Source: a bacterium
Lineage (GTDB): Bacteria; RBG-13-61-14; DATKZS01
Direction of reading: 5' to 3'
DNA length: 64,000 bases
Assembly (NCBI GenBank): GCA_963674965.2
Contig: CAXXFL010000003.1
Location: 352,001-416,000, forward strand
How positions within the stretch are numbered: position 1 is the stretch's first letter; each line of letters begins with the position of its first letter. Below are positions 1 through 64,000 of this stretch, piece after piece. A program made the translations under genes and the position numbers. Under the pieces are notes generated by a model. The model ran no database searches. It saw nothing but the letters and a program-made list of their open reading frames with translations, and was not told where the DNA came from.

Positions 1-745
1 CCGCCTCGGCGTGGCTCTCGAAGGTGACGATGGAATAAGCCAGGAAATAAATGGAACTGAGGATAAAAAGAAAGATACCGGTCATGAATACCCTTCTCTT
101 TCCGAAGTGTATGGCGTTGGTGGTCATTCCCGCGGCCATGTCCTGGTCGAAGTCCTCGATCTCGTTCGAAAAGTGCCCCGCTGAAAGGACCAGCCCGAAA
201 AAGGCCGCTAAAGCGAATGACTCGGGCGTGAATTCCTTGAACACGGACCAGCCCCCCAGGAAATAAAGCGACGCGCCCACGAAATGGACTATGGTGCCCA
301 GCACCGGCTTACCCTTGAAGTTGACGGCGGGATGGGAATAGAGGGTGGTGGCGGCTATGATGGACGCCCCGGTAAGGGCGAAGCGCCACGAGAGCAGGGC
401 GAACCCGAAAAGGGAGACGGCGGCGAGGACGATACTGACGTACAGCACCTGTCTTTCCGAAAGCGTGGAATGCTTGAGGGCGTGCCATTTGCGCTGGTTC
501 GGCTCGTCCTCATTCATGAGCCCCCCGCACCAGTCGTTATAAATGTAAATATGCACGTTGAATATGACGCCGAAGAAGCCGAAGACGGCCAGCCTGAGGA
601 CCACTGGCCATGTGAAGCCATCTATGGCCATGGCCGCCCCCATGGTCGGATAGGCCATCATCATGAGCGCCTCGACGTACCTCACGCCCCAAAAAATGAA
701 ACCGAGCTTTTTTCCCCGCCCGCCGGATATGTCTACGTCGGCCAT
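1..745 (-). CDS. UbiA-family prenyltransferase (runs off the window start; absent from the ORF track)
   Basis: Manual translation from ATG at 745: MADVDISGGRGKKLGFIFWGVRY..., many hydrophobic helices, with Asp-rich motifs IYNDW and SNEIEDFDQDMAAGMTTNAIHFG typical of UbiA. Confidence 0.8.
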   Translation of the reverse strand, partial: MADVDISGGRGKKLGFIFWGVRYVEALMMMAYPTMGAAMAIDGFTWPVVLRLAVFGFFGVIFNVHIYIYNDWCGGLMNEDEPNQRKWHALKHSTLSERQVLYVSIVLAAVSLFGFALLSWRFALTGASIIAATTLYSHPAVNFKGKPVLGTIVHFVGASLYFLGGWSVFKEFTPESFALAAFFGLVLSAGHFSNEIEDFDQDMAAGMTTNAIHFGKRRVFMTGIFLFILSSIYFLAYSIVTFESHAEA

Positions 746-766
746 GTGGTTTTTATATCATCAATT

Positions 767-1951
767 TCAGCCCGCGCCTAAAACGAAGACGCAAGCCAGG
801 GCCCCGGGCCCGCCCAGGGTGTGGGCCACGCCCGTCCTCGCCCCCTTCACCTGCATCTTGTCCGCCCGCCCGCGGAGCTGGTCGGAAACGTTGTTTATCA
901 TGCGAACGCCCGAGGCCCCCACTGGATGCCCGCAGGACTTGAGGCCGCCCGAGGCGTTGACCGGCAGCTTCCCGCCTATATAGGTCTCGCCCTCCTCGAT
1001 CAGCTTCCAGCCCTCCCCCTTGGCCGCGAAGCCGAGGTCCTCGTAGTTGATTATCTCCGTGATGGTAAAGCAGTCATGAAGCTCGACCAGGTCCACCTCC
1101 CCGAGCGGGTCCTTGATCCCCGCCCGCCGATAGGCCTCGGCCGCGGCCCGGCGGGTGGACTCGAATCCCGTGAAGCTGAAGCTCGGGTCCATCTGCGCCG
1201 TGTAGTACCCGGTGGTGACGCTGAGGCCAACGCCCCTTATGATCACGAAGTCGTCGGTGTAATCCCGGGCCTTTTTCACCGGACACAAGACGGCGGCGGC
1301 GGCCCCGTCGGTGGTGGGGCAGCAGTCGAAGAGCTTGAGCGGAGCCGCCACCATGGGGGCGGCCATGGCTTTCTCGATGGTTATCTCGCTCCGGAAATGG
1401 GCCTTGGGGTTGAGGCTTCCGTGCTTGTGGTTCTTGACCGCCACCTTGGCCAGGGTTTCCTCGCCGATCCCGTACTCCTGGAAGTAGCGGGAGGCGAGGA
1501 GGGCGAACATGCCCGGCGCGGTCCTGCCCTTGCAGTACAAGGGATGGCCCTTCTCGACGTGTTGCGAAACCAGGCTGCCGCGGCCGGAGACGTCCCTCAT
1601 CTTCTCGACGCCCACGGCCAGGACCAGATCGTGCTCGCCGGCGGCCACGGCCAGGGCCGCGTTCCTTACCGCCTCCATGCCCGTCGAGCAGTAGTTGCTC
1701 ACCCGAGTGACGGGGATGGGGTCCAGACCGAGGCCGTCCACCACGTTCGTGCCCGACGCTCCCTCGAAGCCCCAACTGAAGGGAAGGTAGGTTCCGAGCC
1801 AGGCGGCCTCGACGTCGCCCGCCTCGATACCGGCGTCGGCGAAGGCCTCCTTGCACGCCCCCTCCAGCATGTCGTTGTAGCTCTGATCGAAGTTCTCACC
1901 GAACTTGATCGTTCCCGTCCCGATGATGGCAACTTCATTGGCTATGGGCAT
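767..1951 (-). CDS. Thiolase family protein, SCP2/archaeal type (acetyl-CoA C-acyltransferase)
   Basis: RVSNYCSTG catalytic Cys, ELHDCF motif, GHPVGASG motif. Confidence 0.9.
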   Translation of the reverse strand: MPIANEVAIIGTGTIKFGENFDQSYNDMLEGACKEAFADAGIEAGDVEAAWLGTYLPFSWGFEGASGTNVVDGLGLDPIPVTRVSNYCSTGMEAVRNAALAVAAGEHDLVLAVGVEKMRDVSGRGSLVSQHVEKGHPLYCKGRTAPGMFALLASRYFQEYGIGEETLAKVAVKNHKHGSLNPKAHFRSEITIEKAMAAPMVAAPLKLFDCCPTTDGAAAAVLCPVKKARDYTDDFVIIRGVGLSVTTGYYTAQMDPSFSFTGFESTRRAAAEAYRRAGIKDPLGEVDLVELHDCFTITEIINYEDLGFAAKGEGWKLIEEGETYIGGKLPVNASGGLKSCGHPVGASGVRMINNVSDQLRGRADKMQVKGARTGVAHTLGGPGALACVFVLGAG

Positions 1952-1993
1952 GGCGCCCCTCCCTTATTAACCGGCCCCGCCCGGGACCGCGAC

Positions 1994-3397
1994 TTACTCG
2001 ACGTCCTTTTTAAAAGCGGGCCTGAACTTCCAGAAGTAATTGTTGAACCCGCCGCCCTCGTGTATCTTGCGGAACACTCTTTCAACTTCCATTCCTATCT
2101 TCACCATAGCCGGGGCGACGTCCGTCATCTGGGCGTAGAGCCTGCCGCCCCCCTCGAGGTCGACCGAGACCATGGGGGTGGGCGGATTGGGACTGGGCGG
2201 CAGATGATCGAGGGTAAAAGCGTAGACCTTTCCCCCCCTGGCGAGCTTGTAATCGGACATGGACTCGCCGCCGCAGTTCCAGCAATGGCGGCGGGGCGGA
2301 TACTGGACCGCGCCGCAGGAGTCGCATTTCCCGCCGACGGCCCTGATATTCTGTTTTTCCTCGCGCCAGAGCACGGGGGCCGAGGTCCAGACGTTGATTT
2401 CCTCGCCGGGCAGAATCCCCCTGAAGCGGAGGAACATGGAGTAGCTCGAGAGTTCCCGGCCCGCGGCCAACTGGGCGCCGAGATCGGTCTTGAACCGGCC
2501 GATATGCTCGGTCACTCGCAACAGGACCGCGTCCGCCCCCGACCCGTGGCCCAGGACCGCGATCGCGTCGCCGGGCCTGGATTTTTCCAGGGCGGCCAGC
2601 AGGCTGATGAAGACCTGGGCCGTCCCCACGTTGCCGATCTCCGACTCGGGCTCCTCGGCCAAAAGGGCCTCCTTATTCACCCCGAGCCTGGAGGCGATGG
2701 AGCGCCGGGTCCTGGGATCGGGAGAGTAAAAGACCACCCGCGTTATTTCCTCCCTGGCCAGGTCCGCCTTATCGAGAAGGCCGGAAAGGGCCTCGGGAAG
2801 GTGGGCGAGGATTCCCTTGTCGGTTATGAACTTGGCGTCGCCCGACTCGACGCCGGTCCCGCCTTCCCTCCTCCAGTAATCCAGGAACGCCCGGTTGGTG
2901 GAATAAAAACCCTCGATCACCGCCACCGGGTCCTCCGTCCCGATTACCAGCGCCGCCGCGCCGTCACCCAATACTCGCTCGAGGGGGTCGCCCGGCTTGG
3001 CCGGACGAGCGTCCGAGGCGACGGCCGCGGCCTTTTTCGCCTCGCCGCTTTTGACCGCCTCGTAGGCCGCGCGAAGGGCCTGGGTCCCCGCCCGGGTGGA
3101 CCCGGTCAGGTCCGCGGCCATGACGTCGGTCCCCAGGTCCGCCGCGGCCGCCACGACGGCGGCGTTCTGGTGCTCCATGTATGGAAGCGTGGTGGAGGCC
3201 AGGTAGAGCCTGTCCACCTTGTTCCTTCCGTTTTCCAGACAATCGAGCAAGGCCTCGGCGGCCATGGTAATGGGGTCCTCATCGTAATTGGCCGCGCTTC
3301 GAGACCCCTTTTTCGACCCTCCCCACTGGGAGGACAGGACCTCTCCCCTCAGCCTGTAGCGGGGGACGTAACATCCCCAACCGGTTATTCCGATCAT
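1994..3397 (-). CDS. HMG-CoA synthase-like domain fused to a DUF35 Zn-ribbon/OB-fold
   Basis: N-terminal GITGWGCYVPRYRL...DEDPITMA...GDGAAA (HMGS fold); C-terminal CDSCG...HCWNC Zn ribbon and OB-fold ending YFWKFRP. Confidence 0.85.
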   Translation of the reverse strand: MIGITGWGCYVPRYRLRGEVLSSQWGGSKKGSRSAANYDEDPITMAAEALLDCLENGRNKVDRLYLASTTLPYMEHQNAAVVAAAADLGTDVMAADLTGSTRAGTQALRAAYEAVKSGEAKKAAAVASDARPAKPGDPLERVLGDGAAALVIGTEDPVAVIEGFYSTNRAFLDYWRREGGTGVESGDAKFITDKGILAHLPEALSGLLDKADLAREEITRVVFYSPDPRTRRSIASRLGVNKEALLAEEPESEIGNVGTAQVFISLLAALEKSRPGDAIAVLGHGSGADAVLLRVTEHIGRFKTDLGAQLAAGRELSSYSMFLRFRGILPGEEINVWTSAPVLWREEKQNIRAVGGKCDSCGAVQYPPRRHCWNCGGESMSDYKLARGGKVYAFTLDHLPPSPNPPTPMVSVDLEGGGRLYAQMTDVAPAMVKIGMEVERVFRKIHEGGGFNNYFWKFRPAFKKDVE

Positions 3398-3440
3398 AGT
3401 TTCCTCCGTGCTCCCGGGCCGCCGGCCATGAACCAGGGGC

Positions 3441-3944
3441 TTATCCTTTTATCAATCGCAGAATTTTTTGAGCGATCTTGGATGGAGAGTCGTGGTCGGT
3501 GGGCACGACGTGAACGGCGGTCTCGCGATAAAGGGGGGTCCTTGCGGCGAGCACCTCCTCGACCTCGTCGGTAAAGGACTTGCCCGTGAGCGAGGGCCTT
3601 TGGTCGTCGGCCGCTATGCGGCCGATAATGGTGGGGACCTCGGCGGTAAGCCAGACCGCGAGGCCGGACTTCTTCAGAAGCTCCCGGTTTTTCTCGCGCA
3701 GTATTATCCCGCCCCCGCAGTCGAGCACCAGGTCTTGCCCGGCGGCGGCCTCCTCGAGGACCTCGGACTCGAGGTCGCGGAAGCGCTCCCATCCGCTCTC
3801 CTTGACTATTTGAGGAATGGACATTCCCGCCCTCTCGACGATGGCGGCGTCGAGGTTGACAAGGGACATGCCCGCGATTTCAGCCAGTATTCGGGCCACG
3901 GCCGACTTGCCGGTACCCCTGTAACCGATAAGGGCGACGTTCAT
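3441..3944 (-). CDS. aroK: Shikimate kinase
   Basis: Start re-assigned to ATG 3944: MNVALIGYRGTGKS (P-loop), GWERFRDLE, CGGG, RPSL, RTPLY motifs. Confidence 0.9.
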   Translation of the reverse strand: MNVALIGYRGTGKSAVARILAEIAGMSLVNLDAAIVERAGMSIPQIVKESGWERFRDLESEVLEEAAAGQDLVLDCGGGIILREKNRELLKKSGLAVWLTAEVPTIIGRIAADDQRPSLTGKSFTDEVEEVLAARTPLYRETAVHVVPTDHDSPSKIAQKILRLIKG

Positions 3945-3945
3945 G

Positions 3946-5322
3946 TCAGATGAGATTGGCGGCGTAGATGACGTTCCTGGTCGTTTCCTTGCCGCGGTAC
4001 ATGGCCTTGTCGGCCAGGTGAATGAGCTCGGACTTGGTCTCGGCGTCGTCGGGGAAGGTGGCAACGCCGATGCAGCAGGTCAGGGTCAGATCGAGTCCAT
4101 CCTTGATCTTGATCACGGTCTCCTCCATGGCGCTCCTTATCCTCTCCGCCACCCTCGTGGCCCCCTCCCGGTCGGTCTCGACCAGGATCACGATGAACTC
4201 GTCGCCCCCGTACCGGATGACCACGTCGATCTCGCGCACGCAGTTCTTGATGAGCTTGGCCGTCTCGATCAGGACCTTGGAGCCGACCAGGTGTCCGTAG
4301 GTGTCGTTGACCCTCTTGAAGTGGTCCAGGTCCATGAACAGCACGGAGAGGTGGCTTTTGAAGCGGTAGGCCCTTTTCAATTCGGTCTGAAGGGACATGT
4401 CCAGGTAGCGGGTGTTGAAAAGCCCCGTAAGGTCGTCCACGAACACCAGCCTTTGCGCGTCCACGTATTTGAAGGCGTTCTCGAAGGACAGGTGAATCTG
4501 CTCGGTAATGAACCTGGCCGTTCCCAGGTCCATGCGGTCGAAGGAAAGGGCCTGATCTCTCCTGAAGGTGACGATCACGCCCTCGAGGGCCTGGGGAACC
4601 AGCACGGGCATGACCAGGGCCGAGTGGACCCTGAGCTGTTTGCCGACCGTTCCCTTTTTGACGCATTTGGGGTCCTCGAGCACGGCTATGCGGGAGGGGG
4701 TTTCCTCGAGGTCGTACTTTAACAACTCGCGCATCAGCGTCTCGGCCTCCTCCTCCTCGATCCCCACCCTGGACTTGACCGACCATTCGCCGTTGGTCCG
4801 AAAGAAGCTGAGGCCGATTTCCCCCTGCAGGGCCTGGAGCACGGCGTCGAGGGAAAAGCTGTAGAGCTTGTCCAGGTCGAGGCAAAGGCTGACGCGCTGG
4901 CAGGTCTCGTAAAGGGTAAGAAGGTTTCGAAGCTCGCTGTTCTCGTCGAACAGGTGCCGAAGCTCGATGGTCCTTTTCACCGTGAGCTTCAGTTCCTCGG
5001 GGTTGATGGGCTTGGTCAGGTAGTCGGCGGCCCCGCTTTTAAGGCACCTTACGGCGCTCTCGACGGAGGCGTAGCCGGTCATGATGATAACGTCGATCTG
5101 CGGATTGATCTGTTTGGTTTTCTCGAGGATGTCGATGCCGCCGATGCCGGGCATGACCAGGTCCACCAGCATGATATGAAAAGGCTCTCTTCTCAGTATC
5201 TCGAGGGCCTCCTCGCCGGTGTAGGTTGACCGGACGTCGTAGCCTTCCTTGCCCAGGACCTCGGAGCAGAACTCCTGGTAAAAGGCGTCGTCGTCAACTA
5301 CGAGTATTCTTCCTTTGTTCAT
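3946..5322 (-). CDS. Response regulator diguanylate cyclase (REC-GAF-like-GGDEF)
   Basis: ILVVDDD...DLVMP receiver; DDLTGLFN; RYGGDEF active site with RxxD I-site (REID). Confidence 0.9.
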   Translation of the reverse strand: MNKGRILVVDDDAFYQEFCSEVLGKEGYDVRSTYTGEEALEILRREPFHIMLVDLVMPGIGGIDILEKTKQINPQIDVIIMTGYASVESAVRCLKSGAADYLTKPINPEELKLTVKRTIELRHLFDENSELRNLLTLYETCQRVSLCLDLDKLYSFSLDAVLQALQGEIGLSFFRTNGEWSVKSRVGIEEEEAETLMRELLKYDLEETPSRIAVLEDPKCVKKGTVGKQLRVHSALVMPVLVPQALEGVIVTFRRDQALSFDRMDLGTARFITEQIHLSFENAFKYVDAQRLVFVDDLTGLFNTRYLDMSLQTELKRAYRFKSHLSVLFMDLDHFKRVNDTYGHLVGSKVLIETAKLIKNCVREIDVVIRYGGDEFIVILVETDREGATRVAERIRSAMEETVIKIKDGLDLTLTCCIGVATFPDDAETKSELIHLADKAMYRGKETTRNVIYAANLI

Positions 5323-5828
5323 TTCAGGCGAAAATTTCCAATCTCTTTATATACATGCCAGGAAAGGAAGTGTCAATCCCGCTCGTTTTTTCGCTTTATC
5401 CAGCTCATGCCGGTTCGTTGGCGATTAAAGCGGTCCTCAATAAAATCAACGATCCAGCCGGCAATGTCGATAATATCCTCAAAGGGTCACTCTCGTTTTC
5501 TTCCAAATTTTTCGCGCGGCGCATGAGATGATTGTCTCGGCGGCGGTCCTGGCCGTACCCAAACGAGGGACACGGATCATGACGACCAGGTTTTACATTA
5601 TTAAGGGAGTCAACCCCGCTAATTCCCCGAATGGCCGGAGGACCCTATAATGGCCGCGGCTTCGATATAACTCCAATGATTTATTTTATCTTCACCGCTT
5701 GATAATTTTTCCACCGACGATCCAGGCGTCCATAAAAGGAGAGATAAGCCGGCATTTCCAGTGAAGGACGAATGTAAACGACCGAATTTTCGAGGATATT
5801 CTCTGAAGGTTGAAGCGAGCGTTAAAAA

Positions 5829-5902
5829 TCGGGACGACTGGATTTGAACCAGCGACTTCCTGCTCCCGAAGCAGGCGCGCTACCAGGCTGCGCCACGTCC
5901 CG
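5829..5902 (-). tRNA. tRNA-Pro (anticodon CGG), CCA not encoded
   Basis: Reverse complement CGGGACGTGGCGCAGCCTGGTAGCGCGCCTGCTTCGGGAGCAGGAAGTCGCTGGTTCAAATCCAGTCGTCCCGA folds as a cloverleaf; anticodon stem CCTGC/GCAGG, GTTCAAATC T-loop. Confidence 0.95.
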
Positions 5903-5911
5903 TAAAGATAT

Positions 5912-5940
5912 ACTATAATTGTAGACTCCCTTTTTGTCAA
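5912..5940 (-). promoter_or_regulatory. Sigma70-type promoter of the tRNA-Pro gene
   Basis: TTGACA-17 nt-TATAGT on the minus strand, ending about 10 nt before the tRNA 5' end. Confidence 0.75.
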
Positions 5941-6287
5941 GAAAGGCCAGGCCGGGGCGGGGCGCCAAAAAGGCGCAAAGTCTAGGTTTGACGCCGGACA
6001 AAATACTCTGTTAAGCTCTTATTATAAAATAATAAAATTGTATCCAGATGGCGCCCTTCAAACTGACTTTCTTGCTTTTGTCTTCTAAGCTCAGCGACAT
6101 GTAAAGACGCTATTTCAGATGGGCTTGTCCGCTCTCGCGGCCCTGACTCAAACGCGCGGATTGGATCGGGCGCGTCATATCGATCGTTATCATTTTTACG
6201 CGGGCTTGACTTGAACGAGGATTCGGGTGGAAAATAACCTGTCCGGGCCGGATACGGACGGCCGAGAAAAACAAGGAAGGTTTTATC

Positions 6288-6971
6288 ATGGAAGTATTGG
6301 AAACTGCCAGAAAGAAAAAACACGGCGCCCTGTCCGAATACGACTCGAAGCGCCTTCTGTCCGAGTATGGAGTACCCGTGACCAGGGAGAGGCTGGTTAA
6401 ATCGCAAAAAGAGGCGGTGGAGGCGGCCGAGGAACTGGGATACCCGGTGGTGATAAAGGCCTGCGGTCCCGACCTCACCCACAAGACCGAGCTTGACGCC
6501 ATCAGGCTGGGCCTTGACGGCCCCAAGGCCGTCCGCCAGGCCATGCGGGAATTAAAGGACGCAACCAAGGGCCACAAGCTCCAGGGCATGCTGGTACAGG
6601 AGATGGTCAAGGGACAGCGCGAGCTGGTGATGGGACTGATCCGGGACCAGCAGTTCGGTCCCTGCGTCATGTTCGGCCTTGGCGGCATCTACACCGAGAT
6701 ACTAAAGGACGTGGCCTTCCGCGTGGCCCCTCTTACCGACCGCGACGCCCGGGAGATGATGGAAGAGATAAAGGGCAAAAAGATACTCGATTCCTTCCGG
6801 GGCATGGGCGCGGCGGACAAGGACGTCCTGGCCAAGGCCCTTGTCAACCTGGGCCAGATCGGCCTGGACCACGCGGACGTCAAGGAAATCGACGTCAACC
6901 CCCTAATCCTCGCCAAGGACGGAAAGCCCGTGGCGGTCGACGCCCTGGTGGTTTTAAACGGCAAGAAATAA
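6288..6971 (+). CDS. ADP-forming acyl-CoA synthetase beta subunit (stand-alone ATP-grasp)
   Basis: LSEYDSKRLLSEYGVP, GYPVVIK, HKTE, LVQEMV, DQQFGP, EIDVNPL, AVDALV motifs. Confidence 0.85.
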   Translation: MEVLETARKKKHGALSEYDSKRLLSEYGVPVTRERLVKSQKEAVEAAEELGYPVVIKACGPDLTHKTELDAIRLGLDGPKAVRQAMRELKDATKGHKLQGMLVQEMVKGQRELVMGLIRDQQFGPCVMFGLGGIYTEILKDVAFRVAPLTDRDAREMMEEIKGKKILDSFRGMGAADKDVLAKALVNLGQIGLDHADVKEIDVNPLILAKDGKPVAVDALVVLNGKK

Positions 6972-7177
6972 TAACCCGACAAGAGGCCATAAGCCCCCTT
7001 TCCATTCCCGCCGCCTTGGCCGCGATTCGTTTGAATCCATTATCGCCATAAGCTATATTGCGCTTAATCGAGCCGCGTCAAAAGGAGCGCGGCGGCCGGC
7101 GGACCACGCCGCGTCTCATTAATTTCTTCCTTCGCGAGAGGCTTGAAAAGAGTCGATCCGAAAACAGGGGGAGTTGG

Positions 7178-8131
7178 ATGAAAAGCCATATTATCATGCC
7201 GGCGATCATAATGGCCGCGCTTTTTTCTTTTGGTGCGAAGGCGGGGGAAAAATACCGGCCCGCGATCGCCGGGCCTTACCGCCCCTTGTTTCAGCCCCGC
7301 GAGTATGGCGACGACATAAACGACCATACGGTCTTTCGCGACGGGGAGGGCAACTGGAGGATGATCGGCATCCTCAGTAGTGGGCTGAACCTTTTGAACA
7401 CTCCCGCCTTCGCCCACGGAGTGGGAAGCTCTTTGGACGAGGTTATGGCCGAGCTTCCCCCCATATTCGGCGAGTATCCGGACAAGCAAAAGAAATGGGC
7501 CCCCCACGTAACGGTCGAGGACGGCGTTTATCATCTTTTCGCCGGTCCCGGCAAGATAAGACATTACACCTCCGGCGACGGAGTCAAGTGGTCTTTTCAA
7601 TCCATCGTCATATCTTCCGACTGGGACGATTTCAGGGACACCATGGTCCTTAAAATATCGGATGGCGTCTGGCTTATGTACGTGACGGACCGCGACAACT
7701 CGGTTTCCGTTTACGAGTCGAACGACCTCGAGAACTGGACCGATAAAGGAACGGCTTTTCACGCGGTCAAGCCGGCGGCCGCCTATCCGAAATATATCGA
7801 TATTTCCTCATGCGAGTCGCCCTTCGTCATCGAGTACTCGGGCTATTATTATCTTTCGGTTTGCCTTACTTCCGGGCTGAAACCCAAGACCTACGCCGAC
7901 ACGGTCATCGTCAGGTCCGAGGACCCTTATCGTTTCGGCGCGTACGCCGGGGGCGGGCCGGGCCAGACCTGCGATTACGTGACCACCCTCGAGGCCCACG
8001 CCGCCGAATACGTCCAGGACGAAAAAGGAAACTGGTTCATCACCTCCGCTGGCTGGAGACAATTTCCCACCCCCCCCACCGCTGAAAAAGGGTCACTCAA
8101 CATTGCCCCCCTCACTTGGGAAAAGGAGTAA
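7178..8131 (+). CDS. Secreted five-bladed beta-propeller glycoside hydrolase (GH32/GH43-like)
   Basis: Signal peptide from ATG 7178; INDH, WAPHV, FRD and CESP motifs match clan GH-J/GH-F catalytic motifs. Confidence 0.65.
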   Translation: MKSHIIMPAIIMAALFSFGAKAGEKYRPAIAGPYRPLFQPREYGDDINDHTVFRDGEGNWRMIGILSSGLNLLNTPAFAHGVGSSLDEVMAELPPIFGEYPDKQKKWAPHVTVEDGVYHLFAGPGKIRHYTSGDGVKWSFQSIVISSDWDDFRDTMVLKISDGVWLMYVTDRDNSVSVYESNDLENWTDKGTAFHAVKPAAAYPKYIDISSCESPFVIEYSGYYYLSVCLTSGLKPKTYADTVIVRSEDPYRFGAYAGGGPGQTCDYVTTLEAHAAEYVQDEKGNWFITSAGWRQFPTPPTAEKGSLNIAPLTWEKE

Positions 8132-8387
8132 CCCGCGGCGAGAAATAATTGGATACCCGATCCCGCGTCGCCGCTTTGTCCGTCCGGTTCCGTTTGACGC
8201 CGCTTAGGGCCATTTAAAAACAACCAATCCCGGAATCCGCCGTGACAATTAGTCCAATCGTTTTTCCCTCCCCGGCCGAAGGTTTGGCAAAAATGAAAAA
8301 TCAGAAAAATCAGGGCGGCTAGCCCTTTTTTCCAAAATATTGTATACTTATCGCGGGATACTTGCGCCCGCTCGATCCCCGGATTAA

Positions 8388-10904
8388 TTGATGAATTTGC
8401 AACGCCCATTCGCGGAAGGCCTGATCAACAGGATTATCGACGCCGTGCCCGGATATCTGGATAAGGCCGCCGAGTTCTGGGATGAGTTGGTCCAGAAGTT
8501 CTCCAGCTTCCTGAGCGACTATACCCAAAACTACGACGTGATCATGAACGCCGATAAAATCCTCATGGGGCTTATCGCCCTGGTTGTTCTTGTTCCCGCC
8601 GTTACCGTCTTCGTTCTTCGCCGGCGATCCAACAAGCCTCAAATGATGGCCCGGCCCACCACGCCGAGGGAGGCCAAAAAAGCGGCCAAGCGGGCTTATA
8701 AGAGCGGGAACTTCGTAAGGGCGGGAGAGCTTTACGAGCAGGCCGAGGTATACAACAAGGCCCTGGACATGTACGAGAGGGGCCGGGCCTTCGGCAAGAT
8801 GGCCGGCTTATACGCCAATCAAATGCACATGCCCGAGAAGGGCATCGAGATACTCGAGAAGAACAAGCTTTGGGACCCGGCCGCCAGGATGATGGCCAAC
8901 ATGGGCCGGCACGCCGAGGCGGCGGACTATTATTTCCGCTCCGGCAAGCAGCAGCTCGCGGCGGAGGAATACGACAAGGCCGGCGACATGCTCAAGGCCG
9001 GCGAGCTTTACCTCAAGTTGAACAGGAACGAGGACGCGGCGCGCTGCTTCGGGCGGGCCAAGGCCTGGGCCCAGGCGGCGCGGGCGCAAAACGTTATTTT
9101 AGTCGAGTTTAAAAAGGCCATCGAGGGGAAATCGACGCCCAAGGACGTGGCCAAGTTCCAGGACCTGGCCAAGAAGACGGCCTACTTTTTCAAGCAGGCG
9201 CAAGATTACGGTCCCGCGGCCGATATCCTGTTGTCGGCCAAGATGCCCAAACTGGCCGCCGAGCTTTATCTTCTGGCCGGCGACGAGGCCAAGGCGGCGG
9301 AGCTTTTCCTCGAGGACTTGGATTACAAGCGGGCGGCCGAGCTTTTCAGCAAGGCCGGCGACCGAAGGCGGGCCGCCGAGATCATGGCCCAATACCACCA
9401 GAAGCAAGGCAACGAGCTGGAGACGGCGCGCTACCTGGTCATGGCCGAGGATTACCTGGGCGCGGCGGACATATACGCTGGTCAGAACGAGTACGAGAAG
9501 GCGGCCCAGCTTTTCATGAAGGGAGGCGACTCGAGGGCGGCCTCGGAGATGTTCGTGCTGGCCGGGCAGACGGAAAAGGCCCTCCAGATTTTCGAGAAAA
9601 CCGGGGACCTCGAGTCAGCCATCAGGCTTTGCGAGGAAGCGGGAGACGACTCGGCCCTGGCTGGACTATACGCCCGGACCAAGCGCTTCTTCGAGGCGGC
9701 CGCCCTTTACCAGGACAAGGGGCTTTTCGACAAGGCGGCCGAGTTCCTGGAGAAGGTCTCGGCCGAGGACCCCCGGTTCGCCGAGGCCAACTACAAGCTG
9801 GGCCAGATACTGATGGAAAAGGGGGACTTTCCCGGGGCCCTGCACAAGTTCCAGATCATGGCCTCCCGCGTTCCCCTCAGCGCCCATAGCCTGGACCATT
9901 ACTACATGCTGGCCATGGCCTATGAAAGGAACGACGAGCTCATGTACGCCATGAACCTGTACCAGCAGATCATGGCCTTCAACTACCATTACAAGGACGT
10001 GGCCATGCGCGTCAACGGCGTGGCCAAGAAGCTGGCCGAACATCACGGCGCGGCCTATAACGCCACCCGCCCCGGCTCGGGCTGGGGCCGCCCGGGCGGG
10101 ACCATCGCCGAGCGCTACAAGGTGGTCAAGGAACTTGGCCGGGGCGGCATGGGCGTGGTCTACATGGCGGAGGACACCCACCTGGGACGCAACGTGGCCT
10201 TCAAGGTCATGGCCGAGGAGTTCAAGACCAACCAGCAGATGGTGGCCAGCTTCGTGAGCGAGGCCCGGAGCCTGGCCAAGCTCAACCATCCCTACATCGT
10301 CTCGATCATCGACGCGGGGGAGGAGAGCGGCGTTTACTTCATCATCATGGAGTTCATCGAGGGCAAGGACTTCAAACAGCTCATGGGCAAGAACAAGAGG
10401 CTGCCGGTGGCGGCGGGGGTCAACGTTTTCATGCAGCTCTGCCAGGCCCTCGATTACGCCCACGGCCTTAAGATCATACACCGCGACATCAAGCCGGCCA
10501 ACATTATGTGGACCAGCACCCAGACCATCAAGATCATGGACTTCGGCCTGGCCAAGGTCATGGACAAGATGCGGGAGGGCAGGACCGTGGTGGCGGGCAC
10601 TCCATATTACATGTCGCCCGAGCAGACCCTGGGCCGCAACGTGGACCACCGGTCCGACATCTACTCGATGGGCGTGAGCGTGTACGAGCTACTTACCGGG
10701 AGCGTGCCCTTCATGGAGGGGGACATAGGCTATCACCACATCCACACTCCCCCGACGCCGCCCACCCATCTCAACAACCAGATTCCGCCCGAGCTCGAGC
10801 GCATTATCCTCAAGTGCATGGCCAAGGACCAGAACCAGAGATACCAATCCGCCCGGGAAACCTTCGAGGACCTGACGCGGCTGCAAAATCAGGCAAGGAG
10901 TTGA
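8388..10904 (+). CDS. Membrane-anchored TPR-repeat Ser/Thr protein kinase
   Basis: One N-terminal TM helix, long AAELY/AAEMF-type helical repeats, C-terminal kinase with GRGGMG, VAFK, HRDIKPAN, DFG, GTPYYMSPEQ. Confidence 0.9.
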   Translation: MMNLQRPFAEGLINRIIDAVPGYLDKAAEFWDELVQKFSSFLSDYTQNYDVIMNADKILMGLIALVVLVPAVTVFVLRRRSNKPQMMARPTTPREAKKAAKRAYKSGNFVRAGELYEQAEVYNKALDMYERGRAFGKMAGLYANQMHMPEKGIEILEKNKLWDPAARMMANMGRHAEAADYYFRSGKQQLAAEEYDKAGDMLKAGELYLKLNRNEDAARCFGRAKAWAQAARAQNVILVEFKKAIEGKSTPKDVAKFQDLAKKTAYFFKQAQDYGPAADILLSAKMPKLAAELYLLAGDEAKAAELFLEDLDYKRAAELFSKAGDRRRAAEIMAQYHQKQGNELETARYLVMAEDYLGAADIYAGQNEYEKAAQLFMKGGDSRAASEMFVLAGQTEKALQIFEKTGDLESAIRLCEEAGDDSALAGLYARTKRFFEAAALYQDKGLFDKAAEFLEKVSAEDPRFAEANYKLGQILMEKGDFPGALHKFQIMASRVPLSAHSLDHYYMLAMAYERNDELMYAMNLYQQIMAFNYHYKDVAMRVNGVAKKLAEHHGAAYNATRPGSGWGRPGGTIAERYKVVKELGRGGMGVVYMAEDTHLGRNVAFKVMAEEFKTNQQMVASFVSEARSLAKLNHPYIVSIIDAGEESGVYFIIMEFIEGKDFKQLMGKNKRLPVAAGVNVFMQLCQALDYAHGLKIIHRDIKPANIMWTSTQTIKIMDFGLAKVMDKMREGRTVVAGTPYYMSPEQTLGRNVDHRSDIYSMGVSVYELLTGSVPFMEGDIGYHHIHTPPTPPTHLNNQIPPELERIILKCMAKDQNQRYQSARETFEDLTRLQNQARS

Positions 10905-10906
10905 AA

Positions 10907-11572
10907 ATGATATTCAAGCACAGGGAGACGGGTCCCCTCATGGTGAACTGCTACGTCATCGGGGACGAGAAGACCAGGGAGGCCGTGGTCATCGATCCCG
11001 GCGGAGACGCCGAGGCCATCCTCTTCCTGCTCAAGGAGGACGACCTCACCCTGAAGGCGATTATCAACACCCACTCCCATTTCGATCATATCGGGGGCAA
11101 CTCCGGCCTGAAAAGGGCCACCGGCGCCGATATTATCATCCACCCGACGGAAAAGGACATGCTCACGGGCATGAACACCCTGGCCGAGCAGTGGGGCATA
11201 CCCTTCGAGCCCTCGCCCCCCGCCGACAAGACCATGGTCGAGGGTGACGTGATCGAGGTGGGCGACGTGAAACTCGAGGTCCTTCACGTTCCCGGCCATT
11301 CCCCCGGCGGCGTGGCCCTCAAGATAAGGGACATGCCCATGGTGGTGGTGGGCGACAGCCTTTTCCAGTTCTCCATTGGCAGGACCGACCTGCCGGGAGC
11401 GTCCCATCAGGCGCTCATCACCGCCATCAAGCAAAAGCTCTTCCCCCTCGGCGACGACTGCGAGGTCTACCCCGGCCACGGTCCGGCCACCCTTATCGGA
11501 AGGGAAAGGAAGTACAATCCATTCCTCACCGACGGCGGAGTCGGGGGAGGACCAAGTATAATCATCCCCTGA
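10907..11572 (+). CDS. MBL-fold metallo-hydrolase (glyoxalase II/YcbL-like)
   Basis: Start re-assigned to ATG 10907; THSHFDH, PGHSPG, GDSLF, GRTDLPG, PGHG motifs. Confidence 0.9.
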   Translation: MIFKHRETGPLMVNCYVIGDEKTREAVVIDPGGDAEAILFLLKEDDLTLKAIINTHSHFDHIGGNSGLKRATGADIIIHPTEKDMLTGMNTLAEQWGIPFEPSPPADKTMVEGDVIEVGDVKLEVLHVPGHSPGGVALKIRDMPMVVVGDSLFQFSIGRTDLPGASHQALITAIKQKLFPLGDDCEVYPGHGPATLIGRERKYNPFLTDGGVGGGPSIIIP

Positions 11573-11585
11573 AAGGGAAGCTCCA

Positions 11586-12827
11586 ATGCTGACGGACAAG
11601 GAAATAGTGCTTGGCGTTACGGGCGGCATCGCCGCCTACAAGGCCCCCGAGCTGGTGAGAATGCTGATGAAGGACGGGGCCAGGGTCACCGCGGTCATGA
11701 CCGCCAACGCCCAGCGCTTCGTCGAGCCGCTTCCCCTCTCGGTCCTGACCAAAAGGCCGGTGTTCACCGACCTGTTCGCCTCCGAGAAACCGGGGAGTAT
11801 TAACCATATCGAGGTGGCCGACGGGGCCGACCTGTTGCTCGTCGCGCCCGCCACCGCCAATATCATCGCCAAGCTCGCCCACGGCCTGGCCGACGACGCC
11901 CTCTCGACCATGGCCCTGGCCTGCCGCGCTCCCCTCCTCATCGCGCCCGCCATGAACGTCAACATGTACGCCCACCCGGCCACGGCCGAGAACGTCGAGA
12001 AGCTGAGGTCGAGGGGCGCCTGCTTCGTGGGGCCCGAGGTGGGCGAGTTGGCCTGCGGCTGGGAGGGGAAGGGACGCCTGTCCGACCTGGACGACGTGGT
12101 CGAGGCCTGCCACATGGCGCTCTCCCCCAAGGACCTGAAAGGAAAGCGGGTGATGGTGACCGCCGGTCCCACCCGCGAGTTCTTCGACCCCGTCCGTTAC
12201 ATATCCAACCGCTCCTCCGGCAAGATGGGCTACGCCGTGGCCAGGGTGGCCAGGAGGAGGGGGGCCGACGTCTGCCTCATCACCGGGCCCGTGGCCTTGA
12301 AGCCCCCGCCCGGCGTCGAGATTATCAAGGTGACCACCGCCCGCCAGATGTACACCGAGGCCCTGAGGGAGGCCGAGAAGGCCGATATCGTGGTCAAGGC
12401 CTCGGCCGTGGCCGACTACCGCCCCATCGCCGAGGTCAGCCAGAAAATCAAGAAGACCTCGGACAACAAGCTCAACATCGAGCTGACCGAGAACCCCGAC
12501 ATCATCGCCACCATCGGCCAGAAAAAGAAAAAACAGATACTGGTGGGCTTCGCCGCCGAGACCTCCGACCTCATCAAGCACGCCGAGGTCAAGCTCAAGG
12601 AAAAAAACCTCGACCTCATCGTGGCCAACGACGTGACCCGGACCGACGCCGGCTTCGATACCGACACCAACGTCGTGATGATTATCGACAGAAACGGACG
12701 CCGGGCCCAGTGGCCCCGCATGACCAAGACCGAGGTCGCCTACAAGCTCTTCGACAGAATCCTGGCCATGATCGCCCGCGACCAGAAAAGAAGAAAAAGA
12801 AGCCAGGATAATAGCGTCAACGATTGA
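11586..12827 (+). CDS. coaBC: Bifunctional phosphopantothenoylcysteine decarboxylase/synthase
   Basis: GVTGGIAAYK, APATAN, PAMN, LACG, TAGPTRE, ISNRSSGKMG, GFAAET, IVANDV. Confidence 0.95.
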   Translation: MLTDKEIVLGVTGGIAAYKAPELVRMLMKDGARVTAVMTANAQRFVEPLPLSVLTKRPVFTDLFASEKPGSINHIEVADGADLLLVAPATANIIAKLAHGLADDALSTMALACRAPLLIAPAMNVNMYAHPATAENVEKLRSRGACFVGPEVGELACGWEGKGRLSDLDDVVEACHMALSPKDLKGKRVMVTAGPTREFFDPVRYISNRSSGKMGYAVARVARRRGADVCLITGPVALKPPPGVEIIKVTTARQMYTEALREAEKADIVVKASAVADYRPIAEVSQKIKKTSDNKLNIELTENPDIIATIGQKKKKQILVGFAAETSDLIKHAEVKLKEKNLDLIVANDVTRTDAGFDTDTNVVMIIDRNGRRAQWPRMTKTEVAYKLFDRILAMIARDQKRRKRSQDNSVND

Positions 12828-12896
12828 AGTCAGCGGGTGGACCAGCCGGCGGGTGGCCCAAAAAATCCAAGAGTCCCAAAGGAGCACCGGCCTAAA

Positions 12897-12958
12897 GCCC
12901 AGGGTGACAACCCTGGGAAAATGAGTATACAAAAATCATTTTCAGACCTGAAAGGGCG
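12897..12958. repeat. REP-like palindromic element
   Basis: CCCAGGGT-GACA-ACCCTGGG hairpin followed by CCTGAAAGGG, at the edge of an AT-rich insert. Confidence 0.4.
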
Positions 12959-13112
12959 GCGCAAAGGAAACAACACACATTAATAGCTATCCTATACACA
13001 GCGTTTTAATTAATTGCGCGTGATCTTTTTTACTGACTATAGAAACCACCATATCATTATGGTTATTTATGCACAAATACTGCTGACGCTGCGTATAAAA
13101 TGGAGACCTAAC

Positions 13113-13733
13113 ATGATATTTCCTAAATATATATCAATTTTGCTAATAATTGTGGCCGCATATACGGCCACAATGTGCTCCAATTCCAATGAATTAAAAG
13201 AGTCGTATTTCAAATTGCCGATGAAAAAAGCTTATACCTATACAGGCTATCTTGTTGATATTGGAGAGAAAGCTCAGAGAAGCCATACCGTTACAAATAT
13301 AACCGTGGTTAACAAAACTCTAAACAAATCAACCAATACCTACGAAATTGATATAATCTATTCTTTTAAAGGCAGAGATATAATCATGAGCGATACAATT
13401 TACATAAATATTGATGAGGGTACGGCTTCAGACTCGGAGATGAAAGATAGGTCAATAAAACTTCAGCTTGTCGATCGAAATGATAAAAAGGCCACAAAAT
13501 GGAGCCGCGGTAAATTTAAATACAATATATTAGAGGAATATTCCGCGGAATTCCACGGGCAAGAATATAAAATAACCGTTCTGGAAATATCACCTAAAAA
13601 TAAAGAACTGATCCCCATGAAATATATTTTCCATCTCAACTCTGAGTTAGGCGTGTATAAAAGCATTATTACTGATTATGCCGATAACGTGGAATACCAC
13701 GCTTCCCTTATTGAAATTATACCTCATGAATAA
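13113..13733 (+). CDS. Hypothetical exported/lipoprotein, AT-rich
   Basis: ORF from ATG 13113 with hydrophobic N-terminus ending ATMC; markedly lower GC than its neighbours. Confidence 0.6.
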   Translation: MIFPKYISILLIIVAAYTATMCSNSNELKESYFKLPMKKAYTYTGYLVDIGEKAQRSHTVTNITVVNKTLNKSTNTYEIDIIYSFKGRDIIMSDTIYINIDEGTASDSEMKDRSIKLQLVDRNDKKATKWSRGKFKYNILEEYSAEFHGQEYKITVLEISPKNKELIPMKYIFHLNSELGVYKSIITDYADNVEYHASLIEIIPHE

Positions 13734-14288
13734 CTTATAATACAGCTCTCCTATGTGGTTACGGCGGAGGTCTTACGCCTGAGGGCAATGGGTTACTTAT
13801 TCCCAAAACCGTTTGCCTCTCTCGCCTCACCATCCAGACGTTCATAGCGGCCCGATTCATCGGGCTTCCGAGCGAGCTTGGGCGACGCGAGCTAATAGGC
13901 CCGCGCTTCAGCGCGGTTTACTCGGTGGCCCGCGTTATCGATCGAGGGCGTTTTAACGTCCTTCTCGAGACGAACGCTTCAGCGACCCATTCCCGGGCTC
14001 GATCCGCGGGTGGCCGGTTTTGATAAAAACCTTGCCGTTGAAATCGTGGATGGAATGAAAAAGTCTTCAAAGCCCGTACGTAACTTCAAGAAGTCTCTCG
14101 AGGAAGGCTTCTCCTCGGTGGACGCGTTGGAACTGGCGTCCACGGATTGAGAATAATATTATTCGAAGGCAAGCACGCAATTTTTTTACTTCTCCCTTTG
14201 AGCGGCGCGTTATTATTACGATCGGCGTTGGAGGCGCTTGGCCCGCGTGGTTTTCTCGAAACCGGCCGGGCCATCGAAGCAGGTCGCC

Positions 14289-14328
14289 AAAAAAGAACCG
14301 GCGGCCGACCTCGCGGGGCGGCCGCCGG
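14289..14328 (-). terminator. Rho-independent terminator of the oxidoreductase operon
   Basis: CCGGCGGCCG/CGGCCGCCGG stem followed by a U-tract on the minus strand, 17 nt after the stop at 14346. Confidence 0.65.
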
Positions 14329-14345
14329 GGATGGACTCGGGGTGA

Positions 14346-14906
14346 TTATCCCTTGGCGTAGCTGGCGCCCTTGTCGTAGGCCTCGAGGTTTATCTTGAGG
14401 CGGTCGCCTTTTCCCTCGGAGGTGAGGATGTACTTCATGGCGTCCTTTACCATGTCCTCGGTGAGGACCCCGGTTATCTCGCGGTAGGCCCCGAGCATGA
14501 TCATGTTGGCCAGGTAGGGCGCGTTCATCTCCTGGGCCAGGTCGGTGACGGGGATGCCGTAAAAGCAGCAGTCGGTCTCCCCCTTTTCCGCGTCCTTGAT
14601 GACGGATGAGTTGTACACTATCTTGCCGCCGGGATTGATGCCGGCCTTGAACCTGGCGAAGGTCCCCGGCTCCATGGTGATGGCGTTGTCGTAGTTGGAC
14701 AAGATGGGCGCGGCTATCCGCTCGTTCGAGAAGATGACCGTTATCAGCGCCGCGGCCCCCCGCATGGCGCCCATGTAAATGGGGAAGCGGGTGACGTGCT
14801 TGTATTTCGAGAAGGCCGCCTGGGCCAGCACGTAGCCGATGGTTATGACTCCCTGGCCGCCGGTCCCTCCCACGATAACCTCGTGTCTGTCTCCATTGCT
14901 AGTCAT
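14346..14906 (-). CDS. 2-oxoacid:ferredoxin oxidoreductase gamma subunit
   Basis: GTGGQGVITIG, YMGAMRG, ANMIMLGA motifs. Confidence 0.9.
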   Translation of the reverse strand: MTSNGDRHEVIVGGTGGQGVITIGYVLAQAAFSKYKHVTRFPIYMGAMRGAAALITVIFSNERIAAPILSNYDNAITMEPGTFARFKAGINPGGKIVYNSSVIKDAEKGETDCCFYGIPVTDLAQEMNAPYLANMIMLGAYREITGVLTEDMVKDAMKYILTSEGKGDRLKINLEAYDKGASYAKG

Positions 14907-14921
14907 TTTTCCCTCCCGGCC

Positions 14922-15692
14922 TTAGCAGGGCTTTTCCGTGTTCTTGATTTCCCCGAGGGGGAATTCCCTGGCCATGGTTTCCTCGACGAACCTGGGCCCG
15001 TCGGCGGGCTTGATCTTCTGGTTGGGAGGGCAGGCCGATAGTATCTCGATGAAGCTGTATCCCTTGCCCGCGAGCTGGTTCTCGATGCCCGTGATCAGGG
15101 CCTTCCTGGTCTTGGCGAAGTTCTTGAGGGAGTTCACCGCGCCTCGATAAGAGAAGACCACGCCCTTCATCTGGGCCATGACCTCGGCCATGTGGATGGG
15201 GAACCCCTGGGTCTCGCAGTCCCTGCCCTCCGGCGTGGTGGCGGTCTTCTGTCCCACCAAGGTGGTGGGCGCCATCTGGCCGCCGGTGGTGCCGAAGTTC
15301 ATGTTGTTGAGGAAGATGGTCGTCAGCTTCTCGAAGCGCTGGGCCGCGTTCATGATCTCGGCCATGCCGATGGCCGAGGCGTCTCCGTCTCCCTGCATGG
15401 TTATAACCAGCCTGTCCTTGCCCAGGACCCGCTTCATGCCCGTGGCCACCGCCGGGCCGCGGCCGTGGAGGGCCACCAGGCCGGACATGCCCTTGATGTA
15501 GTGCATGTTGACCATGCTGCACCCGATGCCGGTGATAAGCACCGTCTTGCCCAGGGTATCCGTGGCCGCCAGGGCCTCCATGAAGCAGTTCAGGATGATC
15601 CCGTAATGGCAGCCGGGGCAGAAATGAGGCGGGATGATCGCCTGATGCATGGGATTGGGGGCGTGCAATATTTCCTTGGCTTCTTCATTCAT
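14922..15692 (-). CDS. 2-oxoacid:ferredoxin oxidoreductase beta subunit (TPP-binding)
   Basis: FCPGCHYG, GIGC, HGRG, QGDGD, NNMNFGTTGGQMAPTT, EILSACP. Confidence 0.9.
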   Translation of the reverse strand: MNEEAKEILHAPNPMHQAIIPPHFCPGCHYGIILNCFMEALAATDTLGKTVLITGIGCSMVNMHYIKGMSGLVALHGRGPAVATGMKRVLGKDRLVITMQGDGDASAIGMAEIMNAAQRFEKLTTIFLNNMNFGTTGGQMAPTTLVGQKTATTPEGRDCETQGFPIHMAEVMAQMKGVVFSYRGAVNSLKNFAKTRKALITGIENQLAGKGYSFIEILSACPPNQKIKPADGPRFVEETMAREFPLGEIKNTEKPC

Positions 15693-16765
15693 GAGGCTAA
15701 CCTCCTGATTTCCTCGAGGATGGGAGCGGGATAGAGAAGGCCTAGACCGCCGGGCTCGTTCCTTTTCTCGATCCCGATAAAGCTCAGCTTGTCCTTGCCG
15801 CCCAGCACCCGCTCCACGTCGTAGACCATCTGGCCCTGGTTGTCCTCAACCATGAGAACGCTTTTGACCTTCTTGCCCGCCTCGGAGATTTCCTTTTCCG
15901 GGAAAGGCCACAAGGTGATGGGACGTAAAAGGCCGGCCTTGATCCCGTCCTTCCTCGCCCAGTTGATGGCCTCCATGGCCGTCCGCGCCGTCGAGCCCCA
16001 GGCGATGACCATGATGTCGGCGTCGTCCATCAAATGGGACTCGACGCGGACCTCGTTCTCCTGAATCTTGGCCCATTTCTCCTTCATGCGGGGGAAGTAG
16101 CCCCCGTAGGTGAAGGGCATGTAGGTGTCCATGATAACGGGCCAGTTGTTGTTGTCGCCGCTGGGCTTGATGGCCCAGTTCTTCTCCGGCAACTCGCCGA
16201 AGTCCAGGGTCTTGACCTCGATGGCCTCCGCGCTTTGGCCTACGATGGCGTCGGAGAGGACTATCGTGCACATGCGGTACTTGTCGGCCAGGTAGTAGGC
16301 GAGCTGGACCAGGTCGTGGCACTCCTGCACGGAGGAGGGCGAGAGCACGACGTTGGGGCAGCCGCCGTGGCCCGCGGACTTGGTGGCCAGGTTGTAGTCC
16401 GTCTGGCCCGTGGCGATCGAACCCGAGCCCGGCCCGCCGCGCTGGACGTTGACCACCACGCAGGGCAGCTCGATGGCGTGGGCGCCGGAAAGTCCCTCCT
16501 GCATAAGGGAGTAGCCCGGGCTCGAGGTGCTGGTTATGGCCCTTGCCCCGGCGGCCACGGCCCCCACCAGCATCTGGATCGAGGATATCTCGCTCTCCGT
16601 CTGAACGAAGGTCCCGCCCGCCTTGGGAAGGTTGTTCGCGAAAAACGCCGGGATTTCGTTCTGGGGCGTGATGGGATACCCGAAAAAGAACTTGCAGCCG
16701 GCGGCCAGGGCCCCGTGGCCGATGGCGTCGTTGCCGGTGCACATTATTCGCTTTGTCTCAGACAT
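15689..16765 (-). CDS. 2-oxoacid:ferredoxin oxidoreductase alpha subunit (VorB/KorA-like)
   Basis: GYPITPQ, QTESE, TSTSSPG, QRGGPG, RPITLWPFP. Confidence 0.9.
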   Translation of the reverse strand: MSETKRIMCTGNDAIGHGALAAGCKFFFGYPITPQNEIPAFFANNLPKAGGTFVQTESEISSIQMLVGAVAAGARAITSTSSPGYSLMQEGLSGAHAIELPCVVVNVQRGGPGSGSIATGQTDYNLATKSAGHGGCPNVVLSPSSVQECHDLVQLAYYLADKYRMCTIVLSDAIVGQSAEAIEVKTLDFGELPEKNWAIKPSGDNNNWPVIMDTYMPFTYGGYFPRMKEKWAKIQENEVRVESHLMDDADIMVIAWGSTARTAMEAINWARKDGIKAGLLRPITLWPFPEKEISEAGKKVKSVLMVEDNQGQMVYDVERVLGGKDKLSFIGIEKRNEPGGLGLLYPAPILEEIRRLAS

Positions 16766-16815
16766 CTATTCCTCCCGTCCCGATGAGCATGCATCGGCCC
16801 GTATCGAGGCGAGGC

Positions 16816-17040
16816 TCAACCCGCCTTCTTGTACTTGTAGACCGTTACCGCGAAGTCCGGGCACAGCTTGTTGCAGGCGCCGCAGCCGGTGCAATCGTCC
16901 ATGTTCACCGGCTCGGGGTAATAATAACCCGCCTGGTTGAAGCTCTCCCGGATTTCAAGGCAGTTTGACGGACAGACCGTCACGCAAATCCCGCAGCCCT
17001 TGCAGGCGCTTTGTTTGATTTCGACCTCGAATTTTGCCAT
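16816..17040 (-). CDS. 2[4Fe-4S] ferredoxin, oxidoreductase delta subunit
   Basis: CKGCGICVTVCP and CTGCGACNKLCP. Confidence 0.9.
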   Translation of the reverse strand: MAKFEVEIKQSACKGCGICVTVCPSNCLEIRESFNQAGYYYPEPVNMDDCTGCGACNKLCPDFAVTVYKYKKAG

Positions 17041-17098
17041 GTCTTGTCTCCGTTTTTTTGCCTTTTGAAAAAAACTTCCAAAGCACTATATAGATTGC

Positions 17099-17146
17099 TT
17101 GACAATTACATCACGAATATATACAATAACGACCGTAATTTGTCAA
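17099..17146. promoter_or_regulatory. Overlapping divergent sigma70 promoters
   Basis: + strand TTGACA(17099)-17-TACAAT(17122); - strand TTGACA(17146)-17-TATATA. Confidence 0.6.
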
Positions 17147-17330
17147 GGAAATAATGCGATTGAAAAAACAAGGTGACGGGATATCTATATTACTAATTTA
17201 TTGTAAATAAAGGAGATATAATCTGTAATGAATCTCTGTTCGCTCGTAACCTATCAAAAAGACGAAACTTATGTTAAATGTCGTCTGTATTGTACTATAT
17301 AGTTAACTGTGCAAAATCAGGGAGTACTGC

Positions 17331-18278
17331 ATGGCGGCGCCTAAAAAAATGAAAATAAGCCAACTCGAGGAAATCACCCGAACGCCAAGGACGACCATAC
17401 ATTACTATATCAGGGAAGGACTCCTCACCCGGCCCGACAAAACCGGCAAAACCATGGCCTATTACGACTCCTCCCACGTCAGAAGACTCGAGCTTATAAG
17501 GAAAATCCAAAAGGACTATACGAGCCGGAAGAACAAGTCCTATATGCCCATCTCCCTCTTAAAGGAAAAGCTCGAGGAGGAAACGAGGAAAATCTCGGAG
17601 TACGGCGAGTTCATCTCCGGCGCGGCCGGGGAGGGGACCGGCCCAAAGCGCTCGCGCCGCATGGAGATCATCGAGGCCGCCTTCCGGCTGTACTCGGAAA
17701 AGGGCTATTACTCGACCAACGTTCGGGACATAGCCCGGGAGGCCGGCATCTCGCCCTCCGCCTTTTACATTTACTTTCCCGACAAGCGCGAGCTGTTCGG
17801 AGAGGTGATAGACTTCGTGATCGCGGGCATATCCTCGGACCTCCGCCATGCCCTCGAGGAGGAGGACGAGATGCGGCGGCCCGTGGTTTTCCTCAAGGTC
17901 TTCCGCGACAACTACCCCAAGATGGGCGAGATACTCAGCCAGCTCCGGGCCGGCGTGGCCCTGGACGACCGGTGGGCACGGGACAAGCTGAACAAGGTCT
18001 ACTGGGACATGACCAAGGTCATGGCCGGGGAGGTCAAGAACGCGGCCGACGCCGGCCTCACCCGCGAGACCGACCCCGAGCTTTTGGCCTTCTTCATCGT
18101 GGGCATGGCCGAGATCGTCATCAACCTGACCTCCCTTTACGACAAGTACTCCTACGAGAGGCTCGCCCTCTTCGCCTCCGACCTCTACGTCAACGGCGTC
18201 GCCCCCCGCGACGACCGGAGCCGCGCCTTCTACAAGAAACTCATCGAGGAGATAGTCAAGGCCCTGCCCGAGAGGTGA
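17331..18278 (+). CDS. MerR-TetR fusion transcriptional regulator
   Basis: N-terminal MKISQLEEITRTPRTTIHYYIREGLL (MerR HTH); internal EIIEAAFRLYSEKGY...RDIAREAGISPSAFYIYF (TetR HTH). Confidence 0.85.
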   Translation: MAAPKKMKISQLEEITRTPRTTIHYYIREGLLTRPDKTGKTMAYYDSSHVRRLELIRKIQKDYTSRKNKSYMPISLLKEKLEEETRKISEYGEFISGAAGEGTGPKRSRRMEIIEAAFRLYSEKGYYSTNVRDIAREAGISPSAFYIYFPDKRELFGEVIDFVIAGISSDLRHALEEEDEMRRPVVFLKVFRDNYPKMGEILSQLRAGVALDDRWARDKLNKVYWDMTKVMAGEVKNAADAGLTRETDPELLAFFIVGMAEIVINLTSLYDKYSYERLALFASDLYVNGVAPRDDRSRAFYKKLIEEIVKALPER

Positions 18279-18400
18279 CCACCTTGTCCCGGGTAGCCCC
18301 GTCATGCATTTTCGCAAAACGCATGAGCCATAACCCCGCGATCTATACTCGCCCCCCAAAAGCCTGGCCCAAAACTTGAAGAAAAGCGAGTTAAGTATAA

Positions 18401-18430
18401 TGTCCCCAGAACCCCTGTCCCCAGAACCCC
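18401..18430 (+). repeat. 15-bp tandem direct repeat (TGTCCCCAGAACCCC x2)
   Basis: Read directly; ends at the breakpoint of the 563-bp duplication. Confidence 0.95.
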
Positions 18431-18679
18431 CTTGCCGAACCGGACGTCGCGGTAAATTCGGAATATGGACTTGTCCCGCCTGGGGTCGGCCACCACCCCT
18501 TGCGAGATTTTCTTAAGACGCTCGCCCATGGCCGCCACGAAGGCCCGCGCCGGCTCGAGCACCTCCTGCTCGTAGTCGCCTTTCCTCTCCTCGAACCAGG
18601 CCTTGTCGTTGTTTTTCGCCAGCTCGGATAAAAAGCTCACCGTCTCCCTGGGAAAACCGTCGAAACCGCCTTTCGTCAT
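18430..18679 (-). pseudogene. 5' fragment of the DUF2461 gene (duplicate of the start of 41020..41721)
   Basis: MTKGGFDGFPRE...YRDVRFGK identical to the 41020 ORF, then runs into the tandem repeat. Confidence 0.9.
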
Positions 18680-18775
18680 TTAAGCCTCCTTAAAACGCCG
18701 GCGCTGAAGTCGGAATAGCCGCGCATAAAGATTATAGACGGCTCGCGGCCGGTTGGCGACGGTCATGGAGAAAAA

Positions 18776-18992
18776 TCACCAGGGGTGTTCCACTTCATGG
18801 GCCTTAAGTTGTTGAATGAACATTTCGTTCAACTCGCTTTGTTTGGCGAAAGCCTCCATGGCCTCCTTCACGTAACCTGGTGGACCGATGGCGGAGCACC
18901 GGTAATAGTCGGCTTTAGAATACAGACCGTAATATCGATAGGTTAGAATTTGGAGCTTGATCGCTTTTGGAAAATCTTCATTTTCCACTAAT
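18776..18992 (-). pseudogene. 3' fragment of the lipoprotein gene (duplicate of the end of 39988..40923)
   Basis: LVENEDFPKAIK...HEVEHPW identical to the C-terminus of the 39988 ORF. Confidence 0.9.
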
Positions 18993-19196
18993 TTTTTCTT
19001 TGTTACGTTTTTTTTCAATGTCAAAAGCGTTTTTACCTTGGTAGTCGCAAATCTTCGGATCTGCGCCGTTCTCTAATAGCATTTTTACCATCTCAACCTG
19101 GCCCCTTGTAACAGCGCTATGCAGTGGCGTACTCCCCTGATCGTCTTGAGCGCGTGGGCGGCCAGGATTTTGAGTTTTGCTTTTCTCCCTATCCAT
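18993..19196 (-). pseudogene. Ankyrin-repeat gene fragment, AT-rich
   Basis: AQDDQGSTPLHSAVTRGQVEMVKMLLENGADPKICDYQGKNAFD = one ankyrin repeat plus the start of another; differs from the ankyrin gene at 27358. Confidence 0.7.
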
Positions 19197-19248
19197 ATAC
19201 CGCGACGAAAAGGCAGGCGAAGACTGGCATGGAAAGCGATAACGACCG

Positions 19249-20055
19249 TTACAGCCCCGAGATGAATTCCCTCATGACCTCAAAGTAATCTTTCTTATTG
19301 AAGGCCTGGACGTCGTTATGACCTCCCACCGGGAAGATATGCAGCCGGGTCTTGGCCGGGTCTCCGTAGGACGCCAGGAGTTTTCCGTTTTCCACCGGGA
19401 CTATATCGTCGAAGGGCGCGTGCATGATCAGGATGGGACCGCCAAAGGCCTTGAGCTTTGACTCCTGATCGAAAGCCTCTTGCAGGTCCCTTTTCAGGAC
19501 GTCCACCTCGACGTCGAACCTCTCCAAAATGGACGCCATCTTGTCGATCCACAGGTCGAACCTGGCAATGCCGCTCTCGATGACCAGGGCCCTGGCTCCT
19601 CCACCCAGGTCCGAGGCCAACTCGGCCGCGGCCAAAGACCCGAGCGACCTGCCCATGATGATTATCCGGTCGGGCGGGACCCCTATGCTTTCGACGAGAA
19701 ACTTCCAAGCCGCCCGGCAGTCCTCGAGCAGTCTGGGCAGGTTGGGTCTTCCCGTGGACAGGCCGTACCCCCGGTAATCGACCACCAGCAGGTTGGCCCC
19801 CAGGGCCTCGACGCTCTTATGGAAGTCATACAGGTAATCGGTCATCACCTCCCCGTTGCCGTGAAAAAAGATAACCGCCGGCGCCTTCTCGAGGGGATGA
19901 TACCAGTAGGCGCCCAGCTTGTCGTCCTTGACCGGTATGCTCACTATCTCTCCGCCGGGGATATCCGGGACGTCCGCCTCCGTCAGTGGAGTGGGGTAGA
20001 AAAGCACTTGCGTTAAAAGTGGATGATCGAGAGTGCGCCTTATGTCTTTTTCCAT
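19249..20055 (-). CDS. Alpha/beta hydrolase (ABHD13/BEM46-like)
   Basis: FFHGNGE, DYRGYG, GRSLG nucleophile elbow, DDIVP, GGHND. Confidence 0.9.
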   Translation of the reverse strand: MEKDIRRTLDHPLLTQVLFYPTPLTEADVPDIPGGEIVSIPVKDDKLGAYWYHPLEKAPAVIFFHGNGEVMTDYLYDFHKSVEALGANLLVVDYRGYGLSTGRPNLPRLLEDCRAAWKFLVESIGVPPDRIIIMGRSLGSLAAAELASDLGGGARALVIESGIARFDLWIDKMASILERFDVEVDVLKRDLQEAFDQESKLKAFGGPILIMHAPFDDIVPVENGKLLASYGDPAKTRLHIFPVGGHNDVQAFNKKDYFEVMREFISGL

Positions 20056-20101
20056 CTTTTCCTCCTCAATCTCGCGCGATATTACTCGCCGGCGGGCAAA
20101 G

Positions 20102-21871
20102 TCATCTTATTCTTGCACGCTCCGATTCCCATTTCATCTTTTGCTCGGTGGTGACCGACTTCTCGATGGCTTTGTCGAGATATTCCGCCGCCCTCTTCCG
20201 GTCTCCCGGCCCGCGGGCGTGGACCAACCCCAGTCTTCCCAATACCTCGGGGTTGTCGGGGTCGTAGGCCAGGGCCGACTCGAGGACCCTTACCGCCTCG
20301 CCGCCTCCCGAGCGGCCGGCCTCCCCGCTCTCGACCAGGAGGTCGGCCAAGTTGATGGCCGGCGAAAGGGAACCCGGACTCGCGGCCAGGGCCCTTCGAT
20401 AATAATCCATGGCCTTGTCCCAATCGCCTTTTTTATAGGACAGGTTGCCCAGGTTGTTCAAGGCCTCGGCCGAGGCGGGATCGATCTCGAGCGCTCTCTT
20501 GTAACAAGCCTCGGCCTCGGCGAGCCTTCCGAATGCCGCGTACTCCATGCCCAGATTGACCTGGACCGCGCTCGAGGCCGGGGCCTTGGACATGGCGTCG
20601 CGCCACAGGGCAAGGCCGCTTGAATAGTCGGCCGCCCTCGATACGGTCAGGACGGAATAAAGAACGACCACCGTGAGCGCCAGGGCCATGGATAAGGTTT
20701 TCTTCTTCCCCGCAAGCCCATTGACCATCGCCGCCGCGGGCCAGGCGACGGCCAGGACGGACAGGTAAATCCTGTTCTCGTTGATCGGGACCACGAGCGG
20801 AACGACCGTGCTGGTAGGCGCGAGATAAAGCATGGAAAAAAGAAGAGCGAAAGAAGACTCTTTGGATATTCGGCGAACCGAAAAGGATATGGCGACCAGA
20901 GCGGCAATCCCGATCGGCTTTAGGAGCCATAGAAAGGTGAAGGCCCCCGCGGCCCCCGGCGCCTCATGCTCGATGGACGGGTTGACGGGCAGGACCAGAA
21001 GTTTCGCGTAGGTCCAGAAGGCGCCGACCTGCATGGCCAGGTAGTGGCCGACGGTCCAAGGCCGCTGGGGCGGGAACAAGGTGGGGGCCGAATGGACCCG
21101 GCGATAGACGAGATATACAAGGAAAGCGAGGGTGAGAACGGCAAGAACCGCGGCCAGCTTCTTGCCGCCTTGTCCCGAGACCAAGCCCCGGAAAGAGGAA
21201 ACCTTATCCCCCGCGCCGTTTTCCTTATTGAAGATGAAGGCCCAGAGGATAATGGCCGCGGGCAGGGTCGAGATCGAGGCCTTCACGAAGAGCCCGGCCA
21301 GGAAAAGCACCGAGATGGACGCGGCCTTTATGGTCGCCGATCCAAAGGGACCCCGCGAGTCCTCGTCCTCATTCCAAAGGGACGCGAATAAAATAAGGCC
21401 CGCCAGGTAAAAAGTGGACGAAAGCAAAGTCGAGCGGCACGTCACGTATCCCACCTGAATGGACTGGAGGGGATGGACCAGGAACAACAAAGCCGCCAGA
21501 GGGGCGAGGCTTTTCAGACTCCTCGTTTTCATGGTCAGGAAAAGGACCAGCAGGGCGTTGATGGAGTGGATGACCAGGTTGGTGGCCCTGAAGGCGGATG
21601 GTTTTCCACCCGACCTTTGCCAGTCCAGGGCGTAGGTCCAGGTCAACAGGGGACGGGTCATGGCGCCGTTAAACCGCGAGGCGCTCTCGGGATTTTGAAA
21701 ATAATAAACCGGGTTCAGGGTGGTCTTGATACTCGGGTTGTCTCGTATGGTATGGATATCGTCGTAAATAAAGGGAGAGTCCAGATATCCCCGAAAGACG
21801 ACCCAGGAAGCGGCGATGGTCGCAACGACCGCCAGGACGAAAAGCCATTTGTTTTTATCAAGGCCAGGCAT
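20102..21871 (-). CDS. TMTC-like GT-C membrane glycosyltransferase with C-terminal TPRs
   Basis: Real gene is the last 589 aa of the 1920-aa ORF (start MPGLDKNK); FIYDDIHTIRDNP, RPL, HPLQ, ENRIY, LWRDA motifs, many TM helices, TPRs. Confidence 0.8.
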   Translation of the reverse strand: MPGLDKNKWLFVLAVVATIAASWVVFRGYLDSPFIYDDIHTIRDNPSIKTTLNPVYYFQNPESASRFNGAMTRPLLTWTYALDWQRSGGKPSAFRATNLVIHSINALLVLFLTMKTRSLKSLAPLAALLFLVHPLQSIQVGYVTCRSTLLSSTFYLAGLILFASLWNEDEDSRGPFGSATIKAASISVLFLAGLFVKASISTLPAAIILWAFIFNKENGAGDKVSSFRGLVSGQGGKKLAAVLAVLTLAFLVYLVYRRVHSAPTLFPPQRPWTVGHYLAMQVGAFWTYAKLLVLPVNPSIEHEAPGAAGAFTFLWLLKPIGIAALVAISFSVRRISKESSFALLFSMLYLAPTSTVVPLVVPINENRIYLSVLAVAWPAAAMVNGLAGKKKTLSMALALTVVVLYSVLTVSRAADYSSGLALWRDAMSKAPASSAVQVNLGMEYAAFGRLAEAEACYKRALEIDPASAEALNNLGNLSYKKGDWDKAMDYYRRALAASPGSLSPAINLADLLVESGEAGRSGGGEAVRVLESALAYDPDNPEVLGRLGLVHARGPGDRKRAAEYLDKAIEKSVTTEQKMKWESERARIR

Positions 21872-22006
21872 CTCAAAGATATGGCGATTATACCAATAGG
21901 CGCGGAAAATTAAACGCCGGCCCCATGAACTGGCGCGGAGGCGGTGGATAAGCGATAATGCCTTATCGAACCCGATCGTCACGCGCACCGAAAACGGGAG
22001 GACACA

Positions 22007-24406
22007 ATGCGAGGAAAAACGCGCCTTAAATACATTCTCGCCGCCATGGCCTGTCTGGCTTTGCTTTCTTTCACGGCGGCCGGACTGGAAAAGCAAAGGC
22101 CCGGGATTAACGCCTGGAACCAGCTTAATTCCCTTGTTCGGATCGGGACGGTCAACATGGTGATGGACTTGTCTTCCCGGGACATGGTCGATCCCGCGAT
22201 CGACGACGGCGCCACTTTCTCCTATTTTGCCCGGCCCAGCTTCCAGATAGGGATCAGGGGAGAGCAGCAAGCCACCCAGGTGATCGACGGCCACCTCTGG
22301 ACCGGGGCCGCCGAGTGGTTCGCCATCGCCGGCCCGGACGACGAGGTGGTGAATAAAAGAATCTGGACCCTGCGCGACGGATACCTTCCACAAGTGGGCT
22401 ACTCGATCATAAAGGACGGCGTAAGGTACAAGGTGGCCTTCTTCCAGTTCCGGCTTAATGACGACCCGGGGTCCGACGCGGTCGACTTCGCCCGAGTCGA
22501 GGCGGAAAATATAAGTGATGAAAGCCGCGAGGCGGCCTTTGGCGGCGGCTTCATGTATGGCCCGACCGACCACCGCTGCCAGAACATAAGACGGATGAAA
22601 TTCAATCCGTTCTGGTCCTACGAGATGACGGACAAGGCGGCGGTCCGGGACGGCAAACTGATATACGCGTGGCAAGACCGGCCCGACTCGGTCCTGGCCA
22701 AACCGGGCAAGGAGTACGAGGGGCCCTTTACGGGCGCGGGGCGGACGACCCCCCTTTGCATGGCCAGGTATAAAAGGACCCTCGCTCCCGGCGAGAGCGC
22801 CAGGGCCGACTTCGTTATTCCCCAACTTCCCATGGACCCCGCAAAAGTTGACGAACTCACGGCGGCCGACTATGACGAGCGGCTCGAGGCCATGGCCGAT
22901 TACTGGAACGCGTGGCTCGAGGGCGGTACGTCCATTTCCGTTTCCGAGAAAAAGATACGCGACGCCTGCCGGGCCTACGTGATCCACGCCCTGATGAGCC
23001 AGAACGTCCTTGGCGAGGACGAGGTGGAGCAACACGTGAACCGCCTTCAATATAATCGCTTCTGGCTCCGCGACTCGGCTTTTTTCGTGAGCATGTACGA
23101 GAAATGGGGCCAACCCGAGGTCGCCCGCGCCCTTTGCCGGAGGTGTTACGGGTCTCAACTGGAGGACGGCAACTTCCTTAGCAATCGCGGCCAGCTTGAC
23201 GGCTGGGGCCAGTCCATGTGGGCCTTCGGTACTCACGTCCGGTATACGGGCGACGTGGAGTTCGCCCAGGAAGCCGCTCCCCGGGTCGAGCGCGCCGCGG
23301 CCTGGCTCGAGTCGGCCCTGGCCAGGGACGCCTGGGGCGTGATGCCGCCCACCGACGCCCTCGACAACGAGACCATCTACGGCCGCTACACGGGCCACAA
23401 CTTCTGGGCCATAATCGGGCTCGAGGCCGCGGCCGACGTCATGGAGGCGGCGGGCCGGCCCGAGAAGGCCGCCGAGTATCGGGAGCTGCGGGAGGAATAC
23501 CGGGCCCGGCTGATCGATCTTCTCCGGGCCATCATGGAGGAAAGGGGCGGGGTCATCACTCCGGGCCTTGACGTTAAGGGCGGCACGGACTGGGGCAACC
23601 TCCTCGCCGTGTACCCCGGCCGGGTCCTGGACCCGTGGGACCCGCTGGTGACGGACACCTTCGACAAGGTTCGCGAGGAGCGTATGCAAGAGGGTATCTC
23701 CATGTGGCATCAGTCGCTCCATCTGTATATTACCGAGCGCGTGGCCCAGACGGCCCTTGTCCGGAACGAGCAGGAGAAGGCGGTGGGAGACTTTTACGGC
23801 ATGCTCCTCCACACCGGGTCGTGCCATGAGGGGTTCGAGTGGACCGTCTACCCCTGGGCCGGACGGGACTATTGCATGGACCCCTTGTCCGACCACCACT
23901 GCAACTTCCCTCCCCACGGATGGTACGCGGCGGACATGAACATCCTTTTCCGGAACATGCTGATCAGGGAGGACGAGGGCAAGGTCGTGCTTTTCTCGGC
24001 CCTCTCCCCCGCCTGGGCCCGGCCTGGAGACGCGGTCGAGGTAAGGGACGCGCCGGCCTATGTCCGGGACGAGGCGGGAAGGCCCCTGCCGCTGACCATA
24101 TCCTTCAAGGCCGTCTTTGCCGATCGCTCCGTCCATATCGAGTACGGCGCCGAGGCCATGAAGGACGGGGCAAGCGGTCCCGCGGATAATGCCCTGATAA
24201 TGAGGCGTCCCTATTTCCTCGGTCTCGAGTCGGCCTCCCTGGACGGGAGGGCGATGGAAGTTGGAGACGACCTTTGGCTGCCCCTGGGCAAACACGAGCT
24301 CGAGATTACCTTTCAGCGAAAGCCCGCGGAGCAAAAGAGCCACGAGGCCTCGGTGAAATGGTACAAGGACGAATACCGGAGGCGATGGGAAAGCTCCGGC
24401 AAATAA
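22007..24406 (+). CDS. Secreted (alpha/alpha)6-barrel glycoside hydrolase-like protein
   Basis: Signal peptide; YNRFWLRDSAF, GQLDGWGQ, YTGD, DNE motifs typical of six-hairpin glycosidases; family not assignable by eye. Confidence 0.6.
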   Translation: MRGKTRLKYILAAMACLALLSFTAAGLEKQRPGINAWNQLNSLVRIGTVNMVMDLSSRDMVDPAIDDGATFSYFARPSFQIGIRGEQQATQVIDGHLWTGAAEWFAIAGPDDEVVNKRIWTLRDGYLPQVGYSIIKDGVRYKVAFFQFRLNDDPGSDAVDFARVEAENISDESREAAFGGGFMYGPTDHRCQNIRRMKFNPFWSYEMTDKAAVRDGKLIYAWQDRPDSVLAKPGKEYEGPFTGAGRTTPLCMARYKRTLAPGESARADFVIPQLPMDPAKVDELTAADYDERLEAMADYWNAWLEGGTSISVSEKKIRDACRAYVIHALMSQNVLGEDEVEQHVNRLQYNRFWLRDSAFFVSMYEKWGQPEVARALCRRCYGSQLEDGNFLSNRGQLDGWGQSMWAFGTHVRYTGDVEFAQEAAPRVERAAAWLESALARDAWGVMPPTDALDNETIYGRYTGHNFWAIIGLEAAADVMEAAGRPEKAAEYRELREEYRARLIDLLRAIMEERGGVITPGLDVKGGTDWGNLLAVYPGRVLDPWDPLVTDTFDKVREERMQEGISMWHQSLHLYITERVAQTALVRNEQEKAVGDFYGMLLHTGSCHEGFEWTVYPWAGRDYCMDPLSDHHCNFPPHGWYAADMNILFRNMLIREDEGKVVLFSALSPAWARPGDAVEVRDAPAYVRDEAGRPLPLTISFKAVFADRSVHIEYGAEAMKDGASGPADNALIMRRPYFLGLESASLDGRAMEVGDDLWLPLGKHELEITFQRKPAEQKSHEASVKWYKDEYRRRWESSGK

Positions 24407-24472
24407 GACGGTCTTATGGGTATTTTGAAAGGGCCCGGACTTAGTGATAAGTTCAGACCCGGAGTATAATTC

Positions 24473-25876
24473 ATGCGGATTTCCCTCATATTTCCCCGAG
24501 ACAAGAAGCAGGTCCACGGCATGTGGCCGCCCCTGGGAATCATCGCGCTTGGAACGCTTCTTCGCGACCTGGGACATGACGTCCGCTGTCACGACACCAG
24601 CTTCGACCCTTCGCCCGAGCGCGTCATAGGCGAGATCGGTCGCTTCAAGCCCGAGGTCGTGGGCGTGTCGTGCCTGACCGACTTCGTGCCCCGGGCCCGG
24701 GTCTTCGCCAAGGCGGCGCGCCAAGGAGGGGCCGTCACCGTGGCGGGCGGACCACACCCGACCATCGACCCGGCCGGACTTCTGAGCGGCGACGACGGAT
24801 TCGACTACGCCGTCATGGGAGAGGGCGAAAAGACCCTGCCCGCGCTGGTCGATATCATCTCCGGCGGGTCCTCCGCGGCCGGGCTCAAGGGCGTGGCCTT
24901 CCGGGAGGGGGGCGAGATAATCGACAACGGACCGCCCGAGCCCATCGAGGACCTGGACGCCTTCCCCATGGCCGACCGCGACCTCCTGGACGTGAACGGA
25001 CAATACCTGCGGGCGCGGGCCATCAACATGCACGCCAGCCGCGGCTGTCCCTTCCGCTGCAAGTTCTGCCAGCCCACCTTGAAGAGGATGTTCGGCGCCA
25101 GGGTCCGGTTCAACGGGCCGGACAGGGTGGCCGAGGAGATCGAGACCTACGGAAAGAAGTACTCGGTCAACGACTTCTTCTTCCACGACGACACCTTCAC
25201 CTTCAAGAAAAGCTGGCTCGGGGCGCTGGTGGAAAAGCTGGGCGAGCGGGACCTCGTCAAGGACTACCGCTACGTGGTGAACTCGAGGGTTGACACCTTC
25301 GACGAGGAAAGGGCCCAGATGCTCAAGGCCATGGGCGTGTATTACGTCCTCTTCGGCATCGAGACGGGGGCCCAGTCCATCCTGGACTCGATCGACAAGG
25401 GCACGACCATCGAGCAGGCGAGGGAGGCCTTCCGGATTTGCCGGAAATACGGTTTCAGGACCCACGCCTATATCCTGCTCGGCTCTCCAAGCGAGACTCG
25501 GGAAACCCTGCGCGCCACCGAGAACTTCGTCAAGGAGCTTAAACCCAACACGGTCCACGTCTCCATCTACACCCCCCTCCTCGGCACTTACCTGGCCGAC
25601 GAGTGCGAGAGGGAGGGGAAGATCACCCTGAAGGGCTATTCCGATTTCGACTATTACCTCAAGAAGACCAGCTCCGGTGACCCTCCCATCAAGATACCCG
25701 GCCTGACCTACCAGGACCTGCTCGACTCGAGGGCGAGGATACTGGGGGACAGGAAATGGATGGTCATGGCCGACAACGCCAGGGAGTTGATCCATGACCT
25801 CACTCGAGACCCCAGCCTGGACAAGCTTATCTTCAGGTACCAGTTCTACAAGCGGATGAAGCATTACTTCGGCTGA
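24473..25876 (+). CDS. Cobalamin-binding radical SAM protein
   Basis: PPLGI, GGPHPT, GEGE (B12 domain); SRGCPFRCKFC; DDTF; GIETG. Confidence 0.9.
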   Translation: MRISLIFPRDKKQVHGMWPPLGIIALGTLLRDLGHDVRCHDTSFDPSPERVIGEIGRFKPEVVGVSCLTDFVPRARVFAKAARQGGAVTVAGGPHPTIDPAGLLSGDDGFDYAVMGEGEKTLPALVDIISGGSSAAGLKGVAFREGGEIIDNGPPEPIEDLDAFPMADRDLLDVNGQYLRARAINMHASRGCPFRCKFCQPTLKRMFGARVRFNGPDRVAEEIETYGKKYSVNDFFFHDDTFTFKKSWLGALVEKLGERDLVKDYRYVVNSRVDTFDEERAQMLKAMGVYYVLFGIETGAQSILDSIDKGTTIEQAREAFRICRKYGFRTHAYILLGSPSETRETLRATENFVKELKPNTVHVSIYTPLLGTYLADECEREGKITLKGYSDFDYYLKKTSSGDPPIKIPGLTYQDLLDSRARILGDRKWMVMADNARELIHDLTRDPSLDKLIFRYQFYKRMKHYFG

Positions 25877-25954
25877 GCGAGCGGAGGAAGCCCCAAGGCC
25901 CCTCCCGAGTCAGTCGGGGAAAGCGTTTATCGCCTCGTAAAATTGAATCGTTAT

Positions 25955-26749
25955 TTACTCGGGAGGAATAATGGAGACGAGCTCGTGGGACTGGGGCGGA
26001 GACCCTCCCACCGGCCCGAAGGTGCCCTGGAACCTCACCAGCTCGCGCGGCTTTTCCTTTTCCATCCAGAAGACGAAGTCCGGCACGAAGGGCTTGATGA
26101 TGGATGAGGTCCAGGCCCACTTGCCCATGATGGACTTGTAGTCGGGCTTGAGAACTACCTTGTAACAGTCGATCGCGCCCGCCGGGACCTCGACCTTTTC
26201 CTCCGTCTCGACCTCGAGGTACATGTGCCAGGGAAGGGAATCGAAATCGAGCAGGAGGTTTATATCATGCTCGGCTCCCACGAAAAGGTCCATCTTGCGC
26301 ATGGCCGTGGTGATGGTATAGACGTGGCAGAGGACGTCCGGGTAATCGAACATGGGGTCCTGGTAGTCGGTCCAGAAATACCTCACCTCCTTGCCCGAGC
26401 GGCTCACGGTCTTTTTCTCGAGCCGGAGAAGACCCATGTTCGAGCGCTTCACGTAAATCTTCCATATATGCTTGTCGCCCTCCGAGGTGTACTCGGTCCG
26501 CTCCTGAAGATATACGTCCTGGCCGTCGAGCTCGGCCGGAGAAAGGCGGCTGGTGTAGTGGGTCACGTTCTCGATCGAGGCGTTGATCTTGATCGAGTCG
26601 CCGCTTTTCTTCTCCAGGTACACGATCCTGTACTCCCGGGTCTCACCGCTCGCGACCTCATCCCCCGCCCGGGCCGGACCATAAGAAAACGCCGCCAGAA
26701 TAATCGCCGACCATAAGATCGCCCCGAGTGAATGTCCTTTGCCCGCCAT
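25955..26749 (-). CDS. Exported hypothetical protein (DUF3108-like beta fold)
   Basis: Signal peptide; EKVEVPAGAIDCYKV motif. Confidence 0.55.
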   Translation of the reverse strand: MAGKGHSLGAILWSAIILAAFSYGPARAGDEVASGETREYRIVYLEKKSGDSIKINASIENVTHYTSRLSPAELDGQDVYLQERTEYTSEGDKHIWKIYVKRSNMGLLRLEKKTVSRSGKEVRYFWTDYQDPMFDYPDVLCHVYTITTAMRKMDLFVGAEHDINLLLDFDSLPWHMYLEVETEEKVEVPAGAIDCYKVVLKPDYKSIMGKWAWTSSIIKPFVPDFVFWMEKEKPRELVRFQGTFGPVGGSPPQSHELVSIIPPE

Positions 26750-27357
26750 CTCGCGCCCTCCATTATTTCATAAGCGTTTTCGTCAAAACCGCGTCCAGCT
26801 ATTTAGGGACGTTTCTTGAGTTTGTTCTCCCGGCTGGCTTCGGCCTCATGGAGCGCGGCCGCGTCGATAGGAAAGCTTCCAATTAACTTAGACGATAGCA
26901 TGGGAGATAACGCTCAAGCCAAAATTTCTTCCCCGCTCCGCGGGGGGCGAACCTTGCCGGGCGTCGGCAATCCAGGTCGCCGCTGGTCCGGCCCGTTCAG
27001 GGCCGAAGAATATTTTGCCAATCATTACCGTGGGCCAAGGCCTACGGCTACTCGAATTTTCCCCCTTCGGGGGGAGGCGGCCGCGTCCATTTCAGCGGCG
27101 TCCCAGTAAATCCGCGCGAGTTGGCGACGATTGATTTTCACTTCGAGCGGCGGACAACTTGCCGGATGAAAAAAGGAACCAAGAGTGAAACGGTCAAAAT
27201 TAGAGGAAGTTCCGGTGGAAAAAGAGCCGATGGCGGGAAGCCTCGGCCGGAGGCTAACGGGACGGCCATGACCGATGCCTTGACGGCGAAGGCGTTGGAT
27301 TCTATCCTGGCGATCGGCTACTATATCTTTTTAACTCGGCACGGGAAAACAATCTCC

Positions 27358-28317
27358 ATGAGCATGAAGGAAATAACCTCTCGTCTGGCTTTATCGCTTC
27401 TCGTCGCGGCCGTTCTTACCGGGGACCCGCTTGGGACCGCCTTGGCCCAGTCCTCAGGGGAGGGCCAAACGGCGGGTGACTCGATAACGGCCCCGCCGGA
27501 TAACCGGGAAGAGAGCGACGCGATCTGGCGGGAGCGGCGGGCCCGGGAGTTCGAGCTTAAAGAGTACAAGGGAAAGATCGAGACCGACGAGCTCTTCGCC
27601 TTCATCCAGGACGACGAGGGCAAGACGGCCCTTCACCGCGAGGCCGAGAACGGCGACCTGGACAAGGTCCGCCTCCTCCTGGAGGCCAACGTCAAGGTGA
27701 ACGCCCAGGATAACAAGGGCCGCACTCCTCTTCACCTCGCGGCCTTAAGCGGTCACGCGGAGATCGTGAAGGAACTCCTGGCCCATGGCGCCATGAACAA
27801 GATGGTCGATAAAGAGAAGAACTCGGCGCTCCATCTCGCGGCCATGCAAGGCGGCCTCGAGTCGATCGAGTCCCTGCTGTTTTACGGCGCCGACGTCAAC
27901 CTGCCCAACTTGTATGGGGAGACGCCGTTGGTCATGGCCCAGGCCAACGGGCACGAGGCGGCGGCGGCTTACCTCGAGGAGAAGGGCGGCAAGGAAAAGG
28001 TGGTGGACTACACGCGCCGGGACGCCCTTTGGCGCATGATGCTTCACGACCTGAAAAGCCCGGGCGGACTTCTTCTCATCGGCCTGGTGGCGGCCGTGGT
28101 AATCGTCTGGCCCATGGCCTTCATCGGCTTTATCCTGGAGCAGGTCAGATACCGGGGCAATTATTACAAGACGCCCGAGGACGTGAAAAAGAAGTTCCCC
28201 CGCGCGATCACCCTCTGGACCCTGCCCCTGGCCCCGCTTCGCATCTATCTCGTTTATCGCGTTGGCCAGGACGCGAAAAAGAAGGGCGGCGCCAGCGGCG
28301 GGCCGGATTCCGTCTAA
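27358..28317 (+). CDS. Exported ankyrin-repeat protein with C-terminal membrane anchor
   Basis: Start re-assigned to ATG 27358; signal peptide, four GxTxLH-type repeats, C-terminal TM helix. Confidence 0.8.
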   Translation: MSMKEITSRLALSLLVAAVLTGDPLGTALAQSSGEGQTAGDSITAPPDNREESDAIWRERRAREFELKEYKGKIETDELFAFIQDDEGKTALHREAENGDLDKVRLLLEANVKVNAQDNKGRTPLHLAALSGHAEIVKELLAHGAMNKMVDKEKNSALHLAAMQGGLESIESLLFYGADVNLPNLYGETPLVMAQANGHEAAAAYLEEKGGKEKVVDYTRRDALWRMMLHDLKSPGGLLLIGLVAAVVIVWPMAFIGFILEQVRYRGNYYKTPEDVKKKFPRAITLWTLPLAPLRIYLVYRVGQDAKKKGGASGGPDSV

Positions 28318-29393
28318 ATCTTTTTTGGGACCTTTCCGAAGAACCCGTATAGACTTTCGATCTCGCGCCGGGTGAATCCCTTTTCCGTAAGGGGCGCCTC
28401 GAGGTCGGCCTCCGGCTCGATCAGCCGGACCATGAAAAAGGACGCGCCGGGAGGCTCCGGATTGACGCGGAAACCATCCGAGGCGGCCGAGACCAACGCC
28501 GTCCTGCCCTCCTCGATGGGCTCGACCTCACCCGCTGCCGTAACCAGGGCCCGGCCGCCAAGGCCGGTCAAGAGCGTAAAACTCGAGCCCGGCCTTAGGC
28601 TCTCCTCATATTCTCCGCGAAGGTCCAGGCGGGCGCCGGCGAAGCTCTCCGCCGCGAAAAGCAAAGTGACGAAGTTCGGACCGTCCACGTACCCGAGACC
28701 GTTAATAAACAGCCGGGACGGGGCTATGGACACGGTGATGATCCCCTTTACCCCCACCTTCTCGATACCGGCGTCGGCCAGGGGGGCCCCCTGGTGGTGC
28801 GCGCCGCATATCACGGCCAGGACGCCCTTATCCATGGCCAGGGGCATGCCGGCGGGCGCGGAGAAAACCTGGCCGGGCTCGGCCTTGAACTCCTGGAGCA
28901 GTCCGGGGTCCGGTCCTTTTCTCAGGCTCGAGAGGAACTCTTCCTCCCCCAGGTCCCGCCTGCGTCCGTAATATATTTTCGCGCCCGCCCTCGCCTCGAG
29001 CACGTAGACCATGGACTTGACCAGGGACAGGCCCTTTTTATCGTCTCCCTCCCCGGGAGGGTTCATCAGGATCGGCGCGTCCTTGCCCGAGAACGTCACC
29101 ACCCGCGAATCGAAGGAAAGGCCCGCCCTGGCGAGGTCCGACGCGAGCGAGCCGAAGAGGGCGTCGCGAGCTTCCCGGTCCAGGTCCGCCAGGTTCACGC
29201 CCGCCTCGAGGCCATCGGCCGCGGACGTTCCGGCGGAGGCCTCGGTCGAGAACTCGAGGCTGGCCCAGGCCGACGGCGGCGCGTCCGCCCTCCTCTTAAG
29301 GCGCTCGGCCAAGAGGGGTCCACCGCCCCTGCCCGCCAGGTAGCGCGGCGCGAGCGTCATGAGGGCCGGCGTTTTACTTTTCTCGTCGTTCAT
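28314..29393 (-). CDS. Type I phosphomannose isomerase-like cupin protein, degenerate active site
   Basis: YVLEARAGAKIYYG and EPGQVFSAPAG match the PMI scaffold; Zn ligands absent. Confidence 0.6.
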   Translation of the reverse strand: MNDEKSKTPALMTLAPRYLAGRGGGPLLAERLKRRADAPPSAWASLEFSTEASAGTSAADGLEAGVNLADLDREARDALFGSLASDLARAGLSFDSRVVTFSGKDAPILMNPPGEGDDKKGLSLVKSMVYVLEARAGAKIYYGRRRDLGEEEFLSSLRKGPDPGLLQEFKAEPGQVFSAPAGMPLAMDKGVLAVICGAHHQGAPLADAGIEKVGVKGIITVSIAPSRLFINGLGYVDGPNFVTLLFAAESFAGARLDLRGEYEESLRPGSSFTLLTGLGGRALVTAAGEVEPIEEGRTALVSAASDGFRVNPEPPGASFFMVRLIEPEADLEAPLTEKGFTRREIESLYGFFGKVPKKI

Positions 29394-29475
29394 GACCGTC
29401 CTATTTTACCAGATTCGCCGGGCCGTTCATTTCCCGGCTCTGGCCTGGAGTCGTGAAGAGAGTTAGAATGCCCTT

Positions 29476-29730
29476 ATGAAGATCGACGAATACGATGAAG
29501 AGGTGGTCCGCTGTCCCCGCATCGGGGACTTCGTGCCCTTCAAGTATTGCAGGACCTCGGGAAATCCCTTTTGCTGGGTATTGCTTCAATGCTGGGCCCC
29601 CAAGATCGACGTGGGTCAGTTCCTGGCCGACAATTACTCGGCCGAGACGATCCAGCAAGGCCTGAAAAGGCCGGAGGGCGGCCGGGTAAAAAAGATGATC
29701 GAGGTCACCGAGCAATATAAAAACGACTAA
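29476..29730 (+). CDS. Small Cys-rich hypothetical protein
   Basis: RCPRIG...YCR...FCW...QCW, four Cys; typical codon usage. Confidence 0.65.
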   Translation: MKIDEYDEEVVRCPRIGDFVPFKYCRTSGNPFCWVLLQCWAPKIDVGQFLADNYSAETIQQGLKRPEGGRVKKMIEVTEQYKND

Positions 29731-29734
29731 GACC

Positions 29735-30715
29735 TCACTTCGCGGGCAGCCTTTCGATCACGCCGGCTTTCTCGAGGGTCTCAATGAGGTTCCGGGCGAT
29801 CCTTTCGTATCCCGGGCCCTTCGGGTGCATGTCGGGGAGGAAGAGCCGGTTCCTGGCCTCGAGGTCCACCTTGCCCTGGGCGTCCTTGAAATCCCGCCCC
29901 AGCGCCGCGTCATTGTCGCCAAGGGCCGTCTTCATCTCGGAGGCCACTTCCCGAAGCAGCCGGTTGGGAGTGGCAAAGGGATAGTCGGGCTCGGTCACGT
30001 AGGTCATGAGCACGGGCTCGGCGTGATGGGCGCGGCAGAGGGCCACGATGGCGACCAGGTCCCGCTTGGCTCGGCTATAAGTCGCCTCGGCCGGCTCGAG
30101 GTCCCAGGACTCCTCCCTTTTGTGGATGACGGTCCGGCCGCTCCTGTCCCTCGCGGTCTCCTCGGGAGGGGCCGTCCAATCCAGCCGGTGGGCCAGCACC
30201 GACGCGGCCTTGATAAGCTTCACTCGAGTGGTCAAGAAATCCGCCGCCCTCTTTCCCGGTCCCACCTCGAGGCCGTCCGCGGCGTCGGACCAGGACTGGT
30301 CCCGCCGGTTCCAGCCGTTGTTAACGCCGGCCAGCACTATCACGGCCGCGGGCTTATAGGCCTCGAGGTTCGACTCGAGTCCCCTCCTGATCTGGGAGGT
30401 GTTCACGCCCGGGGCGCCCAGGTTGACCACGTTGACGCGGCGTCCCCTTTGCCGGATCATTCGCTCGAGCTGATAAGGATAGGTCTCGTCCGGTCCCACG
30501 CCCGCGCCGTAGGTGTGGCTGTCTCCCAGACAGAGGATGGCGGGAGCGCCGGGGTCGGCAAGGTTGTCCGCGTTTCTTCGCCCGGCCAGGACCGCCCCCG
30601 CCTGGAGGACGCCCTCCACGCCGACCAGGAGAATGGACAAGGCGAAAAGGACGCGGAGTATCCGCCGGCCCGGCGTCCCGGCGCCCTTCCCTTTTTCGGT
30701 CTTTTTATTCTTCAT
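29735..30715 (-). CDS. SGNH/GDSL hydrolase, membrane-anchored
   Basis: Start ATG 30715; GDSHTYG, NLGAPG, GVNN, DMHP blocks. Confidence 0.85.
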   Translation of the reverse strand: MKNKKTEKGKGAGTPGRRILRVLFALSILLVGVEGVLQAGAVLAGRRNADNLADPGAPAILCLGDSHTYGAGVGPDETYPYQLERMIRQRGRRVNVVNLGAPGVNTSQIRRGLESNLEAYKPAAVIVLAGVNNGWNRRDQSWSDAADGLEVGPGKRAADFLTTRVKLIKAASVLAHRLDWTAPPEETARDRSGRTVIHKREESWDLEPAEATYSRAKRDLVAIVALCRAHHAEPVLMTYVTEPDYPFATPNRLLREVASEMKTALGDNDAALGRDFKDAQGKVDLEARNRLFLPDMHPKGPGYERIARNLIETLEKAGVIERLPAK

Positions 30716-31259
30716 CGCCGGAAAGCCCGAGGCGGCCGCCCTTTGCCAGCCATTCCTTGTAATGGCGCCACTCCTGCTCGAAGTTGCGAGTAAAGACGCC
30801 GGAGCCAAGCTTGTTCTCGATTTCCCCGGGGTCCCAGTCGGCCACGCTCTCGATCTCGAGGGGATTGGGAGTAACGGGCCCGTCGTGGATCAGGCCGTAG
30901 GTTCGGAGGTCCTCGCTCTCTCTTCCGGAGCGGTACTTGTAGTCGTACATGTATTGGAGCGCCAGGCCCTCGAGCCCGAGTTCCTCTTTGGTCTCGCGCA
31001 GGGCGGCCTCGAGTCGGCCCTCCCCGGCGTCCACGTGGCCCCCGACTGAGGAGTCCCATTTCCCCGGCGCCACGTCCTTTTGCATGGACCGCTTCTGCAT
31101 GAGCAGCCGGCCGTCGCTCCTGAAGACCAGAACGTGGACGGCCCGGTGGATGAGGGAGGGGTCAGCGTGGACCTCGCGCCTGGTGGCCCGGCCCACCCTG
31201 TTGCCGTCCTCATCGTAAACGTCGAAGACCTCGTCCGGGCTCTGGTAGTCCTTTTCCAT
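30705..31259 (-). CDS. NUDIX hydrolase (IPP isomerase-like subfamily)
   Basis: HRAVHV, QKRS, GGHVDAGE...AALRETKEELG Nudix box. Confidence 0.85.
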   Translation of the reverse strand: MEKDYQSPDEVFDVYDEDGNRVGRATRREVHADPSLIHRAVHVLVFRSDGRLLMQKRSMQKDVAPGKWDSSVGGHVDAGEGRLEAALRETKEELGLEGLALQYMYDYKYRSGRESEDLRTYGLIHDGPVTPNPLEIESVADWDPGEIENKLGSGVFTRNFEQEWRHYKEWLAKGGRLGLSGDEE

Positions 31260-31299
31260 CACCACCAAGGTACCAGCGCGGGCCGGAGCTTTCAAAAGA

Positions 31300-31950
31300 C
31301 TAAGCAAAGGGCACGGGCGGGGGCTGGGTTGGATTATATGTCCTCAGGAACTCCTCGACCTGGGCGGTGAAGCGGTCGGCGGCCTTGCGGGTCCCTATTA
31401 TGGTGGCCCCTTCCCTGGCGGCGAGGTTGAAGGACCAGACGCCGGACATGGGCTGGACAAGGTACACGTCCGCGGAGTTGCCGGCCATCCAGTAGGCCCT
31501 CCATCCGATGTTCCGAAAATTGACGCTCTGGATGGCGCTGCGGTGCAAAAGCACGTCCGTGGAGTTACCCCTGAACGCGAGGTACTCGCCGTCGATATAG
31601 AAATGGCCGAAGTCGTCGGCGTCGTCCAGCACTCCTTCCAGGCCCGCGTACCTCCTGGGCGTCAGGGATATCTGGCAGAACACGCCCCTGTCGCCGGGTC
31701 CGTAATCGCGGGCCAGAAGAAGATACCCGCCGAAAAAGGGAAGCACGACAAAGGTCGATAATAGAAGAGCGGTCCCCGTGGCCAGAAGGAAAAGAAGGCC
31801 GGGCAGGGGACTTTCCTTGTCCAGCATGATCAAGCCCAATACCAGGTAACCGATAATCATCAATTGGGGAAACGCGGCTATGACGTTCCCGTAAATCCGC
31901 CATCCCAGGCCGTACCTGGTGGGCGGAGTCAAGATGATCCGGCTTTGCAT
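31300..31950 (-). CDS. Hypothetical membrane protein
   Basis: RBS GGAGG upstream; two N-terminal TM segments. Confidence 0.6.
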   Translation of the reverse strand: MQSRIILTPPTRYGLGWRIYGNVIAAFPQLMIIGYLVLGLIMLDKESPLPGLLFLLATGTALLLSTFVVLPFFGGYLLLARDYGPGDRGVFCQISLTPRRYAGLEGVLDDADDFGHFYIDGEYLAFRGNSTDVLLHRSAIQSVNFRNIGWRAYWMAGNSADVYLVQPMSGVWSFNLAAREGATIIGTRKAADRFTAQVEEFLRTYNPTQPPPVPFA

Positions 31951-32100
31951 ATCACGTCACCTCCCATGTTTGCCTTTGCTCTAGTCAATCATAGAACGCC
32001 GGGCCGCGTCATGTAAAGTCCTTTTAATTGCCCCGCCAGGGGCGCGGGATATATAATGGCGCGGTGCTTTAATCGAGCAATCTTGGAGGGAGGAAGTATC

Positions 32101-34515
32101 ATGAAAAGGATTTTTTTCGCCGCCCTGGTCCTTATCCTGGCCTCGGCGTCCTGCGTTCTGAGGGGGACCCGGCACGAGACGCTAAATGGAAATCTGTCGG
32201 GCCACGCCTTGGCCGCCCCGGCGGCCATCGTTTACGACGAGCACGGGGTCCCGCACATCACGGCCGAGAACGAGCCGGACCTTTTTTACGCGCTGGGTTA
32301 CGCCCAGGCCCAGGACCGTTTCTTTTACATGGACCTGATGCGGAACGCGGGCCGGGGCCAGATCACCAACGTGCTGGGAAGGCCTTTCAGGTACAAGTCC
32401 TACGACCTCCTGACCATGGATCGCTCGGTCAAGGCCCTGGACTTCGAGGGCCGGGCGAAAGAGGGAGTCGAGTCGCTCGACCCCGAGTCGAGGGAGATAC
32501 TCGAGTCCTACGTCCGGGGCGTGAACCGCTACCTGGATGACGCGGGCAAGGACATACCCGAGTACAAGGCCATGGGCAAGCGTCCCGAGCGCTGGTCCAT
32601 GGAGGACAGCTTCGTGGTCATGGACCTTTACGGCCTGAGCATGACGGCATACAGCCTTTTTTACGAGTATTACGGCGCGCGCCTGGTGGCCCAGGTTGGT
32701 CCGGAGAAGGCCCGCATATTCAACCACGCCTACCCAAAGGACGCTCCCTACATCAACCAGGACAAGATCGAGGCCGTAAGCCGCCTCGAGCGTCTGGGCG
32801 ACGGTCTGGGCGTCCTGGCCTCGATGGCGCCCATGTTCGACTCGATCGGATCGAACAACTGGGTGGTGGACGGCCAGATGAGCGCCTCGGGCAAGCCCAT
32901 TTTGGCCAACGACCCCCACGTGCCCACTCCCCTCGTGCCCACCTTCTGGTATCACGCCCACCTGAAGGCGGGCGGCCTGGACGCCGCGGGCATGATATTC
33001 TCGGGCATTCCACTGATGGGCGCGGGCACGAACGGCAAGGTGGCCTGGGGCATCACCAACGCCCGCTGCGACTACATCGACCTTTTCGTGGAGAAGCTGA
33101 ACCCGGCCAACCCGAACCAATACGAGTACAAGGGCGAGTACCGTGACTTCGAGATAGTGACCGACAAGATACCCGTGTTGAACGGACCCGACGTGAAGAT
33201 CAAGTACCGCCGCTCGGTGCACGGCCCCATCATCGAGGAGGCCATGACCGGCGTGAAGAACCCTCAGACGCCCGGCCAGGTATACAGCCTTCACCTGATC
33301 GACGTCGACTTCGGAAGGTTCTTCAAGGGATACCTGGCCATACCCAAAAGCTCGGACGCCGACTCCATGCACGAGGCGGTCAGGGACATGGGCATGGGCC
33401 CGGTGGCGTGGAACACGGTCTTCGCGACGGTGAGCGGCGACATAGGCTACCTCTATTCCGGCCACGCGCCCAAGCGGCCGGACAACGACGGCATGCTGCC
33501 GCGTCCGGGCACGGGAGAGGCGGACTACGAGGGGCTTATTCCCTTTGACGAGCTTCCCCACGTCAAGAACCCCTCGAAGCATTTCATCGTGACGGCCAAC
33601 AACAAGGTGGAGGGGCCCGATTATCCTTATTACCTGAGCGCGGGTTATAACATACCCTCCCGCGCGCAAAGGATCACCGAGCTTCTGGCCGGGCGGACGG
33701 GTCTCACGCCCGACGACATGGGCGACGTTCAGATGGACGTGAAGGTCAAGTCGGCCGAGCGTTTCGCGCCCATATTCGTGGCCGACCTCGAGGGATCGGG
33801 CGACCCGGACCACGCCCTTTGCGCCGAGCTTCTCGAGGAATGGAAAAACCAGGACTACATGGCCGAGACGTCCTCCCGGGGGACCGGAGTTTACAAGCTC
33901 ATGATGTCCGGCGTGGCCAAAAGGACCTTCGCCGACGACCTGGGCAAGAAGCTCTACTCGAGCATGAGCATGGCCGACATGACCATGAACGCGCTATGGG
34001 AGATACTCGAGGACCCGGACAGCGACTGGTTCGACGACCGGACCACGCCGGCGCTCGAGACCAGAAAGGACGTGGTAAGGGCCGCGGCGGCCGATGCCGT
34101 CAAGAAGATGAAAAAGCTCCTGGGCAAGGACCCGGAGAAATGGGAATGGGGAGACCTGCACACTCTCTACCTTAAAACGCCCTACGGTTTCCTGCCATGG
34201 AACAAGAAGGCCGCCATCGGCAAGTTCCGCCATCGGGGCACCGAGGAGTGCGTGGCCAACGCCTCGTCCGTGTTCGTGGGCGCCATGGGCATCGGATACC
34301 TGGGAGTGGCCGGTCCCTCGAGCCGGATCATCGTGGACATGGCCGACCCGCGCCATCTCCGCTTCAACGCCACCACCGGCAACTCGGAGGACCCGAACTC
34401 GCCCATGTTCGACAACGTCACGCACGACTGGTTTTACGGGAGCTACCGGGTGGTGAGCCTGGATCGAGAGGAATACGAGAGGAACGCCATCGGGACCCTG
34501 ACGCTGTCGCCCTGA
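32101..34515 (+). CDS. Penicillin acylase family Ntn-hydrolase (probable lipoprotein)
   Basis: Start ATG 32101, lipobox ASASC; YDEHGVPHI, AQDRF, GSNNW autocleavage site, ANDPH, TANN. Confidence 0.9.
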   Translation: MKRIFFAALVLILASASCVLRGTRHETLNGNLSGHALAAPAAIVYDEHGVPHITAENEPDLFYALGYAQAQDRFFYMDLMRNAGRGQITNVLGRPFRYKSYDLLTMDRSVKALDFEGRAKEGVESLDPESREILESYVRGVNRYLDDAGKDIPEYKAMGKRPERWSMEDSFVVMDLYGLSMTAYSLFYEYYGARLVAQVGPEKARIFNHAYPKDAPYINQDKIEAVSRLERLGDGLGVLASMAPMFDSIGSNNWVVDGQMSASGKPILANDPHVPTPLVPTFWYHAHLKAGGLDAAGMIFSGIPLMGAGTNGKVAWGITNARCDYIDLFVEKLNPANPNQYEYKGEYRDFEIVTDKIPVLNGPDVKIKYRRSVHGPIIEEAMTGVKNPQTPGQVYSLHLIDVDFGRFFKGYLAIPKSSDADSMHEAVRDMGMGPVAWNTVFATVSGDIGYLYSGHAPKRPDNDGMLPRPGTGEADYEGLIPFDELPHVKNPSKHFIVTANNKVEGPDYPYYLSAGYNIPSRAQRITELLAGRTGLTPDDMGDVQMDVKVKSAERFAPIFVADLEGSGDPDHALCAELLEEWKNQDYMAETSSRGTGVYKLMMSGVAKRTFADDLGKKLYSSMSMADMTMNALWEILEDPDSDWFDDRTTPALETRKDVVRAAAADAVKKMKKLLGKDPEKWEWGDLHTLYLKTPYGFLPWNKKAAIGKFRHRGTEECVANASSVFVGAMGIGYLGVAGPSSRIIVDMADPRHLRFNATTGNSEDPNSPMFDNVTHDWFYGSYRVVSLDREEYERNAIGTLTLSP

Positions 34516-34520
34516 CCCCT

Positions 34521-34575
34521 GAAAAAAGGAAACGAAGGCCGCCGAGAGTCGCGTCGGCGGCCTTCGTCTTTTCCG
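34521..34575. terminator. Bidirectional terminator between convergent genes
   Basis: ACGAAGGCCGCCGA/TCGGCGGCCTTCGT stem with an A-rich left flank and T-rich right flank. Confidence 0.75.
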
Positions 34576-34593
34576 TTGAACCTGGAGAGTTTT

Positions 34594-34992
34594 CTAGACT
34601 ATCTCGGTAAACTCGACCAGCATTCCTTTGCAGCTCTTGGGATGGATAAAGGCCATGACGCCCCCCATCTCGCCCTTGATGGTCAGTCCCTTGCTCTCGA
34701 AGTCCTCCTTCGAGGGCTTGTACTTGTCCACCTTGAGGGAGATGTGATGCAGGCCCTCGCCCTTCTCGGCCACGAACTTGCCCACCGGGCCAACGCCCTC
34801 CTGCGTGGGCTGCATCAGCTCGAAGGCCAGGCTGCCCACCTTGACCACGGCCGATATGTGAAGGCCGAAGTTCATCTTGCCGTCCTTGGCCTTCGAGGTA
34901 TCGAGCTCGGCCCCGAAGACGTCCTGGAAAAACTTGATGCCCTCGTCAATGTTCTTGACCGCCACTCCCACGTGCGCGAGTCCTTCAATCAT
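34594..34992 (-). CDS. VOC family protein, methylmalonyl-CoA epimerase-like
   Basis: Start ATG 34992; HVGVAV, FELMQP, GEGLHHI, FIHPKSCKGMLVE. Confidence 0.8.
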   Translation of the reverse strand: MIEGLAHVGVAVKNIDEGIKFFQDVFGAELDTSKAKDGKMNFGLHISAVVKVGSLAFELMQPTQEGVGPVGKFVAEKGEGLHHISLKVDKYKPSKEDFESKGLTIKGEMGGVMAFIHPKSCKGMLVEFTEIV

Positions 34993-35066
34993 TTTATTAC
35001 TCCTTGTCGAGGACGCCCGGCTTGAATGGCGGGCGTCCCGCGTTTGTTTGCCCGAGGGACCTCGCC

Positions 35067-36299
35067 TCAGACGGACTTCACCACGGTGGCGATCCCGACG
35101 CCGCCGCCGCCGCAAAGCATCTGGACCCCGGCCTTTCCCTTGATCCTGTGAAGATGCCTGCACATCTCGCCGAAATAAACCACGCCCGAGGCCCCGATGG
35201 GATGTCCCAGCGCCACGGCACCGCCGGTGGGATTGACCCTCTCGTCCATCCTGTCGTAGCCCAGGTCGTCGGCGAACTGGAGAAGGGGAGAGACGAAAGC
35301 CTCGTTGGGCTCGATCACGTCCACGTCGTCGATGGTTATCCCGGCCCGTTTCAGCGCCTTCTGAGTGGCGGGGATGGGGGCGAGGAGCATGGGCACCGGC
35401 TCGCCGCCGCTGACCGCGCAGGAGGCCACCTTGCAAAGGGGCTCGAGACCGAGCTGCTCGGCCTTGTCCGCGCTCATGAGCATGACCGCCGCGGCGCCGT
35501 CCACGATCTGGGAGCTGTTGCCGGCGGTCACGATGCCGTCCTTTTGGAAGGGCGTGGGCAGGCGGCCGATGTCGGTGAAAAATCCCTCGGGATCGTCCGC
35601 CGCCTTCGGGCGCAGGACCTCGTCCTTGTCAACCATCTTGGTCTCGCCCCTCCACTTGAACTCGAAGGGGATGATGTTGTCGAACCAGCCCTTGCGCTGG
35701 GCCTCGACCGCCTTCTTCATGCTCCAGGCCCCGAACCGGTCCAGGTCCTCGCGCGAGTGTCCCTGGTCCTTCGAGATCATTTCCGCGCACTGGCCCTGGG
35801 GCACGAACATCTTGGTCTCCATCATCCGGGACGACATGCGCACGGGATACTTGGCGTCCATGGCCACCCGGGCGTCCGAGCCCATGCCGTAGTGGCTCAT
35901 GATCTCGACGCCGGCGCAGACCATCACGTCGCCCTCCCCGAGCATGATCTCGTGGGCCGCGATGTTGATGGCCTTGAGACCCGCGTTGCAGTACTGGTTC
36001 ACCGTGCAGGCCGCCGCCTCCTCGGGAATCTTGGCCAGCAAGGAGGCCACCCGGCCGATGTTGAGACCCTGCTCCCCGATCTGGGAAAGGCATCCCACCA
36101 CCACGTCCTCGATGTCCATGGGGTCGAACTTGTCCGACTTGGCCTTCACCCGGTCAAGAAGTCCAATAAGGGTGTTGGCCAGAAGGTCCTGGGCCGAGGC
36201 CTGGCAGAGCTGGCCGTTCTTCTCCATGCCTTTCCAGCCCGATTTGCCTATCGCCGAGCGCACGCAATCGACGACCACGCATTCCTTAAGTGTTGCCAT
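35067..36299 (-). CDS. Thiolase (3-ketoacyl-CoA thiolase)
   Basis: Start ATG 36299; VNQYC, TAGNSSQIVDGA, NEAF, GHPIGASG, CGGGG. Confidence 0.9.
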   Translation of the reverse strand: MATLKECVVVDCVRSAIGKSGWKGMEKNGQLCQASAQDLLANTLIGLLDRVKAKSDKFDPMDIEDVVVGCLSQIGEQGLNIGRVASLLAKIPEEAAACTVNQYCNAGLKAINIAAHEIMLGEGDVMVCAGVEIMSHYGMGSDARVAMDAKYPVRMSSRMMETKMFVPQGQCAEMISKDQGHSREDLDRFGAWSMKKAVEAQRKGWFDNIIPFEFKWRGETKMVDKDEVLRPKAADDPEGFFTDIGRLPTPFQKDGIVTAGNSSQIVDGAAAVMLMSADKAEQLGLEPLCKVASCAVSGGEPVPMLLAPIPATQKALKRAGITIDDVDVIEPNEAFVSPLLQFADDLGYDRMDERVNPTGGAVALGHPIGASGVVYFGEMCRHLHRIKGKAGVQMLCGGGGVGIATVVKSV

Positions 36300-36334
36300 G
36301 TCAGCTTCTCCTTGGCTTGTTCCGGCCGGGAGCC

Positions 36335-37588
36335 TCAGCCCAGAAGGCCGAGCTCGCTCCTGGCGCAGGTGAGCATGTTGATGTCCGTGGTCCCGGCGCC
36401 CAGCTCGAGCAGCTTGGCGTCGCGGTACATCTTCTCGATGGGGTACTCCCTCATGTAGCCGTAGCCGCCGAAAATCTGCAGCGCCTCGTTGGCGACCTCG
36501 ACGGCGGCGGTGGAGGAGTAGGCCTTGCAGCCGTTCACGTAGCTGGCGTCGCTTACCCCGTTCTTCTGCATCCACGCGATCCTGTAGACCATGTTCTCCA
36601 CGTTCTTGAGATGCATGTACATGCGGTAAATCTTGAGCTGCGTGGCCTGGAACTCCGCGATGGGACGGCCGAACTGGACCCTCTCCTTGGCGTACTTCAC
36701 CGACTCGTCGTAGCAGCGCTCGATGATCCCCCAGCACATGGCCGGCACGCCCGACCGCTCGTTGCCCAGGCTCTGCTTGGTCGCCTGGCGGCCGCCCTTC
36801 TTTTCCTCCGACTCACCCAGAAGGTTCTTGAGCGGGACCTTGACGTCCTCCATGAAAACCTCCGAGGTGGGCGAGTCCTTCATGCCCATCTTGTGGAAGG
36901 GCGTTCCCGTGCTCAGGCCCTCCATCCCCTTCTCGAGAACGAAGGTGTGGACGGCCCTGTCCTCGGGAGGCTCGCCCTTGTCCAGCTTGGCGTAAACTAT
37001 GAAGTAGTCCGCCACCGGGCCGTTGGTGATGAACGTCTTGGTGCCGTTCAGTATATAATTGCCGTTCCCGTCGGGCTTGGCCTTGCTCTTCATGCTGCCA
37101 AAGGCGTCCGATCCCGCGCCCGGCTCGGTCAAGCACCAGGCCCCTATCTTCTGGAGCGTCATCAGAGGGATGCCGAACTCCCGTATCTGGTTGCCCGTGC
37201 CCTTGGAAACCACCGCGCCGCCGGCCAGGCCCGCGCTCACGCCGAAGCTCATGGCCAGGCCCGGGCTGACCCGAGACAACTCCTTGACCATGATCATCAT
37301 GATCATGGGGTCGCCGCCCATGCCGCCCGCGTCCTCGTCCGCGCCCTCGGCCATGATCTTGGCCAGGTCGCCGCCCTCGTCCTTGGCCTCGTCCCGCTTC
37401 TTGGCCACCTTCTCCAGGGCCGGCTTTATCATCATCTCGCCGCCAAGCATCTTGAACATCTTGCTGGCCAGCTCGTACCAGGACTTCTCGCCGTCTTCCA
37501 TGGCCTCGACGTGAGGCTGGATTTCCTTGGTCACGTACTGGCGAAGCATGGTTTGTATCATCTTCTGAGGCTCGGTCATAGTAAACAT
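36335..37588 (-). CDS. Acyl-CoA dehydrogenase
   Basis: Start ATG 37588; WCLTEPGAGSD, NGTKTFITNG, RVQFGRPI, FGGYGY, GAGT. Confidence 0.9.
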   Translation of the reverse strand: MFTMTEPQKMIQTMLRQYVTKEIQPHVEAMEDGEKSWYELASKMFKMLGGEMMIKPALEKVAKKRDEAKDEGGDLAKIMAEGADEDAGGMGGDPMIMMIMVKELSRVSPGLAMSFGVSAGLAGGAVVSKGTGNQIREFGIPLMTLQKIGAWCLTEPGAGSDAFGSMKSKAKPDGNGNYILNGTKTFITNGPVADYFIVYAKLDKGEPPEDRAVHTFVLEKGMEGLSTGTPFHKMGMKDSPTSEVFMEDVKVPLKNLLGESEEKKGGRQATKQSLGNERSGVPAMCWGIIERCYDESVKYAKERVQFGRPIAEFQATQLKIYRMYMHLKNVENMVYRIAWMQKNGVSDASYVNGCKAYSSTAAVEVANEALQIFGGYGYMREYPIEKMYRDAKLLELGAGTTDINMLTCARSELGLLG

Positions 37589-37707
37589 GTTTTTCCTCCA
37601 CCCCTTGGCCCCGTTTCCGGCCAGGGGCCGAAGACGGTTAATAACTGCGAGGCGGGGAGAACCGTGAACGGCCCTCCCCGCGAGTTGAGCTTGATTGGAG
37701 CGCCGCC

Positions 37708-38148
37708 TTACATAGCCGGCAACACGCCCTGAATCTGCATGAGCAGGGAAAGATCGCCCGCGATCTGAATCTTGCCGCCCATGAAAGCCGCCTGGGGGTT
37801 GGTCTCGCCAGAGGTGAGTTCCTTCCAGGTGTCCACGTCGAGGGTAACCGTCGCCGTGGCGTCGTCCTTCTGACCCTCCTCGACGTTGATCTTGCCGCCG
37901 GAGAAGTTCAGAACGTATGCGCCGCCGCCGTCGCCCTCGATCACCCAGCAAATGCTCCCCTCAATGCCCGCGAGCTGGGAAGCCGTGGCCGGGTCGGCCT
38001 CGATCCCCCAGGGGATGGCGATCATGAAAGCCTGCCGCGGGCTCGCTCCCTTCATCGCGTCGCGAAGAGCGTCCTGGTTGCCGGCCCCGATTCCCTTGAG
38101 TACCTCGACGACCTGATCGTCGGACATGTCCGGAGTAACTTGTGCCAT
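37708..38148 (-). CDS. SCP2 sterol/lipid-binding domain protein
   Basis: NPQAAFMGGKIQIAGD motif; RBS GGAGG. Confidence 0.85.
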   Translation of the reverse strand: MAQVTPDMSDDQVVEVLKGIGAGNQDALRDAMKGASPRQAFMIAIPWGIEADPATASQLAGIEGSICWVIEGDGGGAYVLNFSGGKINVEEGQKDDATATVTLDVDTWKELTSGETNPQAAFMGGKIQIAGDLSLLMQIQGVLPAM

Positions 38149-38568
38149 GATTTTATCCTCCCTTTTTTTGGTTTATTCCGTGATATTCCCGTGGACCCCT
38201 AAGTCCGAGAACGTAATATATCAAATGTTATCTGGAAGTCAACTAAAAAATTAAAAAAATTTTATCCAAATGGAAAAACAAGGAATTACAAACGTTACGG
38301 CCTAACGGAAGCCTTTGATAAATAAAGTTAATTTAATGAAACGCCATAAGAATTCCAAGGCGGCGCCTTAGCCCGAAAATGCGGCATGGCAAGCCTTGCA
38401 AATAACGCCGGCGATGAATGTTATCTCTCAAAGTCCCGCCCGATAAGGCAGACAAAATTTCCGACAACCAACTAAAAACGTATACCCTCCAGCCGACCCG
38501 AACATGCTGATCCAACGACCTTTGACAAGAGAACAAACCCAGTGGAAAAGGTTAAATCGCGGACCCTA

Positions 38569-39648
38569 TCACGTCCTTGCGGGATTGAGATTTCTCGCCG
38601 TTTCCATGGTCCGTGAAACCAGATCGGACAGTTCAAGCTCTCCCACTCCCGCCAGGGTGACGGCCACCTTGCCTTGCCACGGGTCGGTCCACTTCGCGGG
38701 AATGTCCCTGTCCGACAGGCCCCAGAGGCCGCCCACCGTGGCGCCGTTACAGTCGGTGTCCCATCCCATGGCCACCACCTCCCCGATGGCGGCGCCAAAG
38801 TCCTCGGGAAAGGAACAAACGCTCCAGACCGAGGCCGCCAGGTTGTTGAGGGTATGGGCGGGGCTCAGGTCCGCGTATTTTTCGATAAGCCTCTCGGCCG
38901 CGTCGTCCTTCCCCGCGAGGGAAAGACCGGTCCTGACCGCCTCCGCCGCGCCCGAGGATGAGGGTATCTCGGAGAGGGCGACCTTGGCCGCTTCCTCCAT
39001 CGAGTCCGTCGCCGGTATGGCCGCGGCCATGGCCGCCACGAAGGCCGCGCCGTGGACCCCGTCGCCCCGGTGGGAAAAGCAGGCGTCGCGCCGCGCCAGG
39101 TCCGCCGCCAGGTGAGGGTCGCCCGGACGGACCCACCCGTACATATCCGCCCTTATCTGCGCCCCGATCCACTCGTTAAAGGGGTTGTCCGAGCACCTTA
39201 TCACGTCGACTCCAGGAGGCATGGCGACGAAGACCTCGTCCCCCACCATGGAAAGCAGCGTCCGGTAGGCCTCCTTCTCCGCCGTGAAGACCTGGGCCGC
39301 GGGCAGCGTCTTGAGCCAGGTCCGGCCCACCTTGCCCGCGTCGAGATCCAGCCCGTGCTCCTCCAGCATCAGCAGGGCCAGCACCGTATAGTTAATATCG
39401 TCGTCCGGCTCGAAGCGCTCGATATGACCCTTGCACGTTTTCACGCCCAAAAGGTTGACCAAAGGATCGTCGCCCGCCGGAACGTAATCGCGAAGAGGCA
39501 GGGCCCCCACTTTCTCCAGATACTCGAGCAAGGCCCCCCGCCCCTTCAGCATGGATAAAAGCTCGACCGGCTTGCCCAAAAGACAGCCGCTCACCCGACC
39601 TTGCCAGGCCCCCAGAATCCGCCTCTCCTCGACCTCAAGCGCGACCAT
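38569..39648 (-). CDS. ADP-ribosylglycohydrolase family protein
   Basis: GCLLGKPVE, EPDDDINYT, EWIGAQIRAD, GWDTDCNGAT. Confidence 0.85.
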   Translation of the reverse strand: MVALEVEERRILGAWQGRVSGCLLGKPVELLSMLKGRGALLEYLEKVGALPLRDYVPAGDDPLVNLLGVKTCKGHIERFEPDDDINYTVLALLMLEEHGLDLDAGKVGRTWLKTLPAAQVFTAEKEAYRTLLSMVGDEVFVAMPPGVDVIRCSDNPFNEWIGAQIRADMYGWVRPGDPHLAADLARRDACFSHRGDGVHGAAFVAAMAAAIPATDSMEEAAKVALSEIPSSSGAAEAVRTGLSLAGKDDAAERLIEKYADLSPAHTLNNLAASVWSVCSFPEDFGAAIGEVVAMGWDTDCNGATVGGLWGLSDRDIPAKWTDPWQGKVAVTLAGVGELELSDLVSRTMETARNLNPART

Positions 39649-39987
39649 GCCCTCCTCCCTTCAGCGCCCGCGAAAAACGAGCGTCAAGCGCATTATACCA
39701 ACTCAGGCGCGCCTCTCATATATTAAGAACAAGAAATCCGGACGCGCCCGAAACCGCCCCTACTCAAGCATAGGCCAGGGGCAAGTTTATTTTTTGTCTA
39801 TCCTGCTTCTTGGCCTAATTCTATTTTCAGTCCCACCGGCCATTTACCGCCAGGACGGAATCGCCGATCATCGTATCTCTCTCGCTTGGGAGGATTTTCC
39901 TTGGGTCGCCGATTATTGTTATACTCCTCGTATGCAGAATAAATTAAAGAAGGTTTTCTATAATATTCTTTGCCCGGACGAACGGAT

Positions 39988-40923
39988 ATGAAAAGAGTAT
40001 TAGCCTTATGTCTCCTATCTCTTATTTCAATGTCCGCCTGCTCCGGGCCGAAAAAGAATTATGACGCTTATTATGACTTTCTTTCGGTGGAGGCCGAGGA
40101 GAAAAGGTTGGCCGCGCTGGGGGTCGTTTTCACCGAGGAGGGGGACGCCGCCGACGGGTATATGCCCTATTTGAACGGCCAGGCCCAAATAACGCAGATG
40201 AACTGGTTTGCCAATTATTATGGCGACGCGGAAAAACAGGCCGTCGCCGTTAACCTGGCAACCGAGGACCTTGATATTCTTGTGCAGGAAAGCCGGAAAA
40301 AGGAATGCAATATATGGGGAAAGAACTTCTTCCCCAATCAGTCCAAGACCCACTTTCAAGATTCCCCTGGGCCTTCATCAGAATTCCGCCGCCTTATTGC
40401 TTTTCTAATGACCAGAGGAGAGTACCTTTTTAACAATGGAGAATATGAAAAGGGAAAAGAGCAATTTTTCGCCGTCTATAGAATTTTGCATCACTTTGAA
40501 AAGGAGCCCTCTTACTACTATTTTCAATATGGATTTGAGACGAAAATATTCTATTCTGAACGATTTATCCGTCTTCTGGAGCAGTTCGGATTAATAAGAG
40601 AAGCCGAGCTATGGAAAAAATACTTGAAGACCTCTTATAGAAGAGTTCCCTTTTTCAATGAAATCTTTCAGGAATCCGCCTCTTTTGACGAGGATGAATT
40701 GTTTCTATTAGTGGAAAATGAAGATTTTCCAAAAGCGATCAAGCTCCAAATTCTAACCTATCGATATTACGGTCTGTATTCTAAAGCCGACTATTACCGG
40801 TGCTCCGCCATCGGTCCACCAGGTTACGTGAAGGAGGCCATGGAGGCTTTCGCCAAACAAAGCGAGTTGAACGAAATGTTCATTCAACAACTTAAGGCCC
40901 ATGAAGTGGAACACCCCTGGTGA
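39988..40923 (+). CDS. Hypothetical lipoprotein (helical, lower GC)
   Basis: Start ATG 39988, lipobox MSAC; no recognised motif. Confidence 0.7.
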   Translation: MKRVLALCLLSLISMSACSGPKKNYDAYYDFLSVEAEEKRLAALGVVFTEEGDAADGYMPYLNGQAQITQMNWFANYYGDAEKQAVAVNLATEDLDILVQESRKKECNIWGKNFFPNQSKTHFQDSPGPSSEFRRLIAFLMTRGEYLFNNGEYEKGKEQFFAVYRILHHFEKEPSYYYFQYGFETKIFYSERFIRLLEQFGLIREAELWKKYLKTSYRRVPFFNEIFQESASFDEDELFLLVENEDFPKAIKLQILTYRYYGLYSKADYYRCSAIGPPGYVKEAMEAFAKQSELNEMFIQQLKAHEVEHPW

Positions 40924-41269
40924 TTTTTCTCCATGACCGTCGCCAACCGGCCGCGAGCCGTCTATAATCTTTATGCGCGGCTATTCCGACTTCAGCGCCG
41001 GCGTTTTAAGGAGGCTTAAATGACGAAAGGCGGTTTCGACGGTTTTCCCAGGGAGACGGTGAGCTTTTTATCCGAGCTGGCGAAAAACAACGACAAGGCC
41101 TGGTTCGAGGAGAGGAAAGGCGACTACGAGCAGGAGGTGCTCGAGCCGGCGCGGGCCTTCGTGGCGGCCATGGGCGAGCGTCTTAAGAAAATCTCGCAAG
41201 GGGTGGTGGCCGACCCCAGGCGGGACAAGTCCATATTCCGAATTTACCGCGACGTCCGGTTCGGCAAGG
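40707..41269 (+). repeat. Source copy of the 563-bp inverted duplication
   Basis: Matches the reverse complement of 18430..18992; both overlapped genes are intact here. Confidence 0.95.
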
Positions 41270-41721
41270 ACAAGCGTCCCTACAAGACCCACCTGGGCAT
41301 ATTCTTCTGGGAGGGCAAGGCCAAGAAGATGGAGTGCCCGGGCTTTTACTTCCACCTCGAGCCCCCGAATTTGACGCTGGGCGCGGGCCTTTACATGTTC
41401 TCGCCCGCCCAGCTCTCGGCCTATCGCGAGTCCGCCGTGCATCCACGCCGCGGGCGGGAACTGGCCAAAGCCGCGGCGGCCGTCCGCAAAAGCGGTCCCT
41501 ATGAAATAGGCGTCCAGCGCTATAAAAGGGTCCCCCGCGGCTACGACAAGGACCACGAGAACGCCGAGTTTCTGACCTTCGGCGGCCTCACGGCCATGGT
41601 GGAGGCGCCCATCCCCAAGGAGCTTTACTCGGAAGCCGTTCTGGACTATTGTTTTGCCAGATGGAAACACATGGCCCCCATCCATAAATGGCTTTTGGCC
41701 ATGAACGAAAGAGTGAAGTGA
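41020..41721 (+). CDS. DUF2461 family protein
   Basis: FLSELAKNNDKAWF, FRIYRDVRFGKDKRPYK, KRVPRGY. Confidence 0.85.
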   Translation: MTKGGFDGFPRETVSFLSELAKNNDKAWFEERKGDYEQEVLEPARAFVAAMGERLKKISQGVVADPRRDKSIFRIYRDVRFGKDKRPYKTHLGIFFWEGKAKKMECPGFYFHLEPPNLTLGAGLYMFSPAQLSAYRESAVHPRRGRELAKAAAAVRKSGPYEIGVQRYKRVPRGYDKDHENAEFLTFGGLTAMVEAPIPKELYSEAVLDYCFARWKHMAPIHKWLLAMNERVK

Positions 41722-41759
41722 GGCGGGCCTGAATCATCCCGCTCTACTGGAGGAAAAAA

Positions 41760-42092
41760 ATGGCGGTAAGCTGCCCCAAGGAATTCATGGAGGAGGTCCT
41801 TCCCTCGAAGCTCTCGGACCCGGATAAGCTCAAGGGTATCGAGGTGACCGTGCAGTTTTACATCACCGGCGACGACGGAGGCAACTGGATACTCGAGATC
41901 AAGGACCAGAAGGCCGAGGTCCGGACCGGCGAGATCGACAAGCCGAGCATCACCATCAAGATGAAGGACAAGAATTACGTCAAGCTGGTGAACGGGGAAC
42001 TCTCGGGCCAGAAGGCCTTCATGACCGGCAAGCTCAAGTTCAAGGGCGATATGTCCAGCGGCCTCAAGCTCCAGAAGCTGGGCATCATCTAA
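41760..42092 (+). CDS. SCP2 sterol/lipid-binding domain protein
   Basis: AFMTGKLKFKGD motif. Confidence 0.85.
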   Translation: MAVSCPKEFMEEVLPSKLSDPDKLKGIEVTVQFYITGDDGGNWILEIKDQKAEVRTGEIDKPSITIKMKDKNYVKLVNGELSGQKAFMTGKLKFKGDMSSGLKLQKLGII

Positions 42093-42106
42093 GGGACAAC
42101 CCCGGA

Positions 42107-43117
42107 TTAATCGTCCCTATTGGCCGGGCCGGGCGCGAACTTCTTTTCCCGCCTCATCCTCATCCTCTCGATAAGCACGGGCAGGAACTCATGGAGGTCA
42201 TGGACCACCCCCACCCGCGCCAGGTCCCAGATGAGGGCCCGCTCGTCCGAGTTTATCGCCGCCACCATCTCCGAGCCGCTCATGCCCGCGGCGTGCTGGA
42301 TGGCCCCGGATATGCCCAGGGCAAGGTATAGTTTGGGCCGGACCGTCTGCCCCGTCTGACCCACCTGGCGCTCGATGGGCAGCCAGCCGGCGTCCACCAC
42401 CGGCCTCGAGGCGCCCACGGCGGCCTTGTCGAAAAGGGAAGCCAGCTCGTGGACCAGGGCCAGGTTTTCCTCGGCCCCTATCCCCCGGCCCGCCGCCACT
42501 ATCACCTCCGCCCTGGTCAGGTCGATCGAGCGGGAAGGGGCGGGAGTCAAGCCCAGGTTCTCGATTCCGCCGGCGTCAACCTTGATCCGCCTGACCTCGG
42601 TCGAGCCCGGCGCCTTAGCGCTAAGCGCTGGAGAGGCCCCGGGAAGGACCGTCACCACCGCGGTTAATCCCTCTTGAGGCGTTATCTCCTCGGCCAGCTT
42701 GCCGCCCAGGATCGACCTGATAAAGCCGGGAGGGTAGCCATCGGTCATGCCGCTGACGCCGGTCACGCAGACGCCTCCCAGCCTTACGGCCAGCCGGGCC
42801 GCGTAATCCCAGCCAGTGGCCGAGTGGGGGATGATTATGTGGGAAGGACCAAGCTCGGCGGCGAGGGCCGCCAGGGCGTCCACCCAACCGAGGCAGTTGT
42901 AGGAGGCGAGGAGTTCATGGTCCAGGCCGATAACGTCAAGGCCCGTCTCGGCCGCCAGCTTCCGGGCCGTCTCCCCGGCGGGATGGCCCAGCGCCGCGAC
43001 GACCGCTTTCCCACCGGAGGCGCCAAGCACTTTGGCGGCAAAGCCCGCGGCCTCGAGGGTTGACGGACATATCCCGCGCCCCTGGGTTTCGGCCACCACC
43101 ATCACGGTCCTTGCCAA
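42107..43117 (-). CDS. etfA: Electron transfer flavoprotein alpha subunit
   Basis: AGRG, GASRPVVDAGW, QVGQTG, GISGAIQH. Confidence 0.9.
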   Translation of the reverse strand: MARTVMVVAETQGRGICPSTLEAAGFAAKVLGASGGKAVVAALGHPAGETARKLAAETGLDVIGLDHELLASYNCLGWVDALAALAAELGPSHIIIPHSATGWDYAARLAVRLGGVCVTGVSGMTDGYPPGFIRSILGGKLAEEITPQEGLTAVVTVLPGASPALSAKAPGSTEVRRIKVDAGGIENLGLTPAPSRSIDLTRAEVIVAAGRGIGAEENLALVHELASLFDKAAVGASRPVVDAGWLPIERQVGQTGQTVRPKLYLALGISGAIQHAAGMSGSEMVAAINSDERALIWDLARVGVVHDLHEFLPVLIERMRMRREKKFAPGPANRDD

Positions 43118-43138
43118 GTCATCCTCCTCGCGGCCCCG

Positions 43139-43921
43139 CTACAAGGAGGGGACCACCTCCCTCATCCGCTCGATCAAGGCGTCGGCTATCTCCTCGAGGC
43201 CCCCCTCCAGGAACTCGCATTTTCCCTCCCGTCTCGGCTCGAGGACCTTGATCTCGGCGCCTGGCGGTCTTTTCGCGCCAAGAGACCCGGCCGGGACGCG
43301 GGGAATCTCCATCCGCTTCACGCGAAGAACGTTCGAGAGACTGGGGTAGCGGGGAGAGTTAATGCCCGACTGGACCGCGAACAAAGCCGGCGCCCGGACC
43401 TGGAAGCGCTCTCGAACGCCGCCCTCCAGCTCGCGCTCGCATCGGAAGAACTTGCCGCCCTCCATGGCCGAGAGGGACACCGCCGTGGTGACCGAGGGTA
43501 TGCCCAAAGTCTCGGCCAGGGCCGGGCCGGTCTGAGACCTTTGCATGTCCTCGCTCATGACGCCGCAGAGGATAAGGTCGAAGTCCTTATCCCCGGCCCA
43601 CGCCCCTATCAGGGAGGCGATGGAAAGGGCGTCCGGGGCGGGATCGTCCGAGTCGTCGATAATGACCCCGTAGTCTCCCCCCATGCCCAGGACCCGGCGG
43701 AGTTGGGCCTCGACCCGGGGCGGACCCACCGAGACAACCGTAATTGCCGCCTCGCCCAGGTCCTCCCGAACCCGGAGCGCCTGCTCCATGGCGTAAAGGT
43801 CGTACTCGTTTGGACGGAAAGATAGTCCGGCCTCATCGTAGCGCGCCGCGTCGTCCGCCGGTTTGAACCTCGAGTCCATCTCGGGCACGGCCTTTGTAAG
43901 TACCAGAATTTTCATAGTCAT
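43139..43921 (-). CDS. etfB: Electron transfer flavoprotein beta subunit
   Basis: MKILVLTKAVP, NEYDLYAME, DLILCG, INSPRYPS. Confidence 0.9.
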   Translation of the reverse strand: MTMKILVLTKAVPEMDSRFKPADDAARYDEAGLSFRPNEYDLYAMEQALRVREDLGEAAITVVSVGPPRVEAQLRRVLGMGGDYGVIIDDSDDPAPDALSIASLIGAWAGDKDFDLILCGVMSEDMQRSQTGPALAETLGIPSVTTAVSLSAMEGGKFFRCERELEGGVRERFQVRAPALFAVQSGINSPRYPSLSNVLRVKRMEIPRVPAGSLGAKRPPGAEIKVLEPRREGKCEFLEGGLEEIADALIERMREVVPSL

Positions 43922-43930
43922 TTGAGAAGC

Positions 43931-43959
43931 ATTATATCCCGGGTCGCTCCCTCCGTCAA
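43931..43959 (-). promoter_or_regulatory. Sigma70 promoter of etfBA
   Basis: TTGACG-17 nt-TATAAT on the minus strand. Confidence 0.75.
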
Positions 43960-43986
43960 TAATCGAGCGAGCGCTCGCTCGATTAT
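43959..43986. promoter_or_regulatory. 28-bp perfect palindrome, candidate TetR operator
   Basis: ATAATCGAGCGAGCGCTCGCTCGATTAT, between two outward-facing -35 boxes (TTGACG on -, TTGACA at 43989 on +). Confidence 0.7.
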
Positions 43987-44059
43987 ACTTGACAAACCTC
44001 CCAAAAAAGGTTTAATAAAATAATCCGAGTTCCTCCGGCAACCACGAAAAGGAGTTACA

Positions 44060-44785
44060 TTGAGCAGATTGATCCTGGTCAGGCACGGTCAGGCGTCCTT
44101 TGGCAAGGCCAACTACGACAAGCTCTCCGAGCTGGGCGAGACCCAGTGCCGGCTGTTGGGTGAGTACTGGACCGCGCAAGGCCTGAAGCTCGACGCCGTG
44201 TACGTGGGGACCCTCGAGCGTCAGCGCCGCAGCCTCGAGATGGCGTCCCTCGCCTATGCCATGATGGGCGTGGACTTTCCCGAGCCGATAGTGGACGAAA
44301 ACTGGAACGAGTACGACGCCTCGGCCATGCTCACGGGCTCGATACCCACCGTTATCAAGTCTCATCCGGACATAGCCGAGTTGGCCGCCCGGCTGGCGCC
44401 CGAGGGCAAGCCGGACCTGGCCGCCAACCGCAAGGTCTTCAACCGTCTCCTGGCCCGGGTCATGTCCCTTTGGGTGGAGGGGGCCCTGGACGGCTTCGTG
44501 GGCGAGACTTGGGCCCAGTTCCGGGACCGGGTGGGCGCGGCCATCGGCCGGGTCATGGACGAGTGGCGGGGAGGCAAGACCGCGGCGGTCTTCACCTCGG
44601 GCGGCCCCGTCTCGGCGGCGCTGCAAAAGGCGCTTAACTCCCCGGACATGGAGTCCATGGAAATAGGCTGGTCCATCTACAACGCTTCCCTTTCCGAGTT
44701 CAGGTACAATGAGGACAAGTTCTCGCTCGTGAGTTTCAACGCCGCGCCCCACCTGAATCGGAAGGAACTTATAACCCTAAGATAA
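44060..44785 (+). CDS. Histidine phosphatase family protein
   Basis: LVRHGQASFG, YDKLS, FTSGG, FNAAPHL. Confidence 0.85.
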   Translation: MSRLILVRHGQASFGKANYDKLSELGETQCRLLGEYWTAQGLKLDAVYVGTLERQRRSLEMASLAYAMMGVDFPEPIVDENWNEYDASAMLTGSIPTVIKSHPDIAELAARLAPEGKPDLAANRKVFNRLLARVMSLWVEGALDGFVGETWAQFRDRVGAAIGRVMDEWRGGKTAAVFTSGGPVSAALQKALNSPDMESMEIGWSIYNASLSEFRYNEDKFSLVSFNAAPHLNRKELITLR

Positions 44786-44806
44786 CGAGCAAAGGAAAGG
44801 ATCGTC

Positions 44807-46174
44807 ATGTGGGATGAACTGATAAAGGAATCGAAGGAGGCCTTTAACGCCCGCGAGTTCGAGCGGGCCGAGGCCCCGGCGCGAAAGGCGCTCGATATGG
44901 CCCTGGCCGAGCGCGGCAGGGAAAGCGACGACTACTCCGCCTCGGCCAACCAGCTCGGGTCGGTGCTTTTCCAGCTCGGCCGGGCGGACGAGGCGCTCGA
45001 GCTTTTCCGGGAGGCCCTGGCCATCGACGAGAAGCTGCATGGGGAGAGGTCCCAGGAGGCGGCGCTGACCCTGGACAACATGGCGGCCTGCTACTCGGCC
45101 AAGGGCGATCACGAGTCGGCCCTGCCCCTTTGCGAGCGGGCGGCGGACATACTCGAGGACGCGCTTGGTCTCTCGAGTGAGGACGTGGCCATCGTCCACG
45201 ACAACCTGGGCTCGGTCTACATCTCGCTGGGCAGGCTGGACGACGCCATAGCGGCCAAGCGCAAGGCGCTTCGGGTCTTCGAGAACGCCCTCCCCTTCGA
45301 CCATCCCAAGGTGGTGAACTCGGTGCCTCCCATGATACAGCTCCTTTTGATGAAGGGCGACGTGGAACAGGCCATACCCTTCATGGAGAGGTCCCTGGAC
45401 CAGAAGGTCCACGCCCTGGGCCTGGACCACCCCGACGCGGTCATGGAACTGACCCGCCTGGCCGACGCCTACTCCCAGACGGACAGGCTGGACCTGGCCG
45501 AGGCCATATTGGAGAAGGCCGTTATGGAGTGGACCAAGGAACTGGGCGACGACCACGCCGTGGTCGGGGAGGGACTTAACAACCTGGCCCTCGTCTATCT
45601 CCAGCGCGACAAGACGGCGGAGGCCAAGGCGACCCTCGAGAAGGCCCTGGACGCGGCCCGTGACTATCACGGGGCCGAGAGCGTGAACGTGGCCTCGGTC
45701 CTCGTCAACCTGGCCGACGTCCACGAAAGGACGGGAAACCACGACAAGGCCGAGCCCCTCTTGAACCGGGCCCTGGAAATCAGGGAGAAAGTCAGGGGCG
45801 CCGACCACCTTTCCGTGGCCGAGGCGCTCATGCCCCTGGGCAGGGTCCGCATGGGCCTGGGCCGTCCCGCCGAGGCGGCCGAGTCCTTCCAGCGGTCGCT
45901 CGAGATCGGCAAGGCCCAGCTTGGAGAGCGACATCCCCACCTCGGCGCCGTGCTCAACAACCTGGGCAGGGCGCTGGCCATGGCCGGAGATATCGAGGAG
46001 GCGAGAGTGAGCGTCGAGTCGGCCCTGGATATCGCCGAGTCGACGCTGGGGCCGGACCACCCGGCCGTGGCCGTCGTGCTTGACAACCTGGCGGATATCC
46101 AGGAGAAGGGGGGCGACCCCGACAAGGCCGCCCAGTCCAGAAAACGGGCCGAGGGAATCCGCTCGCGCGGGTAA
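44807..46174 (+). CDS. Tetratricopeptide repeat protein (42-aa kinesin-light-chain-type repeats)
   Basis: Repeated GxDHPxxAxxLxNLA units. Confidence 0.85.
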   Translation: MWDELIKESKEAFNAREFERAEAPARKALDMALAERGRESDDYSASANQLGSVLFQLGRADEALELFREALAIDEKLHGERSQEAALTLDNMAACYSAKGDHESALPLCERAADILEDALGLSSEDVAIVHDNLGSVYISLGRLDDAIAAKRKALRVFENALPFDHPKVVNSVPPMIQLLLMKGDVEQAIPFMERSLDQKVHALGLDHPDAVMELTRLADAYSQTDRLDLAEAILEKAVMEWTKELGDDHAVVGEGLNNLALVYLQRDKTAEAKATLEKALDAARDYHGAESVNVASVLVNLADVHERTGNHDKAEPLLNRALEIREKVRGADHLSVAEALMPLGRVRMGLGRPAEAAESFQRSLEIGKAQLGERHPHLGAVLNNLGRALAMAGDIEEARVSVESALDIAESTLGPDHPAVAVVLDNLADIQEKGGDPDKAAQSRKRAEGIRSRG

Positions 46175-46242
46175 AGACGTTTTTTCAAAAGAAGCCGGAG
46201 CGGCGCGGAAAAACGCCGGGACCGGAAAGGAGGATAAGAAAA

Positions 46243-47439
46243 ATGGAGTTCAGTATCGATTCCGACGTTCAGGCGATCCTGGAGATGATCCGGGAGTTCA
46301 TGGAAAAGGAGGTCTACCCCCTCGAGCCCCAGTTCATGGGCAAGAGCTGGTGGGAGATCGAGCCCCGGCTGGCCGAGGTCCGGCGAAAGGTCAAGCAGAT
46401 GGAACTGTGGGCGCCCCAGCTTCCCAAGGACCTTGGCGGCGTGGGCATAGGCTTCATGGGCTACGCGCTGTGCTGCGAGGAAATCGGGCGCTCGCCCGTG
46501 GGCCCCTACGTCTTTGGCAGCCAGGCCCCCGACGCGGGCAACATCGAGATACTGGCCAAGTACGCCACCGACGAGCAGCGGGAGGAGTATCTGAAGCCGC
46601 TGGTTAACGGCGACATCCGCTCGTGCTTTTCCATGACCGAGCCCGAGTTCGCCGGCTCGAACCCCACCGAGATGGGCACGACGGCGGTGAAGGACGGAGA
46701 CGACTACGTGATCAACGGCCATAAGTGGTTCACCAGCTCGGCGGACGGGGCCAGGTTCGCCGTGGTCATGGCCATCACCAATCCCGACGAGGAGTCGGCC
46801 TACCGCCGCGCCAGCATGATCATCGTGCCCACCGACGCGCCCGGCTTCGAGCTGGTCCGGAACGTGCCGGTGCTGGGCCACGCGGGCGACGGCTACGCCT
46901 CCCACGGCGAGATCATGTACCGGAACGTTAGGGTCCCCCGGACCAATCTCCTGGGACCGGAGGGCCTGGGCTTCGTCATCGCCCAGGAGCGCCTCGGCCC
47001 CGGCCGCATACACCACTGCATGAGGTACATCGGGATAGCCCAGCGCTGCTTCGAGCTTATGTGCTCCTACGCGGCCAAGCGGATAGTGGGCGGCGGCAAG
47101 ACCCTGGCCACCAAGCAGATCATTCAGGCATGGATCGCCGAGAGCAGGGCCGAGATACACGCCGCCCGCCTCATGGTGCTGCACGCGGCCTGGAAAATCG
47201 ACGCGCAAGGGGCCTACGAGGCCCGCGAGGAAATTTCCCTCATCAAGTTCTACACGGCCAACGTCATGCTCAAGGTGATCGACCTGGCCATCCAGGTTCA
47301 CGGCGGCCTGGGCGTGTCGGACGACACCATCCTGTCCTTCTTCCACCGCAGCGAACGGGGGGCCAGGATTTACGACGGCGCCGACGAGGTCCACAAGGTG
47401 GTGGTGGCCAGGCGCATCTTGAGGAAGTACCAGGGCTGA
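46243..47439 (+). CDS. Acyl-CoA dehydrogenase (ACAD10/11-like)
   Basis: QAPDAGNIE, SCFSMTEP, INGHKWF, AQERLGPGRIHHCMR, RIYDGADEVH. Confidence 0.9.
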   Translation: MEFSIDSDVQAILEMIREFMEKEVYPLEPQFMGKSWWEIEPRLAEVRRKVKQMELWAPQLPKDLGGVGIGFMGYALCCEEIGRSPVGPYVFGSQAPDAGNIEILAKYATDEQREEYLKPLVNGDIRSCFSMTEPEFAGSNPTEMGTTAVKDGDDYVINGHKWFTSSADGARFAVVMAITNPDEESAYRRASMIIVPTDAPGFELVRNVPVLGHAGDGYASHGEIMYRNVRVPRTNLLGPEGLGFVIAQERLGPGRIHHCMRYIGIAQRCFELMCSYAAKRIVGGGKTLATKQIIQAWIAESRAEIHAARLMVLHAAWKIDAQGAYEAREEISLIKFYTANVMLKVIDLAIQVHGGLGVSDDTILSFFHRSERGARIYDGADEVHKVVVARRILRKYQG

Positions 47440-47442
47440 TCG

Positions 47443-48153
47443 GTGCCGGCTAAACCCAAAGACGGCTACGCGGCCTTCACGCGGGGTCTCGGGCCTTTAT
47501 TGGACCGCTTGTTCGCGGAGATCATCCGGGACAACCGGGAAAAGATCAAGGTGAAGAACGAAAAGGTGGCCGCCGCCAACGTGCGAAGGATTTTCGACGC
47601 GGCCCTCCAGCTCTCGCGTAAAAAGGGTTTCCACGCCATGAGCCTTCGGGACCTGTCCGAGTCCTCGGGCCTTTCCATGGGCGCTCTGTATTCCTACTTC
47701 GAGAGCAAGGAGGAACTGCGGGGCATCGTGCTTCATTACTGCCCCCAGGTGGCCGCCCGCGTGGTAAGGGCGGAGACGGACGGGCTCGAGTCGGCCCCGG
47801 ACAGGCTGGCCGCGGCCGTCCGCGCTCACCTTTATCTTTCCGAGGCCCTTCGCGACTGGTTCTACTTCTGCTACATGGAGGCCAAGAACCTGTCCGGCGA
47901 GGAGAAAAATGACGCCATGGCGGGCGAGGGCCTTACCGAGTCCATATACCTCGAGGTCATCGAGGCGGGAGTGGACTCGGGCCAGTTCGAGGTGGACGAC
48001 CCGAGGCTGGCCGCGGCCGCCGTCAAGTCCCTGCTCCAGGACTGGTACCTGAAGCGGTGGAAATACAAACGAGCGAAGGTGAGCGTGGATGACTACGCCG
48101 AGTTCGTGATAAACTTTATCGGCCGGGCCGTGACCGCGGCCCCCGGCTCATGA
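47443..48153 (+). CDS. TetR family transcriptional regulator
   Basis: IFDAALQLSRKKGFHAMSLRDLSESSGLSMGALYSYFESKEEL. Confidence 0.9.
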   Translation: MPAKPKDGYAAFTRGLGPLLDRLFAEIIRDNREKIKVKNEKVAAANVRRIFDAALQLSRKKGFHAMSLRDLSESSGLSMGALYSYFESKEELRGIVLHYCPQVAARVVRAETDGLESAPDRLAAAVRAHLYLSEALRDWFYFCYMEAKNLSGEEKNDAMAGEGLTESIYLEVIEAGVDSGQFEVDDPRLAAAAVKSLLQDWYLKRWKYKRAKVSVDDYAEFVINFIGRAVTAAPGS

Positions 48154-48175
48154 GTCTTGAGAGGGAGATGGATCG

Positions 48176-49243
48176 ATGCCCGACATAACCGACCGGACCA
48201 AGAAAGTAAGGGAAGGAGAGGAACTGGACCTCGCGGCCGTGGAGAAGTTCCTCACCGACAACGTGCCCGGGCTGTCGGGAAAGCTCGAGATCGAGCAGTT
48301 TCCCTCCGGCCATTCCAACCTGACCTATCTGGCCCGCATGGGGGAAAGGGACATGGTGCTCCGCCGTCCTCCCTTCGGCTCGAAGGTGAAGACGGCCCAC
48401 GACATGGGCCGCGAGTACAAGGTCCTCTCGGCCCTGCACCCCGTTTATTCCTGCGCTCCCCGGCCCCTGGCCTTTTGTGAGGACGAGTCGATTATCGGGT
48501 CCAGGTTCTACGTGATGGAAAGGATCAAGGGGGTGATACTCAGAAAGGAGCTTCCCAAGGGCCTGGACTTCACACCCGAGATAGCCGGCAGGCTCTCGGA
48601 GTCCTTCATCAAGAACCTCGCCGTCATGCACGCCATCGACTACGAGGCCGCCGGCCTGGGCGACCTGGGCAAGCCCGAGGGATACCTTAACCGCCAGGTG
48701 GAGGGATGGGCCAAAAGGTACGCGGGATCCCAGACGGACGAGATCAAGGAGATAGACGACACCGTGGACTGGCTGCGCGAGCGCCTGCCCGCCTCTCCCG
48801 CGCCCACCCTGGTGCATAACGACTACAAGTACGACAACATCATCCTCGACGCGAACGACGTAACCCGGATCATCGGGGTCCTCGACTGGGAGATGTCCAC
48901 CATCGGCGACCCCCTCACCGATCTGGGCGCCGCCCTGGGCTACTGGGTCCAGGACGACGACCCGCCCATGCACAAGATGAACGCCTTCGGACCCACCTAC
49001 GCCAAGGGCTCCTATACAAGACGCCAACTGGCGGACAGGTACGCCGAGCTGACCGGACGCGACGTGTCCAACGTCCACTACTACGTGGTCTTCGCCTCCT
49101 TCAAGCTCCTGGTCATCATCCAGCAGATATACTATCGGTACCACCAGGGTCTCACCCAGGACGAAAGGTTCGCCGGACTCGTCAACCTGGTCAAGCTCCT
49201 CGCCCAAACCGGGGTCGAGCTGATCGAAAGGAACGAGATATAA
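48176..49243 (+). CDS. APH-like phosphotransferase (ACAD10/11 kinase-domain-like)
   Basis: QFPSGHSNLTY, VLRRPP, AHDMGRE, FYVMER, LVHNDYKYDN, LDWEMSTIGDP. Confidence 0.9.
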   Translation: MPDITDRTKKVREGEELDLAAVEKFLTDNVPGLSGKLEIEQFPSGHSNLTYLARMGERDMVLRRPPFGSKVKTAHDMGREYKVLSALHPVYSCAPRPLAFCEDESIIGSRFYVMERIKGVILRKELPKGLDFTPEIAGRLSESFIKNLAVMHAIDYEAAGLGDLGKPEGYLNRQVEGWAKRYAGSQTDEIKEIDDTVDWLRERLPASPAPTLVHNDYKYDNIILDANDVTRIIGVLDWEMSTIGDPLTDLGAALGYWVQDDDPPMHKMNAFGPTYAKGSYTRRQLADRYAELTGRDVSNVHYYVVFASFKLLVIIQQIYYRYHQGLTQDERFAGLVNLVKLLAQTGVELIERNEI

Positions 49244-49443
49244 TCTATATGCAACTTCTTATATGTTGGCACAAAGAGGTGACAGAAATTATTTGACGGC
49301 GAAGGTAGCAAGAATGGACGTGATAGAAGATATTAGAAATAATCCATTATTAAGTGAAGTCCATTCTCGTCAAAGAAAGAAGTTGAAAGTTTTTTTCAAG
49401 GATCTTGCCGGTTGCCCACATGAGCATTACCTCGCTCTAAATA

Positions 49444-51207
49444 GTTCCAGTTGCGTAACTAGAAAAAGCCAATAAAAACAATGTGCTGTAAGCATTTTTC
49501 GCTTCCCTTTTTGGTCTTGATATGATACAATAACTCCTTGAAAAATCAAGGATTGACTTGCCGGGATGCTGTGAAGGGGGCGAAAAATGCGACCGAAAAT
49601 TAAAATGCAAATGACCATTGAAGACCACGAATTTTTGAAAGCGGGCCATCTTTTCAAACAAGACACTGAGCTTGAGAAGATGAGCATAGCGCTCGACGAG
49701 GCCAAGGAAATTCTGGAAGCTGTTGCCGATGATCTCCAAAGCGGACTCAAGGAGACCGGCGCCGAGGGGATGAGCGTCGAGCAGGTCCTTAGGAGCGCGG
49801 TCATCTATCAACTCAAGTGTTATTCCTACCGGGAACTCGGCGACCGCCTCGGTTCCGATTACAATTTCCGCAAGTTCACCAGGTTCTTCGGGCGGGACAT
49901 TCCCCATTTCAGCAGCCTGGAGCGGGCGATAAAACGCATCCGCCCCGAGACCTGGGAGCGGATCAACGAAATGCTCGTGGCCCTGGCCATTAAAAAAAAA
50001 GTAGAAGACGGCGAGGCGGTCCGCGCTGACACCGCGGTGGCCGAGGCCAACATCCACTATCCGACCGACGCTTCGCTTCTTTTTGACAGCATCCGTGTAT
50101 TGGACCGGTTGATGAAAGGAGCGCGGAAGGAGCTGCCGGGTCTCGGGTTCGAATATCATGACCGGACTCGGCGGGCCAAGAAGCGCGCTTACCAGATCGC
50201 CATGGGCAAAGGCAAAGGGATCGAGAAGAAACGGGCGGTCTGGTACCGGGACCTTCTCAAGGTTTCGGCGGAAATCTTGGCCATGGCCCGCTCGGCGCGG
50301 GAGGCGCTGGACGAGGCCCTTAAAGGCGGAGAGCTTTATTTCAGCGATGCGGGCCTGGCAACCATGATCAAGAGCGAACTCGATCATTACCTGCCGCTTT
50401 CTGAGCAGTGCGTCGAGCAGTGCGAGCGGCGGGTTATAAAAGGCGAGAAGGTTCCCGCGCAAGAGAAGGTGGTTTCCGTTTTCGAGCCGCACGTTGATAT
50501 CATCCGGAGAGGCAAGACCATGAGCCCGACCGAGTTCGGTCACAAGGTGATGGCGGCGACGGGAAGGTCGGGGATTGTGCTTCAATATAAAGTGTGCGAG
50601 GGCAACCCTTCCGACGCCGACCTTTTCGAGGACATTTTGCAAAAACACGTCCGCCTGTTCGGCAAGGCTCCACGCGAGTTTACCGGCGACCGCCGCTTCT
50701 ATCATGAGGACAATGAGAAGCTTGCGACCGAAGGTCCTTATTATATCGAGCGCCTGGCCATTCCCAAGCCCGGCAAAAGGAGTTCGGAGCGGATCGAGCA
50801 CGAGCGTCAGCGCTGGTTCAAGAAGCTTCTTCGCTTCCGGGCCGGGATCGAGGGCGGCCTTTCCGCCCTTCTTCGCGGCTTCGGTCTGAGCCGATGCCTG
50901 TGGAGAGGTTTCGAGAGCTTCAAGTCCTGGGTGGGTCTTTCGTTCTTTGCCTGGAACCTTCGAAAACTCGCGCTGCTGACTTAGCCGCCGCCGGGCGCGC
51001 CCCTGTGGGGGCAATGAAAAACGGAAATGAAAAACAGCAAAAGGAGAGGTGTTTTTTGAAAGGATAGAAAAGGGCCGGCTCAGGCATTCAACTCGCCTGA
51101 AAGCGTTAAAATCTTTTCCGTCCTTTATAGACGCCCTGAAAATCTGCATGTCCATATCCTCTCCGCACCGCATAATGAAAGCCATTAAGCAGTTGTGCAA
51201 CAGAAAC
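49444..51207 (+). mobile_element. Insertion sequence (IS5/ISNCY-type), copy 1, intact, 1764 bp
   Basis: Imperfect terminal inverted repeats GTTCCAGTTGCGTAAC / GTTGTGCAACAGAAAC; flanking TAAATA direct repeats (49438-49443, 51208-51213). Confidence 0.9.
49587..50984 (+). CDS. DDE transposase (IS5/ISNCY-type)
   Basis: RADTAVAEANIHYPTD, TEFGHKV, GDRRF, RAGIEGGLS motifs. Confidence 0.9.
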   Translation: MRPKIKMQMTIEDHEFLKAGHLFKQDTELEKMSIALDEAKEILEAVADDLQSGLKETGAEGMSVEQVLRSAVIYQLKCYSYRELGDRLGSDYNFRKFTRFFGRDIPHFSSLERAIKRIRPETWERINEMLVALAIKKKVEDGEAVRADTAVAEANIHYPTDASLLFDSIRVLDRLMKGARKELPGLGFEYHDRTRRAKKRAYQIAMGKGKGIEKKRAVWYRDLLKVSAEILAMARSAREALDEALKGGELYFSDAGLATMIKSELDHYLPLSEQCVEQCERRVIKGEKVPAQEKVVSVFEPHVDIIRRGKTMSPTEFGHKVMAATGRSGIVLQYKVCEGNPSDADLFEDILQKHVRLFGKAPREFTGDRRFYHEDNEKLATEGPYYIERLAIPKPGKRSSERIEHERQRWFKKLLRFRAGIEGGLSALLRGFGLSRCLWRGFESFKSWVGLSFFAWNLRKLALLT

Positions 51208-52503
51208 TAAATAAATATATAGAACACAGGCCTGAATGCTTTTACTCAGAAGATATTTTTCACAAATTTCTATACTGGCTAAATAAAAGAGATAATAATT
51301 CACGAGGGCCTCTACAAGAGTATTTTAAAGAGTTCTCTACAGAATTAAATCAGGCATTCCATCACTTAAATGAGGTAAATCGATATGACTGGCATGATGG
51401 CGTCTTGAAATTAGATGAATATGAAAAAATCCGATTTATCGATCAAAAAATACACCCCGCATACCTCCGACTAGTAGAAGCGGTTCTTGCTCCTTTCCTT
51501 CATGTAGTGGCACATTTTTATAGATTTGATCGTGGGAAAGGCACACAAGGATTGGACTTATACAATATTATGGATAACGTGAAAAAAACCGAAATTTCTG
51601 ATGCCGCAGCGCCCTATCTTCATAAAGTTCGGAATGGAATAGGCCACGGGAAGATAACTTACTTACAGAATGAAATACTCTATAAAGATAGAAAAGGAAA
51701 TAGTGAGAAATATAATGATTCAGAAATAATCAGAACATTTGATAACCTTCTTGATACATGTAATTCCATCGCGTTGGCATTATGGATATTTTTTCTTTCA
51801 AAACAATCAGATTGCTATGCTTTGCCGCGACAATTGCTACTGGAAGAGCTTAGGCAGGAAACTAAAACACCGTGGTGGGAGGTCGTTGGTTGCATACCTT
51901 CCGAAAAATCTAGGCAACATCAATTAAATGTATATGTGAAAAACAAAACGCGAGATTATGATAAAGTTCGATATAGTGCCTTTCAAACGGGACTTTTGGC
52001 TGAACTGTTCTCATCTGGTTATGAAAGATACTTTATTTCTATTCTTTCTGATTATTCCTTGCCCGGCTGGGCTGCTTTCAATGGTGACAAGCTGAAGGAA
52101 TTAAGGCTTCATGAAAATACGCGTTTTGAAGACTACAAATGTGTTTTAGAGAATAATGACGTCTATTTTTACCCTCGTGTGAAGGCACCAAAACTGTTTC
52201 ACCATTTAAATAGTTCCAGTTGCGTAACTAGAAAAAGCCAATAAAAACAATGTGCTGTAAGCATTTTTCGCTTCCCTTTTTGGTCTTGATATGATACAAT
52301 AACTCCTTGAAAAATCAAGGATTGACTTGCCGGGATGCTGTGAAGGGGGCGAAAAATGCGACCGAAAATTAAAATGCAAATGACCATTGAAGACCACGAA
52401 TTTTTGAAAGCGGGCCATCTTTTCAAACAAGACACTGAGCTTGAGAAGATGAGCATAGCGCTCCGGAATGTGTCAAGCAAAATGAGACACGCCTTTCCTG
52501 AAT

Positions 52504-53520
52504 TTAGTGTGGCAAACTGTTTATTTCCTCCGGTTTCGCCGGTGGGTTGATCCACGCTTTGCCGGGCAACTCCGGCGCCGTCGGCGGTCTTTTCACGAAG
52601 CGCTCCGGTTTTTTTTCATAGGCGTGGTCGAGCGTTTTTTGCCTGGCGGCCACGATCTCGCTCGCCATTCCGTAATGGACCATCTCGGGCGTCATCAGGC
52701 CGATCCCGGTGTGCCGATGCTCGCGGTTGTACCAATCGAAAAACTTCACGCAAAAGGCCCTGGCGTCCTCGATGGAGCCGAACCGGCTCGGGAACTCGGG
52801 CCGGTACTTCATGGTCTTGAACTGGCTTTCCGAGTAGGGGTTGTCGTCGGACACGTGGGGCCGCGAGTGGCTCTTGGTCACGCCCAGGTCGGCCATCAAG
52901 AAGGCCACCGGCTTTGATTTCATCGAACTCCCCCGGTCGGCGTGGATGGTGAGTTGTCCCGGCTCGATCCCCTGTTTTCGGATGCTGTCCCCGATCAGGC
53001 GGCGGGCCAGCTCCGCGCTCTCGCGTCCGGCGATCATCCATCCCACCACGCAGCGGCTGAAGATGTCCATGATCACGTAGAGTTGGTAGCAGGTCCATTT
53101 GGCCGGTCCCTTGAGCTTGGTGACGTCCCAGGACCAGACCTGGTTGGGGGCCTCGGCCAGCAACTCGGGTTTTTTGTATCGGGGACGCCGAAGCTGGTTG
53201 CGCCGCTCCCTGACTTCCTTTTCCGAGTCGAGGACGCGGTACATGGTGCGGACCGAGCACAGCCATGTCCCCTCGTCCAGGAGCGTTGCCCAGACCTCGC
53301 GGGGGGCCTTGTCGGCAAAGCGCTCGGAGTGGAGTCCGTCCAGCACCCGGCGCCGCTCGTCCTCGCTCAACGACCTTGCCGGCTTGGCCGCGCGCCTCGG
53401 CGGCGGAGGCCCGAAGGGAATTTTAGCGCGACGATTAAACGTTGCTCGCGACAGGCCCAGGGCCTCGCAGGCGGCCTTGGCGCCGACCCGGGGAGCGGCC
53501 GTGCTTGCCGATTCCATCAT
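52504..53520 (-). CDS. IS3 transposase OrfB (integrase core)
   Basis: PNQVWSWD, DIFSR, HADRG, DNPYSESQFKTMK, WYNREHRH. Confidence 0.9.
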   Translation of the reverse strand: MMESASTAAPRVGAKAACEALGLSRATFNRRAKIPFGPPPPRRAAKPARSLSEDERRRVLDGLHSERFADKAPREVWATLLDEGTWLCSVRTMYRVLDSEKEVRERRNQLRRPRYKKPELLAEAPNQVWSWDVTKLKGPAKWTCYQLYVIMDIFSRCVVGWMIAGRESAELARRLIGDSIRKQGIEPGQLTIHADRGSSMKSKPVAFLMADLGVTKSHSRPHVSDDNPYSESQFKTMKYRPEFPSRFGSIEDARAFCVKFFDWYNREHRHTGIGLMTPEMVHYGMASEIVAARQKTLDHAYEKKPERFVKRPPTAPELPGKAWINPPAKPEEINSLPH

Positions 53521-54056
53521 TCGCTCTCTTCGCCGGGCGGCTTGGCCAGGGGTATCCCCAGCAGATCGGCAACTTTTTTTTGGAAGTCGATTATCATCTC
53601 GGCCTGTTCGAGCCGCTTTTGGAGCTTCCCGTTCTCGCGCTCGAGGCGGGCCACTTCATCGGCCAGCGGGTTTTTGGCCTTGGGCTTGCGGCCCCGCTTT
53701 ACGGGCGAAAGCGCTTTCAAGGCCCCCTCGTCCCGCTGCTTGCGCCAGGCCGTCAGGTGCGACGAATAAAGGCCCTCCCGGCGCAGCAGGGCGCCGACCT
53801 CGCCATGCCCCGAGCAGGCGTCGGCCTTCCCGAGGATTGCGAGCTTGTAAGCCGCGGTGAAGCGCCGCCGGGCGGGCTTTTCCGGGACCTCCGGCTCGGG
53901 AAGAATGATCGGCGCCCCCACCCGCTCGGGCCGCTTGGCAGGAGTGTCCTCCGGCTCGGCCGTCCCGGTTGGGGAGACTCCGGTCGCCCTACGGGCTCCC
54001 TCCGTCTCCCCAACAATCCCTGCCTTCTTCCTGTCTTCATCCATCTCTCTATACAT
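53517..54056 (-). CDS. IS3 transposase OrfA (HTH + leucine zipper); start uncertain
   Basis: RRRFTAAYKLAIL, LRREGLYSSHLTAWRKQ, EVARLERENGKL...FQKKV. Confidence 0.85.
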   Translation of the reverse strand: MYREMDEDRKKAGIVGETEGARRATGVSPTGTAEPEDTPAKRPERVGAPIILPEPEVPEKPARRRFTAAYKLAILGKADACSGHGEVGALLRREGLYSSHLTAWRKQRDEGALKALSPVKRGRKPKAKNPLADEVARLERENGKLQKRLEQAEMIIDFQKKVADLLGIPLAKPPGEESE

Positions 54057-56240
54057 CCTAATACCTCCCCCGCCCTACAGTAATTTAACATAGGGGAAGT
54101 GTCTCATCTACGTTGGCACAGAGGGCTCGACGAGGCCAAGGAAATTCTGGAAGCTGTTGCCGATGATCTCCAAAGCGGACTCAAGGAGACCGGCGCCGAG
54201 GGGATGAGCGTCGAGCAGGTCCTTAGGAGCGCGGTCATCTATCAACTCAAGTGTTATTCCTACCGGGAACTCGGCGACCGCCTCGGTTCCGATTACAATT
54301 TCCGCAAGTTCACCAGGTTCTTCGGGCGGGACATTCCCCATTTCAGCAGCCTGGAGCGGGCGATAAAACGCATCCGCCCCGAGACCTGGGAGCGGATCAA
54401 CGAAATGCTCGTGGCCCTGGCCATTAAAAAAAAAGTAGAAGACGGCGAGGCGGTCCGCGCTGACACCGCGGTGGCCGAGGCCAACATCCACTATCCGACC
54501 GACGCTTCGCTTCTTTTTGACAGCATCCGTGTATTGGACCGGTTGATGAAAGGAGCGCGGAAGGAGCTGCCGGGTCTCGGGTTCGAATATCATGACCGGA
54601 CTCGGCGGGCCAAGAAGCGCGCTTACCAGATCGCCATGGGCAAAGGCAAAGGGATCGAGAAGAAACGGGCGGTCTGGTACCGGGACCTTCTCAAGGTTTC
54701 GGCGGAAATCTTGGCCATGGCCCGCTCGGCGCGGGAGGCGCTGGACGAGGCCCTTAAAGGCGGAGAGCTTTATTTCAGCGATGCGGGCCTGGCAACCATG
54801 ATCAAGAGCGAACTCGATCATTACCTGCCGCTTTCTGAGCAGTGCGTCGAGCAGTGCGAGCGGCGGGTTATAAAAGGCGAGAAGGTTCCCGCGCAAGAGA
54901 AGGTGGTTTCCGTTTTCGAGCCGCACGTTGATATCATCCGGAGAGGCAAGACCATGAGCCCGACCGAGTTCGGTCACAAGGTGATGGCGGCGACGGGAAG
55001 GTCGGGGATTGTGCTTCAATATAAAGTGTGCGAGGGCAACCCTTCCGACGCCGACCTTTTCGAGGACATTTTGCAAAAACACGTCCGCCTGTTCGGCAAG
55101 GCTCCACGCGAGTTTACCGGCGACCGCCGCTTCTATCATGAGGACAATGAGAAGCTTGCGACCGAAGGTCCTTATTATATCGAGCGCCTGGCCATTCCCA
55201 AGCCCGGCAAAAGGAGTTCGGAGCGGATCGAGCACGAGCGTCAGCGCTGGTTCAAGAAGCTTCTTCGCTTCCGGGCCGGGATCGAGGGCGGCCTTTCCGC
55301 CCTTCTTCGCGGCTTCGGTCTGAGCCGATGCCTGTGGAGAGGTTTCGAGAGCTTCAAGTCCTGGGTGGGTCTTTCGTTCTTTGCCTGGAACCTTCGAAAA
55401 CTCGCGCTGCTGACTTAGCCGCCGCCGGGCGCGCCCCTGTGGGGGCAATGAAAAACGGAAATGAAAAACAGCAAAAGGAGAGGTGTTTTTTGAAAGGATA
55501 GAAAAGGGCCGGCTCAGGCATTCAACTCGCCTGAAAGCGTTAAAATCTTTTCCGTCCTTTATGGACGCCCTGAAAATCTGCATGTCCATATCCTCTCCGC
55601 ACCGCATAATGAAAGCCATTAAGCAGTTGTGCAACAGAAACTAAATAATAGGTATATGGCATTTAGACTGTTCTTGCCAATCGCGAGAGAAGATTTCAAG
55701 ACTCAACTTAATCTTCCCAATATCTATGTCCGAAATTCCGTAATTCACCGCAATGGTTGGCGTTGCGTACTAAATGCAAGTGTATTTTACAACGGCCCAG
55801 ATGACCAAGAAGCAATAAGAAACTCGTGTAGAAGAATCATTCATCAGCCCCTTTTGAACGCGAGATGCCGTTTATCTATTACAGATATATCTCGATATCT
55901 TCCCCTAGGCTATGCTCGCGTGGCGGTATTTCGGAAAAATTATAGAAGACGCCGATTATTATGCTTTGGTCTTGGTGACGATTTGATTTGTACTGTACAG
56001 GTAAAAAATATCTCACGCATTTCCAGCCCAGATATTATTGGATCAACAATCGAAAAATATGGAAAGTATAGAATCGCATGGAACCGGGCTTGGTTACAAA
56101 ATAAGGAAACAGAAGTCTCAGGATCGTGAAAATATCGAGATAAAAGATATAAGTTTAAAGGCACAAAACCCGACTCTGACTGAACATTAAGGGAGAACGC
56201 CTAAAGCTAAATGAACTATATATCTATCTCTTTTATATGA

Positions 56241-57458
56241 TCAGGATTCCCCTCTCCTGTACTTCTTCTGGGCCTCCTTCATGGTCTTGGAGAGTTCCTC
56301 GATGTCCACGGGTTTTTGCAGGTAGGCGAAGGCGCCCAGGTCGAGGGCGGTCTCGCGGTCCTTTTCCGAGCCGTGGCCGGTAAGCACGATGACCTCGATG
56401 TGGGGCTTGTCCTTTTTCAGGCGGCGCAGGACCTCCATGCCGTTGATGCCGGGCATGTTGAGGTCGAGGACGATAACGTCCGGCTCGTCGTCCTCGACCA
56501 GGTCCAGGGCCTGCTGGCCGTCGTAGACCACGGTCGAGCCCACGTCGCGGAGCTGGAGGCGCTCGGAGAGGGTCTGCACGAACTCCCGTTCGTCGTCCAC
56601 CAGGAGGACCTTGCTGGGGACCTCGGGCTCGAAGCGGCGGTAGATGTCGGCCTTGTAAAAGCCGGGACCGACCTTGGTCTCGACCGACTCGACGCCCGAA
56701 ACGCCGCCCGCTATCTTTTTCAGTTCATCCTCCAGGCGGGCCAGCATGAGGGTGTTCTTGTTGATGGTCAGGACCGTGGCGCCCTTGTCGGCGGCCACCA
56801 TCACGTTGTGCCCCGCGTTCACCAGGGCCTCCTCCACCTTGGCCATCAGCTTGAAGTCGGCCGCGGCCGCCCGGGCCGTGTCGTTATAGGCCAGGGCCGA
56901 AGACCCCGCGCTCGAGAGTATCAGCTCGACCGCCTTCTCCACCGAGGTCTTGTCCGTGGGAATAAGAACGTCGTAGAGATCCGCGTCCCAGGGCTCCTTG
57001 CCGAAAAGATAATCCGTCCACAGCCCCTTGCTCTCGTCGTCCTTGTGGATGAGCCTGGTGGCCTCCTTTTGCGAGAGCCCGGCCGCCTCGGCCGCCGTCT
57101 TGCAGCGGTGGTTGAACTCCGCTATAACGCACACGCCGAGGGCGTGAGTCACGCTCCTCGGGACCAGGTGGGAGCAATAGCCGCTGACCACTATCCCGTC
57201 GCCGTCGGCCAGGTCGGCCATGACCATCCGCAGGTGGCTCACGAATCGTTCCTTCTCGTGCGTGTACTTGTTCCACACCGAGGGGGACTGGGTCATGGCG
57301 CGCAGGAGCTTCTTTTCCGCCACTCCGTAGCGCTCGCTCGCCTTCTTCACGATCTCGGCGTCGTCCAGCGCGACCTTGTAGCCCAGCTTCTCGGCCGCCA
57401 GGTCGCGGACCTTTCTACCGTTGCAGTGAATCCCGTGGAATATCTTCAGTATGGCCAT
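56241..57458 (-). CDS. Cytidylate-kinase-like domain fused to a response regulator receiver
   Basis: Start ATG 57458; LAAEKLGY...LYDVLI CMK-like region; VLLVDDE, DLNMP, TGHG, KP receiver. Confidence 0.8.
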   Translation of the reverse strand: MAILKIFHGIHCNGRKVRDLAAEKLGYKVALDDAEIVKKASERYGVAEKKLLRAMTQSPSVWNKYTHEKERFVSHLRMVMADLADGDGIVVSGYCSHLVPRSVTHALGVCVIAEFNHRCKTAAEAAGLSQKEATRLIHKDDESKGLWTDYLFGKEPWDADLYDVLIPTDKTSVEKAVELILSSAGSSALAYNDTARAAAADFKLMAKVEEALVNAGHNVMVAADKGATVLTINKNTLMLARLEDELKKIAGGVSGVESVETKVGPGFYKADIYRRFEPEVPSKVLLVDDEREFVQTLSERLQLRDVGSTVVYDGQQALDLVEDDEPDVIVLDLNMPGINGMEVLRRLKKDKPHIEVIVLTGHGSEKDRETALDLGAFAYLQKPVDIEELSKTMKEAQKKYRRGES

Positions 57459-57459
57459 T

Positions 57460-59616
57460 TTATGCTCCCGTCGTCTCTTTGACTTCATCGAGGGGACAGA
57501 CCGTGACGAGCGGACATTCCTTCTCGTCGGAACCCTTGTGGGCCTTGTCGAATATGGCCGCGATGGCGGCCGCCTGGGTGGGGAAGATGTGGTCATCCCC
57601 GATCTTCTCGTAAAGGTGGGTCCGCTTCATGAGCAGAAGCACGTCCTCCTTGACGCCGCTGATGGAAAAGTCGTGACCCGCGCTCCTCACGTTGTCCACC
57701 ACCAGCGACATGACCTCCTCACCGGACGCGTCCATGGCGTTGATGCCGTTGGCCACGAGAAGGATGTGACGAAGCTCCGGCATGGCGCTCACGCGGTCGA
57801 TGATCAGGTCCTCGAAGTAGCTGGCGCTGGCGAAGAACAGCGGGCCGTCGAACCGGATCACGGCTATGTGTTTGCACTCTCTCAACGACCAGTGCTCGGC
57901 GTCCCTCAGCGAGCAGTCGGGATGGAGCGAAAGGTGGGCCACTTTGGGCCTCATGCTGATATAGAGGAAATAGCCCAGCGACAGGAGAACGCCCACGATG
58001 ATGCCCTTGTCCAGATGGGGCGCCCAGGCCAGCGTGCCAAGAAAGGAAACCACCGAGATGATCCCGTCCACTTTGTGAGTTTTATAGGCGTGAATAAAGC
58101 CGCTCACGTTCACCAGGCCGATGACGGCCATCATGATGACGGCGGCCAGGGTGGCCTGGGGAAGGAAATAAAGGAGCGGCGTGAAGAAAATAAGCACGAT
58201 CACCACCATGCAACTCGTGACCACGCTGGATATGCCGGTAAGCGCCCCCGCCTGGAGGTTGACCGCCGACCTCGAGAAGGACCCGGACGTGGGATAGGAC
58301 TGGCCCACCGAGCCCAGGATGTTGGCGATGCCCTGTCCGATCAGCTCCTGGTTGGGATCGAGGTATTGTCCGGTCTTGGCCGCCATGGCCTTGGCGATGG
58401 ATATGGCCTCCATGAATCCGAGCAGCGAGATGATGATGGCCGTGGGAAGAAGCAAAAGGAAGTCGGATAGATTTATCCTGGGCACGGCCAGCTTGGGAAG
58501 ACCCTTGGGAATGGTACCCACGATGGCGCCGCCGCCGATCATGTAGAGGTTGTCCGGGTCGATCTCCTTGGTTCCCACCTTGATCCTCCACACGCGTCCG
58601 TCCGTCTGGGCGCCCTCGGGCGCCTCGCCCTTTTTATAGAAGCGCATGGTCCCGTCCGGGCCCGGGACCCCGTCCAGGAAGATAAGGCGCATCTTTTCCC
58701 TGGCCACGTGGCTCTTTTGCTCGAGGTGCTCGATCTCGAGGTTGATCTTCTCGACGCGCTGGGAGAGTTCGAGGTACTCGATGGATTTCTCGCCGCTTTT
58801 CTCCTTGACCTCCAGCAGCTTGGGAGTCAGGGTGGCCCTTTCCTCGCCCAGGGCCGCCGTCTCGGCCACGGTATCGTCGAAGTCCTTGATGAGCTGGCGT
58901 ATCTCATCGACCTCGACGCTCGAGAGGGTGGCCTTTGTATCGTGGTTGAAGCCGGCCAGCCAGGAAATAAGAGTGGTCACTATAACGGCCACCAGCACGT
59001 TGGGTATCTTGGGATTGATTTTTCTCAGGACGTACATGATGGCGAAGGCCAGGACGCCCATGGCCAGGGTGGGCCAGTGGGTGTACTGGAAGGCCGACTC
59101 GACCACGCCAATGATGGTCTCGTAATGGTGCTCCGCGCTGTCCACGTAAACGCCGAAGAGCTTCGAGAGCTGGGAGGTGGCGATGATGATGGCGCCCGCG
59201 TTGGTAAAGCCGTTGACCACCGGGTGGGAGAGGAAGTTGACCACCAGGCCCAGCCTGAGCACGCCCAGGGCCAACTGGAAAACTCCCACCGTAAAGGCCA
59301 GGGCGATGGTATAGGCTATGTAGCCCGCGCTGCCGGCCGTGGCCAGGGGCCCGAGGGAGGCGGCGGTCATAAGCGACACGATGGCCACCGGGCCGGTGGC
59401 GAGCTGCCTGCTCGATCCGAACAGGGCCGCGAACATGGGCGGCAGGAAAGAGGCGTAAAGCCCGTAATAAGCGGGCAGACCCGCCAACTGGGCGTAGGCC
59501 ATGGACTGGGGAATAAGGACCAGCGCCACGCTCAAGCCGGCCAGGAAATCGACTCGGAAAGAGGAAAGGCCGTAGCCCTTGAACCACGTGAGGAAAGGAA
59601 ATACGCGTTTAATCAT
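57460..59616 (-). CDS. SulP/SLC26 anion transporter with STAS domain
   Basis: DFLAGLSVALVLIPQSMAYAQLAG, GSSRQLATGP, NQELIGQG, GSFSRS, FDGPLFFA. Confidence 0.92.
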   Translation of the reverse strand: MIKRVFPFLTWFKGYGLSSFRVDFLAGLSVALVLIPQSMAYAQLAGLPAYYGLYASFLPPMFAALFGSSRQLATGPVAIVSLMTAASLGPLATAGSAGYIAYTIALAFTVGVFQLALGVLRLGLVVNFLSHPVVNGFTNAGAIIIATSQLSKLFGVYVDSAEHHYETIIGVVESAFQYTHWPTLAMGVLAFAIMYVLRKINPKIPNVLVAVIVTTLISWLAGFNHDTKATLSSVEVDEIRQLIKDFDDTVAETAALGEERATLTPKLLEVKEKSGEKSIEYLELSQRVEKINLEIEHLEQKSHVAREKMRLIFLDGVPGPDGTMRFYKKGEAPEGAQTDGRVWRIKVGTKEIDPDNLYMIGGGAIVGTIPKGLPKLAVPRINLSDFLLLLPTAIIISLLGFMEAISIAKAMAAKTGQYLDPNQELIGQGIANILGSVGQSYPTSGSFSRSAVNLQAGALTGISSVVTSCMVVIVLIFFTPLLYFLPQATLAAVIMMAVIGLVNVSGFIHAYKTHKVDGIISVVSFLGTLAWAPHLDKGIIVGVLLSLGYFLYISMRPKVAHLSLHPDCSLRDAEHWSLRECKHIAVIRFDGPLFFASASYFEDLIIDRVSAMPELRHILLVANGINAMDASGEEVMSLVVDNVRSAGHDFSISGVKEDVLLLMKRTHLYEKIGDDHIFPTQAAAIAAIFDKAHKGSDEKECPLVTVCPLDEVKETTGA

Positions 59617-60011
59617 AACAACCCTTCTTCATTCGGCGCCAATACTGCTAAAGGAAAATTTTGACCCCGGGATAATAGAGGTTTTGAATTATACATGATT
59701 TCAGCCGCTTTGGCAATTATAAAGGGCGATATGGATAGAGGATTGTCACGGCGACTTAAGGCTTCAAGGCCGAGGTCATTGCCATTCGCGCCATTTCGCC
59801 CATTCCATCCGATAAGTCGCGCGGCATCTAAGTGGGTCGGCCGTTCGCGGGTCATGATTTATTCGCTTGACTTCTTTTCAGGACCGCGGCAAAAACGCGT
59901 CCGCTTCCGATCGGCGAAGGGACCGATATTTACGATCACGACCGGAAAAAACGGAAGGCGAATGGAGACGGCCGCGGTTTTTGGAAAAACCGCCTCCGAT
60001 AATAAATACCC

Positions 60012-60253
60012 TTACCCGTTCCTTTCGATTTTTTTGATCAGGAAATCAACCACCGCCGGGTCGGCCAGGGTCGATGTATCGCCTATGTTCTCCGTGTCTC
60101 CCGAGGCGATCTTCTTGAGGATGCGCCTCATGATTTTGCCCGACCGGGTCTTGGGAAGAGCGTTGGTGAACTGAATCTCGTCGGGCGTGGCGATGGGTCC
60201 GATCTCTTTGCGGACGCGGACATTGACGTTATCTCTTTTTCTTGCTCGGACAT
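60012..60253 (-). pseudogene. acs: Acetyl-CoA synthetase remnant (internal deletion)
   Basis: RBS + [11 protein letters not shown] joined out of frame to [56 protein letters not shown]. Confidence 0.85.
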
Positions 60254-60336
60254 GCCTTCTCCTCCTTATCGTCGGTATCGTGCTCGTCGAATTTCAATAA
60301 TACTCGATTATAATCCGAACGCTACATTGAGGCTTA

Positions 60337-62247
60337 TCAATATTTCATGGCCGTCTCGTATCCGGCCTTTACGGCCGAGAAGATATCCGCCGTTTCCCAG
60401 GCGTCCCCTATTACCACGATCCGCGAGACCATGGACGCGATCTCCCGAGGCGGCGCTCCCCTCGGGTTGGTTCCCGCGCAAATGACGACCGCGTCAAAAG
60501 GAGGAAGCCGTTTTTCCTCGCCATTGCTGTTTACGCGAGTTCCATCCCGGCCTAACTCCAAAACCGACGTGAGGGGCATGAGCGATATTCCGGGGTCCTT
60601 GCTTATGCGCGCAAGCGCCAGCTTTCTCGATATGGGTTCCATGAAGCTTCCCAGGTCATCGGAGCGCTTGGTGGCCACGACTTCTTTACCCTGGCCTCCC
60701 AGTTTCTCCGCCAGCTCCAGACCGTTTCGGCCCGCGCCGACGATCAGGACCCTGTCGCCCTTGATTTCCTTCTTATCGATAAAAAAGTCGGCGCAGGTCA
60801 TCCAGTTGACCTTGTCCATGCCGGGAATGGACGGAACGTTTGAATTTCCGCCCACGGCCCAGACCAGGAGATCGGGCCTTATCTCATCTACCAGGTCCTT
60901 GTTTACCTCGCGTCCCAACATCAGATTGACCCCGGCGAGATGGGCCGCGGAGAAAAAGGCCCTTAAAGGATTGGCCATGCTTTCCTTGCCCGGGGCGTCG
61001 GAGGCCGAGATGGCGGCCCCCCCCAGCTTCTCGGACTTCTCGGCCAAGGTGACTTCATGTCCGCGTCCGGCCAGGTACCTGGCGGTGGTCACGCCGGCCG
61101 GTCCGCCTCCCGCCACCAGGACTCGAAGCGGGCTCTCCGATTTATCGACCTCGGCCGAGGCTACCTCAGGGTTGAAGTTGCATCCGATGCCTTCCCCTTT
61201 CTTCACCCTTACCAGGCAGCCTTGCAGACAATAGCCGCAGGGTTGGATGGGGTCTTTGTTTTCACCCGACCACTTGGAGATAAGGTCGGGGTCAGCGATG
61301 AGGGGCCTTCCCAGGGCCACCATGTCGGCGGTATTTTCCTCGATGATTTTCCCGGCCCTCTCGAGACTCCCCATGCGGCCGGCCGCGATAACGGGCAATC
61401 CACCGGCCTTTTTAATCCTGGCCAGGGCATCCTCCTGCGGCTTCGTGGGAAGCGACATCTGGTGGAAGTACCAGGGTGGAGAAAAACATTGGGAGCCCAT
61501 GCCAACGTGGACGGCGCAAAAGCCAGCCTCCCTCGCCATATTGACGACCTTGTCAACGTCCTCCGGAGGAAGGCTTTTATCCGGGGCCATCTCCGACCCG
61601 GAAACCCGGATGATGAGGGGAAGACCCCCGCTATTGTCAGCCGCGGCCTTTATAACCTTGCGCGCCAAAAGGAACCGGTCCTTACCGTACTCGTCGTCAC
61701 GCGCGTTCAACTTCGGGTTCAAAAACTGCGCGACCAGGTAGCCATGGCCCGCTTGAAGCTCGATGAAGTCGAATCCGGCGGGACCGGCCTTTTGGGCCGC
61801 CGAGCCGAAAGCGGCGATGATGGACTCGATTTGGGAGATCGGCAAAGCCTCGGCCTCGGCGCCAGCGGCGGGACAAGTAAAGGACGAACACGACCCGGGA
61901 CGTCCGCCGATCACCCTCGGGTTGGCCGCCGCCCCGGCGTGATTCAGGTGAAGGCACGCCTTGCGGCCGCTCGAGTGTATGACGTCCACTATTTTTTTAA
62001 GCTCGGTTACGGAACCATCCCCGGTTATCTGGAGTTGCCTGGGATGCTCCCGGCCATCGGCGGTGACCGCGACCGGCTCGAGTATTATCAGGCCCGGACC
62101 GTTGTCGGATATGTTTCGGTAGAAGTTCAGGTGGGCCTCGGTCACCCCGCCACCCGGGTTTCCCAGGGCGGTCTTGATGGGGGGAAAAACGAAGCGGTTG
62201 GCAAGTTTCACTCCTCCCAGTTCGTAGGAAGAAAATAAAGCGTTCAT
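60337..62247 (-). CDS. NADH:flavin oxidoreductase (old yellow enzyme + Fe-S + FAD domains)
   Basis: LANRFVFPP, HLNHAG, GFDFIELQAGHGYL, CGYCLQGC, GGGPAG. Confidence 0.88.
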   Translation of the reverse strand: MNALFSSYELGGVKLANRFVFPPIKTALGNPGGGVTEAHLNFYRNISDNGPGLIILEPVAVTADGREHPRQLQITGDGSVTELKKIVDVIHSSGRKACLHLNHAGAAANPRVIGGRPGSCSSFTCPAAGAEAEALPISQIESIIAAFGSAAQKAGPAGFDFIELQAGHGYLVAQFLNPKLNARDDEYGKDRFLLARKVIKAAADNSGGLPLIIRVSGSEMAPDKSLPPEDVDKVVNMAREAGFCAVHVGMGSQCFSPPWYFHQMSLPTKPQEDALARIKKAGGLPVIAAGRMGSLERAGKIIEENTADMVALGRPLIADPDLISKWSGENKDPIQPCGYCLQGCLVRVKKGEGIGCNFNPEVASAEVDKSESPLRVLVAGGGPAGVTTARYLAGRGHEVTLAEKSEKLGGAAISASDAPGKESMANPLRAFFSAAHLAGVNLMLGREVNKDLVDEIRPDLLVWAVGGNSNVPSIPGMDKVNWMTCADFFIDKKEIKGDRVLIVGAGRNGLELAEKLGGQGKEVVATKRSDDLGSFMEPISRKLALARISKDPGISLMPLTSVLELGRDGTRVNSNGEEKRLPPFDAVVICAGTNPRGAPPREIASMVSRIVVIGDAWETADIFSAVKAGYETAMKY

Positions 62248-62281
62248 TTTTAGCCTCCTTGTCTTGCTCGGCGGGCGCGCG

Positions 62282-63691
62282 TCAGCCCAATATCCCCACG
62301 GCTCGCATGGCCGACTCGACGATGGCGTTTTTGGCCGGGAAAAAGGTCTGCCAAGGTTGGGAACTGTAGCTGAACTCGGCCAGGTCCTCGGCGGTCATGC
62401 GATGTTGCGCGGCGAGGGTCACCAGGTCAACGCGCTCCGCCACCGCGTCCGTGCCCACGATCTGTCCTCCCAGTATCCGGTTGCTCCCCTTTTCAATGAC
62501 CAGCTTGACCTTGACGTGGCCGGCGCCGGGCATCATGGGAAACCGCGTGGCCGACTCCCCGTGGGAGACGTAGGTATCGAAGCCTCTCGACCGCGCCAGG
62601 CTCTCGGTAAAACCCGTTCCCGCGACGCGCAGCTGGCCAACCACAGTGGCCGCCCCGTTGAAGAACCCCTTGTATCGGGCCGGCTTGCCCACCATGTCGA
62701 GAGCAGCTATCTTGGCCATGGGAACGGCGTTCGTGGCCAGCTTGCCGCCCAGAGGCTCGCCGTCAATGCCCGAGATATACTGAACGCAGTCGCCGGCCGC
62801 CCAGACCTTGTCCGCGCTGGTCCTCATGCGGTCGTCCACGATGATGCCGTCCTTGCCCGACTCTATCCCCGCCGCGCGGAAAACGTCTATGTCCGGACGC
62901 ATTCCAACCGCGACGGTGGCGAAATCATGCCCCTCATTGAGCTCGATCATGGTCCCATCCGTAAGCTCGACTTGGGCGACGGCTTTATTCCCGTGAAAAG
63001 CCATAAGTCCCTTGCCCAGATGAAGATGGACCCCAGCTTTTTTAAGTTCCCCGATAATCGGCTCCGCCATGTCGCGGTCGATCAGTTGCGGCAGCGGATA
63101 CTCGGCTATGTCCACGAGGTGGACCTCGATGCCGCGGTTAACGTAGGCCATGGCCTGCTCGACGCCGATGGCCCCGGCCCCGATCACCACCGCGCGGGCG
63201 CAGTTCCCCCCGCATTCGGTCTTTTTGGTGACGTCGCAATCGCGGCCCTGAATGGCGGCGATAACGGCCTCGGCGTCCTTGCCGGTCTTGACCGTGTAAA
63301 CGTTGGCCAGGTCCACGCCGGGAACGGGAGGCTTGACGGGCACGGCCCCCGCGGCTATCAAAAGCTTGTCGAATCCGACCCTCCGGCCGCTCTCGAAAAA
63401 GCACTCCCTTGCGTTCAGATTGAGCTTGACCGCTTTTTCCCTGATGAGCTCGGCGCCAACGCCCGTTACCAACTCGTCGGTCTTAAAACACTTGTTCAGC
63501 GGAAACAAGCCCTCGATGGCGTAGGGAAGCGCGCAGTAGATAATCGAATAATCCTCGGGCCGAGCCACGGCTATGGTGGCGTCGGGATCATGGGTTTTGA
63601 TCAGGCGAGTCGCCTGAATCCCGGCGGGACCGCCGCCGACGATCAGTACGTCAACCTCGCTCGCCGCGTCTTTAACTTCATTTTCTCGCAT
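62282..63691 (-). CDS. FAD-dependent pyridine nucleotide-disulfide oxidoreductase (CoA-disulfide reductase/NADH oxidase-like)
   Basis: Start ATG 63691; GGGPAG, YCALPY single redox Cys, GAGAIG, WAAGDC, RILGGQ. Confidence 0.85.
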   Translation of the reverse strand: MRENEVKDAASEVDVLIVGGGPAGIQATRLIKTHDPDATIAVARPEDYSIIYCALPYAIEGLFPLNKCFKTDELVTGVGAELIREKAVKLNLNARECFFESGRRVGFDKLLIAAGAVPVKPPVPGVDLANVYTVKTGKDAEAVIAAIQGRDCDVTKKTECGGNCARAVVIGAGAIGVEQAMAYVNRGIEVHLVDIAEYPLPQLIDRDMAEPIIGELKKAGVHLHLGKGLMAFHGNKAVAQVELTDGTMIELNEGHDFATVAVGMRPDIDVFRAAGIESGKDGIIVDDRMRTSADKVWAAGDCVQYISGIDGEPLGGKLATNAVPMAKIAALDMVGKPARYKGFFNGAATVVGQLRVAGTGFTESLARSRGFDTYVSHGESATRFPMMPGAGHVKVKLVIEKGSNRILGGQIVGTDAVAERVDLVTLAAQHRMTAEDLAEFSYSSQPWQTFFPAKNAIVESAMRAVGILG

Positions 63692-63850
63692 AACATTACC
63701 CCCTTCCGGTTCTTGTTTTTTAATGAGATCAATTTTTGTGCCTGGAGTAACCAAAAAAAGATCTATATTATCCAAGTAACTTGTTTATAAGGACTATCAG
63801 CTGGAATATCTTCGATCGTTAATGAGGGGCGGATATATATTAAAGTAACG

Positions 63851-63873
63851 GTTAACGTTATGATAACGTTAAC
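63851..63873. promoter_or_regulatory. Palindromic operator candidate
   Basis: GTTAACGTTAT-G-ATAACGTTAAC perfect inverted repeat in the AT-rich region upstream of the two oxidoreductases. Confidence 0.55.
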
Positions 63874-64000
63874 TTGATAAAGTCTTGGTTTCGTAAAGTG
63901 GATATAAACGGGCTGGTTTGAAAGTCGAATTTCTCCATGGGCGCTCCGTCTAAAGATATACGGCGTCCCGCGGCAAGGGCTTTCTCAATGTTTTGCCCCT

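Follow-up and report, generated by a model that had tools for sequence, protein, structure and literature searches.

The window analysed here, a stretch of bacterial DNA of 64 kb, contains at ~18353-18430 (~78 nt) the decayed, 5'-truncated right end of a TIRYT/TIRtron element without a transposase gene. This end terminates in a 15-nt tandem duplication, the usual stutter of such ends. An inverted 563-nt copy of host DNA starts exactly at the relic end, which hints at break-triggered copying of host DNA. The repeat, the duplicated segment of 563 bp, the base at their junction and the reading frame from 18339 had been reported by a first-pass annotation, and all of them are present where it placed them. 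The features are compiled in Table 1.

TIRYT/TIRtron elements are a little-studied bacterial family related to REP-associated tyrosine transposases (RAYTs); each consists of a Y1 (HUH, single-tyrosine) transposase gene between terminal inverted repeats (TIRs). They are described in the accessible part of Di Nocera, De Gregorio and Rocco (2013, PMC3733652) as genes flanked by TIRs that share GGGGWSAS; the TIR copies occur singly, in pairs or in groups. The consulted sections of Quentin et al. (2018, PMC6006769) define subclass 2.1 of TnpAY1 by NHVH, W[EQ], YIELNP and an SS motif, a median length of 238 aa and the lack of REPs, and equate it with RAYT Group 1 of Bertels and with TIRYT of Di Nocera et al. 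In the same sections subclass 2.1 ranks second in size among the Y1 subclasses and occurs in 14.9% of the strains counted (Quentin et al., PMC6006769). According to the accessible text of Bertels et al. (2017, PMC5581495), no RAYT group is larger or more widespread than RAYT Group 1, which is somewhat IS-like.

Table 1. Features at the relic end and in its surroundings (positions in the window).
Feature	Position	Strand	Basis or remark
MerR-TetR fusion regulator gene (left neighbour)	17331..18278	+	Pfam MerR_1, TetR_N
Spacer between MerR-TetR stop and relic, 74 nt	18279..18352	+	no similarity to element detected; profile match stops short
Relic: last codons of TIRYT-type Y1 transposase gene, running into subterminal part of right TIR	18357..18398	+	upstream-DNA profile, BLASTP
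Subterminal right-TIR block GAGTTAAGTATAA	18388-18400	+	directly before unit 1
Terminal unit 1: 11-mer core TGTCCCCAGAA and 4-nt tail CCCC	18401..18415	+	sequence; core same as in at least 119 loci
Terminal unit 2: exact tandem copy of unit 1; last base doubles as base 1 of 563-nt copy	18416..18430	+	
G-quadruplex-type motif: four GGGG runs, 3-4-nt loops	18404..18431	-	formed by tandem repeat and CCCC tail
Inverted host-DNA copy: first 250 nt of DUF2461 gene, intergenic region, last 217 nt of lipoprotein ORF	18430..18992	-	
Second gene fragment: ~1.5 ankyrin repeats, out of frame with 563-nt copy	18993..19196	-	Pfam Ank, residues 11-60 of 72-aa ORF
Alpha/beta hydrolase gene (right neighbour)	19249..20055	-	Pfam Hydrolase_4, Abhydrolase_1
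Source copy, within intact gene pair (ORFan lipoprotein and DUF2461)	40707..41269	+	
TIRYT-type end, motif form			AATTAAGTATnG-TGTCCCCAGAA; also given as AATTAAGTATNN-TGTCCCCAGAA

Identity of the relic end

The plus-strand frame from 18339 reads RSILAPQKPGPKLEEKRVKYNVPR, with R at 18339 followed by ...ILAPQKPGPKLEEKRVKYNVPR. It is open only between 18327 and 18452 (42 codons), and no longer frame exists upstream. The first-pass annotation had likened this frame and the motif downstream of it to the C-terminus and the downstream motif of a group of Y1/HUH transposases. This resemblance is real: In four loci of other genomes (L007, L025, L079 and L080), the same motif is located 9-15 nt 3' of the stop codon of a Y1_Tnp ORF of 219-221 aa, and ILAPQKPGPK of the window is identical in eight of ten residues to MLRPQKPGPK of the L025 protein (BLASTP). 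The KPGPK codons of the relic occupy 18360-18374. The comparison with PF01797 that the annotation had suggested yields no match, as Pfam returns no family for the 42-codon frame at E<=10, PF01797 included. This check could not have worked because the model covers the catalytic core and not the tail.

Two DNA profiles built from related loci locate the remnant. The upstream profile, which comprises 200 nt 5' of the core from 10 loci and excludes the core itself, has a single match on both strands of the window, at 18357-18398 (nhmmer, E 5.6e-4). The model positions aligned there include the KPGPK codons and the AATTAAGTAT block. The right-end profile (64 loci) matches at 18383-18413 with an E value of 3.9e-7, and there is no other match of note in the window. 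The family's usual TGA stop, embedded in cTGAATTAAG, corresponds to CGAGTTAAG in the window. A Y1 gene is not found in the 64 kb by tblastn with four family proteins (best E 0.18), in agreement with the earlier statement that the window holds no intact transposase of this type. The matches of both profiles and the alignment of the tail, combined with the lack of a transposase gene, identify ~18353-18430 as a relic right end whose inner side is cut off. Since no inverted partner of this end is present in the window, only one end is left.

On the minus strand, GGGGACAT occurs twice in the window. It agrees with GGGGWSAS in seven of eight positions, and its last base is common to 4 of 64 family ends among the matches listed. 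When folded as DNA (18353-18445, both strands), the relic end yields z values of 0.23 and 0.62 and is not a palindrome. Neither GTAG nor CTAC is found in it. A plasmid collection contains no match to the relic DNA; with the L025 protein as query, it yields 22 records of at most 37% identity, mostly annotated as 'transposase'.

Just 3' of the MerR-TetR gene, an imperfect 11-bp hairpin, TCATGCATTTT-CGC-AAAACGCATGA, is located at 18302-18326 (fold z -2.9); it might serve as an operator, or as a terminator that lacks a T-run. The regulator gene itself (17331-18278) encodes an N-terminal MerR HTH fused to a TetR_N / TetR_C_13 module, which is an unusual architecture with two HTHs.

The same ends in other genomes

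Related loci were collected by a genome scan that covered one genome per species and required two TGTCCCCAGAA cores separated by 0-30 nt. At least 120 stretches matched, compared to ~2 expected by chance according to a hand estimate that assumes uniform base composition (596e9 bases x 2 strands x 31 gaps / 4^22). The sample used here comprises at least 119 loci, all preselected for at least two cores, with long flanks in L001-L080. Among the matches listed are cyanobacteria, Deltaproteobacteria/Thermodesulfobacteriota, Planctomycetota, Gamma- and Alphaproteobacteria, Clostridia, Omnitrophota and Nitrospirae. The consensus of at least 119 core-oriented loci is (G)AATTAAGTAT(T/G)G-TGTCCCCAGAA-(T/C)T(C). 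Among the matches listed, 65 of 128 de-duplicated clusters have TTAAGTA with at most one mismatch in the 14 nt that precede the core, and in 34 of the 128 the end recurs in inverted orientation at a distance of no more than 400 nt, similar to a miniature inverted-repeat element. The TTAAGTA signature is absent from 63 of these 128 listed clusters, some of which are other repeat families. One of them is the actinobacterial hairpin repeat of L003 with the 11-mer within GCGTTCTG...CAGAACGC. Two Pseudonocardiaceae MAGs (L003 4728-4874, L058 6001-6052) contain the 11-mer in a GCGTTCTG-TCCC-CAGAACGC hairpin every 41 nt without TTAAGTA, and the flank shared by both begins 40 nt from the repeat in L058 and 702 nt from it in L003. 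This hairpin repeat is probably a different family caught by the pattern. A literature search with the 11-mer and its reverse complement retrieved, among the matches listed, unrelated eukaryotic papers only, in which the strings look like primers.

The four Y1_Tnp proteins from L007, L025, L079 and L080 end in ...GRMLRPQKPGPKKRHG, ...RTLKPEKPGPKGKLN, ...VRRRKPGPKRADL and ...MLRPKKRGPKKQETES, respectively; tails among the locus proteins include ...LRPQKPGPKKRHG and ...RRRKPGPKRADL as well as ...RPQKPGPK. All four match Pfam Y1_Tnp (PF01797) with E values from 1e-12 to 2.5e-14. Against the NCBIfam model REP_Tyr_transpos (REP-associated tyrosine transposase) they reach 61-80 bits with a cut-off of 80, and three of them are at or below it. 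NHVH, LWQ, YIE(F/L)NP or YVEMNP, and WSSA were recognized by eye in comparison with Table 1 of PMC6006769. A DnaA_C-type HTH is not found in any of the four in Pfam at E<=0.01. Upstream of each of the four genes, inverted left ends of the form TTCTGGGGACAC..TACTTAATT are located, which are often duplicated and fit GGGGWSAS.

In several respects, the related loci correspond to TIRYT/TIRtron elements. They contain a RAYT-like Y1 gene of ~220 aa with NHVH, WQ, YIELNP-type and SS motifs, and their flanks are TIRs, not REP hairpins. These TIRs carry GGGGWSAS in the form of GGGGACAC, GGGGACAG or GGGGACAT, occur singly, in pairs and in clusters, and show a patchy distribution over many phyla. The motifs of subclass 2.1 / RAYT Group 1 are present in the four locus proteins, which are 219-221 aa long as opposed to the median of 238 aa. 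The window, in contrast, contains just ~78 nt of a single end, and the gene is missing. The 11-mer motif belongs to Y1 elements with TIRYT features, so the resemblance noted in the first-pass annotation was sound, but the 'undescribed mechanism' it proposed concerns a family that is already described and fits TIRYT/TIRtron with GGGGWSAS TIRs, as documented in the accessible parts of PMC3733652 and PMC6006769.

Stutter of the ends

The ends of this family are repeated in a characteristic way. The following counts refer to loci preselected for two cores, among the matches listed. Across the 128 clusters, the tandem period most frequently lies between 15 and 18 nt. Every core copy, the last one included, is followed by the same 3 nt in 93 of 127 clusters (the window is one of them), and the tail shared after the core most often measures 3-4 nt. 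A two-part model accounts exactly for 80 of 172 inter-core spacers: Each of these consists of the first 0-9 nt of the final flank, followed by a suffix of the DNA that precedes the first core. When spacers were paired with the flanks of another cluster as a control, on average 6 and at most 13 of them fitted. The upstream part is 1-40 nt long in 68 of the 80 fitting spacers; the other 12 are plain tandem copies like that in the window. The remaining 92 of the 172 do not fit the model exactly. This means that stutter consists of partial terminal re-copies whose outer end is fixed (CAGAA + 3-4 nt) and whose inner start varies, and it affects both element ends.

In the window, the two tandem units of TGTCCCCAGAACCCC at 18401-18415 and 18416-18430 are directly preceded by GTTAAGTATAA. 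No further copy of TGTCCCCAGAACCCC is present on either strand of the 64 kb when up to three mismatches are allowed. Two copies in one window say little alone, since 86 of 100 shuffled windows contain at least two matches to the 15-mer at the same tolerance (<=3 mismatches). The minus strand of the repeat forms the G-quadruplex-type sequence GGGGGTTCTGGGGACAGGGGTTCTGGGG (18404-18431), which is the sole instance of four GGGG runs with loops of at most 7 nt on both strands of the window. Most TIRYT-type family members have TTCC- or CTCC-type tails, with which such a motif would not form.

The minus strand also contains a sigma-70-like site, GGGACA-16 nt-TATACT (18421-18394), which is composed of the outer repeat unit and the subterminal TIR and directed into the element. 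It could be speculated that at the left end the stutter period of 15-18 nt makes a promoter for the transposase gene. A promoter combined with the start of a small RNA was considered for the repeat and rejected: Rfam yields nothing near gathering scores between 17000 and 20500, and a promoter scan finds no plus-strand site at the repeat.

The inverted copy of host DNA at the relic end

The 563 nt from 18430 to 18992 are 100% complementary to 40707-41269 (repeat search), ~22 kb away. The native copy is that at 40.7 kb. Its DUF2461 gene (41020..41721) has full length (profile positions 1-208 of 208, E 7.7e-56), and the adjacent ORF (39970..40923) encodes a 317-aa ORFan lipoprotein with the lipoprotein-like signal MKRVLALCLLSLISMSACSG and without a Pfam family. 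A search of 5.8 billion proteins finds no homologues of this lipoprotein. In the inverted copy, DUF2461 is represented by profile positions 1-70 of 208 only (Pfam), and the truncated gene reads through the repeat as minus-strand ORF 18302..18679. Base 18430 (C) can be assigned to either the second unit or the copy, and the bases just outside both copy ends differ. With this 1-nt ambiguity, the copy joins the relic at CAGAA + 3 or 4 nt, the position at which stutter copies are joined elsewhere. Its far end at 18992 (...CCACTAAT) does not resemble the terminal motif.

The copy is followed by the ankyrin fragment, which is truncated on both sides. Its relatives are generic ankyrin proteins with at most 63% identity, and neither a second copy of the fragment nor one of the junction DNA is present in the window. 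As no source was found, the fragment may simply be old flank. Because the regulator and hydrolase genes are convergent, the whole mosaic lies within a convergent intergenic gap of 970 nt.

Such an arrangement might have arisen by insertion and subsequent decay. A TIRYT element would have entered a pre-existing larger inverted duplicate of the lipoprotein-DUF2461 pair at the position that matches 41269/41270. Later, its transposase gene would have been deleted along with its left end and the remainder of the DUF2461 copy, and the coincidence of the two boundaries would result from the interruption. At least one deletion did occur, since the inner side of the relic is truncated near 18353. In addition, Y1 elements do insert into genes, and a convergent intergenic gap is a place where junk can persist. 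However, at least three events are required (duplication with a break at 40707, insertion and deletion), yet the 563 nt are still 100% identical. Left of the relic, nothing resembles the rest of DUF2461, and the out-of-frame, doubly truncated ankyrin fragment is left unexplained. We regard this course of events as unlikely.

The 100% identity and the inverted orientation are also typical of chimeras, and the copy might be a chimeric join from assembly or amplification that is absent from the organism. This would require two chimeric joins 563 nt apart, one of which would have to coincide to the base with a biologically defined element end. Furthermore, the same assembly resolves two near-identical IS copies of 1.78 kb, which argues for good read support. 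An artefact is a distinctly improbable source of the copy.

Closest to the idea in the first-pass annotation, an element that joins copies of host DNA to its terminal motif, is a transposition that overran the right end: An element in DUF2461 with its right end at 41269 would have moved 563 nt of its flank and then been excised precisely from the donor. Read-through capture is known for other HUH elements, e.g. IS91/ISCR and Helitrons, and the orientation fits, as the right end is joined to 41269 in reverse complement. That IS608-type Y1 elements excise precisely is established according to the consulted sections of PMC6006769. Against this origin, which we consider quite improbable, speaks the far end of the copy at 18992, which is unlike the terminal motif. 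Neither an element nor a footprint is found at 41269/41270, and both the stutter arrays and the ankyrin fragment are left unexplained. Transposition of subclass 2.1 is not found in the accessible parts of PMC6006769, PMC3733652 and PMC5581495 either.

The first-pass annotation had gone further and suggested a gene-fragment capture system, whose function would be to join host-DNA copies to the terminal motif. Of this suggestion, the relic end at the junction of the copy is retained; the system itself is not, because the junction is a single one and 80 other ends display no convincing captured copy within ~6 kb. For this comparison, the 300 nt beyond each end were searched against ~6 kb on each side in their own locus, a weak test in so far as the window's own source at 22 kb would escape this range. 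The matches obtained are element repeats or tandem arrays in L034 and L069 and, in L080, a 58-nt repeat of unexplained nature. It would be compatible with a dedicated system that the copy boundary falls exactly on the element terminus and that two gene fragments stand in series beside it. The same applies to a proposal, meanwhile partly withdrawn, that subclass 2.1 enzymes drive the diversification of prochlorosin genes; in the accessible version, the authors note that there is evidence neither for nor against it (bioRxiv 10.1101/2020.03.09.984088). The frames of the fragments are broken and do not encode a coherent product, the relic lacks a gene of its own, and nothing suggests selection for the arrangement. 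A dedicated system is very improbable.

A possible mechanism

The explanation that we favour, and that we hold slightly more probable than its opposite, comprises a TIRYT relic end, its stutter, a break at the boundary and ectopic templated copying as a by-product. A Y1 enzyme encoded elsewhere in the genome would act in trans and recurrently break or nick the boundary between element and flank. As the window has no Y1 gene (best E 0.18), this nicking enzyme is hypothetical here. A stall at the G-quadruplex may add to breakage in this copy only. The break would be repaired by templated synthesis with template switching, and short re-copies of the end would appear as stutter. In the window, the boundary would have received the inverted 563-nt copy from 22 kb away and then the ankyrin fragment, as 'filler DNA' from ectopic templates. 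Both pieces could stem from a single complex repair event and would be a by-product of end breakage, not the work of a dedicated capture machine. Judging from the sequences, repeated breakage at one boundary and short templated re-synthesis may be behind the stutter.

This explanation agrees with the start of the 563-nt copy at the family's fixed end position (CAGAA + 3 or 4 nt), with the intact source of the copy and with the second, unrelated gene fragment that follows it. It is also consistent with the formation of the window's only GGGG x4 motif by the tandem repeat. On the other hand, the junction is the only one of its kind, and the 80 other ends lack a convincing host copy nearby. The 92 of 172 spacers outside the exact two-part model and the 63 of 128 clusters devoid of TTAAGTA (both among the matches listed) count against it, too, as does the ankyrin fragment, which has no found source and may be old flank. 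In addition, the accessible parts of PMC6006769 and PMC3733652 contain no mapped cleavage site for subclass 2.1.

As a tentative generalization, which we consider less probable than the explanation of the window, breaks at TIRYT boundaries and template-switching repair would have a small outcome, the stutter across phyla, and a rare large outcome, the insertion of host DNA copied from afar, in the window 563 nt and the ankyrin fragment. That the junction coincides exactly with the family's fixed end keeps the reading as a break-induced templated insertion alive, with a minority chance.

Neither activity nor cleavage site nor role of the TIRYT / subclass 2.1 enzymes is found in the accessible parts of PMC6006769, PMC3733652 and PMC5581495. 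The near-invariant extended consensus of the ends together with the fixed-end stutter predicts a cut position. If the generalization holds, it would give the first sequence-level handle on the cut site of these uncharacterised enzymes, and these Y1 elements would be one origin of templated filler insertions and of shuffled gene fragments in bacteria. If the 563-nt copy arose at the cut, TIRYT would join Helitrons and ISCRs as HUH movers of host-gene pieces, by a repair route. If not, the window would contain an ordinary relic transposon end beside an unrelated rearrangement.

Relation to other mobile elements

Rolling-circle HUH elements (IS91/ISCR, Helitrons) are known to capture flanks, and filler DNA is known from excision and break-repair junctions. 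Similar to the window, these systems display host copies joined to one end, serial fragments and short microhomology. They differ in that they employ two-tyrosine Rep enzymes or DDE transposases; furthermore, only a single instance is present here. An IS91/ISCR/Helitron-type origin was rejected: The associated enzyme is a single-domain Y1_Tnp, and no other HUH gene is found among the 24 window ORFs scanned. In the accessible text of PMC3733652, PMC6006769 and PMC5581495, flank capture or filler DNA at Y1 TIRYT ends is not documented, and neither the extended AATTAAGTATnG-TGTCCCCAGAA consensus nor the fixed-outer-end stutter nor host DNA at the end is described.

The RAYT/REP/REPIN systems (TnpAREP of E. 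coli, REPINs of Pseudomonas) share a related Y1 catalytic core, and the short inverted pairs of the present family resemble REPINs. Identity with RAYT/REP (REPtron) was rejected, because the end is not a hairpin (z 0.23 and 0.62) and lacks a GTAG head, and the family scores are at or below the cut-off in three of the four proteins. The IS200/IS605 elements (IS608, ISDra2) also encode an HUH single-tyrosine enzyme, and their single-strand cutting and rejoining at fixed sites with precise excision serves as template for the interpretation given above. Their own features are subterminal hairpins, no TIR, a Y---Q motif and often tnpB. The inverted ends and the Y---NP motif of the related elements exclude them from IS200/IS605; the transpos_IS200 model gives a score for only one of the four proteins, 16.7 bits, which is below its cut-off of 55. 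GGGG... and TGT... termini are typical of Tn3-type and Tn7/Tn402-type ends. Such ends were discarded, since the window contains no transposase of these types and the motif belongs to Y1 elements.

Additional observations

Two related loci show unusual arrangements. In L016 (4171-6014), two adjacent units of 920 nt are 91.5% identical, and the second ends 7 nt from a TGTCCCCAGAA core. These units may represent a tandem duplication of a larger, non-autonomous member. The gammaproteobacterial chromosome OZ252091.1 (L051/L052/L069) carries dense arrays of ends in both orientations, with up to five cores per array and several arrays within 1.3 kb.

In the window, the minus-strand ORF 20102-25864 encodes a protein of 1920 aa, for which Pfam identifies TPR repeats only. 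These are located near the C-terminus (residues ~1750-1900), and the first 1700 residues have no assigned family. Two ORFs have a low GC content: 39970-40923 (~46% in 40001-41000) and 51195-52244, for which no Pfam family is found (~38% in 51001-52000). The 1.78-kb IS with a 465-aa transposase (DDE_Tnp_1 / DUF772) is present in two near-identical copies, 49438-51215 and 52207-52463 + 54119-55815. The second copy is interrupted by an IS3-family element of 1.66 kb (52464-54118), which encodes OrfB (rve, 52504..53520) and OrfA (HTH_Tnp_1, 53517..54056) and is flanked on both sides by the same 10 bases of the host IS.
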